A DNA stretch of 61,129 nt, counting the filler, from Catajapyx aquilonaris (taxonomy: Eukaryota), in the NCBI GenBank assembly GCA_000934665.2. It is 3 parts of 3 records of this genome, joined end to end, with 100 filler letters (N's around TTAATTAATTAA, not from the genome) between each part and the next. Parts side by side here need not be neighbours in the genome. Positions count along the whole stretch, not along the records: positions 40,828 to 61,129 come from JYFJ02006295.1; 2 more parts are not named here. One strand, 5' to 3'. This document shows positions 1 through 61,129 of this stretch, in pieces. Under the pieces are notes generated by a model. That model was not told the origin of the DNA, did not search any database, and worked only from the letters and a program-made list of their open reading frames with translations. Each line of letters begins with the position of its first letter. Positions within the stretch are counted from its first letter, which is position 1. A program made the translations under genes and the position numbers.

Positions 1-1469
1 CGGGTCAAATTGATCGTCTTGGTCTATAGAACGTCTGTGCAAAGTGGCTTGCTTTCTGCAAGATTTTGCAGCATATTTTTGTGTACCGCTTCGACTACAG
101 GTGAAATATCGTGGAGTGATGTGGGTGTACGGTGCCTTCAAACCCTACTACATTAGTACCTTGAGAGGGCCCTTGACAACATTTATGAGTTATAATTAGA
201 TGTTCACTACCAAAATTAAAATTGCTAATGTTAGACTGGACCTACAAACCGCAACCGACCTTAGTTTCAATTTCCCTCCCTATGTGTAGCATAAATGTAT
301 GTCCATAATCAGACCATAAGCGTACTGTTCAGTTCAACGATGTAAATCACAATTAACTCGACTGATGGACATAATAGGCCGACAGTATATGAATTTAGAC
401 CAAGTTTTGCAAATCTTAGTCCCACTTTGATATGAGAGTTGTCTACTTTCGGAATAATCTGAACAGCTCAATAACATGCAAAGATGGCTTTCGGATCCCA
501 CGCTGAATTATTTAAATGTACGTGGGCATGTATAACGTCAGTGAGCTTCATGTAATTAGGTGAAATATTGTACGCTTTGATAACTACTCATTACGTAAGC
601 CCACTCTCTCAAATCGATATTAGTTATTCAAGAGACTCTTAATGAAGGAAATTACTCTCAAATATTTTGAAAAAGCTGAAGCGCAGGTAATGGCATATAG
701 TGCATTATGATACTATGCACGTGACCTACATTCGCGGATGATGGTAGTACTGATTTCAAAATGCATTTTATAATTACTCACTAAATTTTCTGCGAGAATA
801 TCCGCGCCTCGGGTACATGAAAACGTGTGGGGAATGCAAATTACATTATTTACTGTATAAGCTGTGTTGGGCTCCAGTTTTAAATTCAAGCAATATTAGA
901 AAAACTACCAAAATTCCCCCGCATGAACAATCACCTTTTTGAGCTCTCAGTAATAATAAGAGGATTTTTAAAGTTACTCATTTTCAAAGGCATTCAAATT
1001 ACACATGTACATGGGTCGCATTTTCAGATCAAACAAGTCCTATATGAAATAAAAAATCCATTTTAATGCTATTACACACTCCATTGAATAGTGATGTCTG
1101 AGTGCGTGCATGGTGCATCATTTGCGACGAAAGCTATAGCGCAGGCCTACATCAAAGCTCAACCGCGAAAATTAGGCTCAAATTAGAGTATATCAAATGT
1201 TTCATGCGAATATGATAACACACACGAGTGTGACGGCTGACATGGTTACTGTGCCAAGCATATGTGCAGAGCCGAGCAGCTTCAGTCGACCTTTTGAATT
1301 CTGTACAGAGCAAGAATAAATCAGGTGTGTCATTTTGTAGAGTTTCTCATGGATGAAACTCATGGAGAAGAACCGTACTTCTAGAATGAATACGTGGTCT
1401 TTTTTTCCATTTAAGCAGTGAAATTGCCCAGTATCAACCTGTTGTTCCTGATTCTGAAATGCTTCTTAC

Positions 1470-1834
1470 CGTATAGATCCCGTATTTCTTGGATGATGCG
1501 AACAATGAAACGGAGTTCTACACGGTGCAACGAGACTGCTCCTCCGCGCCTGCGCAGGGGCCGCTGTCTTGCTATCCTCATCATTAGTCCCAGTGGTTCC
1601 ATCCTGAGCCGTCGATGTCACTTTCTTGATTCCAATCACCGCATTCAACGACGAACCTCTTCTTAGCGATGTGACTGGTGGCGCTCTCGTGGCTGGTGAC
1701 ACCGGGGCAGATCTGACCCCATCCTTCTTTAGGTCCTTCCTCAACAATACTGGTTCCTGCTTTTCAGTGGAAGACGACGAGGCAGCCGATGATGATGTCA
1801 TGGTCCATTTCTTTTGCGGTCCCAATTTTCCACT
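1470..1834 (-). CDS. Probable coding exon of a large host gene (low-complexity N-terminal-type segment, SGKLGPQKKW...HHPRNTGSIR)
   Basis: Open frame bounded by acceptor cactctcactccgtag|AGT (phase 0) and donor CG|gtaaga (phase 2); GC-richer than flanks; RRGSS and RRSS basophilic kinase-site motifs. Confidence 0.6.
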
Positions 1835-3596
1835 CTACGGAGTGAGAGTGGTACTCACTTTGTGTTTGAACTAACGCAGTTTTTCCAGCGCTCATCCTGA
1901 CAGGTGTGAACCTGATAGCGTCAGTGTAGTGGCAGCTTTGAATACAGTTGCCACTCAAAAAACGGGACATCATTAATGATTTACGGTGCCTTGCACCTGC
2001 TACAGTATAATTAAAACGCCACCGACGCAGATGAAATACGCTTCAGAACTGACTTTGAGAAATTTGATATCGTTTTGAATTCCGAGACCTTCCTGTGCGT
2101 ATATTTGCTGTCATCACATTTTTTTGCATGAGATCTTCAAAAAGGATCCGCCCTACTACTTTAAGCTCGTATTATATTGAAATGCTGTTCCTTCATGCAG
2201 ACTATATAAAGAGAGTGCATGCTAGATATAATCAAGTCGGGTATATACAGTAAGCCTATTTGCAGAGTAACTTCCTGTTTGCAGTCAGGGTATATAGGAT
2301 TACTAGAAGCAGGAAAATGTGTTCCCTGAATTTCCTTCTTACTTGCAGGTTTTACAATATGGAAATGCCCAATAATATTATCGAAACATCGTGAGCATAT
2401 TACACGGTCTATAAAAGTTACTACTAATGAGAAAAAAAACCCATTGCTTCAACAGATTCTTCAATTGCCATCACTTCATCGACAGATCAATTCATCGATT
2501 ACTTAGTGCTAGCAAGATAACAGGTTATCGACCAGAGTGTTGTTGTATTTACACTTCCATTTATCGGCATCGGTTTATCGACAAGTTGCAAGCAAATGAT
2601 TTGGCCGCAATCTTGATCCACTACTTCTAAGTTATAGTCAGTCACTGACTCGCTCTCAACATCGAGCAGCAAAGTCATTACAATATTAAGATCTGGCCAA
2701 GTCTTAATGAAACTCTAAAATTAATTAGAGTCCATTTCCATGAGAAATATTCATGATAGGACTGTAGAAGCATTACAGACGTGCAACAGGCCACGAGTAA
2801 AAAATATTATTTGAATTAAATAGTATGAACGTACAGTTACAAAATTCCTGATTCATCATTCTGTCACTTTTTAGCACCCTGATCGGTTGTAGCACACGTA
2901 AGCGATAATGCATGTTTGTTTCCAAGCACTACCAGTACTTTATTTAATTAGCTCTATATATAGCATCACAATGATTCCAGTGCGCAAATAGCAAGTCACG
3001 GTTGGGTAGGATAATGTAATTGGCTGGTTAGATGCAGTTGACAGACGCTCAACATCCTTCCTATCGCATTTCCTATCCGTCATTTTCAACCCTTTCGTTT
3101 ATTCATCACATTCACCACCCTAACCTGCTTTGTCGATGCACAGTATCATTATGCGCATGACACAATGACACAAAATAATTGCGTTGTTAATCCATATGTG
3201 ATACCAATGACAAAGCTTCCGCGTGCATTTGTGGAAGATTTTTTATCATTATGCGAATGACGCCAGTAAAGTACGTACAGTAACTTGATTCGTAACTTGA
3301 CTACAAAAGAGAAGCACTACAGCACTCAACAGTATTACATAGCAGCATTTCTTTTGAAATAAAATATGAGCCGCAATGTGGTGTCAACTGATGTTAGGTG
3401 AAATCGCGAATATTTCGACAAATAACATTCTGTTTCAAATCTGCCACTCACAAACAGCTAGCCACTTTTAAATTGAAAATATCGGTCACTTTTTAGCACA
3501 TATCGTCCCATGAATGCAAATTCATTCCTTATCATCCACCATTCGGGCATAGAACTCCCTGAATCAGGATAAGCGCTGAAGTAAATGAGGCTGTAC

Positions 3597-3824
3597 CCTA
3601 GGCGTGGGTGGTGGCTGACTTTCAAGGCTGAGACTCTGGCTGTGGCTGTGACTGTGGCTGTGGCTATGGCTGTGGCTCCGACTCTGGCTACTTCCTTCTT
3701 CCTCTACATTGGACAGAGTCCCACTTCCACTTGTAGCTCTTCGCCTCCATTGAGCTCTTCGGGCAGCAGCCCCTTCCGTGGCGCGTTGCTTAAGCCGAAC
3801 ACTATACGATCGCATAGGCATCAT
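3597..3824 (-). CDS. Possible first coding exon (MMPMRSY...(SH)n...PPPTPR) that could splice to the 1834 exon
   Basis: ATG-initiated GC-rich frame with a Ser-His hexamer repeat; candidate phase-0 donor AGG|gtacag is weak. Confidence 0.35.
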
Positions 3825-4073
3825 GGTGCGGTTGCGGATACCTTATGTTAAAGTCATGCCGAACCGGAGCCCGCACTGTTTTGGTACACCACTGCCACAT
3901 TCCAGGCAGAGCGTCGTCTCATTGTTGCTTCGTACCTGTCATTGAGCCATGTGATCTTTGTTGATAATGTGGTGGCACAACCCACAGAAAAATCACACCC
4001 ATTTATGGAGCAAATTGGTTTCAAATGACATCTGTCACGATTGTGCCATCACACTTGAACGCAGATAATAAAA

Positions 4074-4392
4074 CTAGGCATCAATTTGCCAAAATTAGGC
4101 AAAAAATTAGGCAACTAAGCGACATCCGACGGTGCAGTGCAGAAGTGAGTCGCCACCCAGGAGGTGGCGCCCTGGCGCCCGGAACGGCGGAAATGGGAAT
4201 TCCGTGGAACGGACGAGGCGTTTTTTTGGGGTTTTTTTGGGGTTTTACAAAGTCCCTCGACACCGTTTCCAAAATAACACAAGTGGTTTGCAAATATAGA
4301 AAACACGGGAAAAATTAGGACACCACTCCCAAAGCTGTAGACCGTAGGGTGCGGGAGGCGTTTCCATGATAGTCGGCTTTTAATATTATAGA
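4074..4392 (-). mobile_element. Non-autonomous Helitron, short copy
   Basis: Minus strand reads A|TCTATAATATTAAAAG...CTAG|T with a subterminal hairpin (TTTGCC...GGCAAA); homologous to 13556-14356. Confidence 0.75.
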
Positions 4393-7300
4393 TAATAATA
4401 ATAATGTGTTGCAAGGTAGAACCCTGTGACCAAATGAAATCGAACAATTTTCCAATTCGGCATGGTTTTGATGATTTCACACCGAAGCAGTCATGTTGAC
4501 TGTGGGGTACCTAATAATGGTTCTCGGGTGTGAACAACAGAGTATCACTCAATTACAAGTTCAACTCTCGAGAAGTCAGCACGCAACTTGGTGCACTTAA
4601 CTCTGCAAGTCTGTTGTAGCCGAAGTTGCCACAAGCCAAACTTGGGTAAATGGGAGTTGCCACACTTTGTCACAAAACCGAGTGTCGGTAACCGCCATAA
4701 CATTGTATCGAAATAGTATCTCACCTACACTGTTTCCAACCGCAATTCTCTCATCCTCGGAACATTTCTGCTTGAACACCCCCCCCCCCCCACCCCCGAT
4801 AAAAAAGAAGACAGCGCCCCAGGAATTCGCTGATATGGAAGCAGGAAAAACCTGCGCCTTTCATACCTCCGCTATTCGATTTTGCATTCCAATAAGTTTC
4901 CGTGGTTCCCCCATTAGTCTATGCGGCAATATGAAAATGGTGGGGGAGGACAAATTCATTGGAGGAAATGGCAACGTGGGACCATCCCGGAAATAGGGCA
5001 ACTCCGCTACCCTGCTTTTGAGGTAATGATATTGAGCTCAGGTAAATTCACGAGAAGGGGGCGTGGGACATAAGGGTGAGCAGATAGAGATGGGGGGTGG
5101 TGTGACGTCACCCTTTGCCCCCAGCCGCCTTTGAGGGCTTTTAATAGGGGGCGGGAAATGAGCCAGAGACAAAGGGGGAAAATTCGCTAGTAAAAAGTTT
5201 AGAACCGTAAAAAGAGGTTATTGTGCTCACCTGGGAGGGGAATATGGAATGTGTTTTTCTCACCTATGACAAAATTAATTCTGGCAAAAAAAATATTTAA
5301 TATTTCAGCCAAGGTTTATGACCGGACCAAATAGGTGATTGCACTCACCTGTTGAGCTGGAATATAATTTTTGACCTCACCTGTGGGGTCGAGAAAATTG
5401 AAATTTTTGGCCAAATGACTTGAGTGGATGAGATATTAAGTGCATTATTTTCTCGTTAAACGGACGGTGGCTATTTTAGTGAGCTTAGATAGCCTGTTAT
5501 GAGAGAATTAATTGCCAGTTAGGATGCAAGGGATGTATTATGTGTGGTATGAGCGTGAGAGACTAAATTAATAACTGGCCTCATTTTGCTTTCTTTTCAG
5601 GGAACTTATTACACCCTGGCAATGTTCTGAATGGTGAATAATTCGCCCTTGCATCTTTGGTTAATCATTATAAAATAATCCATGATAGTAATTATCCCAC
5701 TGCTTTCACGCCCTTGTTGCTTAACACTGCATCATGTTTCGTCCCGCAATTTTGACGGCTTTGGTAAATATTAGAACGTTTGCTTTTCATTTACATTATT
5801 TGTGTACCAGTTCAAATTTCCCCGAGGAAGCAGAAACTCATCAAGGGCGAAGCTCTAGAATAGTACAATGCACCACTGCCCAGGCACAACCACGGAAGTC
5901 AATGCTGCTTGTAAATCTAGTAAAAACAGGTAATACAGGTGTGTATAGCAGAGTGCAGGTTTCAATGGAAGCAATCTTATAGCAAAGTAATTTCGTGCAA
6001 TATATCACCACTGTTTGCTACCACGGTTTACCCGGACAAAGCTGGGTTTGCCGCCGCCAGTATTGAATGCATAATGCTGTGGAGTCGTCCACATCGTACG
6101 TAACCTGTTTGTGGGGGAGGAAAACGCACTAGTGATGGACGACTTAGCGAATAAAATAATACTATCCGATGGTTGACAAAACTAATATGTTCTATGCGCT
6201 GCTGAATATACAGTAGTATATGTAATTCCCCCTGGTTTTTCATAGCCATCAACATGTTTGAGGTTAATTTTTGCGTAATCAAATCTCACACGACTGCAAA
6301 AGTGAACTATAAAATATTTACCTTTCCTTTTATATGGTTATATAAAACATGCAAATGCGATTATAACCAACAAGCTTGTCCAACACGTAAATCCCACATG
6401 CATTACTCCTAGGCAGTGACAGTGATAACGCTTGCTTTTTGCGCAGGAGAGGCGAAAGCTCAAATGTTAGCAAATGAGCCAGTGTTGTTTGTTACCACTC
6501 GCCATTAAATCGCAATTAGTGGAATGGGTTTCCCAGTAGTGGCCTGAAGCAAGCACTTAATAACATTTTTGTCTTTGCGTAATGCAGTATGTAGTATTAT
6601 ATTTTATTGTTGTCGTTACTGTTGCTGTTATTTATAAATATATTTATATATTTATTTTAAAACTGCTACTTATTAGAAGCACAGTTATAAATTGTATTCC
6701 AGAAAACATTTGTAAGAGTTGTTATTGATTTCTCCTTACATTTTCCAATTTTCGTTTATAAAATTAATTCATAAAGATGATCCGTATCGGTATGAACTGC
6801 AAAATAATAATGGAAATTCTAGAACAGTCACTGCTAGTCTCCACGAAGGCAGATCGTAGACCACGTAATTTGATTGCATATCATAACACGAAATTTCCGG
6901 AACACTGTAGTAGATCAATAAATAACTTACGCATAATACATATATATCTTCTATACAGTTGATACGTGGTAATTCTATTCAATCTCTGCACATACCGTAC
7001 GCAGGAGTAATGATGTTCAAAATTAAATTATTCGCTAATTTGTCATTCTGTTACTCACAATTCCTGGGCAAACCCGATATATTAGTTTATTACATTCATC
7101 TTGTAATACCTTCCTTCATATTTTAAGCGTATATCAATTCTACCCACAGAATCCGTTGAAATGAAAAATTTCTTGCAAATTATACTAAAAAGCAAACTAT
7201 CTTCACCTGCTCAGAAAATTTCCCGTTGATAGAAAACGTATGTGACGTTCAAGAAGTGATAATCCAAATCTAGCTTTTCATCGTAGCATTTTACTGTCAT

Positions 7301-9254
7301 TATTCCTCATATGGCATGATACTTAATGTAACCTTTCAAATTATCAAATGCCATAATTTATCAACAATAACAAAATTTGACAGAGCAAAAACCTGGTGTG
7401 TCACTCGACGTTAGAAATGCACCAAAATTCATTAGGTGGATTACCTTGCAACACATTACATATCAACTTATTTGTGCTAAGAAATGAAATAAATTTCTTT
7501 TTTATTTAAAAAAACCAGCCAAAACCCCGATTTCTCTCCAACAATTATTACAATATTCTAAGGCTCCCTTTCTGCAATAATCAATTTCGAACATTTCAAT
7601 TTATCTCACGAACCGCCCAAATTATAAAAACTCCGAACATAATACCCCTAGTAATCAAGACTTTTGTTCAAAAACAAACACTCTCTGCCAATTGTATCCT
7701 GACCCAATCAAGCTCCAATCCGTAAATCTTTGAACCAGCAATTACACCCGCTCCTAATCTATCCTAATCGATCTAGCCAAGCCTTAAAAAAAAATCCAAC
7801 TCCGAAAGATCAACGAAGCTCAATCACAGACACACACAAAAAAACACCGAAACACTGAAGACGTCTAAACTTGCGCGCGGCCACTTGTTGAAGGCGCGAG
7901 CAACCAAGCACTTGTTGAGTTTACAGACTGGTGTGCTATGGAGGGTCGCCGACTATGAAGTATTGTGAGGGAGAGGGAGGAGTGTAGGGTGGGGATGGGA
8001 TGGGCGGGGAGGGGCCTATGAGAGAAAGATAGAAATAGGAAAAAAAAGGCAGAGAGAACTAGCGAGAGGTCAACGCAGGCGCGGAGCAGAGATTACGTCA
8101 ATCTCCGCTTGTGGTTCTGGAGAGCATAGGAGCAAATAGTACATGGGATGGGGGGAGGGGGGCCCCCCTCGACAATAATGGCAATGTGGACATACGTTAC
8201 ACTCCAGCAGTGGACAGTTAAAAATCAACACAGTTTGCTCTATGCTCCAATATATCGATGTGCACTAGGCTATTAATAGTGATTAATTAGCTATTGATAG
8301 CACTAACGCTAAATTTATTGTCTATGCTAAGAATGCGGCGTTGTCATTTAAAAAAGTAATATATTGTAGATTAAGAGCAAAAACTGACCAGAACTTATTC
8401 GCACGGACTTTAGAATGGCTTTTGTTAACACAGCTTGTTTAAACTCTCGAATAACATACACATGCCATTTCACTACAGCAAGGCACTGCCTTATGCAAAA
8501 ATGGATTGCACACCCATTAAATTATTCCTCTCTCTAGTGCAGTTTACAGAGCATAGACATATAGTACTGAGAAGTTGTTTTGAAGCCTTCAGCACCAAGC
8601 CTGAATCAATATTACGAAGTTTGAAACCAATTGAAGATGCCGTGTTGTCGCCTCGACGAGGAAAATAGATCCATAGCTCTTAAGGAACCGGATGCCAGGC
8701 TGTTCCACTTCACTTACAGGAATGGGAAGCAATAATCAATTTTTATAGGCCATAATGTTGTTATTTTTGAATATGGTATGCCAGCCACTATAAGGGATTT
8801 CCTGTACAATTACACCGAACCAATGTGGTTTGTGAATGTAGTTAGGAAGTAGCGGCCCCGTGCTTTTATTGGAAAATTACATTTTTCAAAGTGTACAGCG
8901 TGATGAACATCCGGGGGACGGGTATCCCAGCAGGCAATTCGTGAATGTATATAACTGCTTAATATTGGGTACCTAATGAAACAGGCCATAGTACCCATCC
9001 GATGTAGTAATTTGTGGCAGCTAGGCCAGCAATCCGTAATGGACGTCAAGCTCATTTGTAGCCTCTTTTATCCCCACCTTTCATCGTGTCATGGCCTGTC
9101 ACAGATAACTATACACCCTTCCCTCACAGCCATCCCACAAGCCTATTCAACCCTCCCCTATGAGAGGCCAGAATCCACATATTTCTTCCCCAAAACTAAC
9201 TAGATGATGTCAATGCTTATGTTACATTGCTACACTTTTTTTTAAATTGGTCAC

Positions 9255-9510
9255 CCCGTGATGTCCCTAACGGGATTTATAGGGGGGTGGCACACCACCA
9301 TCAGTTTTCTATATAGTTTCTTCTTCAATATCCGGTGCAAGGAATCAGGGACATTGGGAAAGGATATGGATTTTTGGGGAGGGAACATGGATGCAAGTGC
9401 AATGTCTTCGCATTGGGTCATGTGCTGTTCCCCAGGAGGTTAGGCTGCCAGACACCTCCAAGGTGCTGGTCAGAGACCCTCCTGACGCAGGTGAAAGGGA
9501 TCTCCCAGGC
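9255..9510 (-). mobile_element. tRNA-derived SINE family A, 5'-truncated copy
   Basis: Reverse complement of the body seen at 32290-32460 and 60687-60947. Confidence 0.75.
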
Positions 9511-11802
9511 GCACATGTTACACTTTGTAATAAATTAAAGATGATATTGTAACACTTGAAGTTAACCTACCAGACCAATGCAATAATTATCCAGATTAAT
9601 TCATGCTGACTTGAAGCAACAAGTAACGACTCCCACAATATCATATTCTCCAGTAAAACTTACAAAATTACATGAAATCTTCCTCCCAGCTGTTCTGACT
9701 CCCTTAAACCATTGCTAACTGATTACCTGCCTCCCACTTGTGACAACCCCACATAAAAAAAAGAAGGCTGGTATAAATTTGACATGAAAATCCCTTTGCC
9801 CGAGAGTAATTATCCAGAGAGCCAACCATTACCAGTCAGAAACGGAAATGTAAAGAGACGTTCCAAGTTGAGCAAACACTCGACCGTAGAATAATGAAAA
9901 CTGCTCGTTAAAATTAATGCCTCGCAGGTAAGAGACTGCCCTTTATTATTAGCACACCCCGTGAGCTTTAGGGCCTAAAAACTGGTATTTAAAAAACCTG
10001 GTTCCAGCTTGAAACGTTGCTGTTTATGGCCCTCTAGCCACCAGTCCAAAATCAAATCAATTGTCATAACTCCAACCCGCCCTTCCAGCCCCATAGGCAT
10101 GAAATTCACACTACACTGACTACAGTGTACCTATCGACCACCTGCAGGGACGGTTCACATCATTTGAACCCAGAAACACTGAGCCCCTTTGAAACGAGTG
10201 ACCTGACAGGTAACAGGGGCGCATGTGAGCTCAGGTCTGGCAACATCGCTTTTCCAGGTGATCGAAGGCTAAAGTGCTGGAGTGAAAAGGATGGTTAAGT
10301 ACATTCAGTTCCAAAAGGTGGGGTGTAATTAAAGCTGGTGATAAATGTGTGTATTCCGTTTCGATGTAGCTGACTTTGCAATGTGATTGAATCCTTTGTT
10401 AGGATCGGGCTCAAGGGGTGTGTTGAATGAGTACATCCAGGCTCAAAATGAGTTGCAGGCCCTGGACGTAGGCGGATTACCAGTCATCCTATCACAAGAC
10501 TGCAAGCATGTTAAGATAGAATTGATTTAGCAATGAGTCCAATTATTACATTTTCAGCACTGCCTGCTCCCATGATACAAACTTGTTGACTCCAGTTCCA
10601 AATAATGTCAATTCTACCTCTCACCCATGAATATCATAACAAACTTATTTATTCCACCTCACTCCCCTGTAAACACATGGATCCTTTCTTCAGGAAAACC
10701 CTCCAGCACAAAAGCATCTCTGATTACAACACCTCGGACACCCTCAAAACCCTCTGATAAACGTGTTTATTCCGGTTTACCCCTTCTAATTATGCAAAGA
10801 CGTTTAATTAAATCTCAGGGAACGCGATGGCACATCCAATTTTAGGGAGGGCAGGGCTGCGAGTGGACCGCAAACCCCATAACCTTTTCCCAGGTCCAGG
10901 AAATGATCCCCAGGGCTCACATGAGGCTGTAATGAAATCTCTCTTCTAATTATAAATTCCCAAAGCGAAGAGTCGGTGAGAAGAGATAGCATTCGGGTCT
11001 CTTTTGTCCCCAAGACACTTCACCGAACAGGAATCGATTGACCCCCCCCCCCCCCACCCNTGATTACCGGAGCTCTTTCCAGCAGCCCAGAATAGCTTCC
11101 TGTGCTCCCATAGTCCTCCATTTACCCATCCAGGATGCCATAAAAAAATTGTGATGGCTGACACAAATAGTATGCGAGCCCTAGGCACACATTTTGTAGT
11201 GGGTCAAATCCGCATGAGCGAACCTTTTATGGGCGAGTCCAGATTCGAAAAAAAAGTGTTCCAGAAATTTTTGTGGCGAGGATGTGTGTTTGTGATGGTG
11301 AAAAAATTTATGTGCGTTGCAAACTAGGATGTAGTAGGCGGTTGGAATGTCAGAAAGAGGACATTCCGGAAAATATGGCGCTTTAATGCTGCAATATGAG
11401 CTGAAAATAGAGCGTGTGGAAGGAAGCCTCCAGCAGTCGTTTCAAAATGTAGGATATTGCATTTTCAACATTTGGACTTGTGCATAAGCAGACTCATTAA
11501 TTTACTATATTGTTTCAAAATATGCGTGTTATATTGACTGTTGTTGACAATGTTCATGACAAAGGTACGATCCCGAGGCTTTTGACCGCTTGCATTAACC
11601 ATCTACCTTCATCGTGCTAATGAAGCGACTCCACAAGTCTAAACATCAAACTTTGCCGCGCTCGATCATTACAGCCCACAACCGCGCGTGCCCTCTGTGT
11701 GCAAGCACCTTAACTAAAAATGTTCTGCACCGCCTTAATGGAGCAGCTGCGTGGCTCGCCATCTGTCATCCGGAGTGGGAATCAATGAGGTGTGGTACTC
11801 AC

Positions 11803-12038
11803 ATGATGTCTCCCAGCTTGAGGCGTGTTTGAACCATCGCGCAGCTCTTGTGGTCCGAGGTGGTGACTGCACGCCGGCGCCGGTACCTCCCGCTGCCCAG
11901 TGGCGACGGCGACAGCGAACGAGTCATGTGGCTCACTCCCAGCGTCGCCCCTGACGATCCACCGACAGCTTCACCGTTCATGCCTCCTGCCCCCCAACTT
12001 TCGTCTGGTACTGACAGACGCACGTGCCTTTGTTTCAC
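11803..12038 (-). CDS. Probable coding exon (VKQRHVRLSVP...RRRRAVTTSDHKSCAMVQTRLKLGDI)
   Basis: Acceptor ctgttcctgtag|GTG (phase 0), consensus donor AT|gtgagt (phase 2), open frame of 236 nt, GC-rich. Confidence 0.7.
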
Positions 12039-13555
12039 CTACAGGAACAGACATGGACACAATTAAATCAGATTATAATCATTCACACTAATGTCTAGCA
12101 AAAGAAATGTCGAGAGATAGCAATGTGCTAGGCAAAGTGGGACATCTGGTACTCAGCTTATATGCAAAGTTATAGGATAATGTGAAGGGTCAATCTAAAA
12201 TGTCAACAAAATTTCGATGAAATGTTGGCAAACTCACTTCGAAACTGAGCTGCTCGTGTAAACATGTCAAAATGTATCAACGCATAGTGTAGTCTTCATT
12301 CGCAAACACTTTTTTTTTTCATTGTCCCTAATTCCAGCACTTTGCACACATTACGACTATTACAAAATGTCTCCCTCCCACCAGATCATGTAAATTTCGA
12401 AGGCAATAATTGACATAACGGAGTTCGTCTCCCTTTGATCTCTAATAGTTTTAAAAATGTTTCGTAGAAATATTAGTAATGTCTGGATCATAGATATTAT
12501 GGTCTGCTTAAAGCACACGAGAACTGCTCCTTGATATCAACGCAGCTCTTCAGTATAAACGAAAGAATTAATCCTAAACATTTTATTGCGAATATATTTA
12601 TAGCCAAATTTCTAGTAGCAGTTCCTCCATCTTGAAAACCATTTCGTAGTCGGTAGTCCTAAACAAAATTTCAATATAAAACAGCGCGAGGCAAAACGCC
12701 TTTTAAATGAGATAAATCCATTATTTCATTCACATCAATAACTAAATGTAAATTGAGACTTTAACTTGTTTTCATGCGAGAGGTTCAATTCAAACGTCTT
12801 GGTGTTGTGAAATTTCAATATGGCGAACAAGCCATGGAAAGCCTCTTTAGATTTCCATAATCTGACTGTGCTACATTTAGATGGTCTCTTACCAGGACGT
12901 TGGGGAAATAAAACGCTCCCAGCGTGGCAGAGACTTCCCCATCAGATTACGGAAGCAGGCAGTAAAAGGATCCCATGATTCATTAACACAGCTTGCAAAT
13001 GGCATATAAAGTGCAACATTTACATAAGCAATATTCCATAACGACGCCCTCCACTTTTATTCGCCATCCAAATACCTCGTTCCGAAGCAAAGAAACGCGA
13101 TTGTCAAGTACACCTGAAAGATCCAGAATTCGACAAAATGCTACTATAAATGCCGTACAGAAATGTAGCAATTAAGTAAGACTTTGATTTAAATTTGCGG
13201 TCTTCATTGCAAACAGGTATATTCGCATCTTGCAACTGCGTACCCGTTTGTGGTGCCTCAGGCACATGGCGCGGTGTGGAACCAATAGAAACAGTGTTGC
13301 GGTCTCCTGTTCGTATTCGTTCACAAACGGAAGTGGAAACCGCAAGGCTAGAGGGCGTCAAAACAACCTCGTAACATTCCTGACAAAATGGTCCAATCAT
13401 CCCGTCGACTTCTACTCTATGGTGTCCCTCACTTCAGGGGTTACGTTGGGGTAGATTTGGTTGGAAGAAGGTCGTATGTAGATGATGGGAAAGGAGAAGC
13501 ATGAGGCAGATAGGCTAGGACTAAATCCACCCAATATACCCTTAATAATAATATA

Positions 13556-14356
13556 CTAGGCACCAACTTGACAAAATTTGGCAAAAAATTTGGCATCGAA
13601 GCGACATCCGACGGTGAAGTGCAGAAGTAAGCGAGTCGCCAACCAGGAAGTGGCGCCGTGGCGCCCGGAACGGAGGAAATGGGAATTCCGCGAAACTGAC
13701 GCAGTCGGGTTTTTTTTTTTTGCGCTTTTTGAGTTTTACACAGTCTCTCGGCACCGTTTCCAAAAAAGAAAAAGAAAAAGTGGTTTGCAAATATAGAAAA
13801 CACTGGCAAAATTTGGACACCAACTCCCAAAGTTGTAGGTCGTACCAGGGAGCATATACTACATAAGAGGCGCAAACTTCGGTCGGCGCCTTTGATGTCC
13901 GCGTCTCTCTGTTTGGGGGCGTTGCTGCCAATGGTGGCGGCCATTTTGAAACGGGGCCAACGCCAACGAGGTATAAATAGGGTACTGTACAGGCAGGCCA
14001 TCTTTGATGGTTTTGGCGGCCATATGGCACTTCACGGCAAGAACACGCGCGAATTTGAATATTTTGCCGTATGAGCTCCTTGCACTTTTCTACGTATTAA
14101 TTCCGTAATTCCGTGCAAAAAATATTCAAATTCGCGCGTGTTCTTGCCGTGAAGTTCCATGGCCGTCAAAACCATCAAAGATGGCGGACCTTTACGGCCT
14201 GCCTGTACCCTATTTATACCTCGTTGGCGTTGCCCCCGTTTCAAAATGGCCGCCAACCTTGGCAACGGCCCAAACAGAGAGACGCGCGAATCGAATGTTT
14301 GCGCCTCTTACGGTGCGGGAGGAGTTTCCATGACAATCGGCATTTAATAATATAGA
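13556..14356 (-). mobile_element. Non-autonomous Helitron, long copy with an internal inverted repeat spanning about 450 bp
   Basis: A|TCTATATT...CTAG|T termini; both ends align to 4074-4392; extra internal segment 13864-14310 is an imperfect palindrome. Confidence 0.75.
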
Positions 14357-14378
14357 TTATTGACTGTACAGTACGTAC

Positions 14379-14698
14379 CTTGTCTTCCTCGACGTCTTGA
14401 CCAGCTGGTTCTCCACTGACACCCCCATCCCCACCACCACCACTATCACGCACACCACTCCGCGCACCACTACCGCGATCACCACCAGTTTCCTCTTCGT
14501 CTTCCTCTTCTTCATCGTCCTCCGCGTCATCCCCCTCCTCCTCCTCCTCTTCCTCCTCTTCGACAGGAGGCTTGAGCTGCGCCATGTGGGCCAATTGTTG
14601 CAGGCGCTGCAGTTCCTTTTCCCGAACGCCAACATTTGGGGAAGACACGCGACGTCGTGCCGCGGCACGACAAGCAGCTCCCGCCAGCATCCTTTGAC
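14379..14698 (-). CDS. Probable exon encoding an acidic/Gly-rich segment (MLAGAACR...EEEEEEEEE...VEEDK); ATG at 14690
   Basis: Acceptor aaatttcag|GTC and donor AAG|gtacgt (phase 0), compatible in frame with the 12038 exon. Confidence 0.6.
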
Positions 14699-15637
14699 CT
14701 GAAATTTAACAAAAGGCATGTTCAGCTCAACTAGATGCAAATTCTCCTACAAATCTTCAAAATAAAAATCCCCTAATGAACCATCCCACCATTTGCCATA
14801 CAGTAACCCCCGTTCAATAAACTTCGCAAAAAAAAACCCCTTTCGACAAAGATTGACTATGACTGCTCTCTCACCCTGCCAAAAAAAACTACTTTTATGC
14901 AACTCACGTCTTTCTAGGCCCCCAAATTCGAGTGCCTCTATAAAAACCGGATCGGAGGAGAGCAATAAAAGAGCATCAGCACTGTAGCACGGTCCCTTCC
15001 TCCTACCCCCCAAGTCCCCCAACTACTTTCTACGCGCCTTGTATCTCATCTATTTCCGGAGGTCGCCATGACGACCAATAAGCCATATCGTAGCCGTAAG
15101 GTGCCAGTTGCCTGGAGACCATTAATTTCACTCCCACCACCCCCATCGTATACCCTACATGTTCTTTCTCAGCTCCCACCAGAGATCCTATTAGAGAGCC
15201 TTTCTACCTGTTGCTTTCCACTAGCTTCGTCCTATATATATTTTTTGTAGAAGCCAAGAAAAAAAAGTGGGATAGAAGTGGCTTCCAAGTGTGGTTTTGA
15301 CGATTCTTCGACTTAGACCTTAATTGGATCCGGATGACGCAGGGGAAATAAACTTCCTGCAAAAATAAGCCCGACCATATATATCACAATTGAAATGCAT
15401 GTCGGCTTAACAAAAGCTGATAAATGATAGTCAATGTCGATCCTTTCTTCGCCCCCATGTTTATATAACATAGCAGGCTGGTGTTTGAATTGCGCAGTGA
15501 GATCGGATCCCAAGTTATGGGCAAATGGACGAGTAAGACCTATCTACACCCGTTTGCACAAGCACACCCATTCTGAACTCGGCTCTCTTGGAATTAGTGC
15601 ACTGCACTGTTGGAATAATATTGATAACGCACTTCTA

Positions 15638-15929
15638 CAGGGTGTTAATCCTAAGCGTGTCACCAGAAAAGGTGGTGGTAGAGGACGCAGGTGTGCGCAT
15701 TTTTGCATAAGGAACTATGGGTCGGAAACGCACCCTCACCGAGTCACTCCGCCATGTGCCGCACGCCTCTTGCACACTGCCTGCCGCAAACTTGAAAGGG
15801 GCGTTACTCGGTGAGGGTGCGTTTCCGACCCCTAGTTCCTTATGCAAAAATGCTCACACCTGCACCCTCTACCACCACCTTTTCTAGATATGCTTGTCGG
15901 TGCTTTCATCCAGCAGCTTATGCATCCTG
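15638..15929. mobile_element. Fold-back MITE, Tc1/mariner-like
   Basis: Begins TA|CAGGGTG; long inverted arms about 15665-15750 versus 15805-15886; right end degenerate. Confidence 0.6.
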
Positions 15930-16412
15930 TGAGACAAGCGTGTTGCTGCATAACAATTAGGATGATGCACGTTACCCTGATTGTTATGCAACGGGACGCA
16001 TAACCTGCAGGATGAAAGAGTTAGTAGGAAGAAAGCATGACATGTGACAACGTATCCACAATAGCAAATACAGTCTCCAATATACCAGGATTGAGGTCAT
16101 AACGGTATTACACGTGGTTCGAATAGAGCCAGTCAGGGATTCCATCCCGTAAATTATTATGAACCTCAATAAAAGTGTTCATTAACCGTCAAATTTCATT
16201 AGCTGTGCTTCAGTTTAATCAATCAATTAAATAATGATAATTTTATTGGTGCTTTATTGGTCTGTACTAAATTGTTTCATCTATCCTTTGGCATTGCAAA
16301 CGGGATACATAACCTATGGATAATGCGCGGGGAAATGGTCTTAATGCATTGTTACCCTGCATCGTAATTGCACGGTACACTGGGCAGTTTTTAAGCCAGT
16401 AATTAATGATTA

Positions 16413-16994
16413 CTAGTAGGATACCCGGCGTTGCCTGGGTTATAAAATACTTTTCCATTAGAGTAACTCATTGATTTTGTTGTTACTGCAACATGCCGTG
16501 ACTTTAGCCTTAAGGAATGTAGCCCCAAGTCTTACAACCTAAAACCGGTTGGTATTTAAAGCACCAGTTCGAACCCCGGACCTGTCCCGAGGCCGTAGCT
16601 GGACCGTGCCACCGTGTCAATGATAAAAATAGGATAAGATCAAACCATGGCCGAATAAACCGTTGAAAATGATGAAAAGAACCGGCGTTCGATTTGGAAC
16701 AGTTTCTGGGAGATGGCGAGCTGAAAGTAACAATCGCTGCTTTGGGAAGTAGCTATAATAGAACTGTTGGTGATGAGGGCAATTAGCCTCGCAATTAGCT
16801 GCGTGATGAACGTGATGGGACCTTAGGGGACATGGTATTTCGCCTCCTGTGGTCAAGGATGACCTCGGAGGTCAAGTCCAATGTGCTAAAAACCTTCCCC
16901 GTTAAAAACTACCCCTAATTATCACCCTGGGGCATACGTCGAGGCCTCCGTATTGATTTGCATCGGGAACATACATTGTGAAACATGTATTAGA
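16413..16994 (-). mobile_element. Non-autonomous Helitron, second family
   Basis: Minus strand A|TCTAATAC... ending CCCAGGCAACGCCGGGTATCCTA-CTAG|T; nearly the same 3' hairpin as at 31922-31937. Confidence 0.6.
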
Positions 16995-19900
16995 TGACGA
17001 GTTTATTTAATTTTGGTGAAACGAGATTCGAATCCGTTAGGCTCTACTTTTCAGCTGACCTAAGCCGTCCCTTCGTGCTCTAAATACCTCCAACATCAGC
17101 CCCTCTCTTCTACTATAGCTTACTCAGCAAACCGTCTTACAGGTTTCCCACAAAAACTCTCTCCCTCGATTCAACCGGCCATACAGCATCCCCATCTAAA
17201 AACCTCCTCCGGCACAACCCAGTTCGAATCCTGCCCCATTTGGTCCCTGGCTGATGTTGTTCCGAATCCCCCGCTGCCATCAGCCATCTCTCGCGCTATG
17301 ACTCCATGGCAACCACGCATCCATCGGACCAAGAAATCCCAGGCAATCTCTCTTTCTCTTCATGCACTCCTCCCATCCAACCCCACCCACCCACGGACGC
17401 CCAACAAGCCAAGGACATGACGGCGTCGCCCCCAGCAACAGGTGGCCTACCCCATTTTCCTAAACTCCCCCTGAGGAATCCAATCAATAAGAAATGGAGG
17501 ATGGGGGTGGGATGACGAGGAGGGGGTAGATTCGCACCTGTCATGCCATCCATGCACCCATTAGAGCCACCTGGATTTTCATCGGAGATTTCACACGCGA
17601 TTTTATCACTTCGCGAGCAGATTTTCATGGTAAATGGGTCAATTGGTAGGGTGTGTAATGACAGTGTTTGCAGGGTGAACGGTTAATATTTTTATGGCAA
17701 TTTCATGAATGAGATATATCCACATATATGAAAAAACTTATTCTCGAAACAAACTCACTTCGAGCACTTCGAGCACTGCGAGAAACAACCCCACTTCATA
17801 TTCAGCTACCTACTAGCTGTCACAGGAACCTCCGTAATGATATTACATCACAATTTCCTATCCTGTGCACGCAGAAGGAAATGTGTATAAATGCCCCCTT
17901 ATGTAAAGACATATGCCGTAAGCTGCAAGGGTAGAGTCAACAAAGTAGACTATAACGAAAGGGAGGGGGTATCCAGTGTCAACACGCCTAATGGAAATTG
18001 CCACTTGTGCAAATACAGGTATCGCTTGTTTCATCTTCTATAACGGAGCTCGGATTCTGACGTTTCCCACATGATCTATTCTTAGAACAGTATATTCAAA
18101 ATTTCTCATTATAGGACCGTCCACCGTGCCTCCAGGTAGTTTAATCAACCCCCTAAAAGTGAGGAATTTTTTGAACGATACCTATAGTACCGTGGCACCG
18201 TGCAAAACAAAAGAGAAATGAAATGTAAATAATGCTGATGATGGAGACAATAGGCTTGTCAGAACTATAGAGTGTGTTAATCGGCAGCCAGCAGCCCCTC
18301 TCTCCCCACATCCGCCCAGTAGCCCATTTTAAACTACATATCGGAAAACTCCTGTTGCATCTGGCTTGTGGCTGACCAGGATTTTCACCATCATTTCCCC
18401 GCTTGACGCTGAATAGTGGGGGTAAAGCGGGGCAAGGGGAGAGGAGGGACGTGATGGGGAGGGGGTCTCTCCAGGGAGATTTATTGTGGACCACGTCGGG
18501 CTTGGATTCCGGGATTTAGAACCTCAATGTGTCTCCTGCCTGCCACTCCAATAGCTTGTCTTGCAGTTACATGCTCAAATTTCAGGGTTTAAAACAGGGG
18601 GTTGGATAAGGTATCGCTCAGGTGAATCAGGTAACACTATCTACATTGGGACCAGATGTTATCTATTGTGTTTTCGTTTCAAGCGTGCTTAAGCTAATGA
18701 AAGTGACTGATTATGTACAGGGTAATGACCTCATACTTTACGTATATACTGTCTAGCTACAAATTAATTTAATTTATGAGCCAAAAACATGAAGCTATAG
18801 GCAATGCTAATTACTAGAACAATTATTTGTCATGTTTTGATTTTATCTACAAGACAAGAAGCGGATGTGCTCTATTTTTTTTTAGAACTTTCGCAGCATT
18901 TCTCAACGAGACAACAACAAAAAAAAACCTGGACAGAAGAACCATCGAAAATCGAACATGGGACCCTGATTGGCAGCCTGACGCTTATTCCAATACCCTG
19001 GACTGCCTGTACATAGTGGCGATACACAGTGTACACCACAGCCAGTTATTGACTCATCCTCCATGAATCTTCACCACACCTGAATGAAGTCAAATTAATG
19101 ACGCCCACCATTATCCTAAACATGCTGTGTGAGGGCTATTCGGCAATTAGCATGAAATACCGGCACACTTTGAGCAATGGATCGCACCGCCAGCAAAAAG
19201 AAGAAGAAACTATACTGTTCACTTTGTTCTTCGCCGTACAAAAAAAATGCCTTTTTCCCTAAAGGTTTTAATGCGCTCGCTCTATTGCAAATTGCTAATA
19301 CGCCCAAGTGGTTCCCGCCCAAAGGGCTTTAGGGATGTCCAAAATAATGCCGTCACTAATCCCATCTTGCGATGAACCCCTCGCTGCGGTTGTTTGTTCC
19401 CATATTTGTAATGAATCTCTTCGAAACTTTTCCTTCCAATAAGCTCATTTTCTACCGAAGTGCCCTATGAGAGCATGTTATTCGTCTTCCCTTGTTTGTA
19501 AATCACCGTGCTCCAAGTCATCAATATTTTTTTAGGTCCCGCGATATTTGAGCTCTTTATAACCCCCCAGCTAGCCTATACCTGCCAGCACCACAAAAAA
19601 TCAAGGACTATTGACTAAAACCGTGCCATTAATTTATGCGCTAGTAATTACGGGCTATTCCCTTGTTTGCAAGTAGCAATTTCCATCTTACGCCGTTAAT
19701 TACCCTTCAAAACCGGCACAAAATACCCCACATATTTACCGTCAAACCCCTGTAATTAGTTTCTAATGATAACCCTTTGGCACAGGGCTCCCGACTGTAA
19801 ACATGACCTTTCTTAAGGTCAACGTGATTACCCGTTACAGGAGGTGGGCTAAGTGGGGATCCGGCTGCAATATAGGTAAGGCAATTAGTAGGCATCCCGC

Positions 19901-20313
19901 GAACCCCACGGCAGAGGGGGAACCAATCAGCATTCCTCCAGGGACGACCACTCTGGACATCCCTGGCACACCGAGAGTAATAGACGGGAGGGATAGGCAA
20001 TTAAGCGGCCTAATTATCTGGTCAAGTGACCCCGGGGAACAAAGCAGAGCCTGCCCGCATTAATTTACCCCACAGATACCCCACCCCCCTGCCCCTCTTC
20101 GCTATTCTCCTCCCGTCACCACCACTCATTCAATCTGTTCTCCCCAACTCTCCTTTGTGACTGATGAGCATCCATCACACCAACACTCCATGTCCCCTTT
20201 GTGTGTGCCACTCCCTCTTCTTGGAGACATCTTTTAGGTAAACATCTTCCATCGGCAATCATTACACAAAGGAAGATTCCCTTAGCTGAGCTAAGGGAAT
20301 CTTCCTTTGTGTA

Positions 20314-20413
20314 NNNNNNNNNNNNNNNNNNNNNNNNNNNNNNNNNNNNNNNNNNNNTTAATTAATTAANNNNNNNNNNNNNNNNNNNNNNNNNNNNNNN
20401 NNNNNNNNNNNNN
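20314..20413. other. Assembly spacer N44-TTAATTAATTAA-N44
   Basis: 100-nt block with a six-frame stop linker; identical design at 40728-40827. Confidence 0.95.
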
Positions 20414-23104
20414 TATGTGACCTGAATATTAACATGGCATCACCTGGACATCACGTGGGCATGGCATCACCTTGGGTCACAAATGACATGACCGTTTGTC
20501 GCACCGGAACTCGCGTTGCAGGTGGAGTAAGAAGGAAATCAGGCTTGGCGCATTCAAATCTGCCGCGCAAAGACATAATAATAATTATTGAGTTTCATAT
20601 ATTATGGTCAATATGCAGCCCATAATAGCGGGCTAAATGATTGCTGTTAAAATTATAAGTATGTGCTACGAGCGCCATCGCAAACCCCGTATTTTCTTCG
20701 CTTTTATTTGCAGCCACCTGGCGGCAAATGCCGAAGCTCTTGGATTCGGAGCGCCCTGGGTGAACTATGTGTATTTGGAAATTATGCACACTGGAGGGAC
20801 ATCCGCCATTTTCCGCCATCAGCGCCGTCTGGCCAGGACACAGTTATTAACCTACCGTCATCATACATGTAGGTGGGATGTGTCAGGGGGCTGAGCGGGC
20901 CGGATTCGGGCGCGCATGCAACCGCCCGCTCTCCAAATCAGCCATGAATGATTGTTATTACAAGTATATAAACGCGCGCATAGTATCGATCGCGCGGAAG
21001 GTGGCCTCCCCCTGCCTTCGCGGCCGACCAATCCCGCGCGAGGGGGAGGCCAGCTGGCCGGGCCGGGCTACACCCAGGCTACGTCATCTTGACGTCACCG
21101 CGCGCAATCTCTCTGGTAGCATGCGAGCGGGCTTCTACGAGTATAGAGGTCCTGGCAACTCTACGGCCACTTGTCTGAGTCCTCATGTGCATTCCTGGAT
21201 GCTGTTGTGAGCAGATGTCGTGCAATGCCATTCAATGAGTCGCACACTTCATCTTTTCCAAAAACTTGCCCCGCCGTTGGTATTTAAATGTTAGTAATGA
21301 AAAATGCATCATATTGTTTGCATATGAAACATCGATTCCAGCAGGCCATAGTAATCCAGAGTCACTTGTAAAATAACATTTGCACTGATCTAATTATTCG
21401 AATACCGGTATATCAAATAATGTCATCAAACTACATATCACCTGCCAAATGTCTCATATTTTGCTCGTGGAATTTGGAACGATTGATTGAAGGATAAGTT
21501 AGATAGTTATATGGAAATAAACCAATGTAATAAAGATGGATTTGGATGACAAATTGTGGCTTTTCATTGCTCTCAAAACGACTTTCATGATGCGTCACTT
21601 ATGCTATTAAAATTTGCGTTTTGTATAGAGCCTTTAGTATTGACCTGCATTATCAGCCACGCTTGACGGACTATCGGTAATAACTGACTCGAAATCCCAG
21701 ACTTGGCATGCTTCCATAAGGCCCTGTATATTTTTACTCCTGATATTTTCACCTCACTTCGGATGCAACAGACGAATTTTGGCCTCTCGGTGGGCAAAAA
21801 CGTAGTTTTTTTTTAAAAATTATTCGACGTCCTTTCCCGTGCGCAAGAAGGCTGAGGATATAGCCTACTTTAAAGGGGTGTAAAGGGCTGACCAGCCAGT
21901 GCGGCTCTACAGCCTCGTCGGCTGAGGATACTGGAGCGGGGGTGTTTATCGCATCTGTCACTGACCTAAGCTACTCAAAATAATACTTTTCTGGTATCGT
22001 ATTTGGCAACAAGGAGACGGCAGAAGAAAATTACTAATTTTTTGAGTCCTACCTAATTTATAATTTTTGTGGATAGTTTCATTAATAAATGCAGCAGTGT
22101 GGATTATAAGCATATGGAATTCAGAAAACGTTACGTATTCGTTGCAAAAATGTCGATTCGGTTATAACAGACCTCGGTTATGTAACAAGCTCTTTTTCTG
22201 CGGTCCCTTGAAGTCTGTTATATCCGGAGTCAACTGTGTAGGAAATCTTTCTTGGCAGTTTCACAACTAGGCTATCATAATTTTCAATTGATCATTGTGA
22301 TTATGTTTATGGATCATGATTTCCGTGCTCTGGATATGTGATAAGAGACAAACGTGTATAATGGAGGTGCTAATTTTTCTCTGAGCCGTAAAAAAAAGAA
22401 GCGCAAAATGAGAAATTCGCGTTTCCTGAAATTTTGTACTCCGTACTTTGACAAACACCAATAAGTTCAACATAATATGTACCCGACACTACACACGACG
22501 GGTTTGCTGCTATATATTGACATGTTTCTCGGAAGAATCCCATATGTCAAGTGACAACCATTTTTCAAGAAAGGGGGAAAAAAATGCACATGGGCCATAC
22601 TATAATTGCAGTAGCGTGTCAGTTTTATTATTATTATAGTGTAGATGACACACACTTACATTCAACTATGCAAATTAGTCACTACAATGTTATTTTAAAT
22701 ATTAAATCAGCCTGACAGTTGACCGGTACCCTAATCCCTAGATTTCAAGTTTTTTATTTTTATTTTTATTTCTACAGCGATCTTATTAGAAATTATTATT
22801 TCCAATACTGTAGTACATAGGCTACTTTGTGTAGAGCATGAACGTGTAAGTGTAGCTGGTACTATTTGTGAAATAATATATTGATCTTATCCTCACAGTC
22901 AGAGTACGTGTGAGTTGAACAGAAGCGAAAATCTATAGGCGAGCTGGAATAGTACTCTGCGGCGATTTTTTTGAAAATTAATTTACGGACTTCTATGTGA
23001 TGAAAGTTGTGCAGCCTGTAGATGCGCTGTGTTATTATTTGTAAAATATCTTGTCTTAATTTGCAAGTTGAACGGAAGCGGAAAAAAATCTAGCCGAGCT
23101 GGTA

Positions 23105-23485
23105 CAGTACCCTGCATTAATGGCCATGCACAGACATCGCCATCTGGCCAGATTGAGCGGAACTAGGCGTCTGGTGGGCTGTGTCCAAAAATCAAGACTG
23201 CTTACAAGTCCACTCTAGGCGGCTCAAGATATCGCGGTGGATTAACAGGCATTCGCTCGGTCCGTGTAATAACTGGCTCACAACCTCAATACATTGATAG
23301 GAATCGCAATGGCCTTATAATTCATCCCACAGATATATCTGTGATCCATCTTTGTAGCAAGAGTTTGAATCTACCGCTATATCTTGAGCAGTCCAAGTAT
23401 TTTGGACGCACCCCACAGGCGCCTATTTCCGCTCGTTCTTGGACAGGTGGCGATGTCTGTGCATGGCCATTAATGCAGGGTACTG
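23105..23485. mobile_element. Tc1/mariner-type MITE (381 bp)
   Basis: TA TSD; TIR CAGTACCCTGCATTAATGGCCATGCACAGACATCGCCA is perfect at both ends and extends imperfectly to about 100 bp. Confidence 0.9.
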
Positions 23486-23741
23486 TACTCCGCGGTCGAG
23501 TTCTCATCGCCTAGATTCTAGGTGATGGAAATGTTTTAACTGCAGTCATTCACTATAACCTGAGAATAAATCACGTCAGTGTGTCATTCACGCTGGGTAT
23601 AGCCTACAGTACCAGCCGGGTGCACAGCATGACTTTCTCTACAGTGAGAGAATTACCCCGTCATATTACAAAGGGGTTTTGTTGTTCACACCGTTGCATT
23701 GTGGCTATCCTTAAATAAATAAATACTGTAAATATTGAAGC

Positions 23742-24144
23742 TGTGACCCGAGCGGCTGGGTACATACAGAAGAAAAAGCAAGTGGGGTTTGTTCAAGCAC
23801 AGTGAGTTTATTTGCAAGCAAATGAGTACGTAAGGATAAAAAGGTTAAGGAGGGAATTTAAGGTAACCAGAAAGGTAGCAAGGATAACCAGGTATGGGTA
23901 GGTAACCTCCGGAGAGGAGTGACTGTTGACCAGGATATTCTCCTGGCTACTAAGCCTCGAGTGTTGGTCAGCGGCTGGTTATATAGGTAGTGCCCCAATG
24001 CGAGGTGGGTATGGATGTTGGCAGGAGTCACGTGACAGGTATGCGGCACGTGGGAAGCCAAGTTGGAAAAGTACATGTACAGTGTGGTACAAAATAACAT
24101 CCGTTAAGTGGGGCATCATATGGGCACGATAAAATTCGGTCACA
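23742..24144 (-). repeat. 3' LTR (403 bp), preceded on the minus strand by polypurine tract GAGGGGAGGTG
   Basis: Direct repeat of 26897 onward with 2 substitutions spotted by eye over about 370 bp. Confidence 0.95.
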
Positions 24145-24347
24145 CACCTCCCCTCAAAGCTGATGCACCCGGTGAGAACGGGTGTAGTCAAAACAAACGA
24201 CAGTAAAGAAAGCTATCGGAGACAGAATTATGCAAAGGAGGAGGCATCATTTATCACTGAGTTTGTGCACGATAATGTTCAAGAGTAATATACTACACTC
24301 TATATTTAGGGGCTGGCCAGCCATTAATGCTAACATGTTATGTACCC

Positions 24348-26873
24348 TTAATAACCATAAAAAGAAAGAACTCTGGATAGCGATGACGACCGATTTAAGT
24401 CCATTGTCTCTTGGTCGACACCGTAACTGCTATCTCCCTGAAGGGGTGCTTTCTCACGTTCAGGCGAGGAAGTCTCACTCTCCGTCACTGTATACCGAGG
24501 TTTAGGTTTGTCTGGGATCACTGTAACTTTACCAGGCGGGCGTCCTCGAGGGCGTCGAATGGGCCCGATGGAATCTGGGACGAGTGGCTTCTTCTTGAAG
24601 TAAAACTGCCTCGGAGGTATGGCGGCTGGTAGGACAGGCGTCCTTGTCGAGGTACTGGGTTGTGCAGCAGGCTGCGGTGGCTTGGTTGTCTCTACGGTAC
24701 CTCGTGAGGGACCGGCTTTGCTGACTGGTCCGACAGGTTTCGTCATCAGTTGAGGGCGTGTCTTGGGGGCTGCGACCAGGAAGCGTTTGGCGATCTGGAC
24801 GGCGCGTTGGTTCACCGGCTGTTTTGGTTGGTGTGCCGGGAGATCTGCTTTTGGAGTGGCAATGTCTTCGGCTTCCGGTGTCTCTTGCTCAGGCTCGCTC
24901 TCCGTTGGTGTGGTCGGCGTACGGGCAGTCGGTGAGGCTGCTGGTGCATCTTCAGGCGTCTCTTCAGGTGTGGGAAGAAGGGCGTCTGCGACCGGCGAGG
25001 CTGGCGTGGTGGTTGGTTGCGATGCGTCCTCGTCATCGTCATCGTCAATAATAAGAACTCTCCTCGGTGGCGTATGCACATCTCCAGGATCGAATTCAAG
25101 ATCGGAGATGTTGGAGGAGGAAGAGGATAATGCTCTCGAAGGAGCTGTCGATGTTGATGCAGGAAGGGGAGCCATCCTTGGAGGAAAAAGCATAGTTGGG
25201 TTGATGGGTTTAGGTTGCGGAGGAGGCGGTTTCGGTGGAGCAGCAGGCTGCGATGTAAAATCACCGAAAGCCGGTTTCAGTCGGTTGAAGTGGACTGTCT
25301 CCGTTTTCCCATTCAGGTCCCTGATTTCGTAAGTGGTCTCGCCGATACGGCGGAGTACCTGAAACGGGCCTGACCAGGGTTTCTGTAGCTTCTTATGTAC
25401 CCCCTTCTTTAACCAGACCCACGAACCTTCTGGGTAAGGCTTCCCATGTATCCGCTTATCATATTGGGATTTCTGCTTGGCCCGTGCTGCATTCAGTTTG
25501 CGGCGGGCGTTGTTGAATAAAGTCTGGAAGTCGTTCGACATGCGCTTGACATGAGCGGAAGTTGTTTCAGCTTCGCCCAAACGTCCCAACACTAAAAGAT
25601 CTTCTGGGAGCTTGGCGTCACGGCCAAAGACCATTTTGAAAGGGGTCATGCCCGTGGAAGAATGAGAGTTGTTCCGGTACGCGAATAGAGTGTACGGGAG
25701 ACATTCGTCCCAATCGGTAGGGCGTTGTGCGACTTGGGCCTTCAACAATTGGACTAGAGTGCCGTTAAGGCGCTCCACCATTCCGTTGCCTTGCGGGTGG
25801 TATGCGGTTGTTCGCACTTTCCCGAAGGAAAAGATCTTGCCAATTTCATGAAACACTTCGCTGTCGAACTGTGTGCCCCTGTCGGAGAGTAAACACGAAG
25901 GGATACCATACCGACAGATGTGTTCCTTTACAAGGGCTTGTGCCACAGTTATTGCGTCGATCTGGGGGAGAGGATATGCCTCCGCCCATTTAGTAAAGAA
26001 ATCGACGATTACCAAGATGTACCGATTTCCAGATGCAGTGATGGGAAGAGGTCCGACTAAGTCGATACCCAACATCTGCATTGGATTGCCCACTTCAATA
26101 GGTTGTAAAGGGGCTCTGAATTTCGTTCCAGGAGACTTTGTCTCCTGGCAAACAAGACATTCTTTACACCAGCTCATGATGTCTGTTCTTATCCCGGGCC
26201 AGTAAACTCGGTCCTTGATAAGGTTGTAGGTTTTCTCGTAGCCATAGTGGCCACCCGTTAAAGAATCGTGATACATTTCGAATATCGTTTTTCCCCGAGA
26301 CGGGGGTATCACTACCTCATTATCGGTAACACCTTTTCGACGAAAGACCAAATCACCGTCTACTACAAGGTATTTAGTGTCTTTCGTCCATACAGACGAT
26401 GCTGGGAGAGGAAGACCGAAACGCAAGTGACGTCGGACTTCCTGAAGGTCTGTGTCTTGAGATTGCCAGCTGGAGGCGAGGGGGTAATCACTTATGGATG
26501 AGAAAACCACCTCGGTGTCTGGTTGTGGATAGCGGGATAATGCATCCACGTGTGATAGGAGCTTTCCCGGCGTGTATATGATGTGAGGAGCGTACTCTTC
26601 CATCAAAAGGATCCATCGAGCGAATTTGCCCGATGGGTTCTTCATAGCCCGCAACCACTTCAGCGGGTTATGGTCTGTTACAATCGCACACCGTTGGCCG
26701 TAGATGTATGGCCTGAAAGTTTTAAGAGCTTGGATCATACCCAAAGCCTCTCTCTCTATCACTGAATAGTTTCTCTCTGCAGGAGAGAGTAATTTACTCG
26801 AGTATACTAGAACGCGTTCTTTCCCGTCCTGTACTTGGGAGAGAATGTTCCCGATTCCTATGCCACTGGCATC
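24348..26873 (-). CDS. pol: Truncated pol frame: RNase H + integrase (HHCC, DDE core, GPY/F) + Pro/Thr/Glu-rich tail of about 300 aa
   Basis: DASGIGIG, ERNYSVIEREAL, TDHNPL; HDSLTGGH..CLVC; GIDLVGP, SDRGTQF, GMVERLN; WSGPFQV..VHFNRLKP; no stop codons. Confidence 0.92.
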   Translation of the reverse strand, partial: DASGIGIGNILSQVQDGKERVLVYSSKLLSPAERNYSVIEREALGMIQALKTFRPYIYGQRCAIVTDHNPLKWLRAMKNPSGKFARWILLMEEYAPHIIYTPGKLLSHVDALSRYPQPDTEVVFSSISDYPLASSWQSQDTDLQEVRRHLRFGLPLPASSVWTKDTKYLVVDGDLVFRRKGVTDNEVVIPPSRGKTIFEMYHDSLTGGHYGYEKTYNLIKDRVYWPGIRTDIMSWCKECLVCQETKSPGTKFRAPLQPIEVGNPMQMLGIDLVGPLPITASGNRYILVIVDFFTKWAEAYPLPQIDAITVAQALVKEHICRYGIPSCLLSDRGTQFDSEVFHEIGKIFSFGKVRTTAYHPQGNGMVERLNGTLVQLLKAQVAQRPTDWDECLPYTLFAYRNNSHSSTGMTPFKMVFGRDAKLPEDLLVLGRLGEAETTSAHVKRMSNDFQTLFNNARRKLNAARAKQKSQYDKRIHGKPYPEGSWVWLKKGVHKKLQKPWSGPFQVLRRIGETTYEIRDLNGKTETVHFNRLKPAFGDFTSQPAAPPKPPPPQPKPINPTMLFPPRMAPLPASTSTAPSRALSSSSSNISDLEFDPGDVHTPPRRVLIIDDDDDEDASQPTTTPASPVADALLPTPEETPEDAPAASPTARTPTTPTESEPEQETPEAEDIATPKADLPAHQPKQPVNQRAVQIAKRFLVAAPKTRPQLMTKPVGPVSKAGPSRGTVETTKPPQPAAQPSTSTRTPVLPAAIPPRQFYFKKKPLVPDSIGPIRRPRGRPPGKVTVIPDKPKPRYTVTESETSSPEREKAPLQGDSSYGVDQETMDLNRSSSLSRVLSFYGY

Positions 26874-26888
26874 CCACTTCTGACACCA
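26871..26888 (-). promoter_or_regulatory. Primer-binding site TGGTGTCAGAAGTGGGAT (tRNA-Leu type)
   Basis: 18-mer beginning TGG, 8 nt inside the 5' LTR; matches my recollection of a tRNA-Leu 3' end. Confidence 0.8.
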
Positions 26889-26896
26889 CGTTTATA

Positions 26897-27415
26897 TGTG
26901 ACCCGAGCGGCTGGGTACATACAGAAGAAAAAGCAAGTGAGGTTTGTTCAAGCACAGTGAGTTTATTTGCAAGCAAATGAGTACGTAAGGATAAAAAGGT
27001 TAAGGAGGGAATTTAAGGTAACCAGAAAGGTAGCAATGATAACCAGGTATGGGTAGGTAACCTCCGGAGAGGAGTGACTGTTGACCAGGATATTCTCCTG
27101 GCTACTAAGCCTCGAGTGTTGGTCAGCGGCTGGTTATATAGGTAGTGCCCCAATGCGAGGTGGGTATGGATGTTGGCAGGAGTCACGTGACAGGTATGCG
27201 GCACGTGGGAAGCCAAGTTGGAAAAGTACATGTACAGTGTGGTACAAAATAACATCCGTTAAGTGCCCACTTAACGGATGTTATTTTGTACCACACTGTA
27301 CATGTACTTTTCCAACTTGGCTTCCCACGTGCCGCATACCAACTTTGTGACCGAATTTTATCGTGCCCATATGATGCCCCAGGGCATCATATGGGCACGA
27401 TAAAATTCGGTCACA
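26897..27415 (-). repeat. 5' LTR carrying two inverted duplications
   Basis: Matches the other LTR up to 27265; inverted segments at 27266-27340 and 27343-27381; then resumes to GGTCACA. Confidence 0.9.
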
Positions 27416-28593
27416 AAGCCATTAAAATCTTACCCATACAGGTCTTGCTCTCCTCGAAATGTCTAAAATCTAAGAGATGGCTCTGCTGTTATGCAGGAGT
27501 TCAATTTTTCCTCCTCTTGCGGTGCTCCTTTAAATTTTAAATCGACCTGGCTGATCAAAAAGGCAAGGAGTTTATAAACACTTTCACCCTTACATTCTCC
27601 ACCTGACCTTTTATTTTAAAGAAAAAAAAAAACACTTCTACAAACTTTTCATTAAAAAGGGCACACAGTACATTAATTCTAATGAACACATATGAATTGC
27701 CCAACAGTTTCCCATATTAATCCCCTATAATGTGCTGCACAAATCCACAGATCCAAGCTCGCAATATAGTCACTCATCATCACTCCTTTTCCAACCCTCC
27801 TTTTTTCTCTTCACCAGCTTCCACTAACAGACTTTCCACACCATCCCACATCCAGATACAATTCAATCTATCAGTGGGTGTCCACTACACTCTGTACATA
27901 CAAATAACACTACGCAAACTCACAAAGGCCCAACGATTTTGCGTAAAAACCACACCACTTCCCAAATTAAGGAGCAGAAAGCTCACAAACCAGTGCAGTG
28001 GCAGGTTAGGGTCCAGTGTTGGATCACACAGTTACAATCTGAATACTGTTTCAGTTTGTTGATATGGCATGTGATTTACCATTTACCTTTAACAATAAGT
28101 TACAACATTGCAGAAATCTGGCATAGTCGTATGTTAATTTCTGCTCCAAAGGCAGGTGCTTCCTCTGAGACAATTTACAACAGGGCTTCCCAAACTGTGG
28201 GTTGCAAACTTAATATGTGGGGTCGACAGGGAGGGAAAAAAATTATTTTCATAAAATGATAATTATCTCTCTTGAAAATTAGGCCCGTAAGGTAAGTTAA
28301 AGATCAATTGAGATACTCAACAATAGTTATTATCAATGGTTTTCATTTCCCCCTCTTTCCATGTTGGGCGATCAAAATGCGCACATCTGGGGCGTCGCGA
28401 ATTTTACGCGACGATTTTTCGGGTCTCCAACGAAAAAAAAAATCGGAAAAAGCACTGATTTCCCAGGTTTCTCTCGAGAGTATTCCCACGCCCACACAGA
28501 TCAGCATAATATGGTGAATGTTGCTGCGTACAAAGTTCGGTGAACACTTTGCAGGTTCCCGTGAAACCAATGGGATGACTGATAATAATCAGT

Positions 28594-29158
28594 TCACAGC
28601 TATCTCGGCCCAACTATGGTAAAACCCAGTATTTGACATTTGGCGGGAAATTCAGGTTTCACCATACGTACATGGAGGGACAAACTGCATGCATAAAAAA
28701 ATCCTCAACATGCCTGACGGCACGGAAGGGGGTGGTTTGAAGTAGGTGAAACCCAGTATGTACCCTAATTTGCGACCTTGATCGATGTAAAACCCAGTAA
28801 GTGCCACGAAAGACAGGGAACGTACACCAGAAGAGTGCGAACGCCTGCACATCCTGGGTATTCTACAATACAATATAATGCAAATTGCAATAATTAGGCT
28901 TAAAAGTACCCAGTTTCTACATCGGTAGTTTAATTACACCTAATTGTGATGATGACTTGATAATGATGATGACTTGATGATGACGACGACGTATTCTGTT
29001 AGGGTGTATTTTTCCATGCAGTTATGTACGTATATGCGGACCGGGTATTACATCAAGGCTGTCTCTGTGCTGAACTTATTCGTGTTTTGGTTTTTCCTGT
29101 AGAAAATGCAAAAATGCAGATACTGGGTTGTACCGTAGTTGGGCCGATCTGTTTGGGA
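28594..29158. mobile_element. MITE with TIRs of about 35 bp, unclassified
   Basis: TCGGCCCAACTATGGTAAAACCCAGTAT / ATACTGGGTTGTACCGTAGTTGGGCCGA; internal AAACCCAGTA repeats. Confidence 0.65.
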
Positions 29159-29223
29159 TACTTCACATCTTGTGTAGACTATAACTGATTCAGCACCTAC
29201 GTGACCGGGGTCTCGACCAAAAA

Positions 29224-30807
29224 TCACTTTCCTCCGTTGTGCTTATTTCTAACATGCTGTTTCAAATCTCCTGACCGACTAAACATTTTCCTGCAAATCT
29301 GGCAACTGAATGGCTTCTCCCCTGTGTGGGTCCTCATGTGTGTATTCAAACTCATTGAATGACTAAACTTTCTCTTGCAAATTGAGCAACTGAATGGCTT
29401 CTCCCCTGTGTGGGTCCTCATGTGGATATTCAAAGTTCCTGACTCTCTAAACTTTCTCTCACAAACCTGACACTTGAATGGCTTCTCCCCTGTGTGAGTC
29501 CTCATATGCCCATTCAAATGTCCTGACATACGAAACTTTCTCTTGCAAATCTGACAACTGTAAGGCTTCTCACCTGTGTGAATTTTCATATGTGTTCTTA
29601 AAGTAGACGAGTGTCTAAATTTTCGATTGCAAATTACACAACTGAATGGCTTCTCCCCTGTGTGAACACTCATGTGCCTATTCAAATGTTCTGACCGGTT
29701 AAACTTTTTGTTGCAAACCAGGCAGCTGAATGGCTTCTCCCCTGTATGGGTCCTCATGTGGACATTCAAACTTCCTGACTGACTAAACTTTCTCTCGCAA
29801 ACCTTGCAACTGAAAGGCTTCTCCCCTGTGTGGGTCCTCATGTGTAAATTCAAATGTCCTGACGCACTGAACTTTTTCTTGCAAATCTGACAACTATAAG
29901 GCTTCTCCCCCGTGTGGGTCCTCATGTGTAAATTCAAATTTCCTGACCGACTAAACATTTTCTTGCAAATTGAGCAACTGAATGGCTTCTCCCCTGTGTG
30001 GGTCCTCATGTGGTTATTCAAATGTCCTGGCCAGTTAAACTTTTTGTTGCAAACCAGGCAGCTGAATGGTTTCTCCCCTGTGTGAATCCTCATATGGATA
30101 CTCAAATTTCTTGACTGAGCAAACTTTCTCTTGCAAATCTGACAACTGAATGGCTTCTCACCTGTGTGCCTCCTCATATGCATTCTTATGAGAAGTGCGC
30201 TTCTAAATTTCATTTTGCAAACCTGGCAACAGAATGGCTTCTCTCCAGTGTGCAATCTCATATGTGATTTCAAATCTCCTGACTGAGTAAACCTTTTATT
30301 GCAAACTCTGCAATTGAATGGCTGCTCTCCTGTGTGAAGCATCATATGGAATTTCAAATACGACTGTCTATACTTTTTCTTACAAATCAAGCAACTGTAT
30401 TGCTTCTCTCCTGTGTGAACTATCATATGACTATTCAACCGTCCTGAACCACTAAACCTTTTCATGCAAACCTGGCAACTGAATGGCTTCTCCCCTGTGT
30501 GAACCCTCATGTGGATATTCAAATTGCATGACACACTGAACTTTCTCTCACACACCTTGCAACTGAATGGCCTTTCCCCTGTGTGGGTTCTCATGTGTGT
30601 ATTCAAACTTCCTGACTGACTAAACCTTTTCTCGCAAATCTGACAACTGTAAGGCTTCTCTCCTGTGTGCGTTCTCAGGTGAGTTTGCAATCGACGCCAG
30701 GAACTGAACTTCTTCTTGCAGATCTGACACTTGTTCCCTTTCAAGTGTATCCCTCTGCCCATGTTTTTCTGGGTCCCATTCTTCATATTCTCTTGATGAC
30801 ATTTTCC
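29224..30807 (-). CDS. C2H2 zinc-finger gene, last exon (18 tandem fingers)
   Basis: CxxC..H..H repeats with TGEKP-type linkers; acceptor tttcccatttcag|GGA in phase 0 at 30807; stop TGA. Confidence 0.95.
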   Translation of the reverse strand, partial: GKCHQENMKNGTQKNMGRGIHLKGNKCQICKKKFSSWRRLQTHLRTHTGEKPYSCQICEKRFSQSGSLNTHMRTHTGERPFSCKVCERKFSVSCNLNIHMRVHTGEKPFSCQVCMKRFSGSGRLNSHMIVHTGEKQYSCLICKKKYRQSYLKFHMMLHTGEQPFNCRVCNKRFTQSGDLKSHMRLHTGEKPFCCQVCKMKFRSALLIRMHMRRHTGEKPFSCQICKRKFAQSRNLSIHMRIHTGEKPFSCLVCNKKFNWPGHLNNHMRTHTGEKPFSCSICKKMFSRSGNLNLHMRTHTGEKPYSCQICKKKFSASGHLNLHMRTHTGEKPFSCKVCERKFSQSGSLNVHMRTHTGEKPFSCLVCNKKFNRSEHLNRHMSVHTGEKPFSCVICNRKFRHSSTLRTHMKIHTGEKPYSCQICKRKFRMSGHLNGHMRTHTGEKPFKCQVCERKFRESGTLNIHMRTHTGEKPFSCSICKRKFSHSMSLNTHMRTHTGEKPFSCQICRKMFSRSGDLKQHVRNKHNGGK

Positions 30808-30959
30808 CTGAAATGGGAAAGCATGAGCTCATGAAATTCATGAAATAAATGCAGATGAAGGGTGAATGTATAGACATGGTTTTATGACCATGCAAGATAA
30901 TTCCTGTGGCATTACATGTGCAATGGGCCAACTTTTCCTTCCATTCCCACTAATCTTAA

Positions 30960-31948
30960 TCTATATTTTAGTTCGTTTGTTTGTGAGTTTGTCAGTTTGG
31001 ATGTTTGTCCCTTATAGAAATCCAGGGGAAGGCCCCTACATCGCCTTAAATTAGGATATCGGGGGTTACTTTTTCCAGGGAATCTAACGCCGCATGTTTC
31101 AGCTTCCGAAAACGAACCTAACTCCCACAACACGCATATTCCCGAATCTTCTCACTTCTTACTCAATAACAATATATCAATTTGCATTCCCATGGAAATG
31201 CCCTTTTAAAAATATGGCTATTTACCTCCCTGCATCGTACCGCAGGGAGGGAACCTTTATTTCGTCTTGATGGAACCTTTTTGACGTAGCGCCTGGGCCC
31301 ACGGGCAGGGTGACTAAGGTGCAAGTGCAATTCTCAAAGGGTACATTTTGTGAACTCCCCCGGGTGGATTAGTCTGCGGAGATTCCACCCGAAACGAAGC
31401 CAGAGACGACCCAACTCTGCACGAGATGAAGGGGGGAACCCCGGGCTGGAATCGAACCCGGGACCTTAACATCCGTGGGCACATTTCCGCAGCGCCACTT
31501 CGTCTCCCCTACGAAAGGCCCTTATGCAACAATGCCTAGCAAGTTAAACCATCTCCGTAAATTCAACGCATCCACCAATTACGCTAATTGGCCACCTCAC
31601 GTGAGTTCATATCTTACGGTAATTCCGGGATTTTGTGGGATTTGAAAGTAGACTTCCAGGCAAAAGTAAATACAATAAAATAATACAGTATTTACAAATA
31701 TTACTCCGTGTTGAACAAAATTTTCCACCATGCATCTGTACGTACATTTCTGAAGTTCTTTAGAGCAAACATATAGAACGAGGTGGGGGTGTGATTGTAA
31801 CTTATAAGGCCTATTTTAAGACGTATCGAGTTTCGAGTGTATGGACGGGAAATTTTGACAAACAAACACACTTCCTAATATACTGTATATGTACCCCTAC
31901 CTTTACCCGCACCCCAACATACCCGGGCAACGCCGGGTAACCTGATAG
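30960..31948 (+). mobile_element. Non-autonomous Helitron in a zinc-finger gene intron, with a nested SINE
   Basis: A|TCTATATT start followed by GTTT-like microsatellite; 3' hairpin CCCGGGCAACGCCGGG then ATAG|T (degenerate CTAG). Confidence 0.6.
31270..31510 (-). mobile_element. tRNA-derived SINE family B
   Basis: Pol III B box GGTTCGATTCC (31448-31458, minus); shares TGCACTTGCACC with family A. Confidence 0.55.
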
Positions 31949-32223
31949 TTTCCATTAAAATCATTCATTCAGGATGCAGGAGAGTAGGCCACATGTATAT
32001 ATACAGAAAGGCTCAATTTCCTGATTTCCGTCTACCAGAAGTACCGGAAGAAGTGTTTGACTCGATTGTGACAATTGAATGCTCGAATCTAAGAGTAGCT
32101 CAGTAGGCAAATGTCCTTAACTGGATTTTTTTTTAACGCCAAAACGAGGAACATTGTAAGTGTGATAGTGACAGTTATTTTTAAGTTTTGAACACCTTTC
32201 GTGGCTGCATATAAAGGTAGGCA

Positions 32224-32463
32224 GGGGAGGTGTGGTGGACGAGATGGTAACATCTCGGCTTGCTGAGTTAAAGGGCCCAGGTTCGATCCCCGCCTGGGAG
32301 TTCCCTTTCGCCTGCGTCAGGATCAGGAGGGTCTCTGACCTGCACCAAGGAGATGTCTGGCAACCTAACCTCCTGGGGAACAACACATGACCCCTTTCAG
32401 ACAATGCACTTGCACCGATGTTCCCTCCCCAAAAATCCCTATCCTCACCCTATGTACTTGTTG
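32224..32463 (+). mobile_element. tRNA-derived SINE family A with intact head
   Basis: A-box-like TGGACGAGATGG and B box GGTTCGATCCC; body shared with two other copies in the window. Confidence 0.8.
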
Positions 32464-32839
32464 NCCCCCCCCCCCCCCAATCAAGTCCTATCTTCAGCGG
32501 ATACACGCCTATTCTATAGCGGATCTACTCCTACAAGAGTAAAGTAAAAGTACGGGTGTCTCCAGTTACGAATTCGTAGCCAAACAGTGCATTAAGTGCC
32601 AAAAAGAGCATTAAGGAGCAGAATAGCATCAGCCGTCACTGAGTTGCGAATATAGCAGTATTGCAATAGCCGCTACTGAGTAGCCAGTTATTTGTCAGTA
32701 AGAACAGTTTAAATAACAGGTATTGCGAAGTAAGTGTTATTTCCAACCCAGAGATGCGACGCACAGTGGCCGGGATAGAGGTCAAGCACGGACAAAATTC
32801 CAAAACAATAATGAAATTAATATGTCTCGACAAAAACCA

Positions 32840-33062
32840 GGATTCTGGGGTTTCATCGGTCGCTGATTTCGCATCTGTTGCCAGAATTTCAAAATTCCAT
32901 ATGGAGGATCCAATATGGCGGACATGTTAAACTAAAACTTTCAATTTATACCCAAAATTGGGATTCTGGGGTATTCCTAGTCGCTGAATTCGAATCCCTC
33001 GTTATAAATTCGAATCAACGAGATATGGCGGATCCAATAGGGCCGACAGGTTAACTAAAAAC
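32840..33062. repeat. Two diverged tandem units of about 120 bp
   Basis: GGATTCTGGGG..TCGCTGA..GGATCCAATA..AACTAAAAC occurs twice. Confidence 0.6.
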
Positions 33063-33345
33063 TGCTCACTGTAAACCCAACATTGCGACCTAATTCAGAC
33101 ACTACATTTCAAAATGTACCGTTTCTGAACAGCAGCGCTACCAATCTTGCTGTTTTATGAGAAATTTGGTTTGAAGACTAAAGCAATGCAATGTGACTGT
33201 AGCTATACGAAAATTGTATTGCACAGAATGGTACATGCATCACATATGTACAGTTCATTCTGTTTACATTTTCATAGCGCCGCGGATATGCCAGGAGCCG
33301 ATGAATGTGTCATCTTCACAGTCGAGTGCTATTTAACCCTTAACT

Positions 33346-33892
33346 ACGTTTTCGATGTCGGTTCGATGTCGGTTTTCGGTTTTTTTCAATGTCGGTTCGA
33401 TGTCGGTTTTCGCATTTTTTCGATCACCATTTCCAAGTCCGATTTGCGATGGCCCGTGACGTGCACCCAGGTGTGCGCGTATGACCCTGGCTTCTGCCAT
33501 CTGGAACCTGCCTACCCGGATCAGCCCTTATCTCTCAAGAGCAGTCACCTACTGGAATATAATCATCCTTTATTCTATCAAATAACAAAAACACCCAATA
33601 TTTTTACATGATTCACCTTATCACGACTTGAGAATATGCCGAATATATATGGGTCATTGTGATGGTGGTCAGGCTTTAGGAATAACTAAACCGGAGCATA
33701 TCGAGAAAAAAAACCGAAAACTGGCATCGAACCGACATCGAACCAACATCGAAAAAAAACGAAAACCGACATCGAAAAATATCGAAAACCGATATTCGAT
33801 ATATCGAACATGCCAAGCGTTGGATATCGCAACTTCGATATTAGGAAAATATCGTATCGACAGTCGATATATCGAAATATCGCACAGCCCTA
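33346..33892. mobile_element. hAT-like non-autonomous fragment
   Basis: Ends ATATCGCACAGCCCTA with many ATCG/CGAT subterminal repeats; internal inverted repeat 33346-33424 / 33700-33785; left TIR not found. Confidence 0.55.
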
Positions 33893-34089
33893 CTCAGAGG
33901 AGCCAACCCCCCACTTTCCACGCCCACTCCCCCTCTGGCGGGAGGGAGCCAATGGGAGGCCTTGATTTAGGTCCTATTCTGTACTGTTGAGTTTTTGTAA
34001 ATACGCGACCCGGCCGCGGCGCAATGCGACGTGGTGGAGGGACAGGGCAGGCCGTTGGAGGGGCGGGGAGGGGTCGAGGTCACGTTCGA

Positions 34090-34850
34090 GGTGTTTGCGG
34101 GAGAGGCGGTGTTGACATCTCGCCCTCCAACATGCAACTGCGGATTGCCGCCACCCATTGCGCATGCGCTGAACTGATGCCAATCGGAAGCTTCGCCGTA
34201 ACAATATATCGCGGCAACAATAGACGTGGAACTTGGCGGTAACAACAATATGCGGCGGACCAATCAGAGGGCTCGGTCATACACCGCAAGGATTTTAGTA
34301 ATTTAAACTAGAAAAACCCTCGCTCCGCTCGAATGTTTCTATGGCACAGGCGTAGAAAACCGCTCGCTTCGCTCACGTTTTTCTACGCCTGCGGTGGACA
34401 CCGCATTTTAAAATATTTAAATCGTTTCCGACTTATAGCCAGTGATGATGCCCATCCCCCAATCATATGTGTACTCCCACCCCACCCGTTCCTCCGTCCG
34501 TGATTCTGAACTGTTATCCACGATTCCGTACTATACCTTGCGAACCGTCTGAAATCCCACCTTTGCATAGCATTGGCTGGGAAATACTCTGCATGCATTT
34601 GCTCACCTCAACATACCAATTCCCTTTGCATTATTAAAACCCCCAATAAATTATTGTACGAACAGAAAATCACAACCGCTACCGCCTCTACTCGCAGCAT
34701 GTACTCATCGCACACATGTATCTAAATTATATTATGCACACTTTCCGACCAGGTTTTGTAACTGCTCAAAATCATAACTCCCCTTTAACATAAACATCCA
34801 TGGAACTCTGCAGAAAGACGATCAAGTACTGATTTCATTATTCTTCCCGA
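34090..34850. repeat. Composite repeat with a diverged second copy at about 35950-37280 (possibly Helitron-derived)
   Basis: Shared blocks GCGGACCAATCAGAGGGCTCGG..CACCGCAAG and GCTCGCTTCGCTCACGTTTTT..GCCAGTGATGATGCCCATCCCCCAAT. Confidence 0.65.
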
Positions 34851-34962
34851 CAATTTCTTTTGAGATATTCTCGACCTATTCCCGGGTTCAGTGTTGAATA
34901 TCGCAGCCAATCCTGCTTACAAACTCTCCCTGCGGTGTTGACAGGAGGTTGACCTTCTTTAA

Positions 34963-35770
34963 CCCTTTGACGACCTACGGACATCATAATTATGATGTCC
35001 GAGCTTACATTGCTGCAGGACCTACGGACATCATAATTATGATGTCTTGAGATTTGCCCTGACAACTTGGGACATTTTTCAACTCGTAAAACTCCGACCT
35101 CACCGATGTTCTTGAAATTCGGTGCATTGGTAGCCCACCCCAAGGGATGTACACGCACCTATAGTTACCTGCTCGAAATTGACCCACATTGGAGGGGGGC
35201 ATAATTATGTCAATGCACCGAATTTCAAGAAAATCGGTGAGGGCGGAATTTGACCTCTGCCCCCCTCCAATATGGGTCGCAGGGTCCTTTTGGGCTTATG
35301 TCGGGTTTACAGGCCATTCGCCGAATCAATTAGGAAACAGTACCTGCGGCTTGCTGACCCTTCTTTGAATCGTTGTTTTGCTACTGGGTTTGAAGTTGGG
35401 GGAGTGACCAGGGACCCCGGAATTAATTCCTAGAGCTGAAGCAGAATGCAGATGGGAGCATTGTTGTCATTGTTGCCGAATCGTATGTTGCTAGGTGATG
35501 AACAAACACAACGATGAAAATGTGGAAATCGTGACTAATTGATTCGACGAATGGCCTGTAAACTCGACTTCAGCCTGACTGGACCTCTGCCCCCCTCAAA
35601 AATGGGTCACGGGGTCATTTTGATCAGGTAACGATAGATAATCCGGGTAATCCGGGCAGTCCGCGGATTATCATTCATTAATATCACTCTTCATCAAATT
35701 TCCGGAAAAGGGGAAAAAGAACTCAGGCCCTGGGGTAAGGCAATGGCTCAAAAACTCCGTCGTCAAAAGG
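34963..35770. mobile_element. piggyBac-type non-autonomous element (808 bp)
   Basis: TTAA on both sides; TIR CCCTTTGACGAC / GTCGTCAAAAGG; subterminal palindrome GACATCATAATTATGATGTC present twice. Confidence 0.8.
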
Positions 35771-36328
35771 TTAAAAAACTGAAACTATTTTGCTTTATAA
35801 ACGTCCACGGAGTTGGCAGTTTGGCACCACTGCACTGATAAACAACAGCCCGACCGTAGTCCAATGTTCCGCTTGTTTACGGCTTCCATTGAGGTCACAG
35901 TGAAGACGTGGTGGAGGATGGTGGAAGGGTGGAGGCGGGTCTTCACGGGAGAGGAGAATGATGCGTCCTCGTTGACGTCCAGCAAGGGACTGTGGCGTTC
36001 TCCCACCCATTGCGCATGCTCGGAACGGGGCCAATTGGAGGCGCCATGGTAACAATGCGTCATGGATGCGACGCAGCAACAATGGACGGGGGCCAATGGG
36101 AAGAGGTGGCGGCAACAATACGGGGGCGGACCAATCAGAGGGCTCGGCCAAACACCGCAAGCATTTTACTAATTGAGGCGATTTTTTACATGGGTTCGCA
36201 AAATTTAGGCTAGGACCCCATTATATCTTGAAAAAACATGACTCAATATTCTAAGAGCAAACCTGCTTGTCTACATCGAGATACGCTCTGCACCTAACTA
36301 AAATTAATAGACAGATATATTGCATTAC

Positions 36329-36451
36329 CTGCAGCTCAGGATTGATGTGCTTCTGCAGCATGTGCCTCTCTAGGTCCCTCTTCGTGGCAAATGCACCGTC
36401 ACAATGGGCACAGTAGAGAAGCTGGTACATCAGGATGAAGGGCTCCAATAC
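36329..36451 (-). CDS. C2H2 zinc-finger gene, middle exon (one finger CAHC..HMLQKH)
   Basis: Acceptor tctcattgtag|GTA, donor CAG|gtaatg, 123 nt, phase 0-0. Confidence 0.8.
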
Positions 36452-36758
36452 CTACAATGAGAAAGTGAGAAATTGACTTAATACTTTAAAAAACCTCGCA
36501 GGCGCAGAAAACTGCTCGCTTCGCTCACGTTTTTCTCAGCCTGCGGTGGGCACCACATTTTCAATCGCTTCAGACATATAGCCAGTGATGATGCCCATCC
36601 CCCAATGTATTCCCCACCCCCACCTGTTCCTCCATCCATGATTCCGTACTGATGTCCATAATTCCATACTACCTTGCGAACCGTCTCTAATCCCACCTTT
36701 TCATTGGCTGGGAAATATGCATTTGCCAACCTCAACATGTCCATACCTTTGGAATATA

Positions 36759-37143
36759 CAGTGTGTTTCCTGTAACTCTGTAAAGACTTGCAGGGGTAAT
36801 AGAGGGGACCAAGACAAGCATTTTTGACGTATGAACCCGTGTCCGGAAACACCAGCTAGAGGGGGTTCATAGACAAGGAACGGATGCACTCAGACGCTTC
36901 ACGCGAGAGGCGCTAGGCGATCACACATTTTTTTTGATAGATGTCGAGCAGTTGTTGCCAGGTTATGGTGTATCGCGTCGTTGTAAGCGGGGTATGCCAT
37001 AACCTGGCAACAACAGAACCGCTGTTTACTATCCGCATGTCTCCTACGAGGCAGACTTGAGTTGCTAGATGGCTCTGCTGTTGCCAGGTTATGGCCCCTA
37101 TATTACCCCTGAAAGTCTTTGCAGAGTTACAATAAACACCCTG
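36759..37143. mobile_element. Tc1/mariner-type MITE
   Basis: TA|CAGTGTGTTT...AAACACCCTG|TA; related copy starts at 40402. Confidence 0.8.
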
Positions 37144-37923
37144 TATAAATAAACATGTATCTAAATTATATGCACACTTACCGACCACGTTTTTCTAACT
37201 GCTCATAACTCCCCTTTATTATAAACACCCATGGAACTCGGCAGTGTTTCAGTGTTTGTATGGTTATTAGATGATCAAAAACTGTGTTCATTCTTCCCGC
37301 CACTTGTAAGCATCATTATACGCAACATTATTCCTGCAACAACTGCAATGTCACATAAAATCACCCACACACCACCCATAAGACAACTGAAAAATAATTG
37401 GGCAGAGTAGCCTTCTCATGGTAGGTTCCCACGAAACGGCTAAATAACTGTGAATGTGATTAGGAATGGACTGTATTAAATATGTCATGTAGAACAAAGC
37501 CGGTTTCTTCCACGTCATAAGGTAATTCGTCAATAAAAATGCCAAGTTATGAATCCAGTGATGCTTACAAGCACTTCAAGGACACCTCCTTCCCTTCCTT
37601 CACCTTGATAAAACACACTGTTTATAATCACATGCATGATCTGTCCAAGTCACTGGCTCAAAATTATGAAAAAATGCAATTGCATTAATTTTTCCTGTAG
37701 AAAAAGGCGCCGTTCGTGGACCATCCGATTTTTATTTGTCAGAACACAAGGAGATGATCCAAAAATGAAGGCATAATTTACCTCTTGCATTAAAATAAAT
37801 ATGACTGGAGAGTTCCTATGACATTTTGCGGCCATTTGGAAAAAGGATCAAAATCCTTGTATTTAGACCTGCTTTTCACAACTCAATAGGTATGGAAAAA
37901 AAAGTTTCACTTATTAGCAGGAT

Positions 37924-38777
37924 GGCTCCCAATACCTATGCGATTTTTCAGAATCGCGGGCCAAGTTTGGCGGAGTCATGGGTGCAGCGTTCTCTTGGCA
38001 CCGCCGATGCGGGAGGTCTTGCTGGAGGTACGGACCTGAAATTTTCACAGCCTGGCGAGGAAGGGCCAATTGAGCCCCCGATGGAGTTTTGATAAATTAG
38101 ATTAATTGGGAGGGGGAGGAGCTTTTGAAAAACGGTTCACGACATCTTGGCTCCGGATTCGAATTCGGGGAATACCTCGACAGTGTGCGATCGCAAAAGT
38201 TGTCCTCTCTCACTCATCCAAAGCGCACCTTATTTGGGCTATTGGTTTTTGCCCACCTCACCTCGTAAAATCGGCGGAGAACTTTCGATCGTAGAACCAG
38301 GTAGAACAGTTGGTTGCCTGTCCAGGTTGCCAGGGAACCGGTTTGGGCTAAATAATTTAAAACACGCGTGGGCAACAGGGAACCAACTATTCTATTTTAG
38401 AAGTTCTCCCTCAGATTTTACGAGGTGAGGTGGTGAAACCATTTAAATAGCTGTGCAAAATCCAATAGCCCAAATTAATTGTGCTTTGGAGGAGTAAGAG
38501 AGGACAACTTTTGCCATTGCACACTGTCAAGCTATTTCCCGAATTCGCATCCGGAGCCAAGATGTCGTGAGCCGTTTTTCAAAAACCCCTCCGCTCGTAG
38601 ATCTCCGAAACTCCATTGGGGGCTCAATTATTGCCCCTTCCTCGCCAGGCTGTGAAAATTTCAGGTCCGTACCTCCAGAGCGACGCCCGCATCGGCGGTG
38701 AGAAGAAAACGCTGCACCCGTGACTCGGCCAAACTTGGCCAGCGATTCTGAAAAATCGCATAGAAATATCCGGCGCC
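37924..38777. mobile_element. Large fold-back MITE (arms about 350 bp), possibly Kolobok-like
   Basis: 37933-38272 is an inverted copy of 38414-38763; right end GGCGCC|TTAA; left end degenerate. Confidence 0.7.
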
Positions 38778-38910
38778 TTAACACTCCCACTAAAAAGTAT
38801 CACAAAACACAAATGTCAAGACACGAGTAGATCCTTGAGGTTGGTTAAAACTGCTTTTGGCACCCCCATTCTCACCCAATCATGCAAATATGTCCAGTTT
38901 GCTTTCTCAC

Positions 38911-39291
38911 TTGCTCTTGCCTTCCTTCGTTTCCATTTCCACCCTCTGCATCCTCTTCCCTGTCTGGATGAGCAATGTCAGCCTGCCTCACTCTGTCCTC
39001 CTCCTCTTCCGCTGCTCCAGTGTGATCACTTTCCTGGCTGCTGTTGCCCTCCTCCTCCCCTCGCTCTTCCTTCACCCTCAGACCACCTCTTCCTCCTTCC
39101 CATCTTCTCCTGGCCTCCTCCTCCTCCTTGCTGAAACTGATTGTGACCTCCACTGGCTCCTCCTCGACCTCGACCTTGACCCTGTCCCACTTGGAGTGAG
39201 TGAAGCTGTGCGCCATCAGGTCAATCTTCCTCTTGAAGACGTTGTTGGGGCAGTGGAGACATGGGAACCTCCCCAATTTCAGCATGTCCAT
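38911..39291 (-). CDS. C2H2 zinc-finger gene, first coding exon (finger CLHC..HSFTH plus acidic region)
   Basis: gccATGG start; acceptor ttattccag| at 39339; donor CAA|gtgaga in phase 0. Confidence 0.75.
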
Positions 39292-39726
39292 GGCTGATGG
39301 GATGAGGATGGGTCTCTCTCGTCTAACTCTGCATCTTGTCTGGAATAAAGAGTGAATAAGGTGAATAATACCCACCCACTTCAGAACCGCAAAAATATTG
39401 CAGGTTTCTATACATTTCCTTAATCTCCTCGATGAGCTTCCAGGGAATGACACTATTACAAGGGTGCATAAACGTTTCGTTCCAAAGTTATTGAATTTTG
39501 AAATCGCAAGTATAGCTGAATCCAGATATATCAGACTTCAAGGGACTGCTGAAATCAGTCTGTTATAGCCGAATACATAGCCATATATCGAAGTATGCAG
39601 GACCAGCCTTTCGAGTCTGTTATAACCTAAAGTCTGTTATATCCGGATTCAACTGTATAAGGAACAATCAATGAATGAAAATACACAAGTGCTCCTTTGT
39701 TGACACCAAATAGTTCTACTATAATA

Positions 39727-40285
39727 CAGGGTGTTTCAGAGTCACGGGTCAAGCGCGCGCAAGGGGGTGGGGAAAAATCGTAGGTGGCGACTACCCGGGT
39801 CGGTTTTATAAAACAATTAGAAATACGGCAGTAATCTATTTATTTATTATGGCCGTACGGAGTGACGTCATATCTTTTCTGTTTGAATTGACTGGCGCGG
39901 ACTGGCAGGCTGAACGGCTTTTTAGCCTTGCGGGTTGCACTGAAAAAAGCGCTCTCATGTTATACCAGTAGGGTACTGTCCAAAGTAGTGTACTACTGTA
40001 CAGTGGTGTGTTCAGTACCCTGCCGGTGAAGCATGATAGCGCCTTTTTCAGTGCAACTCGCAAGGCTAAAAAGCTGCTCAACAGGTTCAAGCAAGCGCAC
40101 CTGTCTCTCCGCGGGACTCGATTCAAACAGAAAGTAGGATGTGACATCACGCCATACAGCCGTAATCAATAAATTGATTACTGCCGTATTTCTAATTGTT
40201 TTATAAAACCACCCCGGGTAGTCGCCACCTACAATTTTTCCCCACCCCCTCGGGCGCGCTTGACCCATGACTCTGAAACACCCTG
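39727..40285. mobile_element. Tc1/mariner-type fold-back MITE (559 bp)
   Basis: TA TSD; CAGGGTGTTTCAGAGTCA TIR; nearly the whole element is palindromic. Confidence 0.9.
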
Positions 40286-40401
40286 TATGGCTGTATATAT
40301 GCAGGGTGAAGGGGAACTTGAGGACAATCGCCAGGTAGACTAACAGTACTTGTAAAACTAACATAGGGATGTGCAATTAGTTTTGGGCTCTGTTGCACAT
40401 A

Positions 40402-40727
40402 CAGGGTGTTTAGGAGCTAACTTTACAAACTTCTAGGGGTAATAGAGGGGACCAAGACAAACATATTTCACATAGGAACCCATGTCCGGAAATGCCATCT
40501 AGAGGGGGTTCATAGACAAGGAATGGGTGCGCTCAGACACGTTAGGCGGGCGGCATTAGTGAGCTGACCGTTTAGTTGCTAGGTGGCGCGTGGATTGTAC
40601 ACAACTCAGCAATTCGCAATAACCTGGCAACAACAGAGTTGTTGTTTATTATCTGCGCGCTACCTAGCATGCTGACTTTACTTGCTAGGTGGCTCTGTTG
40701 TTGCCAGGTTATTGCGAATTGCGAAGT
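40402..40727. mobile_element. Tc1/mariner-type MITE truncated by the assembly spacer
   Basis: TA|CAGGGTGTTT; shares AGGGGTAATAGAGGGGACCAAGACAA with the 36759 copy. Confidence 0.75.
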
Positions 40728-40827
40728 NNNNNNNNNNNNNNNNNNNNNNNNNNNNNNNNNNNNNNNNNNNNTTAATTAATTAANNNNNNNNNNNNNNNNN
40801 NNNNNNNNNNNNNNNNNNNNNNNNNNN
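40728..40827. other. Assembly spacer N44-TTAATTAATTAA-N44
   Basis: Same construct as 20314-20413. Confidence 0.95.
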
Positions 40828-41134
40828 GCAAGTTCCCACCCAGGGGAATATTTCTTGGTCAAGGGAGGAACAAGCGCACGTCTGCTTCTGGGGCCTGGGA
40901 AGGATGGAATGTGTGGCAGCAGTGTGATCGGGGGATTCGTGATCATGGACGCCCTCCTGACCGTAGCTGCTCCTGAATCGAATCATGCCCCCCCGATGGT
41001 ATCTCCACCTTATCGTGGTGGTGGGGTTTGCGTTTCTCCCGTGACCCCAAGAGCTATGCCGGCGGTAGCTGCGTCTACTGGTAGGGCCACCCAAGCCGGA
41101 CAGGTCTTTGGGATAGGAGACAGACTAAGAGAGA

Positions 41135-41258
41135 TGCCAGTCCTTCCTCTCTTCTTTTTCCTCTTCGTTTCTCTCTCCATCTGTCCCACCTTTGCTTCTT
41201 CTTACAGCCAGATAGCCATAGTTGCTTTGGCTTCTTCCAAATAAACCTAAACCAAACC
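41135..41258 (+). repeat. Retroposon 3'-tail-like repeat ending in (AAACC)n; inverted copy at 56346-56469
   Basis: CAGCCAGATAGCCATAGTTGCTTTGGC..AAACCTAAACCAAACC present at both loci. Confidence 0.65.
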
Positions 41259-42707
41259 AGACTGAGACGAGCAGAAATCAAGACTCAGGCCTGCACTTTG
41301 AAGGCGAGGCTGGCCAAAAGGCAGAAGTGTCAGACCAAGCTGGAACTTCCAAAGACTATGAACCTGGACTGGGAGATTAATAGAGTAGATGTAAATACAG
41401 GAGTGACTATATGAAGCTTTCTTTCTCAACTTTAAATGCAGTTTTCTCAAAACTAAATTTTTGTGCCATTGCATTGTCGTAGCATAGCGCATGAACCGCC
41501 CCAATGCTAGTAATAAAAACATCCGTCACCATAACAACAGAAACACTCAATTTGTCGTAGAGTGCTGCTGAAAAATACTGCTGCGTCCATGTCAGTTGCT
41601 GTATTTCTTTAGCCACACCAGTTACTGTCTGTCGAGTGTTGAAAACGTTTTACTTTGCAAGGGTCAGGTGGTTTCAGGCAGGCACTCCTCACCAGCATGA
41701 AGTGTGGCGCAGTTCATGTGAAAAATTAACGGCAGAGGAGTCGATCGTTCCTATATGTAGAATATATGGGAAGTTTTTTTGTGGTGTCATGAGAGATAAT
41801 AGTTCCTTTCACGTGTGCTCTATGCCAAGAAAGGGTTCTCAGTAATGAAGGAGGGGGGAAAAAATCTTAACCTTTCCTGCACAAGATGACCTGAAATGTA
41901 GTAGCCTATGATCAGAGTGACAGTTAACTGATTTTGAATACGAAGGTTTGAAGTTTAAACATAATCCTTTACAAAGTATACATATGAAGACATCCACAAA
42001 AACAATTAAAAAAAAAAAAAGACCAGTCATAACAAAATGGTAGGCCTAGCTGCTGCACTGTAATAAGCGTTATATATTTCATATCAGTTTATTTAATATT
42101 TTCAAACCGTTGGTAGCGAAACCGCGGAACGGAGGATACATTACCCGTGTATTTAAAAATCAACTTCATGCGGTCTGGGACAAAGATAAAATGGTTGAAA
42201 ATGATGTTGAATTTCTCGTGACTGGAGATCTAATAATGTAGGCTTAATTCACTTTTTTTTTTTACATATAGGCCTACAGCAGATGCATAAGTACGACTGT
42301 TACTGGAGCGAGTACAAAACTCCAGCTGGAGACGAGGGACAGACTTCACCTGGATGAACTGGAGAAGAAGAAGAAGAAAGGAAGTCCAGGCTGGAGGAAG
42401 AGGATTGTTGGAACGAGATAGTTCTCGTTCCATTTCTAAGGGGGGAAGAATGTAGTGTCCAGGCAACTGGCAGCACTACAATACTATTTTTATGCCACCA
42501 TTATTTATTGTTGCAGCTGTTTTGTGATTTTTTTTAAATAATGAGAGACATTGCTTCTATCTAGTAGTACCATCCAGAAGAGCAGAGATATAACTGAGGA
42601 TGGTATGTATCCACGACTCATCTGCTCATGAGCTGTTCCACCACTTTCCTCGAACATGTGATTAGAAAATTTCCCAAAATACAAACTGTATTGTTGCAAA
42701 AATAATA

Positions 42708-45439
42708 AGGTACCTGACCCAAATAAGGCCCAGCTCCCAATAAGGCCCAGTTTTTATATCTCTGTTAATTGCGGTCGTAACTCCAGATGGCATGCATGGG
42801 TCGATTAAGCATCAAAAAGTGAGTATAGTTCGGTAGATGGCACTATCGTGCAGGACACATAGGCCCATGAATTTAGCAAGTCATTGTCGACAGGCTAGAA
42901 AAACAGGCGCGTTGTAATTTTCCTGCTGAGAAAAGCCTGGATACAAGACGAGTGAGACGTGCTACGCCTACGTAATGGTACGTACAGACACCTGAGCGAC
43001 AGCGCTTAGCTATCGTAGTGGCACAGAGGATTAAAACAGTTCCCTTTAGGTAATTCAGGTCATTTGCTGAAAGGCTACTGCGATCCTAATAAGGCCCAGT
43101 CAACAACGTGGTGGGCCTTATTAGGTACAACGGCACATACAGCCATCCTAGAGCCGGAATAGTGACACAGTAGGTAATGTAATCCCTGTAAGAACTTTAT
43201 CATGGCTAGAACATGTGTGAGGAACAACTCTGTATTTCATTAGGGAAGGAATGGCCACTGCAAACACACATCCGCAGAAGCAACGCCGTGCGCAATGGAC
43301 AGAAGAAAATTTGCAGAACGCCTTGAATGCGATTCGGCGTGGGAAACTAAGCCAACGAGAGGCGCAGGCACGTTTTGGAATCCCTAGGAGGACACTCAGA
43401 AACCATATAAAGAGTGGCAAAGAATCACGGAAGCTAGGTCGAAGCCCACTGTTGTCATTCGAACAGGAAGAGGATTTGAAAGCACGCCTTTTTCGACTCT
43501 CTGAAATTGGAGTTCCTCTTACGAAAAAGTTGCTGCAGCATTCAGTGCACCGATACTGCCAATTAAACGGGATAGCACACACCTTCAATCTCGAAACATG
43601 GTGTGCAGGGAAAAAATGGATGAAACTTTTCATGAACAGGCATCCGGACGTGGTAGTCAGGAAAGCTCAGATGATGAATCAGGCGCGAGCCCAGAAATTG
43701 AATCGTCCCATTGTCAATGACTACTTTCAAAAACTGAAGCAAACTTTAGAAGACATGCAAGTGACAACCAGACCCGAAAAAATCTTCAATATGGACGAGA
43801 AAGGCTGTCGATTGACTCTCCACCATCAGCAAAATGTGTTGTCACGCAAGGGAGCGAAGCGGGTTCATCTCATTGCAAACGAACACGCTGAGAATGTCAC
43901 GATCGTAGCTTGCGGAAGCGCGGTAGGCACAGTTATCCCGCCAATGGTGATATTCAAAGGCATCCGAATGAAACCTGAGTATGAGGACAACTTGCCGCCA
44001 GGCTCAGCTGTGGCTATGGCCCCGAAAGGGTCGATGACTACTGATATTTTCCTGGTGTGGTTGGATCATCTCGCAAGGTTCAAACCCGCTGGTCCAATCC
44101 TTCTCATCTTCGATGGTGTTTCGAGTCATCTGGACTACGACATTGTAGAACGAGCAGAACAACATGAGATAAAATTATTCTGCTTGCCAAGTAATACGAC
44201 CCATGAATTACAGCCCATGGACAAGAGTGTCTTCAAAGCTTTCGAGAGCTACTGGGACGAGGCGGTTCTGAGATTCTGGGACACACATCCGGATCGAATG
44301 CTAACCAAGACCAGATTTGGCACCATATTTACCCGAGTCTGGGGCAAGGCGCTTACATCTGAAAAAGTGATCAGTGGCTTCCGTGCAACTGGCATCTACC
44401 CTTTTGACCCCTCAGTTATTCCCGATGAAGCTTTCGCACCCAGCGTGCTCACGCAGACTGACGAACATCACCTTGCTGAGGAACGAGCAGGTAGCCCAGC
44501 AATCAGCCATGCATCTGTCGATGTGGATAGTCCTGAAAATGAAGTCCCACAGGATGAAGCTGATATGACCTCAGTGATACCTGAATCAGCAGACAATGCC
44601 ATCCTTGATTCACCGGATCATGGCTCCCAGCAAAATATGTCCAATGTTCCAGCACCACAGAGTGATGATCCACACAATGCGGGCGAGAAGGAGTCCCCCA
44701 CATTCCACGATTTGTTGTCGACCCCAAAGTTGCAGCGATCAAAGAAAAGGGCGAGGAAATCCCTCAATTATAAAGCACAAGCTCTCTGTAAGTCCTTGTT
44801 CAGTGGTAAGAAGGACAGGAAGTTAACTCAGCCAAGGGCCCGAAGTTCAGGAAAGAAAGGAAAAGCTGCATCCTCTGCAAGTAAGTTACATTCAATTTAA
44901 ACTAACTTAGGACAAAGAAACACGAATTTCACTTAGATTACATGTTACACCATTTGTAGGCACACGAAACTCCCGCTCTCAGGCCCGAGGCAAACCGGAC
45001 AGGCGGACGCTCACCGATGCCGGACAAGCAAGTTGGCATTGCTCCGTATGCCATGAGGATGCTATGAGGGACATGCGGAGGTGCTTTTCTTGCCTAACCT
45101 GGGTCCATGAAGACTGCGTGGGTCTTACAGTAGAAGATAAGGGGCAGTTTCTGTGTCCAGATTGTGCACCGTAACAAGTATAGCTGTATAGGACTTGCAA
45201 TGGTGGCGGACTTACGTGGGCCTTATTTGGGACCTATGGTTTTAATAAGGCCCATGTGTAACACTTTACTAAGCAGGTTGTCAGCCGAAGGATATGAATT
45301 CCAGCATACACGGATATATATTGACTTGTGCATTATTATATGATGTATCTGTCCATGCATTCAAATAAATGCTCAACGTTCACTGGGACTGGTAAAAAAT
45401 TGTTATCTGTTAGGTGGGCCTTATTTGGTGCAGGTACCT
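42708..45439 (+). mobile_element. Complete pogo-superfamily DNA transposon (2732 bp)
   Basis: TA TSD; TIRs AGGTACCTGACCCAAATAAGGCCCA / TGGGCCTTATTTGGTGCAGGTACCT; intact transposase. Confidence 0.93.
43251..45174 (+). CDS. pogo-type transposase, 614 aa spliced (exons 43251-44880 and 44960-45174): psq/CENP-B-type HTHs, DDE_1 DD35D core, C-terminal PHD finger
   Basis: NMDEKG, IFDGVSSH, QPMD with 35 aa between the 2nd and 3rd Asp; 79-nt gtaagt...tttgtag intron in phase 1; exon 2 has CSVC..CFSC..H..C..CPDC. Confidence 0.9.
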
Positions 45440-46265
45440 TATTACAAAAACCATTCTAATAATGAGCAGTGGATAATCTGGCCCGGCTACTTAAACCTGT
45501 GGGGTGGTCTGGCACCTTTGGACCTGGAATGACATTCATTATTACTGTTTGTACGTAAACCTTCGATTTCACGGAAAATAAATTATTGGGAACTATAGAT
45601 CTTATTAGTGCCTCATCATTATTTACTTTTTTATGTATTTATCCTTCATGCCTTTTCCTTCCAGCAAAAAAATGCAATGGATTTATCTCACGTAATCGGT
45701 AATGGTTTATCAACATGATATGAACTTACTTTTCTAAGTTACACTGGTGCAATAAATTGTGACTTTTTCAGAGCATCTGAGATTAAACTACGTTGCATTA
45801 ATCATGTTTGGGCAGCTGAATATGAAAATGGCCGTTGAAACACCAGATTAGCTCAGGTTCTTTTAATATGGATAGGATTTTTTTTACACATTTGCATAAG
45901 TTACCGGTATGTATGTATGTAGGACCTACCCTGTGATAAAACTGGCGAGCACAGTTTTTCATTAGAATACTTTCATGCTCTGTCTAATGTAACTATTAAT
46001 GCTGATTTCAAATATGCAATCAGAAATTTTATGTCCGCAAGGCTACGTTGCTGGCACTCTTTCACCAAAAGAGTCAGAGTGCGGAATTCGCATGATAATT
46101 GCTGGATATTTAAAAAAAGAAATAGTAACTGCGGGAAGGGGCATAACCAGCCCTCTCCATTTCGTCTCCTCAGCCCCTGAATCTATATGTCTCCTCACAC
46201 CTTAATCCACCACGGATAAAGGGGGGGCAGGTTATGCTGGAAGCAGGACGAGGCCGCCCCTGGCC

Positions 46266-46651
46266 TGTAACGGGTTCGGAGGGCCGCATCTAATAGCGGT
46301 CTGTCCAGAGCAGCCTCCGAGAGAGGGGGGTGCTCCTAAAGGGGAGATGGCCCAAGGAGTCAGGTCTGGGAGGCTGCCCTTGGCCTGTTGGAATTGCCAA
46401 GGACCCCATAAAAGGTTCCAGTGTCCGGAACTCCCGCCTGGCGGAGGCGGAAGGAAACGAGAGAGAGGGAGAGCGAGCCGAAAAGAGAAGGCGGTTGTGT
46501 AAGTGTGCTCCGTCCGACAATAAAAAGAAGGAACCAGAAACGTTAGTGGTTGTTATCATTGTTGCATGCAGGGTCCTGCCGAGGACCGGAGCTAACCCAC
46601 TGTTATACAGTGCGACACGATACACCTGCGGGTGATAATCCTATACCTGAC
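46266..46651 (+). repeat. Possible solo-LTR-like sequence
   Basis: TGTAAC...TGACA with ATAAAA and AATAAA motifs; no TSD found. Confidence 0.3.
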
Positions 46652-47192
46652 AATAGCAGCATCACTGAGACAACTTTCGAGAACTATCCACAGGATGAAG
46701 AGAGTGAAGATGAGTGAAGATGAATAAATGTAGCCTATAAACAACAATCTTCGAATCCCGAGCAAGCTACTAACGTATCACAATGGTGTCGGTTGTTGGT
46801 CTATTCTCTATTTGTGGATGAAGGAGCTGTCAAAGCAGAAATGATTTTCAAAAAAAACAAAAAAAAAAACAGTGGACTCGACATCAATAGCTTTCGGTGT
46901 TTTTGCGGCAGTCTCAGTTTTTCAGAGAAAATTGTCTCTTCTCTCGTGAGAGCATGTTGCTGCAACATAATTGACTACATCAAAATACAGTGTCAACCTT
47001 CTCATTAACGTATCAAGGACTTTCCAAAATATATTCATTATTCTTAGACGAGGCATTAATTACCTTCAAAGAGGATGTGATGCGAAATCGAGATTCACGG
47101 ATGTGTTTCTTGGTTGACCTGGATCCTGTCACGATCGACATGTATTGAATAATTCATCACTCCGTCAAGCGATCAAAAACAACCCAAATAAA

Positions 47193-47448
47193 TGAAGGGG
47201 TCGGTGCAATACCGCCCTAACCCACCAAATGACACAAATTGAGTTAAGCACACTTCGATATACTACACTCATGTTAGTCATGTAACTAAATAAAATCCAT
47301 TGAAATTGTGCAGTTTCTGCCATCGGTCACCGAGAAATCAAATAAGTCACATGGTATATGGGATGTATATGGCCTCTCAAACCTTCAACTGCAGTTTTCT
47401 CAAAATCGGGTTTGGGAGGGTTAGGGCAGTATTACACCGACCCCTTCA
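47193..47448. mobile_element. Small MITE with TIRs of about 30 bp
   Basis: TGAAGGGGTCGGTGCAATACCGCCCTAACCC / GGGTTAGGGCAGTATTACACCGACCCCTTCA. Confidence 0.75.
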
Positions 47449-49599
47449 ATTATTATGAGTCCTGACGAATTCCATTATATTGGTGGAGACAGCGCACCCT
47501 TTGACAACGAATATTATGCTTCCCTGCAAAGATAACGGGCACCAGCCATGAAGCAAGACACTCCTCCCAGATAGCTACCCTGCTCAACCAGCGAGCTCTC
47601 CTACACTCTCATTCAGCCAAGCATATATTCCGAAGCATGTCTGGATACACAGCTTCAGCTTGTAAAATTATTTATTTATTTAATTGATTGGTGTACTAAT
47701 CTCATACTCATGTGTCATATTCAGATGACATTCCCCCCTCCAAGAGACCTATTTCCACTGTGCAGGAAAAATATTAAATGGAGGAAATTGAGCAGTTGGT
47801 GAAGTGTGAAGAAGAAAATGGACTGAAAGTGAATGTCACGTATTGGCGGAAAACTCACGTAGTGGGCCTCGACGTGTCAAGCTGTAGGCTCCTGACGTGC
47901 AAGACAGCCAAGGCTAAGACCAGGAGCGGGCGTGTTGTCCGACCAAGCCAGATATTGAACTTGTAAATCCTACTTCAAATATCATTAGGACGAGGCTGTG
48001 GCAAACCCCCGGAACTACCCCCCGGTTAAGCATGGGGCTGAACGATGGACTTGGAACCAAACGGGAAGGGTGAACATCGAATCCATAGTGGGACATTCAC
48101 CTGGTCATCTCGTACCTGACGACCGCACCGCCCAGGCCCTCCCATTGGTATCAGGTCATGATATTTCCTCCATAGATACAGCCAAAACCGACGACCCCAT
48201 GCGGATCATCCAGGCCTATATCGAGAGATGTTACGGGTGCAAGGCAGGAAGACAGGCAGGCACCTGTATTTTACTACACGTCGTTGACCACAGGCAGAAC
48301 CCTTCAGCAAAATAAAAAGACGTCACTGGACGAATACTTGTTGTATAGTTGGTGTAACTTCATAAGTGCCAGTCATGGGCTCAAAATTCACTTTTCTGAT
48401 ATCCAACCAAAATGTAAAATTGTCATTGGTCAGTTTACACACTAATTTTTCAAACATCAATCCTCATGTGTTGTCAAAATTCCCACCTCATGCCTTGTAA
48501 GAGGAGGAAGAGAATGATAGAATTTATCTCGAGATAAAGCCTTGAAGGCAGATTGCACAACAGCAGCCAAGTTAATGGCATCGCCCACTGGATTTGCATA
48601 CTATTGCCTGCTCATATACAAGTGCCCACTAAAATTTGTGGCTGAAAAATATGTAGTGTACAGGGACACTCACACCCTTGCAAACAATTTTTTCATCTGA
48701 GGGTACAAATCGTTTCTCACTCTAATTCACTAAATATGGGAACAAATTGTGCAGCTGCATGCCAAGAGAAATTATTCTACCTGTGTCACACAATCATGCC
48801 TCCGTCGACTCCAGATGTGACGGGTGTGGCAAGCAACACCAGAATAATAATTCTTCTAGCGACCATGCAAACAAGAATCAATGCACTGAGCTATTCCATC
48901 ACTGCCCTCAGCTTGATTCCAATTGAGGTCCAAACATTACTAAAAGCCAATCACAGTCACAATGCTAAAGTACAGCACATGAATATCTGGATGTGACACA
49001 CCCAAGTGAATCTTCCCATGAAGTCTGGAGTCTCTGGTTCGACTCATGGAAAACCAGAAGGTGAGGAACAAGAAACTAATTACACATGTTACACTAAACA
49101 AGGAGGTCAGAAGGGCAATGCTGGAACAGATTATCATCACTCTCATCAGGGAATGAAAAATTTGGCCCCTCCTTAGAACCAAGCTAAAGTCTGACATGTT
49201 GCTCTGTTAGAAGGCCAACAATAGTGGCGAGAGCGCCAGGTAGAAAATGTACATCGCCTGACTGCCGCTGAAGTCAGAAAAGCAATGTAGTCGAAGATCT
49301 GTATACAGAGCCCAACTGCAATAATTAACAACTACCCACCATTATTGACCATTATTGACAAACAAATAAGCAAGATCAGCTGTTTCGAACATACAATATT
49401 CTGCATTTCATCACAAAAAAAAAAAAACGGCAAATGGTTGCGACATTCAATCTTATGCAACTTGCTGTAGAGTGCGATTCTATTCATTGACAGTCAAGAT
49501 TTTCACACATAATGACCATCACTTCATATGTCCACCAATTTGAATCACTGAATTGATGGGTAACCATGTTGCTGTGGCCCATGCAAAAGGATGTCCACT

Positions 49600-49680
49600 T
49601 GACATGAAGCAGATGAAACTAATTTATTGTCGCAAATAGTGACTGGAGATGAAACCTGGGTCCACCTGTGACACCCTGTA
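49600..49680 (+). pseudogene. mariner transposase fragment
   Basis: 49636-49665 translates IVTGDETWVH, the first catalytic-Asp motif of mariner transposases. Confidence 0.7.
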
Positions 49681-50839
49681 CCAACCTGAGAATTAGGTCA
49701 TTTAGTAAAGCAGCTACTATCTTCAATTATCCCTCTCCTTGAAGTCAATTGCAACTTTTTGACACTCCCATATATTCAACTAACTGGCCTAGAATGTAGT
49801 AACAGCCTGTGGCTCCTTTCCCAACCAATGCAACTTCAGGTTGGAATAGTATGCATGCACAATGCATCTGAATCATTTGACGTGCACTGGTGCTTTGCAC
49901 CTTGCACCATAATCCAATTCGTACCTGTACCAATTGAACAAAAATATCACTAATTTATAAGGAAAAAAACATACTAATTCATTTGACCGAGTTCATCCAG
50001 ACTTGTACCGGAAAGGCACAAGCAGTGAAAGTAAAGGCTGGGATTTCCCAACAGTACTGTGTACATAAAAAGGCCCCTTTCAAATAGTTACCCTCATGCC
50101 CTTGGTCGATTTGACTGTTTCCAATAAACTATCCTTATGGCAGTAGACACATGTAGACTGATAATAATGAACCGGATGGAGACAAACCCAGCGACAAAAC
50201 TGCAGATGGCACACGTAAATCTCAACAGAGAGGCCAGATGAATTGAGGGATAATCAAATAAACCTGCTCCTTCCGAGAGATCCACAGATATGAAATACGA
50301 AGCGAAATAAGACAACAAATGGATTATAAAAACCTATTTCAGAGCATGAGATCTTGCCAGCCCTATGATATGTTTGACAAATTAATTTCTTCTCATCCAT
50401 TCACCATCAGTGGATTGGAATGGGTGTGACTGAAAATATCCTCATTTCTTGCTACCTCAGTGAGCCGTAGATATCAGGTTCCAGATATGACAAACTGGTT
50501 TTGTGGGCCTCACCAGCAGTCCACATAATAATCATCTGCTTTTACTTCCTCCTGTATGTCCTGTTGATTGTCATTCTTTAATACAGATGATTCCGCCTCA
50601 ACCCATCCTGTACTGAAGATGCCAAACATGGACCATGAGACAAGAAGTGAAGTCGTTAATGGACTAATGGAAAAAAAAACTGATGGCTTGTTTAAATGGT
50701 ACACCGAACATTTGTAAGCCCTTCACCAAAATATGAAAAGCTTCTGCGACTTAAATGATATTCTGAAGCAGACCTTCACTAAAGATTACGCCACAAGCAC
50801 ATTAAGGCAGACAAATATGTCCAGACGGGAGATCACATC

Positions 50840-51059
50840 CCAACCAGGAAATTCACTTGAATTCTGGGCATAATGCAGTCATAATCATTTCATGCCATCT
50901 GATATGACCCCATGGCAGAAACTGGCAGGAGCCATGGGAGTGAGAGGGTGGAGTCAGGATGCGGTGCAGAGCCTCCTCAGCCTTTACGAGCAAGACAAGG
51001 AGATGAAGGTGGTGGTGGAAAACAGGCAGCAGGTGAGGCCTGCAACCACCGAAGGGGAC
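50840..51059 (+). pseudogene. Possible decayed non-LTR reverse transcriptase fragment
   Basis: SDMTPWQKL...LLSLYE..KVVV resembles the region after the KAFD motif of LINE RT. Confidence 0.35.
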
Positions 51060-51064
51060 ATTCG

Positions 51065-52015
51065 TGTTGCATAGTTATGTGCCGAGTTATGTTGCATAGT
51101 GATGGAATGTCAATAAAGGACTCTTTGACTAGACGCATTAAAAACGGTTGTACTTTTCCTTTGCTCTCCATTTCCCTGTCCTCCTACGTTCGGCAGGGAT
51201 CATAACAATTGGCGACGAGGCGGAGAAGACACCTACGTGTTCCAGCACACTACGCTGTATGGAAGTCTTGCTACTGGAATCCGTCCCGCAGTCTCCCCTG
51301 AGTGCGAAATCCATTGCCGCACTTACCACAAAGGACCAAACTTTGAATAAAGTTCTGCGCTACTGTCTCCCGGGATGGCCTACAAGCAAACCTGATGACT
51401 TGGAGCTGCTACCGTACTGGACAAGGTCATCTGAATTGTCTGTTCACAATGGGTGCATGCTATGGGGTACTCGCGTTGTCATCCCTGCTCAAGCCAGGAA
51501 GGACACATTAACGTTACTTCATGTGGGACACCCGGGCATAAGCCACATGAAGGCGTTAGCACATAGCTATCTGTGGTGTCCTCTACTCGACAAAGAGGTG
51601 GAACAGTTCGTTCGCCTCTGTGACAAGTGCCAATCTACACGGCACTTGCTACCAAAAGTCCCAGTACATCCTTGGGAGTACCCCAAGAAACCACGGTCCC
51701 GCTTACACATGGACTTCACAACGGGGCCACACAACGCCCAAAGGCAGATCCAGAGCTCACAGATGGGAGCCCCGTGTCTGCACCGCGGCTGAAGCGACGA
51801 CCGAAGAGGGCCCGGCAGCTTCCCACAGCTTTGGAAGACTACGTACCATAAGTTCGTTTCTACTGGGGGAGGAGTTGCATAGTTATGTGCAGAGTTATGT
51901 TGCATAGTGATTGAATGTCAATAAAGGACTCTTTGACTAGCTGTATTAAGAACGGTTGTACTTTTCCTTTGCTCTCCATTTCCCTGTCCTCCTACGTTCG
52001 GCGGGGATCATAACA
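51065..52015 (+). mobile_element. Miniature deleted Gypsy (Mag-like) LTR element, 951 bp
   Basis: 143-bp LTRs 51065-51207 and 51873-52015; 5-bp TSD ATTCG; PBS TGGCGACGAGG; PPT GGGGGAGG; integrase HHCC remnant LHVGHPG..CDKC. Confidence 0.92.
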
Positions 52016-53080
52016 ATTCGGTCTAAGATTTAAAAAACTGTGCGCTGCCAGTTGTCCAAGTTGCTCCAGGGCCGGAGGGCAAGAGTGGCTCTGATGATTA
52101 ATTGGACGCCATCTCCCTGTGTGTTGCATGTGCTTTTCCAGCGCGTAGAGAGTGTGGCGCAATCGGATCCTCCCCCTCCATATAATCCACAAGTGTGTGC
52201 AGAGAGCTCTATCAGTGGCAATCCTCCACTTGACCCAACCATTACTGAACTTGGACTGCACAACAGTACCCATCAGTGCCCAATGCAACTTACATTCCAT
52301 TGAAGACTGTCCCTTCTCTCTGTGCAAATACATGTTCTTGAATGAAGGTCATCCCAGAGTTCTTCTTCCACCCTGCTACCCCTTTTCCCCACCAGCACCC
52401 CGCAAGGGATCTCTTGATGGTTAGGGGATTGATGCCCATCCCAGCACATTTCTCCTGAAGACCTCCAGGATGCCCCAGCAATGTCATTCGGCTCAACTCC
52501 TCCCCTAATTTATTTTTTTAAAAATGTGGCTGTAATCACTGAAGTGGTTGCTGGCTGCTCCAGAAAAATGTGAACACTTGGGCAGCACTTGCCATGATGT
52601 CCTAATTCTTGGGACAGGAACACTGCTTGCAGATGTTGCTAAAGTGCATTATGCAGAGGGCACCAAAGTCAACAAATGGCTGGCAAATTTGTGCTGGCAG
52701 CTTAAAAGTCCAATGCCCATCTGAATTCACATTGACCATCTCACATCCCTTTTCTCCAAGGTTGGATGCATAATGCAGCATGGTATTCCCAGGGTGGTTG
52801 CTGTTCCACGAAGGCGGTGAATGAATTCAGAGAAGCTGACACAGGAACAAACGCAACAGCTTGATGATAGTGGCAGCGTAGCAGGCAGCTTCATGTTCCT
52901 TCTCACGACCAGGATCTTTCATCTTCTACAAGCCCGCAGGTTGGTCACACTGGATCCGCAGGTTTCTAAGGTCCAGAATGGCATCCCTACTAGCTTCAAA
53001 ACACCTGCAAAACAGATTCAGCAGTTAATACACAGCAACAACAGGCATCACCTAACCAAAATTTGCTGAAGACCTTATAA

Positions 53081-53326
53081 CAGTGCTTCCCAATTTCTTT
53101 CATTGGCGACCCCAAAAAATCGTATCGTAAAATTTGCGACCCCTGATACGTCCACATTTCCATCCACCGACATGAAAAGACAGGTAAACAGTGAAATGAC
53201 CTTACCTTATGTTCATAATTTTCAAGAAAGCATAATTTTGTGAAAATAATTTTCAACCCTCCCTCGCGACCCCAAATATTTTCGCGGCCCCACATGGGGT
53301 CGAGACCCACAGTTTGGGAAGCAATG
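53081..53326. mobile_element. hAT MITE (246 bp)
   Basis: 8-bp TSD CCTTATAA; TIR CAGTGCTTCCCAA / TTGGGAAGCAATG; partial relative at about 28181-28226. Confidence 0.9.
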
Positions 53327-53669
53327 CCTTATAATGTGTAGTTAATTAACATGCAATGCATACTGAACTATATTGCCATGGCAAAACAATTCAGTTTTTC
53401 ATTGACAATGACACAAGCTGCTTATTTCGGCACTTGCAAGATGACAATGTCCACACAACTGACCAACCAAGTAACAATACATTGTAACTTTGTTTGTCAA
53501 CCTCATTCAAGACTATGCAACAGAAGTACACACAACAGACGGTGGCAGAGATTCATGGGCCAGTCTAAAAATAATTTTCTGATGCTACAGTTTCAACGCT
53601 GTATGGCGGACAGAGTAAAGATAAGCATGGGCAGGTATGTTGATCCTTCCTCTACTTTATAAGACCAGT

Positions 53670-54150
53670 AGACGCCTTCATGCAACTTGTGCGCAGGTGT
53701 TCGAAGAGACAGAGTGGTGATCGGAGCGTCCCCGCCGTATGCCGCCAGGAAATGTCATGCCAGACAGAGACTGTCGGTCAAATGGACTGAGGCAAAAGTT
53801 AGGGCAGACGTTCACTACTAGTGGTCGACATTTGACATACGCCATTCATTGCCAGCTAGTGGAGTGTACTGTCCGGAGATGTCATGTCTGAGCAAAAGGT
53901 GCGGCGATATGGTGCCAGCAATTTTGGAATAAGCTCATGAGCGTGGAAGGCAACCAGAGATCTGGACAATCAACCACAGCAATTACAGACAGTGTCCTCA
54001 AGTGACCTAACTTCTTTCTTAGTCTCAACCAAGGACCAACACTCTCCATATGGTATGACATTTCCTGGCGGCATGTGGGCTGGCATGCTCAGCTCGCCAC
54101 TTGGTCTCCTGAGACGGCTTTCGCGCCTGCGCACAAGTTGCAATAAGGTG
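53670..54150. mobile_element. Decayed mariner-derived element
   Basis: Inverted TGCAACTTGTGCGCAGG at about 53681 and 54125; DVMSEQKVRR resembles the mariner N-terminal HTH. Confidence 0.45.
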
Positions 54151-55594
54151 CCCACCTGTCTTATAATGTAGAGGAAGGACCAACGTATCTGCCCATGCTC
54201 ATTTTTACCTGTCTGTCGCATGGAGTCAACACTGCAGCACAGAGAAACTTATTTTCCAACTAGCCCTAGTAGTATTTCCTTGCTCATTGGGAGGAATGGC
54301 CGGGAAACCACATATTTAAATGCGATTTCACCAAATTAGATCAAATTATTCAATCATTCCCACCTTCATGGAAAATAAATATGAGCTGCATGTTATCATA
54401 AATAAGGAAATATAGTAAATTTCACAAATGTACAGCAGCAGCTTATTTGAAAGTGATCTGACCCAAAAAGAATTTTTTGGCAAATATTTTATTACATAAT
54501 ACTAAATCCTTAACAGGTTTTGCATTTAGTACTTGTTATTTGAAAGTTAATATTAATAATTTGATTAGTAATCATAAATATGGCATTAATGCACTGACCT
54601 CTGAGTCCTAGGGCATCTGGCATAATACTTTTAATTATTTAGAAGTGACAAATTTTTCTGTTTTCTCAATAAAGGCAGGATAGCATAAGCATGAGCAGAT
54701 ATTAAAATAATTAAATGCCAACTTCACCCTATGTTTCCCGCTGGATTCAACAAGTTTTGGGTGGGGGTATAAAAATAGCACCGCATGAAAAATTGGACAA
54801 GCTCTCACACTTCTGTAACAATTTAAACATTGTTGCCATAACCCATTTCCCCCTGGGGCCTATTAAAGTTGACAATTTCCCACCCCGACTTCCACACCTC
54901 AGATAAACAGAAGAATCTGGACTAGTTGACCACCAGATGACTCATGTCATGTTCAAGCTGAAAAGCAATTCACAATGTTGTAAATACACTTCATGTTGCA
55001 CAACTTTCATCAGCAACTCTATACGAATCATTTTTATCCTGTGGTTTGGCAATGACATTGGATTAATTTGTAAAACTTTTTATCATGACGCAGAATTAAT
55101 AAGATGAATGGATCACACATGCATTAGTGAACAAGTTGGTACAATTTGGATAGTTGTCAATTTCATGCATATTTGGAGAAGTGGGTCATCAGGATAAACA
55201 ATTTTCGCACCTATTCGAATCCAGACACATAAATGGCGTCTCATACTTCCTTATTACCCACATGTTAACTACACTCATCATACATTAAATGCCACAGATG
55301 GAAATGTTAATTGCAAAGATGAGGCTTTTTCGAGTGGAATGCTACCTACACCACACTCCCTGTGCAAAAGAACAGGGAAGAGAAAAGAGGCCGAAAGAGG
55401 CGGAGGGAGTTGAAGTCAATCAGTTATAATATTCGTCTCAATCCTCCCTCATCGGCATGCCCCAGCAACGTGTTTGAATCCCCTCCGTACCCACCTGCAG
55501 GGGAAAGAATGGTTCAAATTGGTCCGCCTGAACAAGATCCCTGTGGGCATGTGCCAGCACCGCGGACGTTGACTTTTCTGTTACACTACCTCAC

Positions 55595-55791
55595 CTGTTC
55601 TGGAGGCAATGGAAGGATAGTGCGGCCAGGAGTCGGCCTGGCGTCACCCGGCCGGTATGCCTCTTCCGCACCGTCCTCCTCCGTGCTTCGTAGTGGGGCG
55701 TTCCACTGCCCGTCCCCAGACCAGTTCCACCCGGGCTAGGACCACGGGCGTGCCCCGGGCAGGAGAGAGAGACCCACTCGGCATCCTCACT
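55595..55791 (-). CDS. Possible coding exon (SEDAEWV...EARRRTVRKR...LSFHCLQN)
   Basis: GC-rich open frame; strong donor CAG|gtgagg (phase 2); pyrimidine tract with a weak aag acceptor (phase 0). Confidence 0.4.
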
Positions 55792-58424
55792 CTTGTTCGA
55801 TCGGAAGGAGATGGAAATTGAAAAGAGGGAAGCGTCGATTAATCGATACTGCATGTCCAAGTATCGATACTTGCATCGGGGCCATAAATATCCATAGTGG
55901 AAGGGTTTGGTCGCTCCGATACGATGGTGGACGCCATCTTTGGTCCAACATTGCCCCTCTACTGTCATCACTATTATTTACTGTACATTTTGGCTACGTA
56001 TAGACATTTGGAAGCTAGCTGACTTGTTCAAGAAGTCATCTTTACATTAGGACTTCCAGCACAGGAGCACCGTCACCAAATTCTGACAGGAAGCAACGAG
56101 GCTGTACCTTATGTGCAGATGATGCCTTTTCGTTCAATAGAAAACCACATCAAAATTTTTACACTCCTTAAAAGCAACTGGCTCCAGGAAAAAATGCATT
56201 TGTTAATAACCCATCTCAGGGGAAATCGAACCATCGTAAGGTAGCCATCATGTATACTGTATAGCTACATTCATTCTGCCATTACGGCCTCAAAAATATC
56301 ATTAATAACATTTGACACCAAAATACTTCTAGATCAGAATAACTAGGTTTGGTTTAGGTTTTGTTAAGAAGACGCCAAAGCAACTATGGCTATCTGGCTA
56401 TAGAAGATTCAAATGTGGGACAGATGGAGAGAGAAACGAAGAGGAAAAAAGAAGAGAGGAAAGACTGGTTTCAAAACCAATGATATACCATTGGATTTTT
56501 TTATAAGAGATGTAAAGATATGAAATAAAATTTCATACACACATTTGGGCACATCTGGGAAAGAGTCACCCAAAGGAACAAAGCAGCTCGCCCTTCGTCC
56601 AGAGGAGCAACACACCAACTATCGGTGAGTGGTTAAGACTACGATTGAAAGTGCATCAGTAGCAAGACAAGACAGTGAATCAGACGAGTGGTCAACATAC
56701 TGTCAGATACAGTATACATAACCCAGTCCGACCACACAGACAATGCACCAATGCAAAACCAAACAACAGTTTCTATAGGCGACAAAGCAAGAGAATCATC
56801 AATAATAAGCAGAAAGCCGGAAAGACAATAAAAAAACATGGCGAAACCAGGATTTTGCAATCATATCCTATATATGGGGCACTCCACGTCAACTGTTACC
56901 AACTTTCCAACAAACCTCTTCCAATTTCAACCAAAATTCATAGGTTTGTTGTACCGGTACTAGTTTATACTGTAGTATAATATGTAAATAACCTGGTTTT
57001 TTGATTCTCTGTGACACATGGTTGCGAAACTACAGGGTGAATAAGTTGCGACTTGTCACTTATCTTTTGCCGTCAGGGCTTGGAATGGAGGCCCGTAACT
57101 TCTGAACTCCTAGAGTGAATCCAAATTTAATACATGATTTCGGTACATCTTTTAACGGCCTTTCATTGGCATTGAAAATAGACTGAAATTAATATTAAAA
57201 TTTCAAGATGGCGGCAGAATTTTGGTTTTAGCATTACTCAACGTTTGACACTTATGAAAAAAAATATTTAATGATACTCAAAATGAAGCTTGAAATGTGT
57301 GCTTCATATTTCCAAAAAGACTACGAGGTGCCATGGGACACATTTTTTGCAACCATTGCAATCGATAAAAAGACTTTATACACTTTCTCTACAGCGCATT
57401 GCTGCAAGATGCAAGAAATGACTTAACGGGTGACGCAAAGTATGAAGGTCTCCCATTTGGGCATTAGATGTGTTACTACTATGTTTAGAAGGTATATGCT
57501 TGTGTATGTCATGTTCGAAAGCATATTAATATTCATTCTAATATTAATTAGGTAATAGGCAAAGTCGAAACGGTACACCCTTACTGCTTGAGTTTTGCAT
57601 AATAATTAATTAAAACTAGTCATGAGATGGTACAAGTATGTAAGAGTAAACAAAATATTTGTTATCTCATAGCGGCTGTGTTGGCACCAAAACCTATCAT
57701 ATCATCATTACTTGTGTGAATACTTTCATTAATGGATTATAATTAAGTCACTCATGCAAGTCATGCAACAAAGGCGGATAGAATAAAAATTTGGTATGGT
57801 GCACTCAGTTACTTGCGGTATAATTTGTTCATATGGAATAGGATTTTCTCGTTGATACTGAACATCTCTTATTCTCACATGACACTGCATGTGACGACGA
57901 CTGAGATCACTTAACTTGGCGCTAATTGGGTCAGGTCATACCACGGGGGAACCCAAGAACGGCACATCCGAGCTCTGAGAAATTACTCAATAATATTGTC
58001 ATTAGCGAATGACATCTATGTCACAATTGCGGACTGCTTATATCTATACAGTATTAGTCATACCTGGTGAATAACACAAAACAAAGAAGAGCAAGGTTGT
58101 CACGAGGGTTGTGACAATCTCTGAGCAAAAGCAGGCAAAAGTTAGTAGCCGATGCGACTATGGAGTCCACTTGTGGGGGATACAACAGATAAAATATTGA
58201 TAATAATACCGTAGCCAGAATTTCACTTATTCATTGGGCGACTTTGAACATTGTTTCCTCTGAACCTCGGATATGAATTGGTAGCCATATTAAATGCCGC
58301 TCCACGACTATCGAACAATAATGAAACAAGTTAAAGATGATATCACTGTTCAAGAGGCCTCCCACCCACCCACCCCCCTTCCAGATACACTAGTTAGAGT
58401 GATAAAAGTATACTGTTTCTGTAG

Positions 58425-58480
58425 GCAAACAAAGGAGGCTGAAGCAGGAGCCATCCCCTCAATATTTTCCTTCCGGCATA
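58425..58480 (+). pseudogene. THAP-domain C-terminal remnant
   Basis: After acceptor tttctgtag|, KQRRLK then (frameshift) GAIPSIF, like the THAP AVPTIF box. Confidence 0.4.
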
Positions 58481-59019
58481 GTAAGTGACATGTGGGCCGA
58501 GAAGAGAGAAAATGACATGTTGGCACTGCAAACATATGGCCTACAGGATGTTTCCCAGGAAGTTACTATTGAAACAGACGTTCCCCTTAAAGAGATTGAT
58601 GAAGTTGCAGCTGACATCCTATGAAAACTCACGACTGCTGATGAGAAGGATCTCCCCCAAGTGATCTGGTGGGTCCAGCGAGCTGACAAACTTGCCAGAT
58701 CCGATCCGAATCAGTGATTGATAAACACCTCAACCTGAGACAAAAGGGTACCAAGTTAATGTTATAGCAAAAGTTTCCCATAGAAGTGACTGCTCTAACT
58801 AACACACCAGCCGGCGGAGATTTGTGTCATTGCATTGGAATTATTGTTACATGTTGAATATTCATCCGGTTGCAAACTTTTCAGAGTTCTAAGTAGAATT
58901 TTGACCAGGACCAAAAGGTGAAGAGGTACGGTACAACACAAGAACACTGAAGAAGTCATACCCACAACATTTTCGGCCAGAGTCATGGTCCTCGGGGTCC
59001 TCGAGGTTAACGCCAATAG

Positions 59020-59338
59020 TTATTGATGTTCATTGCCCTTCAAACTTAACATCCTTGTGATATGAGTGATCTTCGTAATTCATATTTTGACGAACGATCA
59101 GGAGGTTTATAGTCGCAAATACGACGATATTTTGTGTCAGGCGCTTTTGTAATATGCGGTCACAATTCGCCAATATTTATTGGTGTTCATTGCCCTCCAA
59201 CCTTAACATCCATATGGGCATGTGATGTGTCTTACTCGTAGCTAGTTGTAGTCATCATCCACTGTGGAACGATCAGTAGGGTTATAGTCGCAAGTACAAT
59301 TTTATATTTTGTTCCAGGAGTTCTTGTAATATGAGGTC
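59020..59338. repeat. Diverged tandem duplication (period about 158 bp)
   Basis: TGTTCATTGCCCT..TTAACATCC..AACGATCAG..TTATAGTCGCAA..TTGTAATATG occurs twice. Confidence 0.7.
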
Positions 59339-60686
59339 GTAATATACTATAGAGATAAGGGATCCTCTGAACCCCTTCGCTACCAGATAGGCCCGAACCA
59401 CGTAGATTTTGGCTTGGGACAGCAATTGCAGGTTACTGGATGATATTATTCGATAGGTATTTCCAGAATACACAAGAAGCCCATTTTGGCACAATGACGT
59501 AACATGCACTTTGCATGATCAATCACGGAATGGTGATGACAACACTCCATTCGCACAAGAAGCATATTCTGTACAGTCTTATATTAAATACTCGGACCAC
59601 ACTAAATGATGAGAGAAGACTGGAATTAACAGAATGACGTCACCCCTGTTTGTTACATAAATCAGCCTTCATCTACATCAACATTAAACCTATTACTCCA
59701 TACCTTTTTAGTAAAATTCATGCAACATTTCTCTGCATGACTGGTCAACACTCTTAAAATAACGATAACTGGAAAATCCCTCAGAATGGGTCAGAAGGGA
59801 ACACTAAGCCACGACCTGTGGAGAATTCCCATCCCCAATCTTCACGAATATCTTCAGAGGCCTTCAGGAGACGAATACACGTCCAATCAACACTATCAGG
59901 ACCAAAATAGGTCAATAGAAAGTACAAATACTCTTGTATAGCAGTTGATCAAGCCTTTCCCCACTTTTTTGATAACATTCTTGTGTTTAAAAAGTAAGCA
60001 CTGCTAAATAAGCACCTTTCCAACCAAATTCTTTCAGCCACATGACTGCACATACCAGTAACTTATAGTGGACTAGTGTCCATCGAATTGGCTGGTGTTA
60101 AAGTCACAACCCTCAACGAAACTCAAGAAAGACCCTAGCGACTCTGGGTTAAATCTTTGACCTGAAACAGGTCCCGAGTGTGCCTGCAATGCAACAGAAA
60201 ATGCCCATTTGACGAGATAACTGCTGAATCAGCAGGGGGTTACTAGGGTGGGTCTTTTACGTAAAGAGGTACAGTACTTGGACTATCCCTCCCTATACAA
60301 CCATTATACACGACCTGTATCTAAATGACTGAGACACTTTTACCACGATTACACAGATAGCACGGCAATGATTACGTAACAAGTCATATAATTTTTTACC
60401 GGTGCAACTATCTGATTCCTCAGGATGTTCAAATAGACGACGACGAGGACAAGCTTACACAACCTCCCAAGAGAGAAGAAAACCAGGCAAATATGCAGAC
60501 ACAAAAATTGCGTAGTCTAATAGTTCTGGGTAAATTATTAGGTCCGATTGGTTTTGAAATATCACTTTTGGCATGTTAAAAAATAACGTAGATAAGGTTG
60601 GCAGAAGATTGTAGATAAGGATGTAAGCCAAACACAGGCAGCATCCATAATACAATAATTATCAGCAACTGGGAGGTGTAAATGGC

Positions 60687-60947
60687 CGCCTGGGGAGTTC
60701 CCTTTCACTTGCGTCGGGAGGGTCTCTGACCTGCACCTTGGAGGTGTCTGGCACTCTAATCTCCTCAGGAAACAGCACATGACCCAAAGCGAAGACATTG
60801 CACTTGCACCCAAGTTCCCTCCCCAAAAATCCAATTCCTTCCCCAATGTCCCTGTTTCCTTTCACCGGAGAATGAAGTTGAAAAAGATATAGAAAACTGA
60901 TGGTGGTGTGCCACCCCCTATAGATACCGTAAGGAACATCACAGGGT
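60687..60947 (+). mobile_element. tRNA-derived SINE family A, 5'-truncated copy
   Basis: Colinear with 32290-32460 and the reverse of 9255-9510. Confidence 0.75.
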
Positions 60948-61129
60948 AAACAAAATATATAAAAAATTACAAAATTATCCCCATATATATGAAGCTCAAA
61001 ATTTGTACATTTATTTATCACGCCTAATTAAACCACTTCCCGGGTACGGAGAGCGCTCAAATTTCTCACAGCCATGTCTTATATATCACTGACCCCGGGA
61101 AAAGTCCAAACACCGCATTTCGTCGAGTA

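Follow-up and report, generated by a model that had tools for sequence, protein, structure and literature searches.

A full-length, intact-looking pogo transposon in Catajapyx aquilonaris with a predicted second exon encoding a PHD finger of the TAF3/ING type

The stretch of DNA analysed here (the window, 61,129 nucleotides from the genome of Catajapyx aquilonaris) contains one full-length, intact-looking and possibly active copy of a cut-and-paste DNA transposon of the pogo superfamily. Its transposase gene very likely has two exons, the second of which encodes an ancestral PHD finger. Taken as a whole, the reading that we favour, with a probability of roughly 60%, is that of a full-length pogo copy with a two-exon gene, in which an ancestral PHD tail of the TAF3/ING type would keep the transposase at chromatin methylated at H3K4, or license it there.

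The element spans positions 42705-45442 (2.74 kb), with a TA on its left edge (42703-42704) and another on its right edge (45443-45444) that form a putative target-site duplication. We infer the duplication rather than observe it, since no DNA contig connected 42704 to 45443 as an empty site would. The terminal inverted repeats (inverted pair I1) lie at 42705-42735 on the + strand and 45412-45442 on the - strand. With the outer TA included they form arms of 33 nt (42703-42735 and 45412-45444) that are 91% complementary, with 3 mismatches in 33 positions. Loose ends of DNA contigs fall at 42705/42710 on the left and 45437/45443 on the right, matching the edges of the element. A 10-nt motif, ATAAGGCCCA, occurs in seven exact copies in the window, every one of them within the element ends, where 0.16 copies would be expected; none of 100 shuffles reached seven. 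The left subterminal copies (42723-43121; at 42723, 42740 and 43089 on the + strand and at 43112 on the - strand) are candidate transposase-binding sites, and three further copies lie on the right (45217-45424; at 45217 and 45415 on the - strand and at 45245 on the + strand). A possible polyadenylation signal, AATAAA, is found within the element at 45364-45369 (+ strand).

Blastn and tblastn show a single copy of the element in the window. The same genome contains a repeated family that includes deleted derivatives: the element ends are present in DNA contigs at a summed depth of ~600-1,700, against 23-40 for the flanks, and internal-deletion joints connect 43124 to 43718, 43837 to 45032 and 43119 to 44939. 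These deleted derivatives are only ~90-95% like the window copy. In the distal coding part (44481-44876) contig depth equals that of the flanks. A second full-length copy was not seen.

The transposase is encoded by an open reading frame of 549 aa (43251-44900). Its first 543 codons and one further base make up exon 1 (43251-44880, + strand), whose product comprises an HTH_psq domain (residues 17-59), a DDE_1 domain and a basic linker that contains a conserved LNYKAQ..LF motif. A Pfam search returned DDE_1 with an E-value of 1.1e-17 and HTH_psq with 2.7e-12, while HTH_Tnp_Tc5 (E 0.015) stayed below Pfam's cut-off. The catalytic residues D182 (NMDEKG, 43794-43796), D288 (LLIFDG, 44112-44114) and D324 (LQPMDK, 44220-44222), all on the + strand, stand in invariant columns of the homologue alignment (A2), and the 35 residues between D288 and D324 give the DD35D spacing. 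Of the 120 columns with at least 90% conservation across 120 homologues, the window copy matches 116, and its four departures are I80L, A290V, E338A and N372K. The D,D,D triad with DDE_1, the N-terminal helix-turn-helix and the inverted ends with TA place the element in the pogo superfamily of the IS630-Tc1-mariner group. The sequence-only reading had described an intact pogo DD35D transposase and, with the reading frame, both domains and all three aspartates present, that description stands as intact-looking.

Among DD35D pogo families, Passer and Fot/Fot-like resemble the element in their DD35D signature, TA flanks, short inverted ends and DDE_1 domain, as described by Gao et al. 2020 (PMC7386202). 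The same paper gives the DNA-binding region of Fot/Fot-like transposases as HTH_psq and/or HTH_Tnp_Tc5, and by this family description the element, with its DD35D spacing and HTH_psq, agrees with Fot/Fot-like. Passer transposases are described there as proteins of 400-500 aa with BrkDBD together with HTH_Tnp_Tc5, or with just HTH_Tnp_Tc5 (PMC7386202). The element shares the DD35D spacing of Passer. It is set apart by description, with a product of 549 or 614 aa and an HTH_psq domain instead of a Passer-type BrkDBD, which was not among the eight Pfam families found at E<=1.

Downstream of exon 1 we predict a phase-1 intron of 79 nt (44881-44959, + strand; CAA/GTAAGT ... CCATTTGTAG/GC, with slashes at the splice junctions). 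Its GTAAGT donor starts at 44881 and its pyrimidine-rich TAG acceptor ends at 44959. Removal of this segment, without which the finger would not be reached, would join exon 2 (44960-45174, + strand; 2 bases, 70 codons and a stop) in frame and yield a predicted product of 614 aa. In formal terms as many as 50 GT..AG pairs would bring the two frames together, so that a frame-restoring pair is not by itself evidence for an intron. Support for this one comes from its consensus splice signals, from a GC content that drops to 0.29 in the 79-nt segment, between exons of 0.48 and 0.56, and from the fact that one frameshift does not suffice to connect the frames. Decay through a single frameshift was ruled out as the origin of the two frames because the ORF stop (44898) precedes the point at which the finger frame opens (44911). 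We infer that the intron is actually spliced out; contigs of four DNA runs contain no joint over 44881-44959. Retention would bring in a TAA stop at 44898-44900, six codons into the intron, and give a PHD-less protein of 549 aa that keeps all three catalytic Asp residues. The sequence-only reading had put forward both a canonical 79-nt intron that fuses the 549-aa frame to the finger and a PHD-less retention product ending at 44900 with its catalytic residues whole. The retention product agrees with what we find, as does the frame-restoring GT-AG intron, the latter as a prediction.

Exon 2 reads ...SWHCSVC-x10-CFSC-x4-H-x2-C-x12-CPDCAP before its stop. The PHD finger occupies W25-C68 of the exon-2 peptide (45034-45165, + strand), as delimited by Pfam PHD, an AlphaFold2 model and the homologue alignment, and its C4HC3 set of zinc ligands is complete (C27, C30, C41, C44, H49, C52, C65 and C68). 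The PHD profile (PF00628) scores 27.3 bits on exon 2, above the curated cut-off of 24. AlphaFold2 models the finger with a pLDDT of ~90, the top fold matches are all PHD fingers, and the predicted fold is a cross-brace. The inverted ends with their outermost TA enclose 44960-45174, and the finger therefore lies within the element. A complete C4-H-C3 finger inside the terminal inverted repeats had been claimed before, correctly as regards the finger and its place; the first spacer is x10 and not x8. The net charge of the finger is -4, and it is negative in 74 of 83 homologues.

On comparison with its homologues, the finger is an old C-terminal tail, conserved across a large clade of animal pogo transposases; the 79-nt intron interrupts a variable linker and is specific to its lineage. 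The comparison set consisted of the 120 top-ranking database homologues, with identities of 45-61%, and the finger alignment of 83 homologues. A recognisable finger core is carried by 97 of the 120, at a median of 2 residues from the C-terminus. The strict C4HC3 pattern is found in 80/120, or in 95/120 if the last pair is taken as C-x2-3-C, and in 85 of these 95 the finger ends at most 4 residues from the C-terminus. The window finger retains every invariant column (C27, C30, M38, C41, C44, H49, C52, C68) as well as the nearly invariant W25, R39, G54, D59 and C65. Position 26 is H in the window; in none of the 83 homologues is it H, the residues there being Y (51), F (23) or M (6). When the 70-aa exon was compared with 1.84 billion representatives by phmmer, 240 matches reached E<=0.001, 34 of them E<=1e-10, which argues that the finger is not a chance open frame. 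A word-index search of longer proteins with the same exon found no relatives, which the exhaustive HMMER search did recover. Among the 150 finger matches listed, 36 longer proteins were scanned: 13 had DDE_1, 8 had HTH_psq and 1 had FLYWCH, and no transposase family other than the pogo type was seen in these 36. The finger thus keeps company with pogo proteins.

The position of introns varies among relatives. Three metagenome relatives (L003, L011 and L012) encode the core and the finger in a single continuous frame without an intron. In six others (L001, L006, L008, L009, L010 and L015) the frame changes after residue ~401, and frame-restoring GT-AG introns lie just after the catalytic core in L001 (AAG/GTATGT at 1822 to GTGTAG at 1978) and L014. 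Database gene calls of 399-424 aa, which end just after the core, fit an unspliced reading in this second intron lineage. Relatives with GT-AG introns between core and finger make split genes normal in the clade. Because the finger is common to the homologues and the intron is absent or elsewhere in relatives, we take the finger to be ancestral to the clade and the 79-nt intron to be lineage-specific. The earlier suggestion that the transposase had gained its PHD finger has to be abandoned, given that 97 of the 120 top homologues share it and that some relatives carry it with no intron and others with an intron elsewhere.

By sequence and predicted fold the finger belongs to the TAF3/ING type. 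Among the best 60 of 79 PDB sequence matches, the closest are ING4 (E 5e-5), ING1/3/5/2 and TAF3. The finger-family profile matches TAF3 (E 2.9e-6), PHO23, YNG2 and BPTF, and H3K4me3-bound fingers of TAF3, ING and AL head the Foldseek list, in which all E-values are >1e-3. In the TAF3 alignment, W25, D33, M38 and W47 stand opposite TAF3 W868, D877, M882 and W891, the residues that form its K4me3 cage (PMC12238850). These positions are conserved in the 83 homologues (W at 25 in 82/83, D/E at 33 in 60/83, M at 38 in 83/83, W/Y at 47 in 82/83), and the aromatic/Met cage of TAF3/ING-type readers is present at the sequence level. D59, which is D in 77/83 homologues, aligns with TAF3 E905, one of the R2 contacts. 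The R2-binding acids of ING3 (Asp-23, Glu-30) and TAF3 D889 are not conserved in the window finger, where F42, T46 and L45 occupy their places; across the family these positions are mostly K/T/R/S. H26 corresponds, by alignment ranges, to the cage residue Tyr-8 of ING3, whose replacement by Ala weakens binding ~50-fold (PMC5000080). The likeness to the fingers of TAF3 and ING1-5, the best matches by sequence, profile and fold, comes with differences: no more than 31-40% of residues are identical, some of the R2-pocket acids are absent, and the TAF3/ING1-5 fingers sit on chromatin factors whereas the window finger sits on a transposase and its histone binding is predicted. We give slightly less than even odds to the proposal that this finger reads H3K4me3. 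Since the nearest solved fingers read H3K4me3 and the cage positions are conserved, chromatin tethering is plausible, as is, at the level of sequence, chromatin-guided targeting.

TA-site choice by most Tc1/mariner and pogo transposases is thought to depend little on chromatin. In the mechanism that we propose, the exon 1 product would provide HTH DNA binding, the DD35D core and the basic linker, and the exon 2 product the C-terminal PHD finger. The finger would bind histone H3 trimethylated at Lys4 and thereby may bias integration. Most probably it would serve, while the element integrates, to keep the enzyme at open chromatin that bears H3K4 methylation or to license it there.

The finger might instead bind transposon-end DNA or another non-histone partner, as a part of the transpososome in the manner of piggyBac and not as a chromatin reader. 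The C-terminal cysteine-rich domain of piggyBac, a cross-brace finger, recognises particular repeats at the ends of the transposon, which cannot transpose without it (PMC5861402), the seven ATAAGGCCCA copies in the element ends could be finger-binding sites, and the lack of conservation of the acidic R2-pocket residues of ING3 and of TAF3 D889 would fit such a role. We consider it unlikely, however. A net acidic finger is ill suited to binding DNA, histone readers dominate the matches, with no piggyBac chain in the best 60 of 79 sequence matches, the 50 profile matches or the listed Foldseek rows, and the binding of pogo ends is already explained by the N-terminal HTH_psq/Tc5 motifs (PMC7386202).

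Other explanations concern the gene rather than the function of the finger. Exon 2 could be a relic, with the 79-nt segment kept, the 549-aa PHD-less form as the only product and the finger frame still open through the youth of the copy. The retention of the eight zinc ligands and of all invariant or nearly invariant family residues except at position 26 makes this improbable, as do the GTAAGT donor, the pyrimidine-rich TAG acceptor, the sharp GC dip to 0.29, the two frames that no one frameshift can link and the GT-AG introns found elsewhere between core and finger in relatives. It draws on the predicted status of an intron with 50 alternative GT..AG pairs, on H26 as the sole departure at an aromatic position that is otherwise conserved, and on the fact that ~70 open codons alone are not improbable. 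Splicing and retention could also act, as the sequence-only reading had suggested, as a regulated switch that yields PHD-less and PHD-bearing transposases in different tissues, to which the retained third intron of the P element offers a parallel. An in-frame stop six codons into the intron would leave the catalytic core whole, and a second lineage has a different intron that separates the core from linker and finger, with gene calls of 399-424 aa that fit. Such regulation seems distinctly improbable to us: the two intron positions may be two chance intron gains, and the lack of any intron in L003, L011 and L012 means that a switch is not a requirement of the family. Finally, the flank-like contig depth of 44481-44876 and the presence of a predicted intron might suggest an immobile host gene, domesticated from a pogo transposase. 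We regard this as extremely improbable, in view of the two inverted ends, the flanking TA, the subterminal repeats, the intact catalytic triad and the many deleted derivatives with the same ends.

A built-in chromatin reader would have parallels. The PHD finger of RAG2 reads H3K4me3 and couples cutting by a transposase-derived recombinase to active chromatin; it is carried by a subunit of its own, and RAG has no kinship with pogo. Some retrotransposon integrases, with their chromodomains, are another such case. PHD-like cross-brace fingers also occur at the C-terminus of the cut-and-paste transposases piggyBac (PMC5861402) and, in ciliates, Tpb2p (PMC3861120). According to these papers, transposon-end DNA is the target of the piggyBac finger and H3K9me3/K27me3 tails are that of the Tpb2p finger; both belong to a different superfamily from pogo. 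No similarity to either finger appeared among the listed sequence, profile or Foldseek matches.

The closest known counterparts are PHD-tailed pogo-like proteins in public protein sets, such as those from Rhamnusium bicolor (NQ314_010378, 'PHD-type domain-containing protein'), Clavelina lepadiformis (LOC143470554) and Spodoptera exigua (HW555_003619), which likewise combine HTH_psq, DDE_1 and a C-terminal C4HC3 finger and are 45-61% identical over the core. They share with the window element the motif SW[YF]C..C..D...DMR.C..C..[WY].HE.C.GL...D...F.CP.C; they differ in having Y/F/M before the first Cys, where the window copy has H, and the window copy has the 79-nt linker intron. None of three pogo surveys, Gao et al. 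2020 (PMC7386202), the Passer paper and Dupeyron 2020, uses the term 'PHD' in its text. More generally, the PHD tail of pogo transposases is present in database labels, and no description of it was found in the literature searched, which lay outside subscription journals and Repbase reports.

For the window alone the significance of these findings is modest, as they add one more member to a family already labelled with a PHD domain in databases. A broader hypothesis, which we put forward tentatively and with the odds against it, is that an animal-wide pogo clade carries its own TAF3/ING-like H3K4me3 reader tail and is directed to active promoters or licensed there. In this hypothesis, core-finger introns in some lineages would let host splicing choose between a targeted and an untargeted enzyme. 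The finger could serve the engineering of pogo vectors such as Passer, and a histone-mark reader built into the transposase would, if true, provide a simple and testable mechanism for insertion bias.

The PHD finger at the end of this pogo transposase recurs across its relatives. Among 8,000 database candidates scored, 385 proteins were related to the ORF at E<=0.001; the best 120 are 44-61% identical to it, and the named ones belong to beetles, moths and butterflies, an ant, a stick insect and a tunicate. A strict C4HC3 pattern is found in 80 of these 120 proteins and in 95 if C-x3-C is also allowed as the last pair, the finger lying at most 4 residues from the C-terminus in 85 of the 95. Some relatives bear the automatic database name 'PHD-type domain-containing protein'. 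The 23 proteins without a finger core are mostly short (399-555 aa) and stop soon past the transposase core. When the exon was aligned with 83 finger-bearing homologues, C27, C30, M38, C41, C44, H49, C52 and C68 (exon-2 peptide numbering) were invariant and W25, R39, G54, D59 and C65 nearly so; exon 2 of the window copy retains all of the family's invariant residues. Searched exhaustively with HMMER, the 70-aa exon matched 240 representatives at E<=0.001 (34 at E<=1e-10). From the 150 exon matches listed, 36 of the longer proteins were scanned for domains, which gave DDE_1 in 13, HTH_psq in 8 and FLYWCH in 1, with no other transposase family in these 36; the remainder are fragments without domains. 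The sequence-only reading had proposed that the PHD finger is gained by splicing. With a recognisable, C-terminal finger core in 97 of the best 120 relatives, this proposal gives way to a conserved family trait, and these comparisons indicate that the finger is ancestral in the clade rather than a splice-mediated gain.

The remaining description in that reading, of a 549-codon ORF, a 79-nt intron and a downstream finger frame, matches the stretch as read, and the observation is real. The ORF runs from ATG to stop at 43251-44900 on the + strand and matches the Pfam families DDE_1 (E 1.1e-17), HTH_psq (E 2.7e-12) and, weakly, HTH_Tnp_Tc5 (E 0.015). Its catalytic triad is D182, D288 and D324, with a gap of 35 residues between the last two (DD35D). 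The window copy keeps 116 of 120 strongly conserved columns, departing at I80L, A290V, E338A and N372K, and looks competent for transposition, its activity being putative.

The predicted intron (44881-44959, + strand, 79 nt, phase 1) has a GTAAGT donor from 44881 and a TAG acceptor ending at 44959. Past the acceptor, 70 open codons lead to a TAA at 45172-45174 and read ...SWHCSVC-x10-CFSC-x4-H-x2-C-x12-CPDCAP, so that the C4HC3 spacing reported earlier stands except for its first interval, x8, a miscount for x10. Pfam PHD scores 27.3 bits on this exon against a curated cut-off of 24. Formally, the ORF and finger frames could be joined by any of 50 GT..AG pairs, and a frame-restoring pair is therefore unremarkable by itself. 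The best splice signals are those of the 44881-44959 pair (CAA|GTAAGT and a TAG acceptor rich in pyrimidines), and the GC content falls to 0.29 in the intron, compared with 0.48 and 0.56 in the exons on either side. A single frameshift cannot explain the layout, since the ORF frame is shut at 44898 and the finger frame is open only from 44911. Splice signals, GC dip, frame layout and the kept invariant finger residues together support the 79-nt segment as a predicted intron. A second GTAAGT (TCT|GTAAGT) at 44788 would keep the frame if paired with the acceptor at 44959, at the loss of 31 further linker codons, and is a possible alternative donor. The LNYKAQ..LF motif, conserved in the family, is within exon 1 of the window copy, which places the intron in the variable basic linker between this motif and the finger.

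Other arrangements were found among the 80 loci that a scan of metagenome contigs yielded. Core and finger share one frame in L003, L011 and L012, with no stops between them in L003 and L011. In six loci that are 46-60% identical over residues 4-401 (L001, L006, L008, L009, L010 and L015), the frame shifts directly after residue about 401, and in the loci that show the finger (L001, L009, L010, L015) it is in the second frame together with the LNYKAQ region. In L001, the pair formed by AAG|GTATGT at 1822 and TTTCGTGTAG at 1978 restores a single ORF, and L014 has an equivalent pair. The clade thus holds intronless genes, genes split past the core, and the window gene, split just before the finger. 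Five loci (L023, L035, L040, L041 and L079) carry a longer, distinct C-terminal finger, CSVCG...QDWIQCN.C.GW.HE.C...DDDY.TCA.C, out of frame with the core or with stops between; their core identity to the window is 30-31%, or 65% on the best matching segment for L023. PHD-like tails may therefore extend past the clade studied.

The closest solved relatives of the exon alone were ING4 (E 5.1e-5), ING1, ING3, ING5, ING2, TAF3 and CFP1, and those of the family profile TAF3 (E 2.9e-6), PHO23, ASH1L, png2, YNG2, BPTF and ING1. An AlphaFold2 model had a mean pLDDT of 78 and about 90 across the finger. Its top Foldseek rows were the fingers of TAF3, ING1/2/4/5, AL1/AL3 and BPTF, mostly from structures that include an H3K4me3 peptide, with E-values all above 1e-3 (best 1.3e-3) and TM-scores of 0.5-0.77 on target length. 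In the TAF3 alignment, W25, D33, M38 and W47 fall on W868, D877, M882 and W891, described as the K4me3 cage in PMC12238850, and D59 on E905, one of two R2 contacts in the same source (TAF3 numbers were derived from spacing in the printed chain of the alignment). Among the 83 homologues, 82 have W at the position of W25, 60 have D or E at that of D33, all 83 have M at that of M38, 82 have W or Y at that of W47, and 77 have D at that of D59. Against an ING/TAF3 reader model stand L45 at the position of TAF3 D889, F42 and T46 at those of the R2-binding Asp-23 and Glu-30 of ING3 (PMC5000080), and H26, where the homologues have Y in 51, F in 23, M in 6 and H in none. By match ranges, H26 is at the position of the ING3 cage Tyr-8, whose mutation to Ala makes binding about 50-fold weaker, according to the same paper (PMC5000080). 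With a net charge of -4 in the window copy and a negative one in 74 of 83 homologues, the finger is acidic and thus better fits a basic histone tail than DNA. Finger-bearing analogues on other transposases diverge in this respect: the C-terminal finger of piggyBac binds end DNA (PMC5861402) and that of Tpb2p methylated H3 tails (PMC3861120).

The finger lies well within the element. An inverted pair at 42703-42735 and 45412-45444 has 33-nt arms that are 91% complementary; its outermost two bases are TA at each side, which sets the element proper at 42705-45442, about 2.74 kb. Loose contig ends at 42705/42710 and 45437/45443 confirm these boundaries, and an AATAAA is found inside the element at 45364. 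The 61-kb window has 7 copies of the 10-mer ATAAGGCCCA (0.16 expected; 7 copies reached in 0 of 100 shuffles), always within the element's two ends. This subterminal motif forms two short palindromic pairs, one per element half (43085-43125 and 45214-45257; arms of 14 nt, spaced 13-16 nt), which may be paired binding sites.

The element is single-copy within the window; its ends are repeated in the genome and its distal coding part is not. Across 42600-45550 in four DNA contig sets, summed contig depth, which is not copy number and is read only for this distinction, was 23-40 in the flanks, about 600-1,700 at the element ends and 22-35 over 44481-44876. Contigs joined at 43124>43718, 43837>45032 and 43119>44939 are non-coding derivatives with internal deletions, and the pieces of such derivatives among those listed are about 90-95% like the window copy. 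Neither an empty site nor a joint across the intron was found among these DNA contigs. Relative to the window, a single-depth contig over 44367-45254 has 5 differing letters and 24 gap letters; one possibility is an allele whose linker has an in-frame indel, another a change in the intron.

Elsewhere in the window (43.9% G+C, 178 N), an open stretch of 847 codons at 24351-26891 (-) contains RT_RNaseH, Integrase_H2C2, rve and Integrase_p58_C domains and makes up the 3' part of the pol of a Ty3/gypsy-like retrotransposon, and a 216-codon frame with Integrase_H2C2 at 51142-51789 (+) is another retroelement fragment. A 534-codon frame at 29227-30828 (-), nearly all C2H2 zinc fingers (at least 14 repeats by Pfam), is probably an exon belonging to a zinc-finger gene of the host.

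In Gao et al. 2020 (PMC7386202), DD35D is assigned to both Passer, described with BrkDBD and HTH_Tnp_Tc5, and Fot/Fot-like, the Fot-like pattern being HTH_psq together with HTH_Tnp_Tc5; by domain features, not by tree, the window element fits the latter. The word 'PHD' has 0 occurrences in the texts of Gao et al. 2020 (PMC7386202), the Passer paper (PMC9976928) and Dupeyron et al. 2020 (PMC7325037), so the TAF3/ING-like tail module is absent from these pogo surveys, and in the keyword-searched literature, judged by the titles and abstract openings listed, nothing describes a pogo transposase with a PHD. The element itself is an ordinary-looking pogo transposon, possibly competent. A histone-reading function of the finger is putative, unproven and testable, and the interest lies at the level of the family, in a TAF3/ING-like reader module that tails many animal pogo transposases.
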